From the human T2T-CHM13v2.0 reference genome, Homo sapiens: a DNA stretch of 64,000 bases. Below the pieces are notes generated by a model, which was not told where the DNA came from, ran no database searches, and saw only the letters and a program-made list of their open reading frames with translations. A program made the position numbers and the translations under genes. Numbering within the stretch: position 1 is the stretch's first letter; every line of letters begins with the position of its first letter. The DNA is taken from assembly GCF_009914755.1 (NCBI RefSeq), contig NC_060928.1, one strand, 5' to 3'. This document shows, in pieces, positions 1-64,000 of this stretch.

Positions 1-288
1 TAGATCACCACATCCAGACAATGAAATCCCAGAACTCTCATTCCTTATGATTCCTTCCTTACCTCTCCCCAATTCCTATTTTCCTTCATTTAGTTATATT
101 TCTTCCCAGCTATATAAACCCTCATTTTTAGCTGGGACAACAGAGCATTTTGTGACTTATCTCCCTTTCTCTTCAGCTTCAGCACCTGAATAAAGACTTC
201 TTCCATGGCAATATTGGTTGTCTAAATGATTGGCCTTCTGTGTGGTGAGCAAGGGGTCCAAACTGACCCTCTGGCATTTTGTTTAACA
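1..288 (+). mobile_element. 3' part of ERV1-class LTR (MER50-like)
   Basis: TATA-like tatataaa (~111), AATAAA (~189), then U5-like ...gattggccttctgtgtggtgagc...ggcattttgtttaaca ending in CA, typical of MER4-group LTR ends. Confidence 0.6.
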
Positions 289-1087
289 GATCTGTTCCTT
301 TAGATTGTCTCTTTATCTAAAAGTCTTGAAATTTGCTTTTCAAACTCTCAATTACAAACATCTCTGCCCTCATCATTCTCTTTCTTGAGCAAAGTACTCA
401 CTTGCTCACTTTCTCAAAAGTTCTTAACACAGGCATGCCCCAAACAATTGGCCTTTTTTGGTCAGAAGTTACCAAGAGTGACCATATCATTTGGAATATG
501 TGACTTCTTGAATTCCCACATCTTCTTTACATCATTTTTTGTGACTTTCAATTTTAATCACCAAAGAACCAGATGACAACTAGGATCACATTGGCATTTT
601 TATATTAAGATTTCAAGAGGTTTTTATGTACAACTTTTATCATACAACTTCATGCATAGAAGTAGAATACCTATTGCTCTCATGTTTCTATATTTTTATC
701 TTTTTCTTCAAATTTGGAAGTGTTTTTATATGGATTTTTGCATTTATGCATTTAGCATATAATTTGTCATCAAAGATATTTCTTTTTTTCACTAATCTAG
801 AAAATTACTTTAATGCACATATTAACATAAAGCCAGTTAAGCAATATAAGCATATTTCAGCAATTAAAAATAAATCTGTGAATTTCTCCTTTTTGATATA
901 ATAATAATACATAAGTTTTTTATAGTAAAATCATAATTATGACTTCATTATTGTTATACCAGTAAAATGAAGTTTTAATTAATAAAAAATTGAAAATGGG
1001 AAAAACAAATCACTTATTCTAGGCTTACTTTAGTCTTCATTGAGAAAAATTAAGTGTTTGTATAAAAATACATCTTTATCTTTGTTT

Positions 1088-1168
1088 TTGGAGCAAGAAG
1101 GACTCTCATTTATTGGTAGCGGGAATGCAACATGGTACAAACACTTTGGAAGATAGTTTAGCAGTTTC
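1088..1168 (+). mobile_element. Old L1M 3' fragment
   Basis: ggactctcatttattggtagcgggaatgcaacatggtacaaacactttggaagatagtttagcagtttct matches the L1 ORF2-end motif. Confidence 0.6.
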
Positions 1169-4100
1169 TTTTATTTATTTATTTCATTTATATATTTTTT
1201 CCTGTACATGAATAAGTTCTTTAGTGGAGATTTTTAAAATTTGGTACACCCATCATCTGAGCAGTGTACACAGTACCCCATGTGTAGTGTTTTATTCCTC
1301 ACCCCACCCCTTTTCCCCTGAGTTCCCAAAGTTCTTTGTATCGTTCTTATGCCTTTGTATCTTCACAGTTTAGCTACCACTTATGAGTGAGAACATACGA
1401 TGCTTGATTTCTAATCCTAAGTTACTTCACTTAGAATAATGGTCTCCAATTTCATCCTGGCTGCTGCAAATGCCATTATTTTGTTCCTTTTTATGGCTGA
1501 GTAATATTCCATTAGATATATATCTATATATATATATATATCTCACATTTTCTATATGTACTTGTTGATTGATGGGCATTTGGACTGGTTCCTTATCTTT
1601 GCACTTGAGAAATGAGATAGCAACACTATAATACTGGGGGACTTCAATACTTTACTGAAAGTACTAGACAGGTCATCAAGACAGAAAGTCCAAAAGTGGG
1701 CTAATGACATGAATAGAAAATTCAAAAAGAAGATATACAAATGGCCAACAAATATATGAAAAATTCTCAACATCACTACTGATCAGGGAAATGCAAATCA
1801 AAACCACAATGCAATACCTCCTTACTCCTGCAAGAATGACCATAATAAAAAATAAATAGATGTCGGTGTGGATGTGGTGAAAAGAAAACACTTTTACACT
1901 GTTGGTGGGAATGTAAACTAGCAAAACAACTGTGGAAAACAGTGTGGAGATTCCTTAAAGAAGTAAAAGTAGATCTACCATTTGATCCAGCAATCTCACT
2001 CCTGGAATTTCCCAGAGGAAAATAAGTCATTATATGAAAAAGATACTTTCACACGTGTGTTTATAGCAGCAAAATTCTCAAGTTTTATGAATTTGGGAGC
2101 TCCAGTACTAGGTGCATATATACTTAGAATTGTCATATTTTCCTGTTGGACAAGTCTTTTTATCACCCTATAACGTCCCCTTTTGTCTTTTTAATGGCTG
2201 TTGCTTTAAAGTTTGTTTTGTCTGACATAAGAACAGCTATTCCTGCTTGGTTCTGGTGTCCGTTTGCATGAAATATCTTTTTCTACCCCTTTACCTTAAG
2301 TTTATGTGAGCGCTTATGTGTCAGTAAGTCTCTTGAAGACAGCAGATACTTGGTTGGTAAATTTTTATCCATTCTGCCATTCTGCATCTTTTAAATAGAG
2401 CATTTAGGCCATTTATGTTAAATGTTAGTATTGAGAATGTGAGGTACTATTCTATTCACCATGCTATTTCTTGCCTAAATACCTTTTATTATTGTGTTAT
2501 TGTTTTACAGGTCTTGTGAGATTTATCCTTTAAGGAGATTCTATTTTGCTATATTTTGAGGATTTGTTTCAAGATTTAGAGCTTCTTTTAGCAGTTCCTG
2601 CAGTGCTAGCTTGGTAGTGGCAAATTCTCTCAGCATTGTCTGAAAAAGACAAAGAAAATCTGCTAAGAAATCCACTGTAAATCTGGTAGGTTTTCCTTTA
2701 TAGGTTATCTGATGCTTTTGCCTCACAGCTTTTAAGATTCTCCTCTTCATCTTGATTTTAGAGAACCTGATGACTCTGTGCCAAGATGATGATCTTTTTG
2801 TGATGCGTTTCCCATATGTTCTTTGAGATTTCTTGTACTCAGATGTCTAGATCTCTAGCAAGACTGGGGAAGTTTATTTGATTAGTCCCTCAGATATGTT
2901 CTCCAAGCTTTTAGATATCTCTTCTTCCACAGAAACACCAATTATTCTTAGATTTGGTCATTTAACATAATCCCAAACTTCTTGGAGGCTTTGTTCATTT
3001 TTTTTTCAATTCTTTTTTGTCTTTGTTGGATTGGGTTAATTCAAAGCCTTATATTTGAACTCTGAAGTTCTTCCTTCTACTTGTTCAGTTCAATTGCTGA
3101 CGCTTTCCTGCACATTTTGCATTTCTCTAAGTGTGTCCTTCATTTCCAGAAATTGTGATTTTTATTTATGCTATCTATTTCACTGGAGATTTTTCCATTC
3201 ATATCGTGTCATTTTTTTTTAAATTTCTTTAAGCTGGACTTCACCTTTCTCTGGCACCTCCTTTATTAGGTTAATAATCAACCTTCTGAATTCTTTTTCT
3301 GGCAATTCAGACAGTTTTACCTTGGTTTTGATCTATTGCTGGTGAAATAGTGTGATCTTTTGAGAGCATTAAAGAACCTTATTTTGTCATATTACCAGAC
3401 TTGTTTTTCTGGTTCCTCTCATTTGGGTAGACTGTGTCAGCAGGAAGATCTGGGGCTCAAGGACTGCTGTTCAGACTCTTGTCCAACATTGTGTTCCCTT
3501 GATTTGGTACTCTCCTCTTCCCCTAGAGATGGGGCTTTCTGAGATCCGAACTGCAGTGATTTTTACTTCTCTTCTGGATCGAGACACCCAGCAGAGTTAC
3601 TGGGCTTCAGGCCAGCACTGAGGAGTGTCTGCAAAGAGTCCTGTAATGTGATCCATCTTCAGGTCTCTCAGCAGTGGATACCAACACCTGCCCCGGTGGA
3701 GGTAGCAGGGGAGTGAATTGGACTCTCTGAGGGACCTTGGTTATATTTTTGATAAGTACACTGGTTTTGTGTTGGTTTGCCTCCAGCCAGGAGGTGGCAC
3801 TTTAAAGAACATATAAGCTACAGTAGTATGGGGGGATACAAGCTTGCCCTATGGTCAGGTGGTGGATGGGGCGATAGAGCTCCCAAGAGGTTATGTCCTT
3901 TATCTTTGGCTACCAGGGCAGGTAGAGAAGAATCATCAGGTGGAGGCAGGGTTAAGCGTGCCTGAGCTCAGACTCTCCTTGGATAAGGCTTGCTGCGACT
4001 GCTGCAGGGGATGGAGATATGGGCCCCAAGCCAATGGAGTTATGTTCCCAGGGGCATTAAAGCTTCATCTGCTGTATCACACAGGTCTTCAGGGAAGAAG

Positions 4101-4466
4101 GGGAAAGCTGGAAGCCATCGACCTTTCCACACAGCCCAAAAGGCTGGTCTCACTCCCAGCGTGCCCCTCACTCAATAGCACTGAGTTTATTTCCAGGTAG
4201 CAGGTAAGCAGAGCTGAGAACTTTCCCCAGGCTACAAGCCTCCCAGCTGAGAAAGCAAGCTGATGCATAGCTCCTTGGCTTTCCCACAGAGCCTATAGTG
4301 GCAATCCTCCTTCAAAGGGTCTGTGGGTCTTCTCAGATTTCCTGGTATGTACATGTGGTAGTTCTTAAAGCAAAAGTTCATAATGTGAGTCTCCACCTGC
4401 TGCTCTGTCCATCCGAGTAAGAGCTGCAAGTTAGTCCTGCCACCTATCTGCCATTTTTACCTCTCT
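1169..4466 (-). mobile_element. L1PB-like LINE-1 (3' end to 5'UTR) with internal inversion (1603-2083) and large ORF2 deletion
   Basis: T-rich tail and L1PB 3'UTR at ~1170-1600; + strand ORF2 pieces 1604-2077; minus ORF2 5' end and ORF1 (ORF 2541..2750 RILKAVRQKHQITYKGKPTR); GC-richer 5'UTR to ~4460 ending (rc) gagaggtaaaaatggcagatagg. Confidence 0.85.
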
Positions 4467-6160
4467 GTCATTAAAGCTATTTCTAAGTATTTCCCTTTAT
4501 TATCTGAAATTCCATTAGCACACTCTCTTGATCACATTTGTTAGTTTATTTCCATTCATATTCTTATATATATGATTAGGAACAAAATATATATCATATG
4601 CCCATCTCCCTAGTATTTATTATTTTAATGCTCTGTGTCATGATCCAGCAAAAACAAAATATTATTTTTATACAATTAATGCACAATTAACTGTTCACAT
4701 TCTACACCTTGTATTTAATGAAATAATAATTGCTAGCTGTGAGAAAAGAGAAGACATTTAACCTCAAATATTTCAGCTTTTTGCAATAAAATCCTAGGAA
4801 TTGTAGTTATATTACAGGTTTCTTGTGACTACATAAGTCATTCCTAGAAACTTCAGTTTATCAGTTACAAAGATTTTTACTAAAATTAGTAAAAGACACA
4901 ATTTAAAAGGGCTTAAATTAAGAATGTATTTGTTATTTCACATGAGAAGGGATCTAGAGATTGGGTGATTCCAGAAATGATTTCCAACATATGGAAAGCA
5001 GCAGCCAAACTCAATATGCCTTCTTTGGTATATAGAATTAAACCCAGAATTTACTAATCCTGGCCACAGATAGGTGCTTTCATAGATTTCACATTCCTAG
5101 ACAATTTCATCCAAAGATAGGAGGGGGTATTATAATTGTATATTTTGTGTTTTTTTAAATCAACTTACTGAAATTATTCTTAGGTAAATACTTATTCATA
5201 AGCAGAAAGGGTTGCTCCACTTTCTGTATTAAGAGGAGACAGGCACTATGAGTGAGAAAGACACGAGTCTAGCTGTTCAATAGGCAACCAATAACATTAT
5301 TTTTCATAGTCTCTTTATAATTTCTTTGAAACATACTCTAGAAAGGTAGCATATATCCCAACAGAAAATGATTGCAACATATATGTGCATTAACAGAGAG
5401 TCACCAATTAATTATTGCAAGCATTATTTATTTTGCCTGTAACATTGCACTTGAATTTTGGCTGAAATTTTAATTTTTTCTCTTTCAATTGTTCTTAAAC
5501 TTTTGTGTGATCTTAGTATACTTTATGTTATTTATTAAATTTATTACTTGAAGAAAAAAGTGCCTGTAAATATTAACAGAAAATTTCACACACCATTTGA
5601 GATAATTGGTTCTACTGTTGAATCTCATCTGTTTATCCTTGGATGTCAATTTAATATGTATCTTCCATGGAGGCAATGATGTAGTTTGTAAATACCTCAG
5701 AACACACTCTATAATATAATTCCACAGGCTGTGTTTACTATTCAGTATGCTCAAGGTTTTGGAATTCATCTTAACCTGTGCTTCTGGTTGCCTTGCACAA
5801 TGACTTTCAAACCTTTCTGTGCTAGATTCTTCTGCTAGTACTCCGCTTCCTTCCTTACTTCCTTCTATGCTCCAACTGTCCTCTCCCATATCTCATGGGC
5901 CTAAAAATAAAACGTGTCATTTTCCAGACATCTTTGGATCAAGGAAACAGCTTTTCTGTAGGTTCCTGTAATGAAAAATACTTACATTATTTTGTAAGGT
6001 AGAAATAGCAAAAAATAAAATAAAAATGATACCACGCTAAAATGTTGATGTACATGAATGTTTGAAGCAAGCCAGCCTTACATTGCACTATTCACTTACA
6101 AGGTTCAAGAGCAAAGAGTTGCTATGGCAGAAACAGTAAGGTAATGGGATGTGGCAGCTG

Positions 6161-7472
6161 TTTATTTTTTAATTTTTATTTTCATGGATTTAAGAGGTAC
6201 AAGTGTCATTTTGTTCCATGGATATATTGTGTAATGGTGAAGTCTGGGCTTCTAGTATAGCCATTGCCCAAATAATGCACATTGTACCTGTTAAGTAATT
6301 TATCATCCCTCCTCACTGGGCTTACAAGTTTCCAATGTCTATTATTCCCCAGTCCATGTCTGCTTGTACACATTATTTAGCTCCCATTTATAAGTGAGAA
6401 CATGCGGTATTTGACTTTCTCTTTCTAAGCTATTACATTTAAGATAATGCCCTCCAGTTCCATCATTTTGCTTCAAAAGATATGATTTCATTCTTTTTCA
6501 TGGCTGAGTAGTATTCCATTGTATATGTAGACCTATTTTAAGTTCTTCAAAAAATCTTCATGTTGTTTTTCACAAAGGTTGCACTAATTTACATTCCCAC
6601 CAAAAGCATGTAGTGGTTGTATTTCCTCCACATCCTCACCAATACATTATTTTTTGAATTTTTAATAATAGCAGTTCTAATTAGTCTAACGTAGTATCTC
6701 ATTGTAGTTTTATTTTGCATTTCTCTGGTGATTAGTGATGTTGAGAATTTTTTCATATGATTGTTGACCATTCTTGTATCTCCTTTTGCCTACTTTTTTA
6801 TGGTGTTATTTTGTTGTTGTTGTTGTTGTTACTAAGTTGTTTGATTTTCTTGTAGATTCTGGATATTAGTCCTTTGTCAGGCACACAGCTTGCAAATATT
6901 TTCTCCCATTCTGCACGTTGTCTGTTTGCTTTAATATTTATTTTGCTGCACTGCAGCCTTTTTGCTTATAAAAGTCCCATTTCTCTATTTTTGTTTTTGT
7001 TGTGCTTGCTTCTGTGACCTTAGTCATTAATTATTTGCCTAGACCAATGTCCAGAAATGATTTCCTTAGTTTTTTTTTCAAGAATTTTTATACTCTCAGC
7101 TTTTACACTTAAGTCTTTAATACATCTTGTGTTAATTTTTATATGTGGTAAGAGATAAGGAACCAGTTTCATTCTTCTGCATGTAGAAATCCAATTTTCT
7201 AAGCACCCTTTATTGAATAGTATGTCCTTTTTCAGTGTATGTTTTTGTCAACTTTGTCAAAGATCAGTTGGCTGTAGGTATGTGGTTTTATTTCTGGATT
7301 CTTTATCCTATTCCTTTGTTTTGTATGTCTGTGTTTATACCAGTACTATGATGTTTTGCTTATTATAGCCATGTAGTATATTTTGAAGTCAAGTAGTATG
7401 ATGCTTCTGGCTTCACTCTTTTTGCTTAGGATTGCTTTGGCTACTTAGGGCTTTTTTTTATTGTTCCATATT
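6161..7472 (-). mobile_element. L1MA-like 3' fragment
   Basis: Poly-T tail then catggatttaagaggtacaagtg L1MA 3'UTR; ORF 6589..6771 (HMKKFSTSLITREMQNKTTMRY) is ORF2 C-terminus. Confidence 0.85.
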
Positions 7473-10069
7473 TCTTACTTCTAGATTGGAAGGCCTGTGA
7501 GGTTATTTTGATGTAGAAATCTATTTTTTCTTCTTCCAACCCTTGTTTCCATTCTTCTAGACTTTTTGATAATTTTGTAAGTATTTATTTTTTATGTTAA
7601 ATCCCTTCTTTATATACAAGTAGAATTTTTCGCTTTACCTCCTGGACTTTAACTACAAAAGTAAGAACCTGTCATCCTTAAACGCCAATAGTAAAGTTTC
7701 TGAGAATATACCTTAGAGAATGAATAAATTTTCCAATTCTTAATGTAGTCATAAATAAAATTAAATAACTTTGATCTTAAACCTTCTGTATCACAAGTCA
7801 TCTTACTACCACCTTTAGCAGATACAAGCTTACATCAAGTGAAGAAATGAAGCAAAATAAAAAGAGGGCTCCAGAAAAAAAAAATGATGATGATAAAGAC
7901 AAACCTCTGTATTCTAAAATTAAAAGAATTGCTTTAGGAAAAAATAACAGGTATCTGAAAAATGCAAAGATAAGCTAGAGTGGAGTGAGAGTTAACTGAA
8001 AATTTTTTAAAAAACAAAATTTAGATGGTAGTATATGTTTTCTAAAAAATACAAATAAAGCGTAATACATATTTTCTGATATTTGGAGCTGAAAGTATTC
8101 AATCTCCACGTCTGGGCTATGATCAAAATGTTTCAAGATAAAATGTGGGTTCAAGAAAACACCCGTTAAATTTTCAGAGAAAATATATTACCAAATCTCA
8201 TTCTCAACAGCTAAGATGATTATAAATTTGGTTTCGAAGATTTTTTTTTCTTTTTGTTGTAAGCATGCATTGTTCCTTCTTCTGTTAATTGAATCTGCAC
8301 TTCTACTGTGGAAACCACCCATTCTCCTTCCCAGCTCATGTGAGTGAAATGTACCAAGTTCACTGGATACAAGACCGGACAGGTGGCCAGAGCTTTTTAG
8401 AGAACTTACTGAAATTTCTTAGACATGCACACGCAGTGGAAGATTGTCTCATGACACAGAACAATAAAATTCTTCGAGTTGTTCCACTTATTTGTGAATT
8501 TTACATGTGACATTTGAAGTTGAGGTTGCTAGTTTAAACATGTTGAGGAATCAATACTGAAATAAACAATGATCCATAATGAAAAAAAAAAACTACCTGA
8601 CTCTAACTTAGTGTGAAGTAATTTCAGTTTCTGTGTAGTCTTTGATGTATAGATACTTAAGTTCGTTGCAGTGATTTATTACTTATAATAAAAAAAATCT
8701 TGACTAATACATGTGGTTTCAAATGATTATGAACAACAGGGAGAGCTCTATATTTTGAATATAACTGAACACAGGAGTGGGTGTTGCAAACAAATTGAAA
8801 CAGGGAAGAGAAAGAGAAAAATTTTCTGCTCAACATGTTCATGTCAGGTAGTTTTCACATTCTGAAGAGAAGGATACCATCCTCCACTTGTTTCTTAATG
8901 TGATCATTAGAGCTCAGAAAGAGTACGCAGAAGTAAAATTCAAACTTGGGTTTTCCAGATTTCAAATACCACATGATTTTAACATTGACATTTATTATGA
9001 CTAAATCGCCTTGGTAATTCTACACAAAGTCTGAGAAAATTTGGTGTCTTCAAAGTTGGTTAGAATACAGTTTCTCGCTTTATGACTTCTATTGAGGAAA
9101 AATAATATTTTTCATTAGCACTGAGTATAAATTTCTATCACATAACAGGTTCAAAATAATGTAACGCTTGTAAATTCATTAGCAGGTGAATTTTATATAT
9201 GTTATATAATGATCATGCAAGCTATAATTTGCATAATGATTAACATTATAGTATAAATACTCAAATAGTTTATAACATAAACTAAATCTGAGGGAGATTA
9301 TTACTTTTCATACTAAAATTTTATATTTAAAAAACTAAAAATTTTTGTTATTATTTTCTCTAGAGTAAGTTTGCTTCTTTTCCCACTTCTCTTGTGATAG
9401 ATAATGGGTAGGAAATGATTCAGCTCCTAGAGAAATATAATTTATGGTTGTATAGATATATTCTAAGTAAGCCAACAGCAGTGGATATCTATGATGTCTC
9501 AGAGAAGTTTCTCGATCTGGAATAGTACTCATTTTAAATGTAAAGCATGCTACAAAATATGTCTCAGAAAAATGAAATATTATTGATCAAAATAAGAACA
9601 CCCTTTATAATAAAATGCAGAAGCCCAAAGAAATGCATTTGGGCAATGCTCTTAAGATGTTCTAAAGAAAAAATAAATTATTAGTTCTTACTGTAAACGG
9701 AAAGTGAAGAGGAGATGACAGTAAATCTCATTCCTAAATCATCTACCTCAAGCTATACACTAAATGACTGTGTAGAATAATTTGAGGTATGTTAAAATAT
9801 TGGAAGAATAAAAATGTCAGATTGAGTAAAAGTCTCTTGACAGGTGATTCCTTGGAGAAAATCCAGAAATGAATTTTTGGAAGCATATCTTAATGTAATA
9901 TTCTCCTTTTACAGTAGCAAATAAGTAAACAGCTCTGTTGTAATTAAGATAACTATACTATGCAATGCAAAAATAAAACACTAAGCTAAATGATAGTTCC
10001 TATCTTATTTAAAGCCCCAAATCTTTCAGATTTCTCTCCAGGACATATGAATATTCCTTGATGTGAATA

Positions 10070-11760
10070 ATCAAAACAATCTTGGAAAGGTACAAAGTTC
10101 AAGGACTTACATTACTTGACTTCAATTCTTACTATAAAAATAAAAACTAAAGATATAAATACCTTACAATATTCAAAATGGTTAGAAAATAGATCAGTAA
10201 GACATAACAGATGTTTTAGGGGTATAACCATACTGAAACTATAAATTGATAATTCAATTTTCAAAAAAAATACTACATAATTCGTTGTGAAAAGGAAAGA
10301 CTATTAAAGTAAGAGTCACTAACCAACTGGAAAAAAATGTAGAAATAATGAACATTAAATTTGATCTCATACTCTACTCATAAATTTGTTCAAGGCTTTA
10401 AATACAGAAATGGAGAAAGGGTCGGATGTGGTGGCTCACATTTATAAAACCAACAGTTTGGGAGACCAAGGTGAGAGTATCACTTGAGGTCAGGAGTTCA
10501 AGAACAGCCTGGCCAACATGGAGAAACCCCGTCTCTATTAAAAAATACAAAAATAAGCCGAGCGTGGTGGTGCATGCCTGTAGTCCCAGCTATTTTGGAG
10601 GCTTGGGCAGGAGAATCACTTGAACTCTGGAGGCTGTGGTTGCAGGGAGCCGATATCATGCCACAGCACTCCGTCTCCAAAAAAAGGAGAAAATAAATGT
10701 ATAAATGTTCTTAAATTTATACAAAAATCTAGAAGAATTGTTTTGAAACCTAATAGTAAGCTCTTGTTTCTTGGATAGAATGTCACAAAAAAACAAATAA
10801 TGTATTAGAATTCATTATCATTAAAGGCTTTTTAGATGTAAGAAAGTAAGCAATTCACAGATTAAGAGAATATTTTGTCATGTATTTGTAGGCATTGTAT
10901 GTATGCATATAATGTACGTATATGTGTCCGTGTGTATATATGTGAAACATATATACATACATATGAATATTTCTCATAAAAGATCTAAGATCTATTTTAA
11001 AAGATAAGAAACTTCTACGCTCAATAAAAACACAAAGTGTCCTTGAAAGTTAGGCCAATTGAACACTTTTCAAAACAAAACAAAATAAAACAAAAAAACC
11101 GTGTAAATGGCCAGTAAGGACATTTAAAAAGTGTTCCACATTAGTCATTAAGGGAATGCATATTTAAACAATGATATATCAGTATATCGTTGCTAAAATA
11201 GCTAAAGGTTTTTTATGAAACCATCAAAATAAAATACTGATGAGGAAATGAATCTCTTGGAACTGTCATACATTTTTAGTAGGAGAACAAATTATAATTT
11301 GACGATTTCTTGCAATACTAAATATACATTCATTCTAGAAAGCAGCAATTGAACTTAGATATTTACCAAAGCCTATAGGAGTATTTATGTCATCTTAATT
11401 CATAAGAGAGAAAAACTAGAATGTTCATCAACAGAAGAATAAATAAACGTGACGTAGTCACACAATGAAGATAATTGGTCATGAATAAAAATGATCAACT
11501 GATAGATATTACAACATATTTATCACACATATTATACTGAAGTTTTAAGGAAAATGAACACAAAAGAGTGCATATAGTTTGATATCATGTACATAAAATC
11601 TACAATGGTTAAAAATAATCAGTGATATAAAAATTGGTAAAATATTGTAGAGGAGTTCATGAGGCCGGGAATTCACTGGAAAAGGAGACAAACAAAATAT
11701 AATTCAAATTGTACACTTAAGATTATTGAATTTCACTGTATGTATATATTGCTTTCTTAA
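10070..11760 (+). mobile_element. Highly decayed L1M (L1ME-like) ORF2 end/3'UTR, interrupted by Alu
   Basis: Recognisable L1 blocks: acttacattacttgacttcaattcttactataaa, aatggccagtaaggacatttaaaaagtgttccacattagtcattaagggaatgca, ttgtacacttaagattattgaatttcactgtatg. Confidence 0.6.
10420..10693 (+). mobile_element. Alu (old, J/S) with ~25 bp deletion near 3' end
   Basis: Dimeric Alu with A-rich linker; ...cacagcactcc|gtctccaaaa lacks agcctgggcgacagagcgaga, joined at ctcc microhomology. Confidence 0.9.
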
Positions 11761-11809
11761 CAAAGACCTATAAACCAACATCACATATGCACAATGTTGT
11801 GCATTTGCA

Positions 11810-11970
11810 TTTTTTTTCTTTCTAAGACAGGATCTTTCTCTGTCACCCAGGCTGGAGTGCAGTGGGGTCATCCTACCTCACCGTAGCTTCTAGCTCCTGG
11901 GCTCAAGAGATCCTCTCACCTCAGACACCCAAATAGCTGGGACTTCAGGCATGCACTAGTGCACTCAGTC
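11810..11970 (-). mobile_element. Alu right monomer (FRAM or truncated AluJ)
   Basis: T-tail + gacaggatctttctctgtcacccaggctggagtgcagtgg...ctcctgggctcaagagatcc; no left arm. Confidence 0.8.
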
Positions 11971-12032
11971 CTGTTAGCATTTTTGAAACTGCTTTCAATA
12001 TCTTTTGTCATAAGCACATGAGTAGAATTTTA

Positions 12033-14809
<2,777 letters not shown>

Positions 14810-15077
14810 GCACATGAGTAGAATTTTAAGGAAAATACGAGTTCATTATCTGACTATGAGGGAAGTACAGAATTAGAAGTACTGGAAGCTAGAATAGACC
14901 CTGAGCTATTAGAATTGCACTACACAATTATGGAATCCTGGTTATTGATATAGAAAGGTAAATATATAAATAGATAATAAAAATGAGTGTATGTATATAT
15001 ACATGTATAGATATGATGATATAGATAAAGCCACAAAGACAAAGATACACAATAAGAAATATACATAAAATATAAGC

Positions 15078-17156
15078 ATACATAAAAATATACACATATA
15101 TATGTTTATACATATATGACATAATATGTTTATATATTATATATAGATATATTTGTACAATATGTAGTATATTAATATATTACATATATTATATATAATA
15201 CAAACATATTCATATATATTATATATTGTATATTATATATTATATATTTATATATTATATAATTATATATTAATATTATAATATTATCTAATATTAACAT
15301 ATTATATTATAATATTATCTAATATTAACATATTATATTATAATATTATCTAATATTAACATATTATAATATTATCTAATATTAACATATTATATTATAA
15401 TATCTAATATTAACATATTGTATTATAATATTATATAATATTAATATATTGTATTATAATATATAATACATTATATTATAATATTATATAATATAATATA
15501 TTGTATTATAATATATGATATATTGTATTATAATATTATATTGTATAATATATTATATTATATTATATATTATATTATGTTATAATATTATATTATATAA
15601 TATATTATATTATATTTATGTATTAATATATTAATATGTTTATATATTATAAACATAATATATAAACATAATATATTGTAAACATAATATATGGTTTATA
15701 TATAATATATATTATATAATATATATTATATTATAATCATATATTATATATTATATAATATATATTATATTATAATCATATATTATATATAATGTAATTA
15801 TATACTATATTATAATTATAATTATAGATCATATTATTATATAATAATTATATAATTATTATATAAATATTATATATTATTATATATATTACATATATAT
15901 TATATATATTACATATATAATTATTATATAATTATATATAATAATTATATATTATATAATATTATTATATTGTATTATATAGAAATATATTATATATAAT
16001 ATAATATAAAATATTACATTATATATTATATGTTATCTTTATACTATGCACTATATAATATATATGTTATATATTACATAATATATTATATAATCTATTA
16101 TATTATCTATTATATAATCTATTATATAATAGATAATATAATAGATTATATAATATATTGTACTATATATAATAATAGATTATATAATATAATATGTATT
16201 ATATATTATGTAATCTATTATATAATATAATATGTATTATATATTATATAATCTATTATATAATGTAATATATATTACATATTATATAATATAATATATA
16301 TTATATATTATATAATCTATTATATAATATAATATATAATATAATATATAATATATATTATATAATCTATTATATAATGTAATATATATTACATATTATA
16401 TAATGGAATATATATTACATATTATATAATCTATTATATAATATAATATATATTACATAATATAATATAATATAATATATATTACATATTATATAATATA
16501 ATATATGTTACATATTATATAATATAATATATATTACATATTATAAAATATAATATATATTATATATTATATTGTATATATTAGATATTATATTATATAT
16601 TATTATTATACAATATATTATATAGTATATATAATGTTATATATTATATATATTATATAATATAATATGCATTATATATTATATAATATATTATATGATA
16701 TATATTACATATTATATAATATATTAGATATTATTATATTATATATTATTATACAATATATTACATATAATATATAATATTATATATTATATATTATATA
16801 TAATATATTATATATAATATTATATATTATATTTTATATTATATATAATATATTATATATAATATTATATTATATATAATATATTATATATAATATATAA
16901 TATATAATATAATATTATATTATATATAATATATTATATATAATATAATATTATATATAATATATTATATATAATATAATATATAATATATAATATTATA
17001 TATAATATATTATATATAATATATAATATATTATATTATATATTATATATTATATATAATATTATATAATATATTATATAATGTTATGTTTATAATATAT
17101 TACACATAATATATACATATATATGTTTATACATATATGTGTATATTTTTATGTAT
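15078..17156. repeat. ~2.1 kb AT-rich low-complexity/minisatellite array, palindromic (PATRR-like)
   Basis: Almost only A/T; 31-bp subunit (tattataatattatctaatattaacatatta) ~15274-15420; terminal IRs and central palindrome (see findings). Confidence 0.9.
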
Positions 17157-17369
17157 ATATTATTTAAATCTGCATTCCCTTAATGACTAATATGGAACAC
17201 TTTTTAAACATATATCATATATAAAAACATAAAATATATAACAAATATAAACATAAAACAAAAAAACATATATATATTTATATTTAGATACAGATATCTT
17301 ATTTTGATAAACATATGTGTGTTTCTGTGTGTATGCCTGTGAGAGAGACAGAGAGAAAAGGAGAGTAAA

Positions 17370-19086
17370 ATAGGAAATTACTCAAAGAAAGAATAAAAAA
17401 ACATCAAAAGCATAGATAACCATCTGACATGTACTTCCCAAGTCAGAAAAAATTGAAACATTTAAAAAATGAAAAATATGTGATCTGTTAAGTAAAGATT
17501 TATAAATTCCCACAATAATACACAACTCAATAAACATGCAAATAGAGAAGATACAATTCTTTTCTACAATAAGTTGTTTCTTGACCAAAGTAGCAGATTA
17601 ATAGAATTAGAAAATCATCAAATAATGGCAAAATAAAGGGAGAAATTTTCACAGATTAATTATATAATCTCAAAATAATACTGAGAAATTAGTTATTAAT
17701 TTGCCAACCCAAAGAAACTCTTCTTTAATATCTTTATTGTGGTATGTTGGCTTCAACCTTACATTTTCCAGGTGATTAATGTTGAAAAGAATAGAAGAAC
17801 ATACACAACACACTCACATACACATAAAGTAGAAGAAAGAAATCAAAGGAAAAAGAAAATTGGCAAAAATAGTACTTGGTGTGTGTGCGTGCATGTGTGT
17901 ATTTGAGAAAGGGGGAGAGGTGTTTATTTTTTGAGTTCTGTAAATTTTTCTGTGAAATTTAACTTATATCATCATGAAATTAAAATAAAACATGTAACAC
18001 CTTAATATAGACTATTCTAATAGCCAAACAAAATACTAATGGTATAAATTGAAACATAGACATAATAAAGACCAAATGCAGGAAAGTAATATATGTGTGG
18101 CATGGAGATACTGAAGAAAATGCTATTGCGGAGATTGCCACACTGGGCTTCCAGAATATATATATAGGATATCAAAACTCACCAGTAAAAAAACAAATAA
18201 CACAATAAAATTAGGTAAAAATTTAAACAGACACTTAATTTGCCCCCCCAAAAACAGTACAGGGATGACAAGTAGTAACATAAAAAGGTGTTCTAAACTA
18301 TTAATTATTAGAAAAGGTAAATTAGACAGTAAGTTGGATAATAATACACACTTAGTGTAATGCCTAAACTGTAAAAGATTGACCGTAACAACTAACAGCA
18401 AGGATGTGGAATAAATGTGAGTGTCATATAATTATAAAAATAGCTGTCATCATTGTAATTTTATGTAAAATTGTTCTATCATTTTGAAAAAGAGCTGGAG
18501 GTTTATGAAATATTTAAACTTATACCTGTGTATAAGTCTGCCGTTCCAATGCTAGGAGTTGCCTAGCCAAATTGAAAGCATATACCCCACAAAAGTATTT
18601 TTACACAAATGTTTACTGTAGCTATTTTTAATAACCACACTTGGAAAAAAACAAAATACCTACCAACAATGAAGAAATAACCATGGATAAATCATACTCG
18701 GTGAAAGAATCCAAATAAAATAATATATACTGTATGATTCATTTATATAAAATTTTTGGAAATGCAAACAAATCAACAGTAAGAAAAGGTATGTCATTGT
18801 TTTAGTCAAGGGGGAGGAAAGAGGAGAGAATTGTATAAGGGCATGAGGAAACTTACGGGGATGATGGTTAAATTTTTTATTTTAATTTTGATGGTTTCAC
18901 AGTTACATGCATGTTAGTATGTATCATGTTATACAATTTAACATGTCGAGTTATTTTATAATCATGCCAATTAAAGCTATTAAATTTGAAAATTTTAATG
19001 TTAGTATGTATCATGTTATACAATTTAACATGTCGAGTTATTTTATAATCATGCCAATTAAAGCTATTAAATTTAAAAATTTTAAT
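17370..19086 (+). mobile_element. Decayed L1M (L1MC/ME-like) fragments ending in a 3' end
   Basis: ggtaaaaatttaaacagacacttaa, caaggatgtggaataa, atactgtatgattcatttatataaaat, gggcatgaggaaacttacggggatgatgg motifs. Confidence 0.6.
18911..19086. repeat. 87-bp tandem duplication (2 copies, 1 mismatch)
   Basis: atgttagtatgtatcatg...aaatttRaaaatttta at 18911 and 18998; visible as a 29-aa repeat in ORF 18907..19104. Confidence 0.95.
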
Positions 19087-19240
19087 TTGTTACATGTCTC
19101 ATGAATTTATTAAATAATAATTATTATATGTACTGCCTCAGAAATTACAATTTTTACCAAGAAAAAAGTCACAAAGTGGGGCAAGGCGCATTACCCCAAA
19201 TCTATGCAATCCACAGTAAAGATAAATGTCAAATATTATT

Positions 19241-21888
<2,648 letters not shown>

Positions 21889-21915
21889 TGTCAAATGTTA
21901 TTATTAATAATTATT

Positions 21916-23513
<1,598 letters not shown>

Positions 23514-23523
23514 AATAATTATT

Positions 23524-23900
<377 letters not shown>

Positions 23901-24989
23901 TAGCAAAACAAAATTATTCAGGTTATGAACATAAAGTTAAATTAAAGGAAAACTAATTTAAATCTAGAATATCTTACCAAAAATATAAAACATTTGACAT
24001 TGCTTAATTGGCAAAAATTGTGAATAAAGAATGTAGGGATATTTGAGATCAATAACTGTATTAAGATCATGGACTTAATGAAATTAAACAGAATTTTATT
24101 ATATTTGCAACTACTACCTAGTAGTCAACTATGAAAATCATAATATTTAAGAAATCTAATAAAATATGAGAATTAGTTCTTAAATCAAAATAATTCAGTA
24201 AAAATACCACCTGGATTTAATAAAATTCAGCTTTTTTTAACTGATTTAAGTAATTAACTGGCATTTGGTTAACTTTTTAGCACCAAAAATATGTATTTAA
24301 ATATTATTGGAAAAGTGGTATATGTTTTAAAGATTATTGAATAATGGTCTATATAAAAGAAATAATCAGATTTATTTTCAACTGACTGGTACTTGAATGT
24401 CAGAATCATGAAGAAACTAAGTATTACACAGTTCATACTTATAATTTTATAGAGGGGGGAAACTGTAGTGCAGAAAATTCAGTTTATGGTGGCTTAAACA
24501 TATCTGGTACCTGAGTCTCATAACAGCCAGTAAATTTGTTCTATCATTGCATGCAGCCTTTATAAGAATAATGTACTACTTTAGAAAATAACAGTAAATA
24601 ACTTTTCATTGTTTAAAGAGTTTATTTAGCATTACTACAGTCATTTTTCATATTAATACTTCTCCTAATTCTAAATATATATGAAATTACAAATTGCATA
24701 TCCCACTGAGCTGTTCAAAAGAAAGATATTCTCTAATTAGAAGAAATGACTCATCTCAAAAAACTGCTTTATTCTGCATATAGTAATTATTTTTAGAAGG
24801 CACTTTGACAAGAAATTCCAACAGGTAGTCATATAAATCCTATTCCTAAAGATTTATTTTTCTATTCTAAGACTATATCTCTCATTTGTATCTTTTTTCT
24901 TTTTTTAATCCTGCTCCTTCCATAAGTACTATATTTATTTTGTTTCATTTAGTCATTTTTATTAATCCACCGTATTTTAACACCTTAAT

Positions 24990-25530
24990 TTATTTTTAGC
25001 AGCTTTCATATTTTATATACAAAAACTACATTTATATTAATGTATACAATCTGATGAATTTGGACATACGCGAACATCCAGGATACCATATAGTCACCAC
25101 AATCAAGGTAGTAGATATACCCAATACCTTCCAAAGTATACTTTTGTCTCATTTTGTATGTGTGTGTGTACTAAGAACACAACATTAGATTGACTCTCTT
25201 AACAACTGTCGAAGTGACCATGCTGTGTTATAAACTGTAGACATTGTGCTGTCAGCCAGATCTCTATAACTTACTCATCCAGCATAACTGAAACTTTACA
25301 GGCTTCGAGCAACAATGCCTCATTTTTCCTAGATTCCAGACTCTGGAAACCACTGTTGTACTCTCTGCTTCTATGAGTTTGACAATTACAGACACCTCAT
25401 ATAATTGGAATAATTGCAGATTTGCCCTTCTGTGACTGGCTTGTTTTATTTAGTAAGTTGTTCTCCAGACTCATCTCTGTTGTTGCAAAAGGCACGATTT
25501 CCATCTTTTTAAAAACTGAATGGTGTTTCA
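24990..25530 (-). mobile_element. L1MA/MB 3' end fragments
   Basis: aatgtatacaatctgatgaatttggaca; cagatctctataacttactcatccagcataactgaaac; ctctctgcttctatgagtttgac. Confidence 0.7.
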
Positions 25531-27132
25531 AAAATACCATAAGTATCCAGAAACATTAATATATGTAATTAACATTTAATATAAATTTGATATGTTCTTC
25601 ATCAGTGATGTTTTTCTCTTATATTGTCAATGATTTTCCAGGATATAAATGACTGGAGACACATAAAAATATAGAATTGAAGGTAACTTCATTTTAAGTA
25701 ATTTTGATGGACATCAGAATATCTGCATTTATTTTGTGATTTAAAATTTATTATAATTATGTTATTTTTCCACAGAATTCACAGATTTCCATGTATGTAT
25801 GCAAATATACACATATATATGTGCAGTGTCTTTCTCATTTTTGCCATAAATTTTTTTCTATTTTTTTGTTGTTTGTTTCCACAATACTGACTCCTGTTAT
25901 AGGACATGTATGTTTTAGTGTGAGACAATGTTTACTCAACTGCAGTGTCTCAATGTTTCTTTTACCCATATGTTTTTCCTCTCTCTTTTGCTCTGATTTG
26001 ATTGTCATATACTATTTCCTTTATTTTGGGTATATATGGTATCCCTTCTGCTTAATAGTAAAGCCATGTCTTTTATTCTGTACCTACCTTGCCTATCCTG
26101 CTTAATGCAGAATATAACCATTATGTGCATTATAAATGCAAGTAGAGAAACCCCCAACAATACCTTTATTTTTTTGAATGTATACAGACAAACCTAGCCC
26201 CACTCTGATTTATCTGCCATATTGGATGATCAGATATTATAGTAGGTCTAACTCTTGGAACCCCTGTCTGAAATCACTTGGTCGATATAACGATAACCCA
26301 ATGACCACACTGCACACCTAGGCTCACTGGACTAAAATGTGGACGCTGGCAACAATTCAGAATGAATATCTTACTTTACCAAACACTGTACTCCACCATC
26401 ACATATGGTTTTTACTCTTTTTGTGGTTTTACACTTTTTACAAGTTTCATATATTCTTTTTATTTTTCTGGATTTTATGACTTTTATTCAGATGATTTTC
26501 TATGATTCTTATTATTTTTACTTGGACATAGTTTGTACGATCAAATCCTCTATATTAATTTTTACCCATTAGCATTACATTGAATAGGTGGGCCATGTAG
26601 CAAGTAAACAGAAAACAATTTTATTTGTCTCTTGCCATGAGATGCAGTAATTATTCACTCCTTTGTTGACATTTAAAGAGGGCCCTATGATTTTTCTGAT
26701 TACGAAGTTCTACCCAATTTAGTTTCAATAATTGTCTCACTTTAGCAATTAAAATATTCAGAACTGTTCAACAGTTAAATCTCTAAACATGATTTACAAT
26801 TTTGCCCTTCCCTGACCTGGAATGTTTCAGGTTGAAAAGTCTGTAATCGGAGTATGAGTGCAAGAAATAGTCAATTTCTCTACTACATCATTCATTCTCC
26901 TTAAGCTTCTTCTTCTCCCTTCAAATTTCAGCTTCCTAGAGCAGGTTAGGGTTGCACTGCATAAAGATTAGTAGGAAGAAAGAGTGAGGAGCATAAAATA
27001 TTTTACTTATTGGCACACACTCGTTGTGTGGAGATTTCTCCTCTAAGGAACTAATATATTGCACAATAAATACTTTAGTATTTGTTTATTGATGTCTTCC
27101 CATCTCAGCCTCATAATATAGTCTTAAGATAT

Positions 27133-27307
27133 ATACATATACTATAAATATAATACATATACTATATATGTATTATACATATACTATATATGTATTATAC
27201 ATATACTATATATGTATTATACATATACTATATATGTATTATACATATACTATATATGTATTATACATATACTATATATGTATTATACATATACTATAAA
27301 TATAATA
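27133..27307. repeat. 22-bp AT-rich minisatellite (6 perfect copies 27153-27284 plus flanking variants)
   Basis: Unit atacatatactatatatgtatt at 27153, 27175, 27197, 27219, 27241, 27263. Confidence 0.95.
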
Positions 27308-28409
27308 AAATTCTATATATATTTATATATAATATATAATGTATATATATTATATATACATTATATATAATATATAAATATAATACTATAATGTCAACTA
27401 TGAGAGCAGTGCATGTTGTCACTAATGTTCACTATTTTATCATGAGTACATAGGCAAGTGCCTACTTATGCTAAATATCTGTTAATAATGAATGTCCAGT
27501 GAAAGAATAGGCACATTTTTAATATAGATGTAAAACTATATTAAAATGAGATTGAAATTAGTTATACATTGGCTTATAATCCCACATATGCATTTTTTTG
27601 TACTTTATTTCTTATAGGACAATATCAGAATAACACAAACTCATATAGTGTTGTGTTTCCATGGATACAGACTATCTAAATAGAAAAGACATTGTAGTTT
27701 TAATTACTTGCTTTTGGCAAGATCAAAGATAGAGTGTTCTTCAGACACTCATTGGGAATATATATTTCTAGCATAAAAGTAATGTTCAAATTTTGCTTAA
27801 TATTTTTAAATGCTTGCATTCATCAAATACTGAAACTTGCAAAGCTAAACATTCAATTATGATTAATCTGTAAAGTATGCTTATGTCTTTCTGTACAAGA
27901 TTTCCTTAGTTTGTTAATAGGATATGTAGAGATAAATTTAATAATCAATTTAATAAATTTGTTTCTCAAATCCTTAAAAGTAACTTTTATTTTGAGATGT
28001 TCTTAGGAATAGACAATACCAACCAATTTATATTATTTTTAAATATTCAGTGTTTAATAGTGTAAATTGTATATTTTCACTAAAATACAAAGTTCAATTA
28101 AGAGTTTATCCTCCTCAATATTTATTTTACTGCTATGCTGTGAAAGGCTATGCATTTTTCAAATGTATTTAAAACATGAAAATAAAGCAGAAACAGCACA
28201 CACTGTAATCATGAGAGAACGCTATATTTCTAAGAGTTTTCTCAAGCTATTTTCTTTAAGAGATCACAGTATATCGTAGTTTTACACATGAATAATGTGC
28301 AATAGCAAACTCACCCAAGAGTAATTCAGCATGTCATTTAAAGAAATGTGAATTGCTATCTTGTCTCCTATTATTCCAATCCAGTCCTGATCCTTTATAC
28401 AAAGCAGAG

Positions 28410-28520
28410 TTGTTCGTTCATTTATTCACTAAATGCTTACTGAGTACCTGCTGGGTTAAAAATTTGGATAAAATATATGTAGAAGCTACTGTTCTGGAAA
28501 GACACATAATAAAATGTCTC
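28410..28520 (-). mobile_element. L2 3' end fragment
   Basis: ttcgttcatttattcactaaatgcttactgagtacctgct. Confidence 0.55.
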
Positions 28521-28748
28521 CCTTCATGATTTTATTTGGATGCCCAGTAAAATATTTGAAAGTGGTAGCGTGCCCCAGAGATGACTCTTAATGGAATACT
28601 TTTTAACTGTTTGGTGCTCAACAAATTTGAGTTTAACTTATGGTCATCATGATGATACTACTAATATGGCACTTCACAAAACCCTTAATATGGCACTTAC
28701 AAAAGTTATGATTATACTACTACTATATATCTAATATTATAATGTAAC

Positions 28749-29103
28749 GGCTATGGTCTAACTATGTGGGTCCCCCCAAAATTCTTAGGTCAAAATGTAA
28801 TCCTCAATGCGATAATATTGAGAAGCCAGGCCTTTAGAAGGTGATTAGGTCATGGGATGGAGCCCTCGTGAATGAGATTAGTTCCCATATAAAAGAGGTC
28901 CCAGGAAGCTTATTCCCCTTTCCACCATGAGAGAACAGAGCAAGAAGGCACCATCTGTGAAAAAGTGAGTGAACATTCATCAGAAAGAGAACCTGATGGC
29001 ACCCTCATCTTGAACTTTCTGGCCTCTAAAACTGTAAGGAAAAAATTTGTTTGTAAGCCACCCAGTTTAATGTATCTTAACGCAGCCTGAATGGACTAAG
29101 ACA
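28749..29103 (+). mobile_element. MLT1A-like MaLR solo LTR
   Basis: gctatggtctaa...ccccccaaaattc...gtgattaggtcatgg...gcagcctgaatggactaagaca. Confidence 0.85.
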
Positions 29104-29369
29104 ATATCTAATACCACGTGAGCTTACAAAAGATATTAGATCTGAACATCGTTTTTGTGATATAATAAAATAGATTTAATGATGATTACTTTGACATTTT
29201 TTTAAACCATAAAAGAGGTAACATATAGAAACACACATGTATCTAGGACATAGTGAACAAAGCAGACTCAAGTTTGCTCTCTAGATATGTGATCCTGAGG
29301 TATTTCATTACCCTTCCTATGCTTTAGACATTTTCTAAAATAGCTACGATACAGATTATTTTATTTTAA

Positions 29370-29751
29370 AATACTAAATAAAACTTTATAACAGAAATTT
29401 TCAAATAATTTGCCTATATTAAAATAAAGAACATCTGTTTGTGAAAGCTGTCATAGAAGTAGAAAAATACAATACATAAAGCAAAAAAAGCTAGTACAAT
29501 ACACATAACCAATAAAAGATTAATATTCAGAATTTATAAAACATTATTCAAGTAATTACTAAAAATATATAAAACCCAAAATAGAAATGGACAAAGAACT
29601 TTTATATTCATCTCATAAAATTTAAATAGTCAACAAATCATTGATATAAACAAAAATGGTTTCAATTCCATAAGTAATCAGGAAAGGCAAATACATATAG
29701 CAATTTGAGGAATGATTAGACAGTTACAGAGAAACAATTGAAATATCTGAC
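29370..29751 (+). mobile_element. Decayed L1M ORF2 3' fragment
   Basis: aaaagattaatattcagaatttataaa, aaatggacaaagaac, agtaatcaggaaaggcaaat. Confidence 0.55.
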
Positions 29752-31755
<2,004 letters not shown>

Positions 31756-32575
31756 ATGAGCAAAGGATCTAAGTAGACATTTCTTAAGAAATACTAATGG
31801 CCAACAGATGATATACATGAAAAAATGCCCAACATTTCTAAACATCAGAGAAATGCCAATTAAAAACCACAATGAGAAAAAAAAGAAATGTCTCACAATA
31901 CTATTATAAAAAGGTAACACTAATTCAATTTTAAATAGTAATGTAAACTAGGAAAAATATTCCCTTATATTAAAATCAAATAAACTTATAATGCATGACC
32001 CCAAAATTGCATTTCTGTATCCATAGACCCAAATAATTTGCTCACATATGTACATGGGTACACGTAAAAGAATACTCAAAGCAGCTTCATGTATCCTGTA
32101 GGGAAAACCAACTGTCCATCAGCAGTGGAATGGCTAATTAAACTGTGATGTACTCAAATGATTAAATGTTGCACAGCAGGAAAAAAAAAAAGGAGTAAGA
32201 GCTGGTTACACCATGTGGACGATGCTAACAGAAAAAAAAATATTGAAATAGCAAGACAAAAATATGTATAACATAATTTAATGTACATAAAATTTGAAAA
32301 AGTGTAAATTAAACCATTCTATTTAAGAATACATACATAGATGATAAAATTAAACAGAAAGAAAAGTATATGATTGTCATCAAATTCAAGATATTGATTA
32401 TCTCTTCATGGGAGAGGTCATGTTTTCCAAAGAGCTGGTGATGGCTTCTAACAATGTTTTATTTCCTGACCTCAGTGGTGGACATGTGCATGTTTTTTTA
32501 TTTGTTTGGTGTATTATACATTTTAATGTTATATACATTTATGTATGTGTGTTATATTTCAAAATAAATAAAAAT
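31756..32575 (+). mobile_element. Decayed L1M (L1ME-like) 3' end
   Basis: gcaaaggatctaagtagacatttc...aaaccacaatgag; ccaactgtccatcagcagtggaatgg; ends gtatgtgtgttatatttcaaaataaa. Confidence 0.65.
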
Positions 32576-34679
32576 GTTTATAATCTGATGCAAAAAAAGA
32601 ATCTTCCTTTTGACTGCCTTAAAATCTTAAAATCCTTCTAGTTAAATAGCTTTTCACTTCCTTTTGTCTCTCATAATATAGCCCAAACCCAAATTTCTCG
32701 CCTACAGTTATCAGCAGCCATTCCACTACTCTTACTCACATTCATCAGGAACTCCCCAGACTATCTCTTGGGTATTTGAACAAGCGAACTCTTTCCCTTG
32801 TATTTAATAGCATCCTTTGTCCTGTTTCTTAACTTCAAGTCTAACTTAATTATCATGAAACTTGTGAAGTACAACATCTCTAATTTTAGATATGTTCATA
32901 TACCTGTTTTAGTATTCAGAAAGGCCTGTTATTAATTACCTATTTACATCTTCTCAACCTATTAAATTATAAAGATTTATACGAAGAACTATATTTTAAT
33001 CATTATTCCCTAAGGCTAATTTGTACCTGAATTTCTTGGCTGCGAGTCAGAAAAATCTCCCTTTTAAAATCTAAAGTCTCTAGCCCAGTAAAGTTAGTTT
33101 TCTTTATTATGAAAACAATAGGTTTTTCACAAAATAGGTCAGTATTAATGTACAACTTTCTATAAGATAGCTAGCTACCTATCTACCATACAGGAAAATG
33201 AGGCCTGGGTATGTAAGTCCTTGATCCAAATCAGAGCCATTTATCCCTGGTATAACCAGGCAAGTAACATTAATTTTGTGGTTCAGAACCATTCAAACTA
33301 TTGACAATTTCCAACTTAAGTCAGAGAATTAAAAGAATGTGAATGATTTAGATATTATATGTGTTCTGAGTTTAAGAAAATACAGATAATGTGAAATTGA
33401 TTGCCACTCTCATTCAATATTTTAAAATTTGAATCACAGGATAGAGAGATAAATATTGTCCTGGTCAGAGAGTGGAGGAATTTCTAAGTCTGGCGGACTC
33501 TAAAATACCAGCATGTCTTCATCTAAGCATCCCTAAATGCCCATTAAATGAATGAATGCTTGCATACATGAGAAAATTAAAAGGAAGGCAGAAGGAATTT
33601 CAACGGATATTCAGAAGTTTTAAAGATAAATTTTAGTTTTCTGTCTTGAAAAAAAAGTGTTTTCTTAATATTAGAAAGCAGATAACAAAAAACACAGGGG
33701 GAAGGAAGTGACATGAAAGGACAAGCGATGCTTGTAACCATAATGTGACCTTAACGGTTCAGGGTGACAGAGATAATTTCATACATTCAGGAGCAGGTGC
33801 TGATGAGCTACACATTAAGTGCTAATGAGCAACGTATTAAAGACAATTGAGGAAGCCTACACCAAAATTTCATCAACAACTGGCCTGCTCTAACCAAAAC
33901 CTTATATTCTTTAGGTAATATTTTAAAACAAAACAAAAATAGAATAAAACAAAAAAAAACTTAGATGAGGTTTACATAAGGTTTGCATAGGTTTATATAA
34001 ACATTTTATTTAAGGTTATCTTTTAGTTAAAGGATATTTTATTAGGTTGAGAAAACAGAAATCTCTAATACAAAATAATTACTAAAATGTTCTGTGTAGG
34101 GTTATAGCTAGTTCTATTTGCTTATGAATTTCTAAATCAATAAATAAATTTATACTCATAATCATGTATCTAGTATATTTCTCAGTATAGAAAGAGTTTG
34201 CTTTGAAGCTTAGCCAACAAAATTTTAGGCTGAGGCACTCAAATATGAATTTCAAACTCAAAGACGAATAATGGTTTATTCCAAACCTGTTTATGTAGAA
34301 TTATCTAAAGTATTTATTAAGGCCTCATGCAATGAGCTACATCTTGAGAAACTCTACCATACTGGGTTACTTATTTCTCTAATGAATTTTCATCTTGCTA
34401 CTTGTTTAAAAATGCACACTCTGTGCCAGTTCCATTGCCAAGTGTTATTAAGGCTTGTTATTTTAAATAAACTGTTTAGATTTTTTTCACCTGTACAAAC
34501 CTGTTACAAAAATATTGTGCAACAGACGTATTTCAATTCTTGCATTTAAGTGGGCAGTTATAATTATTGCAGAAAAGTATAAGGATTTTTAAAAAGCGAA
34601 CATATAGACATTCCAAGTGAATTATTTGTGTATTTATACATGTTCTTGTGAACATCATTAATTTTTCCTCTCTATTGGA

Positions 34680-35490
34680 TCATTCACGTTGCCATTAAAA
34701 AAATCTTGTTTGTCCCCTCACTTATTTCAAGCAATGACTTCCACTCCATTCTCTTCTCTTTTTTTTTTGCATTACTCCTTTAAAGGGTTGCTATAATGCC
34801 TGACTGCAGTTGCTTCTTCCCATTGTCCCCCCTGCAATAAAAAATTTGCTTCCTTCAATCCAGTGACATTATGTATATATGTCTTAATTTGACTTCCACA
34901 TAAGAAAATTTTATGGGTAATTTATTCTCACAATATTTCATCAGCATTTGACACTCTTTATAATTACGTTATTTTAGAAATCTTTCTTTAGAATCCATGA
35001 AGATTTCTTGTTCATGTCCTTCATAGGACATCACTTTCAACCGTTTTGCTGGTTATTTCTCAAAATGATGAGAAGGCTCAAGGGTAAGCCTTCAAACTCT
35101 TATCTTCATTGTCTTCACTCAATTGTCTTTGCTCAATTTAGAAATGATCTCATCAATTGTGTGCTTTTATTTACCATGTTTATGTTGATGGGTTCAAAAT
35201 TTATATATTTGTTGTTATCTAATCATCAAATATTTTTGCATAATAGGCATTACAAAGTAAATGTGTCTAAAAATAAACTCCATTTCCACACGCCACTACA
35301 TTCTGCAAATCTCATATCGTTCATCTTAGTAAACACATTTCCCCTTATATAACAAAGACAAAAATACTCAAAGCTACATTTTATTTTTATTTATAATTAT
35401 CATTCTGCCTTGCATTTAATACATCAGCAAATCATACTGGATTCATCTATAAAGTGTATAAAAAAATTCAAATTTCTTATATTTATCCAT
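34680..35490 (+). mobile_element. L2 fragments
   Basis: tcagcatttgacact, ggcattacaaagtaaatgtgtctaaaaataaactc, catcagcaaatcatactgg. Confidence 0.5.
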
Positions 35491-35979
35491 GCTAAATACT
35501 AGATTTTTAATATTCGATGACTTGACTCCATGTTCTCAATGCCATTTTCTAAATGCATACCATGGACCTCACAATCACTGTGATACAAGTCTCCTATATC
35601 AGTTTTACCTGTTTTTGGAGGATGAGCCTATCTTTTCTGATATCTGTAGAATTCTACACAGGTAATTTTTGCCTGTGTTGCCTTAATTATCTTTTGTTAT
35701 TGGACTATCTCAGAAATGGATCAGACTCTAAAAAATGTCAAAATTAAATCATTTAATTCGATGCTATTAAGAAAAATAAATGCAGAGAATGTGATTTTGA
35801 TTTTTTATCCCAGAGTGATAGTTTGATATGCCAATCATGTAACTTGGAAAATAATAATAATTTGACAATATTTTACCTTGGTGTTTTGTATTTCTTTTTC
35901 TTTTATTTTCTTCCCAAATTCCCTTTCTTTGGCAGCTAACTTTAGCATTTTATTGCTTTATTTTGAATATTTCTCACAG

Positions 35980-35980
<1 letters not shown>

Positions 35981-36015
<35 letters not shown>

Positions 36016-36032
36016 TATATATATATATATAT
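35981..36032. repeat. Compound microsatellite (TG)16 + (TA)n
   Basis: Direct reading. Confidence 0.95.
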
Positions 36033-36689
36033 GTTTGTGAATCTGACCTAAATTTGAATTGTAGTAAAAAACTGCCTCATTTTTACCATTTAATTTCTGT
36101 AACTCCCTAACTGACTAAATAATCTGGATAACTTTCAGATCCCTTAAAATTAGTTACTTTCTAGTTTGAAATTTTCATTTATAGTTTGATTAAATTTATA
36201 AATGTTATTTTGTTTGAAATCAAGTTTAACTTACTGCACTTCAGTCACTTAAATATTAATACTTATGTTCTAAGAGACTCTACTTTTGCTAACTTGAGCA
36301 AAAAAAAAATAAAGATATTTTTGAGAAAGGAAGGATATGAATTAGAGGCTTTCTTTTCCATAGCCCAAACAAATATTACCAGCTTATGGTTTTTATAACA
36401 AATGAAATGAACAGGAGTGCAAACTATATTAAGGAGGAATTCTATGAGACATGGATGGGTGAATAGCAGAAAATGCTGTTTTGTGGTCCAGATGGCTTAA
36501 TATCATGTCACTGTTAGAGAAATGGAGTTTTTAGTTTCCGTGGACAACAAATTGTGGTTGAGACATTTAATACTTAACTAATATTTAATTGTCATATTTA
36601 TAATTTGCAATTTTGGATAATTAGGAAATAGCACCATGGACAGTGCTTCAGACTTTATATAGGGAATATCACCATTGTTGAGGCAGCAT

Positions 36690-37150
36690 ATTTTTATACC
36701 TTGGAGTGTTGCGTAAGTATCACAAAATGGTACCTTGTGACTTAAACAAATGAACCCCTTTTTTCACAGTTTTGCACACAAGAAATCCAAGGTCAAAATG
36801 TCAACATGTTTCATTTCTTTTGAGGGCTGTGAAAGATAATATGTCGTATGTCTATCTTCTAGCTTCTGGTTTTCTGGAAATCTTTGGTGTTCCCTGGCTT
36901 ATTGATGTGTAAACCTAATCTCTGCCTCCAAGTTTACATAGTGTTCTCCCTGTATGTGTGTTTCTGTATCCAAATATCCACTTCTTCTGTAGTAGTCTTC
37001 TGTAGTATGTCAGTAGTGTTGTATTACATGCAGTATGATATAACTTCATCTTAACTAATTACATCTACATCACCTTCATTTCCAAATAAGTTCACGTTCT
37101 AAGGTTTTGTGGGTTAAGTCTTTAACATATGAATTTCAGAAGGATGTAAT
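36690..37150 (-). mobile_element. MLT1 (B/C-like) MaLR LTR
   Basis: cacagttttgcacacaagaaatccaaggtcaaaatgtc...tcttaactaattacatct...ttccaaataagttcacgttctaagg. Confidence 0.7.
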
Positions 37151-37151
37151 T

Positions 37152-37288
37152 TGTAATGGTTCATTTAGTGAGTCACCTTTACTGGGATATGGCATGACCA
37201 GATATTTGACTGTCCTTTATTTCTGGTCTATGTGAATGTTTCTGGATGAGATTAACTTTAGAATCAGTAGACTGAGTAAAGCAGATTG
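37152..37288 (+). mobile_element. MLT2 (ERVL) LTR 5' fragment
   Basis: tgtaatggttcattt...gtttctggatgagattaac...tcagtagactgagtaaagcagattg. Confidence 0.65.
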
Positions 37289-38866
37289 AGTAGATATTTT
37301 CCTTTCTTACTAAAAACATAGTTATATAAAGACTTCATGTCTGGAACTTCCACAATAGTCTTAAAATCATAAAAGGAAACAGTATAGCCACACTGAAAAC
37401 GCAAATATAAAAATTACACATATTTTTGAGGATGCTGTTAAATCACTTGAAAAAATTCCTAGAATCACGTTTTAATGTTCCTGTATGTCATAAGATAAAG
37501 GTCCTTAGTATTTTAGCTGAATTTAATTTGTAAAATATATCTGTACATAGAACAGTGCTAGGTTTAATCTTGCTTTATTTGTTTATAATGCATAGCATAA
37601 TTTCTTTGGAGATTAATGTAGAGGATAGAAACATATATGATTAATGAATATTATTTACACACTTCGGTCATTTAACAATAGCTATACATTAAACTTTTCC
37701 TTACAGTTACTTTTCCTCTTAAAATTAATATCATTACACAGACCTTGTCTCTACAAAATAAACAAATAGGGTTAAGAAATATTAAGTATTTTGAAGAGAG
37801 GAAAATAAAATTATGTTGTGAGTTTTTCTTAGGATGCAGTTTATTCTTCACACAAACACAAAGTAGACTTGTAATTTAATAATATCAATGCTATTAATTC
37901 TGGAAGTAAGTGTTGAATATAAAATAAATTATGTAGCAAAAAATTCCAAATAAATAAACTTGGAATAAATAACAGTTTCAGGTTAAATTAGTAGCTTGGT
38001 AAACACTTCCAAATTAGAAACAATCAAAACTATAGTCCTTGCAAGAAGACATCAGAACAGTGTTTATTGATTTTGGAAAAAAGATATAAAAGAAATAAGA
38101 CAAAACTACATTATCTTTTAAATACCTATAGTGAAATCTATAAAGATAGAGACACACAATAAAATCTATAAATATCTAAGGTAAACGAGAATTTACCTTT
38201 TTTTTAGTTATATTTTGTATACCCAGGAAATTATTTAGTCATATCTGTGTATGAGAAATGGAAAATTTCTATTTCATATCAAAATGTCAAGTTGTTATGC
38301 TTTAAAAAATCCCTGCCTAATGCACTACTAACCACATTATTCTTCACCTATTAAAATATATGTATATATGTCATAAAATTTATGCTATTGCTTAACACAA
38401 TAGTCTTACAAAATTTTTAAATTTTACTACATACTGCTACAGTAAATTTGAACCATTTAAATAAACAAAATAAAAATATCACTTTTATTATCTTTTTAGT
38501 TAATATTTTTGAGTACCAACACATACTTTATGACTGTCTGATATTTCTAGAGGTACATAACATGCAGTCTAATAAAGCTCAAAATCCTTCATAGATTATT
38601 TTATTCATGTTAACTGAGGAATCTTCTTACAATCATTCAGTTTCTTAAATATCCAAAATTGTAAATATCTTATTACAACTGCAGCAAAACTAAAGCTCAT
38701 AAAGAAGAGCTACATGTACTCATTCTTTCAACATAATTTTTCTAAATTTTGTCATTAATTGGTAGTCATTAATTTAAAAGTAAAGCTAGAATAAAAGACT
38801 TATTTTGTAGCCAAGTACACACATGAAAATTCTTTCTTGAAGGAAGTGTTTACTTATGTTTTAAAA

Positions 38867-39400
38867 TGTAGCCTTTATTACTAATCAGGTAAAATATGAG
38901 GTCAACAGATTGGGGGTTGATTGCCGTTGAAAAAATAGTTTGTTACTCACAGTTTCCAGAAATTGAAGACTCACACTACTACATCATGCCCAGCCATGTA
39001 AGGAAGCACCAAGGTGAATCAGGAAGCATAAGGAACAAGAGGAAAACATAGGCAAGGACTTTTATTACGGTTTCAATGGGAAGAAAGACGAGACACGGCA
39101 AGCAGCTTTAGGATGGGCTAGTTTGAATAATTTCAGTGGGCTCTAATGTATATGGGTTTTCCCTAGTGGTCTGGTACTGGATGCTGGCATGATTAGTACA
39201 GAGGAATAGCTAGAGGTATGATGTGTAAAACCTCTATAAAGGAGGCAGTTGGGGAAGTATGGGTTCTGCTGGGTTATTTTGCATATGAAAGGTATACTCA
39301 AAGCAGAGTCATTATTTGCTGTGTCTCAGAATTAGCCATTCCTGGAAGGGGCAGTCCTTTCTGCAAGACCCAGACGTCAAAACATTAGAAACACATAGTT
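38867..39400. mobile_element. ERVL-class LTR (MER54/MER74-like)
   Basis: tgtag...gaggtcaacagat...atagtttgttactcacagtt...ggctagtttgaataatttcagtgggctct; GC-richer block in AT context; orientation not resolved. Confidence 0.55.
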
Positions 39401-39619
39401 AAGAGTGTGTGTATTTGTTTGTTTGTTTATTGCTTTCACTACACAGCCATATACAATGTCTCTGTTTTTGACAATTGGAATAATAAGATATAATAATTTT
39501 TAATTATGAATTCTAATTGAATTACATTTGAGTTGCTTAGATTATAGTGAAAAGTTACTTATAATTAAATAATCTTTGTGTGCCGTTAAACTTATGTAAT
39601 TTTAAAGCTTCTAATGAAT

Positions 39620-39948
39620 TTATTTTTTATTTATTTTTTATTTTTATTTATTTATTTTTTTTGAGACAGGGTCTCATTCTCTCACCCAGGCTGAAGTGTA
39701 GTGGCACGAACATGGCTCACTACAACCTCCACCCTTCTGGCTCAATGGAACCTCCTGAGGATCCCTGCTGCCCCAGCTTCTCAAATAATGGGAACTACAG
39801 GCATGTGCCATCAAGCCCAGCTAACTTTTACAATTTTCTGTAAAGAGGTGGTCTCACCATGTTGCTCAGGCTGGTCTTGAGCTCTTGGGCTCACATGTTC
39901 CTCCTACCTTGGACTTCCAAAGTGTTAGGATTAGAGGAGTGATCCAGT
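39620..39948 (-). mobile_element. AluJ (diverged)
   Basis: gagacagggtctcattctctcacccaggctg...tcttgggctcac; (TTTA)n tail. Confidence 0.88.
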
Positions 39949-40139
39949 TGTAGTATTGAGAAGGTCAAAATTAGTGGTCAATATAGTAGGTTTTTTGGTT
40001 CCCAATACCATAATACAGACATTGGTGGCAAAGAGAATTGCATTTTTGTTTATTCACTTTTCATATAGGACTGATAAGCACCAAGAATTTGATATGTATA
40101 TCCGAACAATTACAAAAGAAATGTAGGTATAAATCGTGT

Positions 40140-41070
40140 TTCAAAATTCACATTTATTGAAATATTATTTATATTAGGTGTACAGTTTGATGATTTATGA
40201 TACATGTAAATGATTGTATAATCACCACTACAAATAAAATATTGAAAATTTGTATTACCCATCCCAAAGTGTCTCATTCTGCTTTCTATGTGTCTTCTAT
40301 TTCTAATTTAAATTCTTTACAAACACTAATATAATTTCTATCCCACTAATTTTTTTCCATAATGTCATATAAATTAAATTATGCAGTTAGCAACTATGTG
40401 AATTGTGTCTTTTTCTTCAGTTAGCATAATGCTTTTGAAAGCCAATCATGCTGTTGAATGCATGAGTATTTCATTTTTTTGCATTGCATAATATTTAGTG
40501 ATATGGATATACTGAAATTTCATTACCTGTTTACTCCTTGCTGGGCATTGCAGTTACTTCCAAGTTTTAGTAATTATGGATCAAGCCGTAATACACATCC
40601 AAATACAGAATTGGTGTGGACATATGGTTACCTAAATTCCTAAGTGTTAAACTTCTGGTTTTTGCTAATGTTTAAGCCAAGCCATTTAAATAATAGGTAG
40701 TGGTATTTCATTATGATGTTCTTTTATATGTCTCATGTCTCAAAAACCATATGGTACTTAGCAGCTTTCACATACTTATTTTTCATGCAATTTTGTTGGC
40801 ATTGTGTCTGTTCAAGTCCTTACCTCACTTTTATTGTTTGTGTTATTATTGAATAGTGAGGATCTTTTATATATTCTAAATACAACTCCATTATCAAATA
40901 TGAATTTAAAATAATTATTTTTTTCTAAGTCTGTGGCTTGCCTTTTCATTTTCTTACCAGTACCTTTTGATAACAAAGTTTTGATGAAGTTCACTTCTTA
41001 TCTTACATTTTTAACTTTATGATTCATGCATTTTCTGTCCCAACAATAAATCATTTCTGACCTAGGAAAT
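40140..41070 (-). mobile_element. Decayed L1M 3' fragments
   Basis: gtgtacagtttgatgattt, tatattctaaatacaactccattatcaaatatg, ttctaagtctgtggcttgccttttcattttctta. Confidence 0.65.
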
Positions 41071-42547
41071 AATGTATACTTTCCACTTTATCGATAGGTA
41101 AGTTTTTATTTCGACAGTTAAGTTTAATTTCTATAACTTCAAAATTAATTATAAAAAATTTGGTATCTTCTAATATGGTATTTCAATATATGTATTTATT
41201 TTACATTACATATCTACTAATTCCCAAATTTGACATATTTTGTACTTCTAAATAGATCATTTCTCATTTCTGCATTTGTTTTTCATTTATGATGTCTAGT
41301 CTTCTAATGCCTTCTCATTGTTCCTGCTTTATTTTGTGGCTTCTGTCACAGTTTTGCAGAACTAATATGGGAAGCCATGACCACAACCAGATTTTCTGTT
41401 ACTTAAAAGGGATACAATCCCATCTCACATCCACATTATATTCCCTTTACAATTTATGTTCAGAACGTAGATCTAGATCCAGCTTCTCTCTCTGGCTTCT
41501 ATTTGAAGGTTGAGTATTGACAAATATATGTAACTCTAGGAATATGATAGTTGATTAATCCTCTCTCCTAGTTACCTGCAGATTCACACAATGAAACTCC
41601 TGCTCCACCTCTCAAAAGCTTAAGTCCAGCCCATTGCCCCTAGCCTGACCTCCAGCTATTTCCATAGCTTCCTGGGCTTCACCCTGCCTCCTATCCAATG
41701 AAGACCAACTGAAAATCAGCTTAGATTCAGGGTGATAATATTCTGATGAAGGTACCAAGTTATCGTAAAGTATAGTTATGTGACATAAAATTAGTTTTCA
41801 TAGCCACTTTAAATTGATAGGACCCAGTTTGCCTCTCTGTAAAATTGGAATATGTCTCTGGATCTCTCCAAAATAATTTCCAGACACTTAGGTATTTTAA
41901 ATGCAGATCTGGGTCACATTTTTTTCTTTAATTTTTGGTTTGCAAATGTTTAGCACCTGATAATTGAATGATTTTACTTTTTACACATACATAACAAAAA
42001 CATATTTCCTTGTGTTATTTCCTTACTGATTTGCCAAAAAGAAGTATTATAAATCTATCTATCTATCTATCTGTCTATCTAAAATATATCATATATCATA
42101 CTTGTCTTTGAAAGATAACCACTAATATGTTTTTCTCAAATATTTAAGTTTGCTAATACTTCCATGGGGGATTCAACAGAAATTGAGACTCAAACATTAA
42201 AATATTCAGGGAAATCAAGCTGGGTGAATATACTAGTCCAGAGTGACTCCAGCTCAAAATTTTGAGGGTGGTGAACAAGAGCAATTTACTTCTCAATTTT
42301 TCTTATTCTTTGTGAAAACAATTATTTTAGCTTTTTTTCTTTTTCTTTTCCTAATCTATAAGTTTCCTCCAAAATGGACTGCAGTATTATTTAACTTGGA
42401 AAACATACTCTATTAAACAAATATTGTTGACATCATTTAGGAAAATTAGAAAATCAAAACCATTTTAATTAAACAAAAATTATGAATTAAATACATAAAA
42501 ACCTAAATTCAATAGCCAAAGAAAACTTAAAAATTGTGATACTGAAA

Positions 42548-43098
42548 TTTAAGAGGCATGTAAACCAGAGCAACTCCACTTAAATAGGGGCTGGATAAAA
42601 TAAGGGTAAGACCTGCTGGGCTGTCTTCCTAGAAGTTTAAGGCATTCTAAGTCACAGAACAAGATAGGAGGTCAGCACAAAATACACATTATAAACATCT
42701 TAATGATAAAATGGGTTGCAGGAAAGAAGCCGACCAAAACCCACCAAAACCAAGATGGCCACAAGAGTGACTTCTGGTCGTCCTCACCGCCACACTCCCA
42801 CCAGCACCATGACAATTTACAAATGCCATGGCAATGTCAGGAAGCTGCCCTATATGGTCAAAAAAGGGGAGGCATGAATGATACACCTCTTTTTAAGCAA
42901 ATAATCTATAAATAACCATAAAAATGGGCAACCAGCAGCCCCGAGGGCTACACCATAGAAAGAGACATTTTTTTCATTCCTCTTCTTTCTTAATAAACTT
43001 GCTTTCAGTTTACTTTGTGGACTCGCCCTGAATTCTTTCTTGTGCAAGATCTAAGAACCCTCTCTTGGGATCTGGATCAGGACTCCTTTTCTGTAACA
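42548..43098 (+). mobile_element. MER41 (MER41A-like) ERV1 solo LTR
   Basis: agaggcatgtaaaccagagcaactcc...aaaacccaccaaaaccaagatggc...aataaacttgctttc...aagaaccctctcttgggatctggatcag...gtaaca. Confidence 0.88.
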
Positions 43099-43899
43099 CA
43101 ACTAAGTACTGTAACTTTTGGAAATTCTAGTTGAGAACAAGCTCTGCAGGGAAATACCCAGGTGTCTTTGGACAAGTGAAGCAACCTATCACTTTTTCAC
43201 TTTTAAAAAATCTACATTCAGGAAATTGGCTCAGATGATATTTAATATGACCTGCAGAGGTCCAGCTTTCCTTAATTCTAAGTAACTCATTTTTAAACAT
43301 ATGTTAGGCTAAGTCTTTAGATCAATTAATAAGTGCTATATCAAGGTTTGTAAATTTAAAAAAACATACAGCATAATGACAAAAATAGTTATTTCAGGTT
43401 TTGTTGCCCCTCGAAATAGTTAAGCACATTACATACTTTCATACAAACTTTCTCTCATTAAACTACAGAAACCATACGTAACTTCAAGTTGAATTATCAG
43501 TATATGAAGAATAAATTTAAGTATATGACTTTAAAATGAATTTTTGATACATCTTCATTCATTCAGGCCCCTTCAAGGTTATTTAGAGGTATAAAAGCAC
43601 ATACATACCTCTCTTAGAATGATAACTAGAGGACATTCATTCGTGAAAATGAGGAAATGAGGTTGCAACAAATTTCATAAAACAGTAAGTAGATGAAGAA
43701 CAGTGATTCTAGAAAAGGCAAGGGAAGCAAAGAAAGAAAAAGCTCCAAGAGAGTGTCAGGGGAGGCTGCTGCCGTTCTGAACCTGAATATTGTGCGCTAG
43801 AAAGTTAGAAAGCCAATCTAGCACTAGAAAGCTAAAATGCCAGGCAAAAAATGTGTTATAGCATAATACTCATATTGATCTAAGAAAGTGACTAAGTCT

Positions 43900-43965
43900 C
43901 TTTCTCTCTCAAACACAGATACACACACACACACACACACACATACACACACAAACATACACACA
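43900..43965. repeat. Imperfect (CT)n/(CA)n microsatellite
   Basis: Direct reading. Confidence 0.85.
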
Positions 43966-44372
43966 TGCCTTCCTCTGCCCGCCCACAAACAAATCATTCA
44001 GAAAAAAAGAAGTGAACATTAAAATTCTAATCCCCAAATCCCAAACTTGGATGAATTAATCTACAATGGTTTTTAGAAGCCATTAAATACATAAAATAAG
44101 AGACTATTCCAGAAATGTATTTAAAGTTGAAGAAATTGATCTTAGATAAAGAACATACTTCTATTTATATTGTTATTTATGTCCAAAACTTGAGCTGAAA
44201 AATAAAGTCAAGGAAGCAGTTCAAAAAAAAACCAAAGTAAATGAACACAAGGTAAAGCGTAGATAAAGCATGGAGGATTCACTGGAGACTTAACATTTGC
44301 CTCCTAGAAGCCCCAGGACAAGAAGACAAAGAATGACTTTACAAGGATTGGAAGGACTCACCAAGTGCTAAA

Positions 44373-44375
<3 letters not shown>

Positions 44376-44407
<32 letters not shown>

Positions 44408-44415
44408 AGAGAGAG
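44376..44415. repeat. Poly(A) ~28 nt followed by (GA)n
   Basis: Direct reading; no Alu or L1 3' end immediately upstream. Confidence 0.9.
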
Positions 44416-44992
44416 AAAGACACACATATATGAAAACATCTGCAGGGCTTTTATGACACCAAAGCAAGAGAAAATGAGAAGTATAAAAATCAGCTAAAAT
44501 CTTCCAAAATGTAACATGTAGATACTAAGAAAGAAATAAGTTTGGAACCTACTACCTTTTCAACAACATAAGATATCAGAAAGAAAAATGTTACAATATT
44601 CTAAGAAAAATATGTTATTTATTGTGCATATTTCCAGAGAATGATTAATAAACTATATGAAGGCAGAATTATGACATTTTCATATATACAAGTGTTCAAA
44701 AATAAAACTTTCCCTATGCTGTTTCTTAGGATGGCATTTAAGAATTAACTCCACTATACTGAAATCATACCAGAAAAAAACACATGGTGACCTATGAATG
44801 GTGGCTCCATTCAAAAGAGTTGCACAAAGAAGTACCGGGGTACCGTGCCTCCAAATTTTAGATTATAAAAGGAAAAATAAGTAGTCAGAAAAGAAATGGA
44901 GAGAGAGGGACAATAAGAAATAAAAGTAGATTGTTTTTATTAATAATAACAATATTGTTAAAGAAAACACATTTTTTTAAAGAAATCTCAGA

Positions 44993-45190
44993 TGTCTTAG
45001 TCAGCTCAGACTGTCTCACCAAAATACCACAGACTGGGTGGACTAAATAACAGAAATTTGTTTCACACAGTTTTGGAGCCGGCAAATCCAAAATCTTGGT
45101 GGCAACATGGTCAGGTTCCAGTGAGGGTTCTCTTCTCAGCTTGCAGTCAGCCACCTCCTCACTGCATCCTCACATAGCAGAAAGAGAGAA
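44993..45190 (-). mobile_element. MLT1A LTR, 3' half
   Basis: tgtcttagtcagctcagactg...ataccacagactgggtgg...cctcacatagcag; stops mid-element. Confidence 0.85.
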
Positions 45191-45191
45191 G

Positions 45192-45815
45192 ATGCCTACA
45201 CTGAAAATGTAGAACAACTTCAAATAAACAACCCAACAATGCCTCTCCAAGGTCTAAAAAAATAAATCCCACTAAAGTCAAAATTAGTAGAAGAAATAAT
45301 AAAAATCAGAGCTGAAATAAATGAAATTGAGACTAAACATATATATAAATGATCAACAAAATGGCAAGTTGATTTTTTTAATAAATAAACAAAATTGACA
45401 AACTTTGGCCAGACTAACTGAAACAATTTGAGAAGACCAAAATAAATAAAATCAGACATGCAAAAGCAGACATTATCACTGATACCACAAAAATTCAAAG
45501 GATCATTAGAGACTATTATGAAAAACTACATGCCAATAAATTGGAAAACCTAGAAGGAATGGTAAATTCTAAGACATACAAATCAAGATTGAACCATGAA
45601 AAAGTCCAAAACTTGGATAGACCAGTAACATGTAGTTAGATAGAAGCAGTAATAAAATATCTCCCATCAAAGAAAAGCCCAGCATGGGATTATCTCCCTA
45701 TTGAATTCTATGAAGCATTTAAAGAAGAGCTATCCCCAATCTTACTTATATTATTTTTAAAAATTAATGAGGACGTAATATTTTCAAATTCACACTACAA
45801 GGCCAATATCATCTG
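45192..45815 (+). mobile_element. L1M ORF2 fragment
   Basis: atgcctacac...caaataaacaacccaacaatgc...gatcattagagactattatgaaaaactacatgccaataaattggaaaacctagaag. Confidence 0.85.
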
Positions 45816-45872
45816 ATTGATTGTTAATCTTTTTGCAGAATGGGGTAGCTCAATGGATTAAAAAATAGAGTG

Positions 45873-46191
45873 GGCTGATCTCAGTGGCTCATGCTTGTAA
45901 TCCCAGGACTTTTGGTGGCTTAGGTGGGCAGACCACTGGAGGTCAGGAGTTTGAGACCAGCCTGGCCAACATGGTGAAACCGCATCTGTACTAAAAATAC
46001 AAAAATTATCTGGGCGTGGTTGCATGCACCTGTAATCCTAGGTACTGGGGAGGTTGAGGCAGGAGAATTGCTTGAACCCCGAGAGGCAGAGGTTGCATTG
46101 AGCCGAGTTCACGCCACTGCACTCCAGCACTCCAGCCTGGGCCACAGAGTGAGACTCCATCTCAAAAAAAAAAAAAAAAAAAAAAAAAAAA
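45873..46191 (+). mobile_element. AluS with long A tail and small cactccag duplication
   Basis: gaggtcaggagtttgagaccagcctggccaacatggtgaaacc. Confidence 0.92.
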
Positions 46192-46365
46192 CAGTGAAAA
46201 ATGTGTGTGTATACACACACACACATTCCCACACACGTACGTTCTCACACATGTCCATGCACACATACAGACACAACATCCACATGTATAGAATATAACA
46301 GGTAAAACTATGTTTATATACTCTATATTCCAATGCCAAATAACTTAGATTAATATTACAAGATG

Positions 46366-46675
46366 GGCCGGGCAAGGTAGCTCAAGCCTGTAATCTCAGC
46401 ATTTTGAGAGGCTGAGGTGGGCGAATGTCCTGAGGTCAGGAGTTCAAGACCAGCCTGGCCAACATCGCAAAACCCCGGGTCTCATAAAATTAGAGAAATT
46501 AGCCAGGCATGGTGGCACATGCCTGTAGTCCCAGCCACTCAGGGAACTGAGGCACAATAATTGCTTGAACCGGGAGGCAGGGGTTGCAGTGAGCTGAGAT
46601 CATGCCACTGCACTCTGACCTGAACAATACAGCAAGACTCCGTCTTAAACAAGAACAACAAACAACAACAAAAAC
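46366..46675 (+). mobile_element. AluS
   Basis: ggccgggcaaggtagctca...cctgaggtcaggagttcaagaccagcctggccaac; (AAC)n-like tail. Confidence 0.9.
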
Positions 46676-48699
46676 TACAGAATGACTTCAGCAACTTTAA
46701 TCAATCTTTCAATCCTCACAGATTAATATATTATAGAGAGATAAAAAATAAGGCATGTTTTGTTCATCTCCTTCTTGGTTTTTATTATAGATTGACCTGC
46801 TGGAGTAAGTGAGTTGTCAAACTTGTATATTGCAAAGTTTTTGCAAAACTTATATATTGCAATATATTCACTTATGACTCTTTGTAGACATCACTTGATC
46901 ACTTGATGAATACATATTCTTAGTTGTTATGCATTTTTATTACATATTTGACTGTATCTATTTTGATTTCCTTTAAGTTAGTGATGCTTCTGGTCTTGTT
47001 TAAATGAAAAACACAATCCTCCTCTTAAAGTTATAATTATGACATTCTACATTACTTGAAGGGACAATGTGAGAAAGAGGAGAGAAGGTAATTGAAAGAC
47101 AAGCAAAGGGACCAATTTTTTTTTAAGGCTCTGCATTTCATAAATATGAAAAAATTTAAATACTCAAATAACAATAATTTATGTAGATATATTTGTATCA
47201 AACTAGTTAAAATTAAGGCCAGATTTTGTTACTAAATTTACTCCTCATCTCTTCATATTATTCCACTGGAATAACAGTAATTAAAACTAATTTGTAGCAG
47301 TTTAAAAACTCATTGAGTGTAATTTTTAGGAGGGCTGTGTCTGAAATTAGACAGATTAGTATTCTAATTTTGTCCCATTTAGTCTCCTAATCTGAAAACT
47401 CAAAAAATAAAAAGGAGTATTTCATGCATAAAGTTACAAAAATGATTCAATACTAAGTTCATTATAATAAATATATACTTTTTTCTTTGCAGAATATTTT
47501 AGTGTTGGAAGTACCTCTCCTCTACTCTTTAATTTCGTTGTGCCTTCCACTTAGGTAACACTATCTCTTTCACCAGTTAGGAATATTTAACTCAATTTGA
47601 GTACTCAAATTATCCTGGGAAAAGTTTTTTCAGTATCTCTTCTTTTGGCTTCAATGTTTCAATTTCACAAACAAATAAAAGTCCTATATTATTTTACTTG
47701 GTTTAGATTCAGTTTTCTGTCTCTCTCAAACAGGCAACCCTTAACAAATATATGCCTATAAAGCACTTAGAAAGTGCTGATACACACTAAGTATTTAGTT
47801 AATATCAGACACAATTAATATAAAAAAGCGAATTGCAGCTAAGTAATAACAAGGAGATTGGAAATCATTCTGAAGATATATTAGCTTTGCTATAAGATAT
47901 AACATCACTGAAATGCATTCATTCTTTATTAATTAACATAGTCATTTAACAAATATCACTTGAGCCACTACAAAAGTTAGGAACTCCAATAAATATTAGG
48001 ATTAAAAATATTCAGTATTCTTAAAATATATTGAGCTTAGAGAATTAACAGCTCTTCCTCTCATTGTCTGTTTATATATTTCTATATTCCTACTCATTCC
48101 TTTACAAATAGAAATAATCTCAACATAAAATCAAACATTCTAAATAACATCTGCAAGAGCTTATAGAAAAATCATAGAAGTAAGCCATTCATTTTCCAAT
48201 TTCAATAAATCAATAGTTTAATGTAAATCAAAAAGTCTGTTGTTATATAATGTACACACACAAACTCACACACATACAAATAATGCAGGAATACAAAAAA
48301 ATCAATAAGGAAACACTACATTTTTGATATGGAAATCAGTACTTTTTAAGATATCTATATGTTCATAAAATTTTATATTTTCAACATCATATAGCTGTGT
48401 CTATTTAGGCACATATTTAAATAAGAATAAATTTACTGGAAGGGAAGTGCAGCTGATATCTTCTCACATATGTGTATTAACTACCACTAAATGCTTCTAT
48501 GATCTGAATTTTCACTAGTATGCAAAGTTGTTTTGATTATATATGGTCACAATTGATGACACTCTATATTAAGCAAACACAAAACCACCACGATATTTCA
48601 CAATAAATTTTTTATGTTTATTTTTTTGCCTAGGACCTTATGCATTTGCAGTATGGTTCTTCTTATCCAGGTCAAGATTAAATGATCTCTATTTGGCTT

Positions 48700-49079
48700 A
48701 CTTAAGTAGTTTAGTGAGAAAGAGGATTGGCTGGCCTAGGAAGGTATTGGCTGGGATGGCTCAGCAGTACTACATGTAATCTCTCATTCAATGCCAGATT
48801 AGTCTGGGTGTATTTTTATTACCGGGCCAGATTACTAAATGTGAAAGAACTGAAGCACACCAGGCTTGTGGATCTTTTCAAGTTCTGAAAGAGCACAGTG
48901 TTAATTCAACTGTGTTAACACAACATTCAACTGACAATGTAAGTCACAAGTCAAACTGAGATTTAAGAAGTGGGGAAACAAACTCTATCTATTGGGATGG
49001 AAGGAGCCACATCGTCACGAAGCAATGTGCACATACTCAGGGAAGTGTAGAATGTGGGGGTATTTTTGCAATTCTACCA
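48700..49079 (-). mobile_element. Old MLT1 (J/K-like) LTR fragment
   Basis: aagtcacaagtcaaactgagatttaagaagtggggaaacaaactctatct...gtatttttgcaattctacca. Confidence 0.6.
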
Positions 49080-50006
49080 TGTCCTTTTTCTCAGTTATTG
49101 AGAACTCCAGTTACCCAGTTAAATACACAGGGGCTCATATATATGATATAATGTGGTATTGCAATAAGCTGAAATCATATTTTTCTTGGAAAATGCACTA
49201 TTTGAGAAATGCTCAAATTCTTTAATAATCCAATGTAATATTTTTAAAAATCTACAACATGTAAAAGTACTCAAACTATCTGTCCTACTAAATAAGCAGT
49301 AGAAAATTCATTTTAATTATAATTGTATTGCAGCCTGCAAACCCTGTATTTTTGTCATTAGAGTCAATAAAGCAATTTAGAAATTAATAAGCATTTGTCT
49401 GTGTGGATGTGGCTTCATGAATTTTAAACAGGATAAGAAATTGCTGTATTACATCTTTTGTCAAACAATGGTTTCCTGCTATTAGCAGTGACAAATTAAA
49501 ACTAGCTCTGTTTTTATGAATAATACACATGTAATTTCTTAGCAGTTAATATCTGAATGTTTAGTGAAATGGTTTACCATATTTTCTCAAGTGTAATTAA
49601 ATAGAAGTATCAATTAATATTTCAATTTTATTGAATGCTTGAGCAGGTATAACATGTGTCTAGCACAATAGGTCAGTAGTAATTATAGAGCTACTCACAA
49701 TAGCCTGTTTGTGACTAAACTTCAAAAATAATTTATATTATGCATATATGATAATTCATATTGTTAAAAGTAATAACGTATCCTGTTACAAATAATACAT
49801 TAAATTATAATGACTATGTAAATACTATCCTATGTTTGAGCAAGTAGGGTGTTGGGATTACACTGTCTTCCTCCTTTAGCTTGTTTCACACAAAGATCAA
49901 ATGGTAACTTACAGTCATCTGCAACTTCAAATGTGTGTTATTTCAGTTAACTTTAGCTTTCAGCAGTGTATAGAAATGAAAAGTTATACAATCTTGTTTC
50001 CTCTGA

Positions 50007-50213
50007 ACTATGGACTAAATTGTGTCCCTCTAAAATTAATATGTTCAAGCCCAAACCCCCAATGTAATGGCATTTGAGAGACAATTAGGTTTAGATGAGG
50101 CCATGAAGGTGGGGCCCACATGATCAGATTTGTGCCTTTATATGAAGAGGCATCAAATATCTAGCACTCTCTTTCTCTCTCCTTCCTGCCCGCCTCCCCA
50201 CCCCCCATCCCCT
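50007..50213 (+). mobile_element. MLT1A LTR, 5' half
   Basis: ctatggactaaattgtgtccctctaaaattaatatgttcaagcccaaacccccaatg...aggtttagatgaggccatg; stops mid-element. Confidence 0.85.
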
Positions 50214-50228
50214 TCCTCACATAGCAGA

Positions 50229-51658
50229 GAGAAGCATATCGTTTAACTTCTATGTATTTATATAGTTTTCAAAATCCTCTCATTATTAATTTATAGTTAC
50301 ATCCATTGTGACCAGAGAAGATTATTGATATTATTTCAACTTTTTAAATGTTTTAAGACTTGTTTTGTGACCTAACATATAGTCTAGTCTTGAGAATGAT
50401 CCATTTGCTGAGGGGAAGAAGGTGGATTCTGCAGCTCTTGGATGAAACGTATATATTAGATTCATTTGGTTTACTGTGCTGATTAAGTCTGATGTTTCTT
50501 TTTTGATTTTCTATCTGGAAGATATGTCCAATGCAGAAAGTGGGGTGTTGAAGTCTCCAGTTACTATTGTGTTGGAGCCTCTCTCTCTCTTTAGCTCTAA
50601 TAATACTTCCTCTATATATCTCAGTACTTCTGTGTTTGGTGTATATATGTTTAAAATTGTTGTGCCCTCTTGACACCTTTCTCTATATTTAGTGACCTTC
50701 TTTGTCTCTTCTTATAGTTTTTGCCTTGAAATCTTTTTGGTCTGATATAAGTACAGTGACTCCTGTTCTTTTTTGTTTTGCATTGTCATGGATTGTTTTC
50801 TTCATCCCTTTATTTTAGTCTATGTATATCTTTATAGGTGAAGCTTGTTTCTTGTAGGCAACAGACCAGTACGTTTTGTTTTTTCAACCATTCATCCAGT
50901 CTATGTTTTTTGATTGGAGAGTTTAGTTCATTTATATTCAATGTTATTATTGATAAGACAAGATAAGACAAGACTTACTTTTGCCATTTTCTTTGTGTTG
51001 TTCGTATTTATATCTTACTGTACTAACTGTATTTGAAAGTTGTTGTAGGTATTACTTTTTATTGGTTTAAAGTTTGGTATTTCTATTTGGGATAAGAGTA
51101 GTTTATACATCATATTTACAGTGTTACAATATTCTGTGTTTTTCTGTGTACTTACTATTACCAGTAAGTTTTGTACCTTCAAATGACTATTTATTGTTCC
51201 TTAATGTCCTTTTCTTTCTGATTGAAGTATTCCCTTTAGCATTTCTTCTAGGATGAGTCTGGTATTGCTGAATTCCTTCAGCTTTTGTTTGACTGGGCCA
51301 GTATTTATTTCTCCTTCATGTTTGAAAAAGTTTTTTTATTTCTTCAGCACTTTGATATTTCATGCCACTCTCCCCTGGCCTATAAGGTTTTCACTGAAAA
51401 GTCTGGCACCAGATATGTTGGAGCTCCATTGCATGTTATTTGTTTTTTTTCTCTTGTTGTTTTTAGGATCTCTCTTTATCCTTGACCTTTGGGAATTTGA
51501 TTATTAAATCCCTTGAGGTAGTCTTCTTTGGGTTAATTCTGCTTGGTGTTCTATAAGTTTTTTTTACTAGATATTGATATCTTTCTCTAGGTTTAGGAAG
51601 TTCTCTGTTATTATTTTTTGAATACATTTTCTACCCTTATGTTTTTCTCTACTTTCTC
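50229..51658 (-). mobile_element. L1M ORF1 end/ORF2 endonuclease fragment
   Basis: gaaagtggggtgttgaagtctccagttactattg (rc GDFNTP motif); ORF1 tttcactgaaaagtctg...cttgacctttgggaatttgat. Confidence 0.85.
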
Positions 51659-51659
51659 A

Positions 51660-54600
51660 GCACACTGTCTTATCATCAGCAGGAAGCATAATAGCCCGAA
51701 GAAATTGGCAGCCTCTTTTCAATATTAATAAGAAAAACAATTTTCAACCAGGAATATCATACCCCACCAAACTAAACTTCTTAAGCAAAGAAGGAATAAG
51801 GTCCTTCTCAGACAAGTAGACACTAAGGAAATTTATTAAAACCAGACCACCCTTACAAGAGGTACTTGGACAAGTACTAAACATGGAAACAAAAGATTGA
51901 AACCTGTTTCCTAAAAAATACACCCAAGCGCATGGCCCACAGACACAATAAAGCAACTACACAATTAATTCTACAAAACAGAGCCAACAACACAATGGCA
52001 AAAACAAAATCTTGCATATCAATACTAACCCTGAATATAAATTGTCTTAATGCTCTACTTAAAAGGCGTAATGTTGCAAGCTTGGCAAAAGACAAGACCC
52101 AACAGTCTGCTATCTTCAAGAGGTGCAACTCATATATAATCACACACACAGGCTCCATGGAAACAAATGGAGAATGGCCCCACCAGTAAAATGAAAAAAA
52201 AAAAAAAAAGAACAAGAGTCATAATTTTTGTATGAAATAAAACAGATTTTAAACCAAAAACCATCAGGAAGAACAAAGGAGTGCAATACATTATGTTAAA
52301 GATTTCAACTTGACAAGAATATTTAACTGTCTCAACTATGTGTCTAACATAAGCATACTTTGATTTATAAAACAAGCTTTTGTTGACTTGTGAAAAGACT
52401 TAGACAGACATACAATAATAGTGGGGGCTTTTAAAAACCCACTCTCGGTGTTAGACAAATCATCCAGTCAGAAAACTAATAACGGAAGTCTAGAGTAAAC
52501 TCAACACTTGACCAATTAGACATAATAGTTATCCACAGAGTACTCCAAGCAACAGTCACAGAAGATACATTTATCTCATTGGTACACAAAACATTCTAAG
52601 AGTGACCAATTGCTCAGCCATAAAGCAAGTCTCAATAAATTCAGAAAAAAAATTGTATCAACCATGTTCTCAGACCACAGTGCAATAAACATAGAAATCA
52701 AGATCAAGAAGTTCTCTCAAAACTACACAAAATATGAAAATTCAACAAGTTGCTTCTTAATAACTATTGGGTGAACAATGAAATTAAGATAGATTAAAAA
52801 GATATTTGGCATTAATAAAAGTAGAGACACCACTTACAAAAACATTGGGGATGCAGATAAAGCAATATTAAGATTAAAAAGTAGTGTTAAATGCCTTCAT
52901 CAAGAGATTAGAAAGTTAATGAACTAAAGACATAACTGGAGGAATTAGAAAAAGAAAGAAAGAAAAGGAAAGAAAGAAAGAAAAGGAAAGAAAGAAAAAA
53001 AGAAAGAAAGAGAGAGAGAGAAAGGAAAGAAGGAAGGAAGGAAGGAAGGAAGGAAGGAAGGAAGGAAGGAAGGAAGGAAGGAAAGAAGGAAATGAGATAG
53101 TATGAGAAACCATGATAGTATGAGAAACCAGCCCAAAGCTAATAGAAAAGAAGAAATAACTAAAATCAGATATTCACTGAATAAAATGGAAACCAAGAAG
53201 TCCATATAAAGATCAATGAAGCTAAGAGTTGGTTCTTCAAAGGCATAAAAAGATTGGTAAATCATTAGCTAGATTAACAAAAAAAAAGATAATATCCCAG
53301 TAGGAACAACCAGAGAAGGACAAAGATGACATTACAGCCAAGCCCACAGAAATACAAAAGATTCTCAGAGATTATTATGAACAACTCCATGCCCCAAATT
53401 AGAAAATTTAGAGGAAATGTATAAGTTCCTAGAAATACACAATATCCCAAAATTGAATCAAGAAGAAAGTGTAAACATAAACAGACCGATAATAAATTCA
53501 GAAATTGAATCAGTAATTAAAAACCTACCAACTAAAAAGAACCCTGAACTAGATGGATTCACAGCCAAATTCTAGCAGAAACACAAAGAAAAACTGATTC
53601 AACTAAAATGATTCCAAAAAATTGAGGTAGAGGGCCTGCTCCCAAACTAATTCCATGAAGTCAGCAACATCCTGATACCAAAACCTGGGAAAGACAGAAT
53701 CAAAAAAAAATATTTGGCCAATATTCCCAATGAACATAGACACAAAAAATGTGCAGTAAGGTACCAGCAAACCAAATTTAGCAGCATATCAAAAAGCGAA
53801 TTTACCATGGTCAAGGCTTTATTTCTGTGATGCAAATTTGGTTCAACATATTTAAATAAATAAATGTGTTTCACTCACGAAAACAGAACTAAAGACAAAA
53901 ACCACATGAGTATCTCAATAGATGTAGAAAAAGTCTTCAATGAAATTCAACATCCTTTTATAATAAAAACCTTCAACAGATTAGGAACTGAAGGAACATA
54001 CTTCAAAATAATGAGAGCCGTCTATGACAAACCCACAGCCAGCGTCATACTGAATAGACAAAAACTGGAATCATTCCCTTGAAAACTGGAAAAGGAAGAC
54101 AAGGATGTTCGGTCTCACCATTCCTGTTCAACATAGTATTTGAGGTCGTAGACACGGTAATCAAGCAATAAAAGATATAAAAGGCATTCAAATGGGAAAA
54201 GAAGTCAAACTATGTCTCTTTGGCAGCGATATGATTCTATAGCAAGAAAACCCCAAAGACTGCCAAAAGGCTTCTAAAACTGATAAATGAATTCAGTAAA
54301 CTTTCAGGATACAAAATCTATGTATAAAAATCAAAAGCATTTTAATACTCCAATAACATTACAGCTCAAATCCAAATCAAGAATACAATCCTATTTACAA
54401 TAGCCACAAAGAAAACAAAATACCTAGGAATTCATCTAGCCACTGAGGTGAAAGACTTCCACGAGGAGAACTATAGAACACTGCTGAAAGAAATTAGAGA
54501 TAGCACAAATATATGGGAAAAAATTCTGTGCTTATGGATTGGAAGAATCAATATTGTTAAAATGGCCATACTTCCCAAAGTAGTTTACAGATTCAATAAT

Positions 54601-54660
54601 ATTCCTATCAAAATACCAATGTCATTTTTCACACAACTGGAAAAATCTATTCTATATAAA
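51660..54660 (+). mobile_element. L1P (old) ORF1 end to ORF2 RT, truncated at both ends
   Basis: ORF 53864..54082 ([23 protein letters not shown]) and 54448..54708 ([15 protein letters not shown]) are ORF2 RT; no 3'UTR. Confidence 0.88.
52948..53092. repeat. Polypurine (GAAA)n(GA)n(GAAG)n compound microsatellite in L1 ORF2
   Basis: ~145 nt of A/G only, ~13 perfect GAAG units. Confidence 0.95.
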
Positions 54661-55664
54661 ACATCACCCCCCCCGCCACTGTTGCTAGATCATTTTCATC
54701 AGCCATAACTATGTAAACTTTAAACACAACAAAATCACAACAATCAAATAACAACACAAGCTGAGACCCAGATGCAAAGATGCTGATTCAATCGCTTTAA
54801 GGAAAGAGACATATACTTACATTTACAGTGAAATTGTTAATGAGTATTCATCACCTAAGTTAAAAATAAGGTGTTTGTAAATCAATGATTTTTATGTTTT
54901 AATCAGATTTGTGTGTTTTTACTATGCATCAAAATCTTATCCAAAAATTTGCTCAGTAATCTTTATTGGAAATTGCAATGAATCTTGATACAAAACGTTT
55001 GTGAACTACTGCCAATGAACATAGTTTGATAATTTCATGGAAAATTTTTCTTATTTATAGGCTTTCTAGTAAATATAGCGTATTACTCAGTCCTATAAAA
55101 TACACATGCTAAAATAACACTGTTCTTAAAGTGAGCAGGGTACAAATGTAATGCAGGCGAATACTAGAACTACTTCCAAAGTATAAAGCGAATATGACAT
55201 ATAGCTAGGTAAATTTTATATATTTCTAAAATACAAATTAAACCAAAGTAAGAACATAGTGAAAATCAATAAAAAAATTTTAGATTTAGAAAATATAAAT
55301 TATATTAGAGTTCCATTTTCAAATAAGATAAACTCATTGATATTTTGAAAAATTCACTATATCATTAGACAATTAAATATCTAAATACTTAACATTAAAG
55401 AAATTAATATGATTGTTAAAAATTTCTATATTTCCAATGAGCTTTTAAACAGATGATGTTTATACAGGATTCTAGTGAAATTGTGGTAAATTATTAGGCC
55501 TTGGAGTCAAAGAAATTTATTACTTCATTTATATAAAAAATTTTGACTTCTTCTCAGAAATCTGATTACTCTTATTGAGTAACCTGGAAAGAAAAAACGA
55601 TTAATTATATATTCAAGTTTTTCACCTAATTGTTCTGTACATTTTTGAGGTTAAGATATGTGCC

Positions 55665-56078
<414 letters not shown>

Positions 56079-56184
56079 TTATATTGGCTAAGTAGCCTGA
56101 AATAGCTTTCTTTGTCCCTCCCTTTTTTCCTTCCTTCCTTTTTTCCCTTTGCTCCATCTCTTCCTCCTTCTTTTTTTCTTTTTC

Positions 56185-56830
56185 TGCCTTATTTACGCTT
56201 TGACAAATGCCCCACCAGTTGCTAGACACTGGGATATGTACTAGAAGCAAGATACACATGCTATCATATATCTTAGAATCAAGTGTTGGATACATACATT
56301 TAAAGGGCTATTAAAAAACTGAGGAGACATAGGAAATGCAAATAACATTGGTAACACAAACAACTCTCAGAGTATTTTTTGAGGACATTGTGCCTATTTG
56401 CCATCTAACATAACAGTGGTAATTACCTAGGTAAATGATAATTTAGATAAAGCAGGAAGTGAGGCTTGATTGAGGACAATGCAACAAAATCATTTAGGCA
56501 AAAGATACAAAAAACAAACATAAATTGTAAACAAAACCATGGAATATCAAAGTGACAAGCCTTCCTCACTGAGGAAAGGAAGAATGGTTAGCATAAGTAG
56601 ACAATTAGAAAAACTTTAATTATGATTGAAATTAGAAAACCTATGGGGGGCCAGACCATATAGACTCTCAAAACAATGCTAGATTTTAGGTTTTATTGCA
56701 GCAATAACAGAAGGGATGCAACTGAAAGATTTTAAGCAAGGAAAAGACCACCATATCTGAAATTCAGAAAGATCACACTCTTGGAGAAAGAATGATGAGA
56801 TGATTGGAATGGGTAAGCAAAGATTAACAG
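56185..56830 (-). mobile_element. L2 fragments
   Basis: ttgacaaatgccccaccagttgctagacactgggata; ggccagaccatatagactc...gaaagattttaagcaagg. Confidence 0.5.
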
Positions 56831-57094
56831 GAGAAACAGGTTATGGGGTATATGGAACTTTGCTATCATCTCAAATTTTCTGTAAATTAAATCTAATTTA
56901 AAATAAAATATTTACTTAAAAATGTGACCTCTAAAAAAACAAATTAGCATTACAATTCCATTCTAGCCTTGGACACATGTCAAATGCTTTATTTGTCTTC
57001 AGCTTTTCTCTCCCCATGATAGTTTGAGTAACCTTTAATTTTAACACTCAGTGCTTACCACTGTAATTATCTGACATTCGAAATAATTCTCTAA

Positions 57095-57499
57095 TACTGG
57101 GTTAGTTTGGATGCCCCAAAAAAGCAGATGACAAATTGGTACTAGATATAAAAGAGATATACTAGTGAAACCCCTGTGAGGGAAAAGGATCAAGAGACAA
57201 AAGAGATGAGGAGAGCTTTCAGACCGTGATGCTGGCCTGATGCCTATGAAAGATCAGAAGAAGAACAAAGCGGTGAGTAGAAAGAGTGCCACACTACAAC
57301 ATTGTTGTAGCCAGGCCAGGGAGGGTTCTTAATTCACTCTGGAAGAGGAATCAGGCATCTCCAATGAGATTAATGGAACTCATTCATCCTATGAATCTCC
57401 CATTCATATCTCTATGGAGGTCAGTTTCTTAGCTAAAAGCCCAGAGGAAGCATAATCTCAGTGCCAACAAGGTGGTGAATTTGGAGTGCCCACATTTTA

Positions 57500-57500
<1 letters not shown>
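57095..57500 (-). mobile_element. LTR16-family ERVL LTR
   Basis: aagcagatg...cccctgtgagggaaaagg...gagagctttcagaccgtgatgctggcctgatgcctatgaaag. Confidence 0.65.
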
Positions 57501-61420
<3,920 letters not shown>

Positions 61421-61640
61421 ATATTATTTGGGTTTTCCCAGAGGGAGACTGTAACTCAAGTATTTAAGTCCAGATCATTTATCTGAGAGCCACAGAAAAC
61501 AAACAAACAAACAATTACCAGGGTTGTGAAGAAGTGACACAGAGAAGAGAAGGCAGACAAAAACAGATGAGTTTTTTGGCCAGTTATCAAAATTGCTGAT
61601 GGGCTCAATACTGTGTAGCACCATGGAAGTTGTATGATAT
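61421..61640 (-). mobile_element. LTR33-like ERVL LTR fragment
   Basis: ttgggttttcccagag...gaagaagtgacacagagaagagaaggcagac...ggccagttatc...gggctcaat. Confidence 0.55.
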
Positions 61641-62375
61641 GATTATTGGAGTCAAATGAGGTAAATATAAAAATAATCATCAGTGTCTCTAGTAAGACAG
61701 CATTGAAATTTCTAAAACTATTTTATTCTTATATCAAGAATAGAACTAGAGCTCCGATAATACCAACTAAATTATTATTGTCTTTTGTTACATGAAGAGC
61801 CTTAGAATGCCTAATTGTGCTTTATAAAATATAACACTGTCAGCTGAAGTTGAATGTGCTCCAAGGCTTAATAATTCTGAGAAAAACAGCTTATATTAAA
61901 GAATGTCTATGTACTCTCTTGTCCAGCCTCTTTTTAAGTCACAAGAAAGGGCTTAATTAGACTTTTAGGTAGAAAGAGTTTGACACAGAGGATATTTTAA
62001 TATTTGCTGGTGCAAACTTGTTTCAGAAAGTATTGAGACTATTCAGTTCATATGTGTCTAATTTCATTTTTTAATGTCTGCTAATATAAATCACTTTAAA
62101 TAATTTTTATTGTAAATACTTGCTTACTTTGTTCAGGAGAATATATATTTAACAATATATTCAGTATATTATTGTTACGTTTTGGGAAATGTCCCAAGTT
62201 CTCTGATATTGAAATTTATTTTCTACCTGGCTTTGCATTATTTTTCTCTCTCCATGTTTCTCTTTTCTTCTCTTCCTCTAATATCCTTCTATAATTTAGT
62301 TTATTTTCCCTCCTACATGTGTACAAAAAATATGCATTTGTTATATTGAGTACATTTTTGAAAAAAAAATGTATT

Positions 62376-62688
62376 TGTATTAGTTTGTTCTCATGCTGCT
62401 AAAAAGAATTGCCCAAGACTGGGTAATTTATAAAGGAAATAGGTTTAATTGACTCATGGTTTCACATGGCTGAGGAGACCTCAGGAAACTTACAATTATG
62501 GCACAAAGTACCTCTTTACAAGGTGGCAGGAGAGAGAATGATAGTTGATCAAATAGAGAAACGTCCCTTATAAAGCCATCAACTCACGATTCAATTACCC
62601 CACACTGGGTACCTCCCACGACACGTGGGGATTATGGGAACTACAAATCAAGATGAGATTTGGGTGGTGAGACAGCCAAACTATATCA
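62376..62688 (-). mobile_element. THE1 (C/D-like) MaLR LTR
   Basis: tgtattagtttgttctcatgctgct...gggtaatttataaagg...gatgagatttgggtgg...cagccaaactatatca. Confidence 0.9.
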
Positions 62689-64000
62689 TTCCCCTCCTGG
62701 CCCCTCCCAAATCTCATGTTCTTACATTTCAAACCACAATCATGCCTTTCCAACAGTCTCACAAAGTCTTAGCTCATTTCAGCATTAACCCAAAAATCCA
62801 AGTCCAAAGTTTCATCTGAGGCAAGACAAGTCCCTTCCACCTATGAGCATGTAAAATCAAAAGCAAGTTAGTTACTTCCTATATACAATGGGGGTAACAG
62901 GCATTGGGTAAATACACCAGTTTAAAATGGGAGAAATTAGACAAAATAAAGAGGCTATAGTCTGCATGCAAGTTGGAAATCTAATAGGGCAGTCATTAGA
63001 CCTTCAATTTCCAAAAGAATCACATTTGACTCCATGTCTCACATTCAGGTCACCCTAATGTGTGTAGGCTTCCACAGCCTTTGGTATCTCCATCCCTGTG
63101 GCTTTGCAGGGTACAGCCACCCTCTCACTGTTTTCACAGGCTGGCATTGAGTGTCTGTGGCCTTTCCAGGCACATGATGCCAGCTGTATCTACCATTCTG
63201 GGGTCTGGCTGACAGTAGCCGTCTTCTCGCAGCTCCGCTAGGTGCTCTAGTGGAGCTCTGTGTGGGGACTCCAACCAGTAGGGACTCCGTGTGGGGACTC
63301 CAAACCCACATTTCCTTTCTGCATTGCCCTAGCAGAGGTTCTCCATGAGGGCTCTACCCCTGTAGCAAACTTCTGTCTGGACATTTAGGTAATTTCATAC
63401 ATCCTCTGAAATCTAGGAGGTTTTCAAATCTTAATTCCTGACTTCTTTGTACTCACAGGCTCAACACCATGTGGAAGCTGCCAAGGCTTGGGGATTGCAT
63501 GCTCTGAAGCCATGAACCGAGCTGTACCACAGTCCCTTTTAGCCATAGGTGGGGTGGCTGGGAGTCAGGGCACCAAGTCCACAGGCTGCCACATTGGGGG
63601 ACCCTGGGCCTGGTCCATGAAACCACTTTTTTCTCTTAGGACTATGGGTCAGTGATGGAAGGGTCTACTGTGAAGATCTCTGACATGCCCTGGAGACATT
63701 TTCCCCATTGTCTTGGTGATTAACATTTGGCTCCTTATTACTTACACAAATTTCTGCAGCCAGCTTGAATTTCTTTCCAGAAAATGTTTTTTTCTTTTCT
63801 ACCTGCATCATCAGGCTGCAAATTTTCCAAACTTTTATCTTCTGTTTCCTTTCAAATGCTTTGCTGTTAAAAATTTCTTCTGCCAGATACCCCAAATCAT
63901 CTCTCTCAAGGTCAAAATTCCACAGATCTCTAGGGCAGGGGCAAAAAGCCACCAGTCTCTTTGCTAAAGCACAACGAGAGTCACCTTTTCTCCAGTTCCC
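62689..64000 (-). mobile_element. THE1 internal sequence (runs off window)
   Basis: ttcccctcctggcccctcccaaatctcatg directly after LTR; ORFs 63045..63311 and 63665..63952 (AFCPCPRDLWNFDLERDDLGYLAEEI) are MaLR-internal frames. Confidence 0.88.

What the first reader, a model, noticed from the sequence alone, without database searches (positions are those of the whole stretch)
15078..17156. 2.1 kb AT array with PATRR-like symmetry: terminal inverted repeats centred on a perfect palindrome
Seen: a perfect 24-bp inverted repeat bounds the array (atacataaaaatatacacatatat 15078-15101; its rc 17133-17156), with midpoint ~16117. A perfect palindrome with 39-bp arms and a 2-nt spacer (16080-16118 / ct / 16121-16159) is centred at ~16119, essentially the same point. 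The arms in between are not obviously exact mirror images. Known: palindromic AT-rich repeats (11q23, 22q11, 17q11) extrude cruciforms and drive translocations, and AT-rich minisatellites underlie FRA10B/FRA16B. Inference: a candidate cruciform-forming, length-polymorphic fragile element.
Basis: partly seen in the sequence, partly recalled or inferred. Interest (0 to 1): 0.75.

Follow-up and report, generated by a model that had tools for sequence, protein, structure and literature searches.

The report
Ordinary AT-rich minisatellite, small central palindrome
This is a 2.1-kb patchwork of AT-rich tandem repeats in a gene desert; it holds one short perfect palindrome and matching inverted ends but is not a large palindrome, and it looks like many other such arrays in the same genome.

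Summary
They are a 24-bp perfect inverted repeat at 15078-15101 / 17133-17156 and a perfect palindrome with 39-bp arms at 16080-16118 / CT / 16121-16159. Their centres lie 2.5 bp apart. Both are longer than in any composition-preserving shuffle.

The roughly 975 bp between them on each side are not mirror images. Left arm against the reverse complement of the right arm scores 480. The direct, reversed and complemented controls score 478, 473 and 477. A synthetic palindrome stayed detectable at 25% substitutions plus 10% indels. Symmetry stops abruptly at 39 bp.

The array is a mosaic of 12-, 26-, 31-, 45-, 52- and 114-bp repeats that differ between the two halves. The central palindrome is a local orientation flip in a 12-bp unit.

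The terminal repeat looks like the two arms of a small 58-bp hairpin. That hairpin is split by an array bracketed by a 25-bp direct repeat.

In sister AT arrays of the same genome, 9 of 19 carry perfect palindromes with arms of 39 bp or more.

Verdict: an ordinary compound AT-rich minisatellite, not a PATRR. The shared centre is most likely coincidence.

The parts
15094..17172 (.). Whole AT-rich array: a block with at least 88% A+T in 100-bp windows. G+C is 4.5-7%, against 24-40% in the flanks.
   Evidence: TRF describes one degenerate array at 15112-17163 with 66-69% matches at periods 5, 7, 10 and 24. It holds 748 AT dinucleotides, and the longest pure TA run is 9 bp.
15078..15101 (+). Left arm of the 24-bp perfect terminal inverted repeat.
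   Evidence: It is the only inverted match of 15 bp or more between the two boundary zones. Shuffles reached at most 20 bp.
17133..17156 (+). Right arm of the 24-bp perfect terminal inverted repeat.
15094..15118 (+). Left copy of a 25-bp perfect direct repeat that brackets the array. It overlaps the left inverted-repeat arm by 8 bp.
   Evidence: Shuffles reached at most 21 bp. It is the core of a 62-nt direct repeat, 15087-15148 / 17108-17169, at 77% identity (family D11).
17115..17139 (+). Right copy of the 25-bp direct repeat. It overlaps the right inverted-repeat arm by 7 bp.
   Evidence: Collapsing across the direct repeat leaves a 58-nt perfect hairpin with 24-bp arms, a 10-nt loop and -19.5 kcal/mol.
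17092..17163 (+). Local quasi-palindrome at the right boundary. It folds on its own.
   Evidence: -16.8 kcal/mol, z -4.56, 0 of 200 shuffles as good. The left boundary folds weakly (-6.7 kcal/mol, z 0.13).
16080..16159 (.). Central perfect palindrome: 39-bp arms and a CT spacer. It consists of seven phased 12-bp units whose CT core flips to AG at the centre.
   Evidence: (-29.4 kcal/mol, z -10.35). There is no mirror similarity beyond the arms at 30-300 bp.
16121..16190 (-). Block of inverted orientation, with TAGAT markers at 16130, 16142 and 16176. It sits inside units that otherwise point forward (ATCTA at 16093-16117 and 16213-16429). The end coordinate is approximate.
15240..15640 (+). 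Sub-arrays of the left half: a 31-bp unit (about 15240-15420, carrying ATCTA and AACAT markers), then a 52-bp unit (about 15400-15640).
   Evidence: (families D4, D5, D7).
16120..16497 (+). 114-bp higher-order repeat, 3.3 copies, 85% matches. It starts at the centre of the palindrome.
   Evidence: Self-match at a 114-bp shift is 0.92 in 16200-16439.
16764..17082 (.). Pure A/T stretch of the right half with 45-, 31- and 14-bp periods. It holds further perfect palindromes: 16912-16982 (35-bp arms), 16835-16897 (31), 17007-17062 (25) and 16907-16956 (25).
   Evidence: (no G/C between 644 and 963 bp right of the centre).

Best explanation
This is a compound AT-rich minisatellite: about 2.1 kb, 94.6% A+T, in a gene-free part of chromosome 4. 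It was built by repeated slippage and duplication of several different short units, with a few local orientation flips. It is not one large palindrome.

The 80-bp central palindrome is one such flip in a 12-bp unit whose A/T backbone is already self-complementary. It most likely arose by a short-range template switch during replication. This origin is inferred.

The 24-bp 'terminal inverted repeats' are the two arms of a small pre-existing 58-bp hairpin-type palindrome. The array lies inside that hairpin, bracketed by a 25-bp direct repeat. The geometry is shown; the history is inferred.

The two symmetry centres falling within 2.5 bp of each other is most likely coincidence.

The expected behaviour is that of other AT-rich arrays (inferred). 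The duplex melts easily. The single strand folds into many local hairpins during replication. These promote slippage, so copy number should vary between people. The array may be mildly fragile under replication stress, but it lacks PATRR-type translocation activity.
For: Shown by the sequence:
- The arms are not mirrored. Scores are 480 (reverse complement) against 478, 473 and 477 for the control orientations, and 440 +/- 8 for shuffles.
- Marker 13-mers shared between the left and right arms give 76 inverted pairs against 86 direct pairs. The G/C marker spacings differ between the arms, and the right arm has a 320-bp stretch with no G/C.
- The test had power. Synthetic palindromes made from the left arm scored 443 in mirror orientation against at most 332 for the controls, even at 25% substitution plus 10% indels.
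- Symmetry ends exactly at 39 bp.
- The two halves carry different repeat periods.
- Unit orientation flips several times along the array: +++ / --- / +++++ / --. The array holds 21 perfect palindromes with arms of 14 bp or more, including arms of 35, 31, 25 and 25 bp elsewhere.
- A 25-bp direct repeat overlaps both inverted-repeat arms, and collapse across it gives a perfect 58-nt hairpin. The loop has the same orientation at both ends, which is the opposite of what a giant palindrome would give.

Comparison with the class:
- Pieces of the array found 1576 and 2628 first-look candidates in the same genome. Forty were scored per search and matched at 73-84% identity on both strands.
- In 19 sister arrays the longest perfect palindrome arm ranged from 21 to 65 bp, and 9 of 19 reached 39 bp or more.
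- Of 19 sister arrays, 11 have a terminal inverted repeat of 20 bp or more.
- In the 16 sisters with a terminal repeat of 16 bp or more, the longest palindrome lies 12-1858 bp from the midpoint of the longest terminal repeat. Centring is therefore not a property of the class.

Literature:
- 7340 AT-rich sequences were catalogued in hg19, and overlap with double-strand-break peaks rises with AT-unit number (PMC11697705, passages, table).
- 69,888 palindromes longer than 50 bp exist in the reference genome (PMC7680136, passage).
- Short-range template switching creates inverted copies in human genomes (PMC9435742 and PMC7954356, abstracts only).
Against: - For one pre-specified palindrome in a roughly 2-kb array, a 2.5-bp coincidence of centres has a chance of about 0.003. 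None of the 16 sister arrays shows it top-against-top; the nearest is 12 bp. Coincidence is therefore a judgement that rests on post-hoc selection, not a demonstrated fact.
- For 12-mers more than 100 bp apart, the 20-bp bin of inverted-pair centres at 16120 is the highest (147, against 133 and 131 for the next, median 53). Central bins are favoured by geometry, and 16- and 20-mers peak near 16900 instead.
- In the single-strand minimum-energy fold, the terminal stem (22 of 24 pairs) and the central hairpin (38 of 39 pairs) both form. A nested fold is therefore energetically available.
- The sister arrays were chosen as best matches to a query that contained the palindrome. This may enrich them for palindromic sequence.
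- No population or ape sequence could be examined, so the proposed history and the predicted length polymorphism are untested.
Confidence: 0.8

Rival explanations
1. The array is a degenerate giant palindrome with a true PATRR-like origin. An inverted duplication made a roughly 2-kb perfect palindrome. The terminal inverted repeat and the central 80 bp are what survives, and the arms have since been remodelled.
For: One event would explain the shared centre (16117 against 16119.5) and the nearly equal arms of 978 and 973 bp. The single-strand fold closes the whole array with the terminal stem.
Against: The arms show no excess mirror similarity, although the test detects palindromes as diverged as 25% substitution plus 10% indels. 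Slippage strong enough to erase all similarity should not preserve arm length to within 5 bp. The two halves carry different repeat units. The boundary loop is in direct, not inverted, orientation at the two ends, and a 25-bp direct repeat brackets the array. Centring is absent in 16 sister arrays.
Confidence: 0.05
2. The 80-bp central palindrome extrudes a cruciform in duplex DNA and makes the locus a PATRR-like hotspot for double-strand breaks and translocations.
For: It is a perfect A/T-rich palindrome with only a 2-nt spacer and strong predicted self-pairing: -29.4 kcal/mol, z -10.35. Cloned human AT-rich sequences of 0.6 and 1.8 kb formed cruciforms and were fragile in yeast (PMC11697705).
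Against: Cruciform propensity depends on length and central symmetry. PATRR17 (about 190 bp) and the asymmetric alleles showed no cruciform at physiological ionic strength (PMC1851657). Modelling found that short partial extrusions in roughly 94% AT DNA lose to simple denaturation (PMC3834812). The extrudable length here is 80 bp, set in 2 kb of 94.6% A+T. Palindromes of this size are common: 69,888 longer than 50 bp genome-wide (PMC7680136), and 9 of 19 sister arrays match or exceed this arm length.
Confidence: 0.12
3. The element is a DNA transposon or MITE, bounded by 24-bp terminal inverted repeats.
For: It has perfect 24-bp inverted ends.
Against: There is no target-site duplication of 2-10 bp outside the ends. 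The 86-bp left boundary matches nowhere else in the 3.1-Gb genome above 90% identity, and those weaker matches are at most 81 bp long, so there is no family of copies. The interior is a simple AT repeat. The ends are explained by the split 58-bp hairpin.
Confidence: 0.01
4. The symmetry is an assembly artefact. Long-read assembly or polishing mis-built the AT array.
For: Long AT-rich, hairpin-forming repeats are hard to sequence. A preprint title and abstract report long-read bias at inverted repeats (10.64898/2026.07.13.738322, listing only).
Against: Nothing in the sequence suggests a chimeric join. The array has a coherent internal repeat structure. Sister arrays across many chromosomes show the same kinds of palindrome. 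Read-level data were not available here.
Confidence: 0.03

Closest known systems
Genome-wide 'AT-rich sequences' catalogued by Xie et al. 2024 (PMC11697705), including the fragile 16p11.2 and 22q11.2 examples
   Same: It meets their stated criteria as read: at least one (AT)3, more than 90% A+T per 100 bp (96.4% of windows here) and more than 25 AT units (748 here). It would fall in their largest size class, which holds 262 of 7340 sequences. Its size is similar to their 1.8-kb 22q11.2 test fragment.
   Different: No break, CNV or yeast-fragility data exist for this locus. It lies in a gene desert rather than at a recurrent-CNV breakpoint. I could not show that it is in their hg19 table.
AT-rich minisatellites of the rare fragile sites FRA16B and FRA10B
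   Same: Both are AT-rich tandem repeats of units tens of bp long. Both have strong predicted secondary structure. The proposed mechanism is the same: replication stalling and slippage (PMC2875025).
   Different: FRA16B is an array of one 33-bp unit. It shows fragility when expanded to as many as 2000 copies, while normal alleles have 7-12 copies. This array is a 2.1-kb mosaic of at least six different periods. No expanded allele or cytogenetic fragility is known here.
Palindromic AT-rich repeats (PATRR11, PATRR22, PATRR17, PATRR8)
   Same: More than 90% A+T, with a perfect, nearly spacerless centre.
   Different: PATRRs are nearly perfect palindromes over their whole length of several hundred bp. 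Here only 80 bp are palindromic and the remaining roughly 1.95 kb are not.
Inverted copies and perfected quasi-palindromes made by short-range template switching (PMC9435742, PMC7954356, PMC8604942)
   Same: There is a discrete inverted block with sharp ends. Variant bases are mirrored: the CT-to-AG cores and the A/T unit variant. It sits in a sequence that was already nearly self-complementary.
   Different: The origin is inferred from one haplotype, with no ancestral state to compare. Only the abstracts of these papers were seen.
Expanded (TA)n dinucleotide repeats that make MSI cancers depend on WRN
   Same: A/T-only self-complementary DNA that is proposed to form cruciforms (abstracts).
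   Different: This is not a dinucleotide repeat. The longest pure TA run here is 9 bp.

Membership tests
PATRR (palindromic AT-rich repeat) | More than 90% A+T | tested here: met
   94.6% A+T over 15078-17156. Criterion taken from PMC4940405.
PATRR (palindromic AT-rich repeat) | Nearly perfect palindrome over several hundred bp (for example L-PATRR11: about 447 bp, 98.4% arm match) | tested here: not met
   The perfect symmetry covers 80 bp only. Beyond it the mirror orientation scores no better than the controls at 30-300 bp or over the full arms (480 against 473-478). The positive control was detectable at 25% substitution plus 10% indels. Criteria.
PATRR (palindromic AT-rich repeat) | No spacer, or a very short one, at the centre | tested here: met
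   2-nt spacer CT at 16119-16120.
PATRR (palindromic AT-rich repeat) | Translocation breakpoints at the palindrome centre; de novo events in sperm | not testable with these tools
   No breakpoint or population data were available.
AT-rich minisatellite of the FRA16B/FRA10B kind | Tandem array of an AT-rich unit tens of bp long | tested here: met
   Periods of 12, 26, 31, 45, 52 and 114 bp occur in successive blocks. The array is compound rather than built from a single unit.
AT-rich minisatellite of the FRA16B/FRA10B kind | Expanded alleles (up to about 2000 copies) that express a cytogenetic fragile site | not testable with these tools
   Only one haplotype was seen, and it is 2.1 kb long. 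Criterion from PMC2875025.
AT-rich sequences as defined by Xie et al. 2024 | Contains (AT)3; more than 90% A+T in 100 bp; more than 25 AT units | tested here: met
   ATATAT is present. There are 748 AT dinucleotides. The median 100-bp A+T is 0.95, and 96.4% of windows reach 0.90. Criteria.
(TA)n microsatellite (WRN-dependent class) | Long uninterrupted TA dinucleotide run | tested here: not met
   The longest pure TA/AT run is 9 bp.
DNA transposon / MITE | Terminal inverted repeats plus a target-site duplication and multiple genomic copies | tested here: not met
   Inverted ends are present. There is no 2-10-bp duplication outside them and no second copy of the boundary in the genome.

The most novel reading that the evidence does not exclude
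The nested, co-centred symmetry is not chance. On this reading the array grew outward from the loop of a small 58-bp palindrome by a process that keeps the two sides equal in length while their sequences diverge. One example would be repeated hairpin-templated or template-switch synthesis around a persistent central hairpin. If so, small palindromes would be nucleation sites for AT-rich minisatellites. The 25-bp direct repeats, brought together by the terminal stem, would also allow clean loss of the whole array, leaving an 'empty' 58-bp hairpin allele in some people.
Probability: 0.05. Interest if true: 0.45.

Novelty: new member of a known kind. Interest (0 to 1): 0.12.

Why it matters
It matters little as a discovery. 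Arrays of this kind number in the thousands per human genome, and their instability is already studied.

The useful result is negative. Two perfect inverted repeats sharing a centre do not make an AT array a PATRR. The right null for palindromes in such DNA is other natural AT arrays, not composition shuffles. Shuffles make a 39-bp arm look extraordinary, while 9 of 19 sister arrays match or exceed it.

The one locus-specific point is the split 58-bp hairpin at the array borders. It gives a concrete, checkable hypothesis about where this array started and how it could be lost.

Tried and rejected
- **Giant-palindrome reading.** Tested by four-orientation global alignment, histograms of inverted k-mer centres, G/C-marker mapping, stepwise extension from the centre and a synthetic positive control. 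Rejected.
- **Transposon or MITE reading.** No target-site duplication and no other copies. Rejected.
- **RNA gene or miRNA hairpin.** An Rfam scan of 13500-18500 at E up to 1 gave two chance-level hits of 25-26 bits, against gathering scores of 90-100. Rejected.
- **(TA)n class.** The longest TA run is 9 bp. Rejected.
- **Is the split-hairpin border general?** In 19 sister arrays, 11 show the same direct-plus-inverted geometry. All of those hits lie 46-229 bp inside the array and are made of A/T units with 0-1 G/C. None lies at the border. The feature is not general.
- **Is the locus in the published hg19 AT-rich table?** The 25-bp direct-repeat word was not found, but cells in that file are cut at 400 characters. 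A coordinate search found nothing, probably because of how the text is tokenised (after a format error). Left open.
- **More sister arrays.** The empirical null therefore rests on 19 usable arrays of 20 fetched. L051 had no block of at least 500 bp at 88% A+T or more and was dropped. Only the larger of the two blocks in L043 was counted.
- **Two paper look-ups added nothing specific.** One was 10.64898/2026.03.05.709836. The other was a failed term in PMC11995269, not repeated.
Full report
**1. The observation**

The sequence was read directly and checked by script. Positions 15078-15101 and 17133-17156 are exact reverse complements (24 bp, midpoint 16117). Positions 16080-16118 and 16121-16159 are exact reverse complements around a CT spacer (39-bp arms, centre 16119.5). 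Neither repeat extends by one more base in either direction. The 2079 bp between the outer ends contain A 956, T 1010, C 61 and G 52, which is 94.6% A+T. G+C is 4.5-7% inside the array and 24-40% outside.

Both repeats beat composition-based nulls:
- The longest perfect palindrome in 300 dinucleotide shuffles of the array had arms of 18.3 +/- 2.7 bp (max 30).
- Markov simulations of order 4, 6 and 8 (200 each) gave maxima of 28, 31 and 33 bp. None reached 39.
- Shuffled 301-bp boundary zones gave a longest inverted match of 13.8 +/- 1.6 bp (max 20) in 200 shuffles.

The features are real products of copying, not of composition.

**2. The array is not a palindrome**

The region between the two features is 978 bp on the left (15102-16079) and 973 bp on the right (16160-17132).
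- Global alignment of the left arm with the reverse complement of the right arm scores 480. The direct orientation scores 478, the reversed 473 and the complemented 477. Dinucleotide shuffles of the right arm score 440 +/- 8.
- All four orientations exceed the shuffles because the arms share short A/T words. The mirror orientation has no advantage.
- The test has power. Synthetic palindromes made in a script from the left arm scored 855 at 5% substitution plus 1% indels and 443 at 25% plus 10%, while the three control orientations stayed at 306-400.
- Stepwise extension from the palindrome's ends over 30, 60, 100, 150, 200 and 300 bp gives mirror scores of 11, 18, 35, 63, 91 and 136. The controls give 8-9, 13-17, 35-41, 61-67, 86-98 and 137-148. 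Symmetry stops at the 39th base pair.
- 13-mers containing a G or C that are shared between the two arms give 76 inverted pairs and 86 direct pairs. The spacing of G/C markers from the centre matches only at 12 and 24 bp, inside the palindrome. The right arm has no G or C at all between 644 and 963 bp from the centre, while the left arm has many there.
- In favour of symmetry: for 12-mers more than 100 bp apart, the 20-bp bin of inverted-pair centres at 16120 is the highest (147, against 133 and 131 for the next two, median 53). Central bins are favoured by geometry, though, and for 16- and 20-mers the peak lies near 16900.
- The generic repeat finder listed 3326 inverted pairs. Its 25 longest all lie within 16150-17123 at 70-77% complementarity, which is the background level for this composition.

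**3. Anatomy**

The array is a mosaic. TRF sees one degenerate array (15112-17163, 66-69% matches at periods 5, 7, 10 and 24). Local analysis resolves these blocks:

| Region (approx.) | Period | Note |
|---|---|---|
| 15240-15420 | 31 bp | |
| 15400-15640 | 52 bp | |
| 15560-16040 | none clear | degenerate stretch |
| 16040-16200 | 12 bp | |
| 16120-16497 | 114 bp | 3.3 copies, 85% matches; self-match 0.92 |
| 16360-16680 | 26 bp | |
| 16760-17080 | 45 / 31 / 14 bp | pure A/T |

The array contains 21 perfect palindromes with arms of 14 bp or more and a spacer of 10 nt or less. After the central one come arms of 35 bp (16912-16982), 31 bp (16835-16897), 25 bp (17007-17062) and 25 bp (16907-16956), all in the right half.

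Printed in phase, the centre is seven 12-bp units. One unit reads AATATATTATAT. Three carry a CT core (AATCTATTATAT, TATCTATTATAT, AATCTATTATAT). Two carry an AG core (AATAGATAATAT, AATAGATTATAT). The last reads AATATATTGTAC. The 10-bp A/T backbone of the unit is itself self-complementary, so only the core dinucleotide and one unit variant mark orientation, and all of these are mirrored. That points to copying rather than convergence.

The orientation markers ATCTA (+) and TAGAT (-) run as follows: + at 16093, 16105 and 16117; - at 16130, 16142 and 16176; + at 16213-16429 (five sites); - at 16582 and 16725. The central palindrome is therefore the left junction of a roughly 70-bp inverted block. 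Its right junction is imperfect, and further flips occur elsewhere in the array.

**4. The 'terminal inverted repeats'**

A perfect 25-bp direct repeat also brackets the array (15094-15118 and 17115-17139). It overlaps the left inverted-repeat arm by 8 bp and the right arm by 7 bp. It is the core of a 62-nt direct repeat at 77% identity, spaced 2021 bp apart (family D11). Shuffled boundary zones give at most 21 bp.

Collapsing the sequence across the direct repeat, from either copy, leaves a 58-nt perfect hairpin: 24-bp arms, a 10-nt loop and -19.5 kcal/mol as single-stranded DNA. The loop segment has the same orientation at both ends of the array, which is the opposite of what a giant palindrome would show. 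The right boundary still folds as a local quasi-palindrome (-16.8 kcal/mol, z -4.56), while the left one does not (z 0.13).

My reading, which is inference, is that a small palindrome existed first and the AT array now sits within it between two copies of its loop-proximal 25 bp. There is no 2-10-bp target-site duplication outside the inverted ends. The 86-bp left boundary has no other copy in the 3.1-Gb genome: of 11 matches, only the self-match is 100%, and the rest are 77-90% identical over 40-81 bp. The transposon reading is therefore rejected.

The split-hairpin border is not general. In 19 sister arrays the same geometry appears in 11, but always 46-229 bp inside the array and built from A/T units, never at the border.

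**5. Comparison with natural AT arrays of the same genome**

Two pieces of the array (16040-16460 and 15260-15700) found 1576 and 2628 first-look candidates. Forty were scored in each search, giving 207 and 223 matches at 73-84% identity (apart from the 100% self-match), typically on both strands of each locus and spread over many chromosomes.

I fetched 20 of these loci. One locus (L051) had no block of at least 500 bp at 88% A+T or more and was dropped, leaving 19 main blocks of 632-4362 bp.
- Their longest perfect palindrome arms are 36, 62, 22, 50, 40, 46, 26, 30, 65, 23, 37, 24, 24, 62, 21, 41, 45, 56 and 36 bp. Nine of 19 reach 39 bp or more.
- Palindrome density is 2.2-73 per kb, against 9.4 per kb here.
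- Perfect inverted repeats between the two border zones reach 20 bp or more in 11 of 19 and 24 bp or more in 1 of 19.
- Sixteen sisters have a terminal repeat of 16 bp or more. In these, the distance from the midpoint of the longest terminal repeat to the centre of the longest palindrome is 12-1858 bp. None is 2.5 bp or less. Allowing any terminal repeat of 16 bp or more against any palindrome with arms of 20 bp or more, 3 of 16 fall within 3 bp.

Caveat: these loci were chosen as the best matches to a query that included the palindrome, which could enrich them for palindromic sequence.

The upshot is that a 39-bp-arm palindrome and a terminal inverted repeat of about 20 bp are ordinary for this class, while centring is not a class property.

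**6. How unlikely is the shared centre?**

For one palindrome placed uniformly in a roughly 2-kb array, the chance of landing within 2.5 bp of a fixed midpoint is about 11 half-positions in 4000, or 0.003 (my arithmetic). Xie et al. list 7340 AT-rich sequences in hg19, with 262 in the largest class at a mean length near 1 kb (PMC11697705, supplementary table). If each large array had one terminal repeat and one top palindrome, about one or two such coincidences would be expected genome-wide, and many more among shorter arrays (my rough estimate). The finding was also selected post hoc by a reader scanning for anything striking. I therefore treat the shared centre as probable coincidence, while noting that this is a judgement and not a demonstration.

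**7. How it probably behaves**

As single-stranded DNA the central 100 nt fold at -29.4 kcal/mol (z -10.35, 0 of 200 shuffles as good). The whole 2116-nt region folds at -438.5 kcal/mol into a multi-branched structure in which the terminal stem (22 of 24 pairs) and the central hairpin (38 of 39 pairs) both form. Half of all pairs span 64 nt or less. This fits the replication-template hairpin and slippage mechanism proposed for FRA16B (PMC2875025, passages).

For cruciform extrusion from duplex DNA, the published PATRR work points the other way:
- Propensity depends on length and central symmetry. PATRR17 (about 190 bp) and the short asymmetric alleles gave no cruciform at physiological ionic strength (PMC1851657, abstract and passages).
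- Modelling showed that in roughly 94% AT repeats a short partial extrusion is out-competed by denaturation (PMC3834812, passages).

The extrudable length here is 80 bp inside 2 kb of 94.6% A+T. I could not run that model on this sequence.

The array is not a (TA)n repeat of the WRN-dependent kind, since its longest TA run is 9 bp (abstracts). FRA16B-type cytogenetic fragility needs expansions of up to about 2000 copies, against 7-12 copies in normal alleles, and this allele is 2.1 kb. Length polymorphism is expected from the young internal repeats (114-bp units at 85-92% identity, 31-bp units nearly identical) but was not tested.

**8. Relation to what is known**

The element meets the printed criteria for the 'AT-rich sequences' of Xie et al.: (AT)3 is present, 96.4% of 100-bp windows reach 90% A+T, and there are 748 AT units. 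Two members of that class were shown to be fragile in yeast.

It fails the defining PATRR feature of a nearly perfect palindrome over several hundred bp. Palindromes longer than 50 bp number 69,888 in the reference genome, and the longest are AT-rich (PMC7680136, passages).

The likely origin of the central palindrome is short-range template switching, which makes inverted copies and perfects quasi-palindromes. This is documented in human and ape genomes (PMC9435742, PMC7954356 and PMC8604942, abstracts only).

No Rfam family matches the region. No literature search addressed this locus itself; my only attempts to place it in print were the two look-ups in the published hg19 table, and both were inconclusive.

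**9. Verdict**

The PATRR-like reading of the whole array is not supported, while the AT-minisatellite analogy holds. This is a new, unremarkable member of a known and numerous kind. The only locus-specific curiosity is the small hairpin split by the array, together with the exact centring. Population and ape sequence could settle both quickly.

Noticed in passing
window 12019-14813: LINE-1 sequence abuts the left flank, recognised by eye from ORF2-like text at 14700-14813 (my recollection, not a tool result). It ends abruptly at about 14813 and does not resume after the array. The array is therefore not an L1 tail expansion.
   Followed up: no
window 14940-15077 and 17157-17390: Both flanks are low-complexity sequence rich in TATACA/TATGTA-type words. 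TRF finds periods of 17-24 bp at 17206-17274. A GT/GA-rich patch follows at about 17318-17380. The AT array therefore sits inside a broader low-complexity zone.
   Followed up: partly
L049 (G000:C23:104883000-104891000), block 3523-6030: In this 2.5-kb AT array on contig C23, the longest perfect palindrome (45-bp arms) lies 12 bp from the midpoint of the best terminal inverted repeat. It is the closest echo of the present finding among the 16 sister arrays tested. The halves are not clearly mirrored: 643 in mirror orientation against 597-615 for the controls.
   Followed up: partly
L041 (C23:135.62 Mb), L034 (C6:149.94 Mb), L046 (C1:106.0 Mb): Other AT arrays carry longer perfect palindromes than the one reported: arms of 65, 62 and 62 bp. 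L046 packs 53 palindromes with arms of 14 bp or more into 724 bp.
   Followed up: no
window 27215-27410: This is the only other stretch of the 64-kb window with at least 88% A+T over 150 bp or more. It was not examined.
   Followed up: no
hits on C22 near 19.27, 20.72, 30.92 and 32.61 Mb and on C10 near 114.98 Mb: Sister AT arrays include loci on C22 and on C10. I did not check whether any of them coincides with the known PATRR22, LCR22 or FRA10B sequences.
   Followed up: no

What the first reader, a model, noticed from the sequence alone, without database searches (positions are those of the whole stretch)
44988..50234. Cryptic ~5 kb inversion that splits both an MLT1A LTR and an L1
Seen: the 3' half of an MLT1A (minus, 44993-45190) abuts a + strand L1 ORF2 piece (45192-45815). 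Five kb away, the 5' half of an MLT1A (plus, 50007-50213) abuts a minus L1 ORF2 piece (from 50229). Reverse-complementing ~45191-50213 rebuilds one complete MLT1A. Its putative 5-bp TSD is tcaga (44988-44992) and tctga (50002-50006, = rc tcaga), with a slightly damaged LTR terminus. It also makes the two L1 pieces collinear, missing only ~130 nt (compare the same ORF2 interval at ~52758-52889). Inference: a post-insertion genomic inversion that may be lineage-specific or polymorphic. Repeat annotation would hide it as four unrelated fragments.
Basis: partly seen in the sequence, partly recalled or inferred. Interest (0 to 1): 0.8.

Follow-up and report, generated by a model that had tools for sequence, protein, structure and literature searches.

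The report
Small fixed inversion splitting two repeats
About 5 kb of human chromosome 4 was flipped long after an ancient LTR and an ancient L1 had landed there, cutting each in two; the inversion is real, but it is an ordinary small evolutionary inversion in a gene desert.

Summary
44993-45191 and 50007-50214 are the two complementary halves of one MaLR-type solo LTR, in opposite orientation, flanked by a 5-bp target-site duplication (TCAGA and its reverse complement). 45192-45815 (+) is L1 ORF2 residues 303-515. 50230-~51660 (-) is ORF2 residue 257 back into ORF1 of the same L1; about 135 nt are missing between them. Re-inverting 45192-50214 makes both elements collinear. In other copies in the same genome the LTR halves lie adjacent in 31 of 36 loci, and the L1 pieces lie in order on one strand in 12 of 13.

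A 20-nt direct copy (50215-50234) of the LTR edge left of breakpoint 1 sits at breakpoint 2, bounded by 2-5-nt microhomologies. No inverted repeats flank the breakpoints.

I read this as one non-homologous, microhomology-mediated repair event that produced an inversion, a 135-nt deletion and a templated insertion.

The copy is identical to its source apart from a 4-nt gap and shares a private base of this LTR. The inversion is therefore much younger than the repeats.

It is absent from a T2T-based inversion callset of 44 human genomes and from a 2005 human-chimpanzee list. It is probably fixed and older than the human-chimpanzee split. No primate orthologues could be examined.

The parts
44988..44992 (.). 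Left copy of the 5-bp target-site duplication (TCAGA)
   Evidence: Reverse complement of 50002-50006. It directly abuts the LTR terminus as aligned to 18 relatives.
44993..45191 (-). One half of a MaLR-type solo LTR: terminus ...GACTAAGACA back to the CT-rich centre. By the recalled Repbase convention this is the 3' half on the minus strand.
   Evidence: 41 scored genomic matches at 72-79% identity apart from the window itself. It aligns to the second half of 18 intact copies.
45168..45191 (+). LTR edge at breakpoint 1 (t), the source of the templated copy
   Evidence: (family D4).
45192..50214 (.). Inverted segment, 5,023 bp (5,025 if the ambiguous CC at 50215-16 is counted)
   Evidence: Re-inversion makes both the LTR and the L1 collinear.
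45192..45815 (+). L1 piece a: ORF2 residues 303-515. It is 3'-truncated, with no poly(A).
   Evidence: Alignments to human ORF2p structures. It is 74-76% identical to 39 other genomic L1 copies over nearly its whole length. No L1 sequence follows it.
45816..50001 (.). Interior. It was originally the flank of the LTR. It holds two Alus (about 45872-46192 and 46364-46675) and otherwise single-copy DNA.
   Evidence: Self-BLAST finds only Alu and simple-repeat matches. There are no Pfam domains in the six frames. 46700-50000 matches only itself in the genome, apart from one 72-bp hit.
50002..50006 (.). Right copy of the target-site duplication (TCTGA, the reverse complement of TCAGA)
50007..50214 (+). 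Other half of the same LTR: damaged terminus (A)ACTATGGACTAAAT... to the CT-rich centre
   Evidence: 40 scored genomic matches, mostly 70-80% identical, with two short partial ones at 86-89%. It aligns to the first half of 18 intact copies.
50215..50234 (+). 20-nt direct copy (t') of 45168-45191, lacking 4 nt (AAAG). It is a templated insertion at breakpoint 2. Its last 5 nt (AGAAG) are also L1-homologous.
   Evidence: L1 homology in relatives runs to window 50230. It shares a private base of this LTR that 16 of 18 relatives lack.
50230..51660 (-). L1 piece b: ORF2 residue 257 back through the endonuclease domain and inter-ORF region into the ORF1 RNA-binding domain. The right-hand end is approximate.
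   Evidence: ORF2p alignment. Pfam Exo_endo_phos and Transposase_22 hits. Reading of 51440-51900.

Best explanation
An old MaLR-type solo LTR and, about 4.2 kb away, an old 3'-truncated L1 fragment lay on the same strand. Much later, one rearrangement broke the DNA at two places. One break fell in the CT-rich centre of the LTR, between 45191 and 45192. The other fell in L1 ORF2, between residues 257 and 303. The 5.02-kb piece between the breaks was rejoined in reverse.

The joins were made without homology. At the left junction the LTR edge meets L1 residue 303 with at most 3 nt (AAG) of microhomology. At the right junction about 135 nt of L1 were lost and 20 nt were added.

I infer the following for the added 20 nt. 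The 3' end of the flipped LTR half paired through (T)CC with the other broken LTR end and copied it up to the break. The result is a direct copy ending at the same LTR base as breakpoint 1. It then paired through AGAAG with the L1 end. This is the signature of microhomology-mediated (polymerase-theta-type) end joining with a templated insertion.

Shown: the inversion, the deletion, the copy and the microhomologies. Inferred: the enzyme pathway, the order of steps and the date.

The event is much younger than the two repeats. It is probably fixed in humans and probably predates the human-chimpanzee split. It has no evident function, since no gene or annotated element lies in the window.
For: LTR halves. 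They are complementary and adjacent in 31 of 36 other genomic copies and abut in an alignment with 18 copies. The 5-bp TSD is present.

L1 pieces. They are collinear in ORF2p coordinates, 257 and 303. In 12 of 13 relatives they lie in order on one strand, and in 10 of those 12 they are 135-164 nt apart. Both pieces are equally similar to the same 13 relatives, at medians of 74.8% and 75.1%. The neighbouring L1c is at 66.9-68.3%.

Breakpoints. No inverted repeats lie at them; the nearest inverted pair is 15 nt and sits about 300 nt outside either breakpoint.

Junction copy. It is a direct 20-nt copy whose 14-mer core occurs twice in 64 kb against 0.01 expected. It carries a base private to this LTR copy, which 16 of 18 relatives lack. 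L1 homology in relatives runs into its last 5 nt, and relatives read ...AAG just before the point where L1 piece a starts.

Dating. There are 0 mismatches in 20 aligned nt. Under lineage divergences that I recalled, the probability of this is 0.79 at 6.5 My, 0.28 at 28 My, 0.10 at 43 My, 0.008 at 70 My and 0.002 at the age of the LTR.

Polymorphism and species difference. The ten chr4 rows of Table S1 in Porubsky 2023 (44 genome columns, T2T coordinates, calls down to 2,966 bp) lie at 4.0 to 192.2 Mb, and none is at 67.31 Mb (supplement table read). Feuk 2005 Table S1 has no entry starting at chr4:63-64 Mb, and at 65 Mb only four entries at 65.13-65.14 Mb, of 41 bp, 189 bp, 414 bp and 4.7 Mb (supplement searched).

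Precedent. Locally templated insertions with microhomology, and inversions with an adjacent deletion, are described as classes of human variants in Sudmant 2015 (PMC4617611, passages read).
Against: No orthologous sequence from any other species or human haplotype could be examined. The uninverted allele is therefore inferred, not seen.

The L1 lacks its 3' 2.7 kb and poly(A). A plain L1 insertion does not explain this, so a separate earlier loss must be assumed.

The copy differs from its source by a 4-nt gap. This is either slippage during copying or a later change.

The dating rests on 20 nt and on recalled divergence values.

My conversion of T2T to hg17/hg38 coordinates is approximate (offset taken), so the negative look-ups are soft. 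The 2005 chimpanzee draft was incomplete.

The LTR's 5' terminus does not read TG, so the TSD register depends on accepting a damaged terminus.

End joining cannot be told apart from replicative template switching using the sequence alone.
Confidence: 0.78

Rival explanations
1. The same inversion arose by replication-based template switching (FoSTeS/MMBIR) rather than by two double-strand breaks. A nascent strand copied up to the LTR edge and switched to the opposite strand at L1 residue 303. It then ran back through the interior to the LTR centre, switched briefly to copy 20 nt of the LTR edge, and switched again to L1 residue 257.
For: Every junction shows short microhomology. There is a short locally templated insert, and about 135 nt are lost. 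Template switching is the explanation offered for such complex sites in Sudmant 2015 (passages read).
Against: It needs three switches where end joining needs two breaks and one copying step. The copy ends at the same LTR base as breakpoint 1, within the 5-nt microhomology. Run-off copying on a broken end predicts this; a free template switch does not require it.
Confidence: 0.15
2. There was no L1 here before the event. Two double-strand breaks were patched with cDNA from a single L1 RNA, by endonuclease-independent, twin-priming-like synthesis. One DNA end primed at ORF2 residue 515 and ran to residue 303. Another primed at residue 257 and ran into ORF1. The inversion and both L1 pieces would then have arisen together.
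For: The L1 is 3'-truncated with no poly(A) and no recognisable L1 TSD. I recall this as typical of endonuclease-independent L1 insertion. Microhomology AGAAG lies where piece b starts. The two pieces are nearly adjacent in L1 coordinates, as in twin priming.
Against: The L1 pieces are about 25% diverged from their best relatives, so they are old. The 20-nt junction copy shows 0 mismatches to its source, with probability about 0.002-0.008 at such an age. The copy also carries a substitution that this LTR acquired after insertion. The junctions are therefore much younger than the L1.
Confidence: 0.04
3. The arrangement is an assembly error, or a rare variant private to the sequenced genome.
For: None positive. 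Only one assembly could be read.
Against: The junctions carry a biological repair scar: a deletion, a templated copy and microhomology. The interior is single-copy DNA with no flanking inverted repeats that could mislead an assembler. A private inversion in the reference would show as inverted in all 44 genomes mapped to it, and no such row exists at 67.31 Mb.
Confidence: 0.02
4. The four fragments are unrelated: two independent LTR fragments and two independent L1 fragments that happen to be complementary.
For: LTR and L1 fragments are very common in this region.
Against: Four coincidences would be needed together. The LTR coordinates would have to abut. The 5-bp flanks would have to match. 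The L1 coordinates would have to be collinear and 135 nt apart. A 20-nt copy of one junction would have to sit at the other.
Confidence: 0.01

Closest known systems
Non-homologous (end-joining or template-switch) inversions with breakpoint deletions and locally templated insertions, as catalogued among human structural variants (Sudmant et al. 2015, PMC4617611; passages read)
   Same: There are two breakpoints without flanking homology, a loss of sequence at one junction, a short insert templated from nearby sequence, and microhomology at the template boundaries.
   Different: This one appears fixed rather than segregating. It was recognised from split repeats in a single genome, not from a comparison of genomes.
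L1 twin priming (5'-inverted L1 insertions; Ostertag and Kazazian 2001, recalled and not read here)
   Same: Two pieces of one L1 lie in opposite orientation, and their inner coordinates are close (residues 257 and 303).
   Different: In twin priming the two pieces are contiguous and share one pair of TSDs and a poly(A). Here 4.2 kb of single-copy host DNA and half of an LTR are inverted with one piece, there is no poly(A), and the junction scar is far younger than the L1. A textbook twin-primed L1 sits elsewhere in the window (12254-14809) for contrast.
Inversions by non-allelic homologous recombination between inverted repeats (segmental duplications, or inverted L1/Alu pairs)
   Same: The outcome is a flipped segment bounded by repeat sequence.
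   Different: The breakpoints lie in two unrelated repeats, an LTR and an L1. No inverted homology lies at or near them. Sequence was also lost and added, which recombination does not do.
Evolutionary microinversions used as rare genomic changes in mammalian phylogeny (Chaisson et al. 2006, recalled; not in the searched library)
   Same: It is a kilobase-scale, neutral, fixed inversion in non-coding DNA.
   Different: None in kind. This locus is simply not listed in the sources I could search.

Membership tests
MaLR-type (MLT1-like) solo LTR | Full-length homology to a dispersed multi-copy LTR family, with the two window pieces covering complementary parts | tested here: met
   1401 and 763 first-look candidates in the genome. 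Both halves are adjacent in 31 of 36 fetched copies. They abut in an alignment of 18 copies.
MaLR-type (MLT1-like) solo LTR | 5-bp target-site duplication flanking the element | tested here: met
   TCAGA at 44988-92 and its reverse complement at 50002-06. That ERVL/MaLR elements make 5-bp duplications is recalled.
MaLR-type (MLT1-like) solo LTR | TG...CA termini | tested here: inconclusive
   One terminus reads ...GACA, as in relatives. The other reads AACTATGG where most relatives read TGCTATGG, so it is a damaged terminus.
MaLR-type (MLT1-like) solo LTR | Assignment to subfamily MLT1A | not testable with these tools
No Repbase/Dfam library or RepeatMasker is available here.
LINE-1 ORF2 fragment (both pieces) | Significant similarity to L1 ORF2 protein, in collinear coordinates | tested here: met
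   E 3e-35 for residues 364-515. E about 1e-26 for residues 53-257. Residues 303-354 score only E 0.2-0.4 on their own. Pfam Exo_endo_phos and ORF1 domain hits.
Simple two-breakpoint inversion by non-homologous repair | Re-inversion restores both interrupted elements; no inverted homology at the breakpoints | tested here: met
   restoration; no inverted repeats at the breakpoints.
Simple two-breakpoint inversion by non-homologous repair | An uninverted ancestral allele exists in an outgroup | not testable with these tools
   No primate genomes are held; the genome tool reports that the window's assembly has no relatives here.
L1 twin-priming insertion | The two L1 pieces are contiguous, end in poly(A), and are flanked by one pair of TSDs | tested here: not met
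   About 4.4 kb of non-L1 DNA lies between the pieces. There is no poly(A) and no L1 3' part.
NAHR-mediated inversion | Inverted homologous repeats at both breakpoints | tested here: not met
   Seven inverted pairs were found in 44700-50700, and none lies at the breakpoints.
Known polymorphic human inversion | Listed in an inversion callset at this position | tested here: not met
   It is not among the 10 chr4 rows of Table S1 of PMC10150506. There is no chr4 entry at 67.31-67.32 Mb in the held, truncated part of the HGSVC3 tables. Other callsets could not be read.

The most novel reading that the evidence does not exclude
Both L1 pieces were not a pre-existing element. They were cDNA patches laid down from one L1 RNA at the two junctions of the inversion, by an endonuclease-independent, twin-priming-like repair of two distant breaks. 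This would make the locus a germline, fixed example of an L1-bridged inversion. The 3'-truncated, poly(A)-less L1 and the microhomology at its start fit that reading. The far younger look of the 20-nt junction copy argues against it.
Probability: 0.04. Interest if true: 0.6.

Novelty: new member of a known kind. Interest (0 to 1): 0.22.

Why it matters
The finding has little functional weight. The window has no annotated gene or functional element, and the flipped DNA is single-copy filler plus two Alus.

Its value is methodological and phylogenetic. First, complementary repeat halves with a shared target-site duplication can expose a fixed inversion from one genome alone, where repeat annotation would list four unrelated fragments. 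Second, the breakpoint scar records both the repair pathway and a rough relative date. Third, once the primate orthologues are aligned, the event should be a clean, homoplasy-free marker for one branch of the primate tree.

Tried and rejected
1. Looking for a reference LTR inside the window. Only two distant relatives turned up (28640-29115, 36690-37165). This was replaced by copies from the whole genome.

2. Using the L1 at 12019-17172 as a coordinate guide. It proved to be a composite: a twin-primed L1 plus an AT-rich repeat. My provisional idea of a second inversion at 53850-53880 was therefore wrong. L1c runs on in the same sense to 54654.

3. Searching for the missing 3' 2.7 kb of the L1.
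   - There are no Pfam domains in 45816-50006 or 40000-44992.
   - There is no similarity between the interior and the downstream parts of four intact relatives, except one 255-nt match at 54.5% that I regard as noise.
   - There is no partner elsewhere in the window.
   - A resemblance I thought I saw between 45840-45870 and the L1 ORF2 C-terminus was not supported.

4. Explaining the 20-nt copy by a staggered cut and fill-in. I rejected this on paper, because that mechanism gives inverted copies and the copies here are direct.

5. Testing whether L1b and L1c are the two arms of one old twin-primed element. I rejected this because L1c is clearly more distant from the shared relatives (arms 57-59% identical, shuffled control 46%).

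6. Looking for a paralogous, uninverted copy of the locus. There is none.

7. Literature look-ups.
   - The ape T2T paper curated only inversions over 10 kb, and its tables are too large to read.
   - The macaque tables are too large to read.
   - The nearest entry in the gibbon tables is a 40-kb heterozygous inversion at hg38 chr4:64,036,925-64,076,729, which is not this event.
   - Two searches for microinversion papers gave nothing specific to this locus.

Full report
**What is in the sequence**

On the left, an LTR-like stretch begins TGTCTTAGTC at 44993 and runs to 45191. It is followed at once by sequence that translates as L1 ORF2. On the right, a stretch begins ACTATGGACTAAAT at 50007 and runs into a C/T-rich tract ending about 50214. 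Then come 20 nt that repeat the left LTR edge, and then antisense L1.

**The LTR halves**

The window itself holds only two distant relatives of this LTR. The window's own whole assembly turned out to be searchable, so I used that instead.

- The left piece gave 1401 first-look candidates. The 40 scored besides the window itself were 72-79% identical.
- The right piece gave 763 candidates. The 39 scored besides itself were mostly 70-80% identical, with two short partial matches at 86-89%.
- I fetched 36 other copies: 7 found with the left piece and 29 with the right.
- In 31 of them both pieces match on one strand, next to each other, in the order right piece (as on the window + strand) then reverse complement of the left piece. 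In the other 5 only one half was detected.
- In 29 of the 31 the two matches are less than 100 nt apart.
- A MAFFT alignment of 18 of these copies with the two window pieces as separate rows shows the right piece covering the family from its first terminus to a variable CT-rich centre. The left piece picks up at the end of that centre and runs to the other terminus (...GACTAAGACA). There is no overlap and no missing block.
- Several relatives (L011, L017, L025, L028) have CT-rich centres as long as the one here.
- The flanks are TCAGA (44988-92) and TCTGA (50002-06), which are reverse complements. This is the 5-bp duplication expected of this class (recalled).
- One terminus is damaged: AACTATGG where most relatives read TGCTATGG.

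The two pieces are therefore one solo LTR that was cut in its centre. The name MLT1A and the strand labels follow a convention that I recall but cannot check here.

**The L1 pieces**

I translated with X at stops.

- 45361-45816 aligns to human ORF2p residues 364-515 at E 3e-35.
- 45191-45349 aligns to residues 303-354, but only at E 0.2-0.4 on its own. It is collinear with the strong match.
- rc(50226-51500) aligns to residues 53-257 at about 1e-26.
- Pfam adds the endonuclease domain and part of the ORF1 RNA-binding domain further right on the minus strand.
- Residues 258-302, or 135 nt, are therefore absent.

I took 13 other L1 copies from the genome, the best matches to the plus-strand piece at 74-76% identity.

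- 12 of them carry both pieces on one strand in order. 10 of those 12 have 135-164 nt between the matches. The other two have partial matches 554 and 872 nt apart.
- Both pieces are equally close to these 13 relatives, at medians of 74.8% and 75.1%. The relatives were chosen with only one of the pieces.
- The neighbouring L1c, at 51685-54654 on the plus strand, is more distant (66.9-68.3%) and is a different element.

**The inversion**

Reverse-complementing 45192-50214 (5,023 bp) puts the LTR halves together and the L1 pieces in line.

- The interior is what one expects of the LTR's old flank. It holds two Alus and otherwise single-copy DNA.
- No inverted repeats lie at the breakpoints, so homologous recombination is excluded.
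- No paralogue of the locus exists.

- The 24 nt left of breakpoint 1 (45168-45191) recur as a 20-nt direct copy at 50215-50234, between the flipped LTR half and the L1. The copy is identical except for a missing AAAG.
- The 14-mer core occurs exactly twice in the window, both on the + strand, against 0.01 expected.
- A staggered cut with fill-in would give inverted copies, so it does not explain direct ones.
- The copy starts where the flipped LTR end (…CTTCC) and the sequence before the source (…CATCC) share (T)CC.
- It ends at the same LTR base as breakpoint 1, within a 5-nt AGAAG that is also L1-homologous. In relatives, L1 homology runs to window 50230.
- At the left junction, relatives read …AAG just before the first L1 base retained, matching the LTR edge …GAAG.

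My inference is that one repair event, primed by microhomology, copied the other broken end up to its tip and then joined the L1 end. Replicative template switching would give the same product and remains a serious rival. Both mechanisms are established sources of complex human variants (Sudmant 2015, passages read).

**Date**

- The copy carries a base that 16 of 18 relatives lack and that its source shares. It was therefore copied from this LTR after the LTR had begun to decay.
- It has 0 mismatches in 20 aligned nt.
- With recalled human-lineage divergences, that outcome has these probabilities:

| Age | Probability of 0 mismatches in 20 nt |
|---|---|
| 6.5 My | 0.79 |
| 15 My | 0.51 |
| 28 My | 0.28 |
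| 43 My | 0.10 |
| 70 My | 0.008 |
| LTR's own age | 0.002 |

The inversion is therefore far younger than the LTR and the L1, most likely within anthropoid primates. This also argues against the idea that the L1 pieces were made during the event.

**Polymorphic or fixed?**

- Table S1 of Porubsky 2023 (PMC10150506) gives inversion genotypes of 44 genomes in T2T coordinates, with calls as small as 2,966 bp. Its ten chr4 rows lie at 4.0, 33.1, 49.2, 49.6, 72.3, 72.7, 91.3, 160.3, 191.3 and 192.2 Mb. None is at 67.31 Mb.
- The held part of the HGSVC3 tables has no chr4 entry there, but that file was cut when stored and may not hold the inversion list.
- Feuk 2005's human-chimpanzee list has no entry starting at chr4:63-64 Mb. 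At 65 Mb it has only four entries, at 65.13-65.14 Mb, none about 5 kb long. My coordinate conversion is approximate and the chimpanzee draft was incomplete.
- The ape T2T paper curated only inversions over 10 kb.

The arrangement is therefore probably fixed in humans and shared with chimpanzee, but this is not shown.

**What stays unexplained**

- The L1 stops at ORF2 residue 515 with no poly(A), and its last 2.7 kb are nowhere in the window. I assume an earlier, separate loss.
- Its 5' end abuts the 5' end of L1c within about 30 nt.

**Verdict**

The event is an ordinary kind: a small, neutral, non-homologous inversion. Its breakpoint scar is unusually legible.

Noticed in passing
window 12254-14809: A younger L1 shows the textbook twin-priming layout on the minus strand. 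14349-14809 is the inverted 5' piece, sense on the + strand, covering about ORF2 residues 420-580. 14353-12254 is the sense piece that continues about 11 nt further on in L1 coordinates. It makes a useful contrast with the finding.
   Followed up: partly
window 15000-17172: About 2.2 kb of AT-rich low-complexity repeat directly follows that L1. Its translation is almost all Y/I/L/N.
   Followed up: no
window 51685-54654: L1c is a more diverged plus-strand L1 running from the ORF1 C-terminal domain to about ORF2 residue 875. It lies head-to-head with the minus-strand L1 piece, and the two 5' ends meet within about 30 nt at 51660-51690. ORF2 is interrupted at about 52930-53050 by a GGAA/GAAA microsatellite.
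   Followed up: partly
window 28640-29115 (-) and about 36690-37165 (+): Two further, more distant MaLR-type LTRs. The first is full length, with TGTCTTAGTC... and ...CCATAGC termini.
   Followed up: partly
window 45872-46192 and 46364-46675: Two Alus lie in the same orientation about 170 nt apart inside the inverted segment, 71% identical to each other. A CA-rich tract sits between them.
   Followed up: no
window 48544-48572 and 50286-50314: A 29-nt inverted match, 83% complementary, between the interior and the minus-strand L1 piece. It is probably chance.
   Followed up: no
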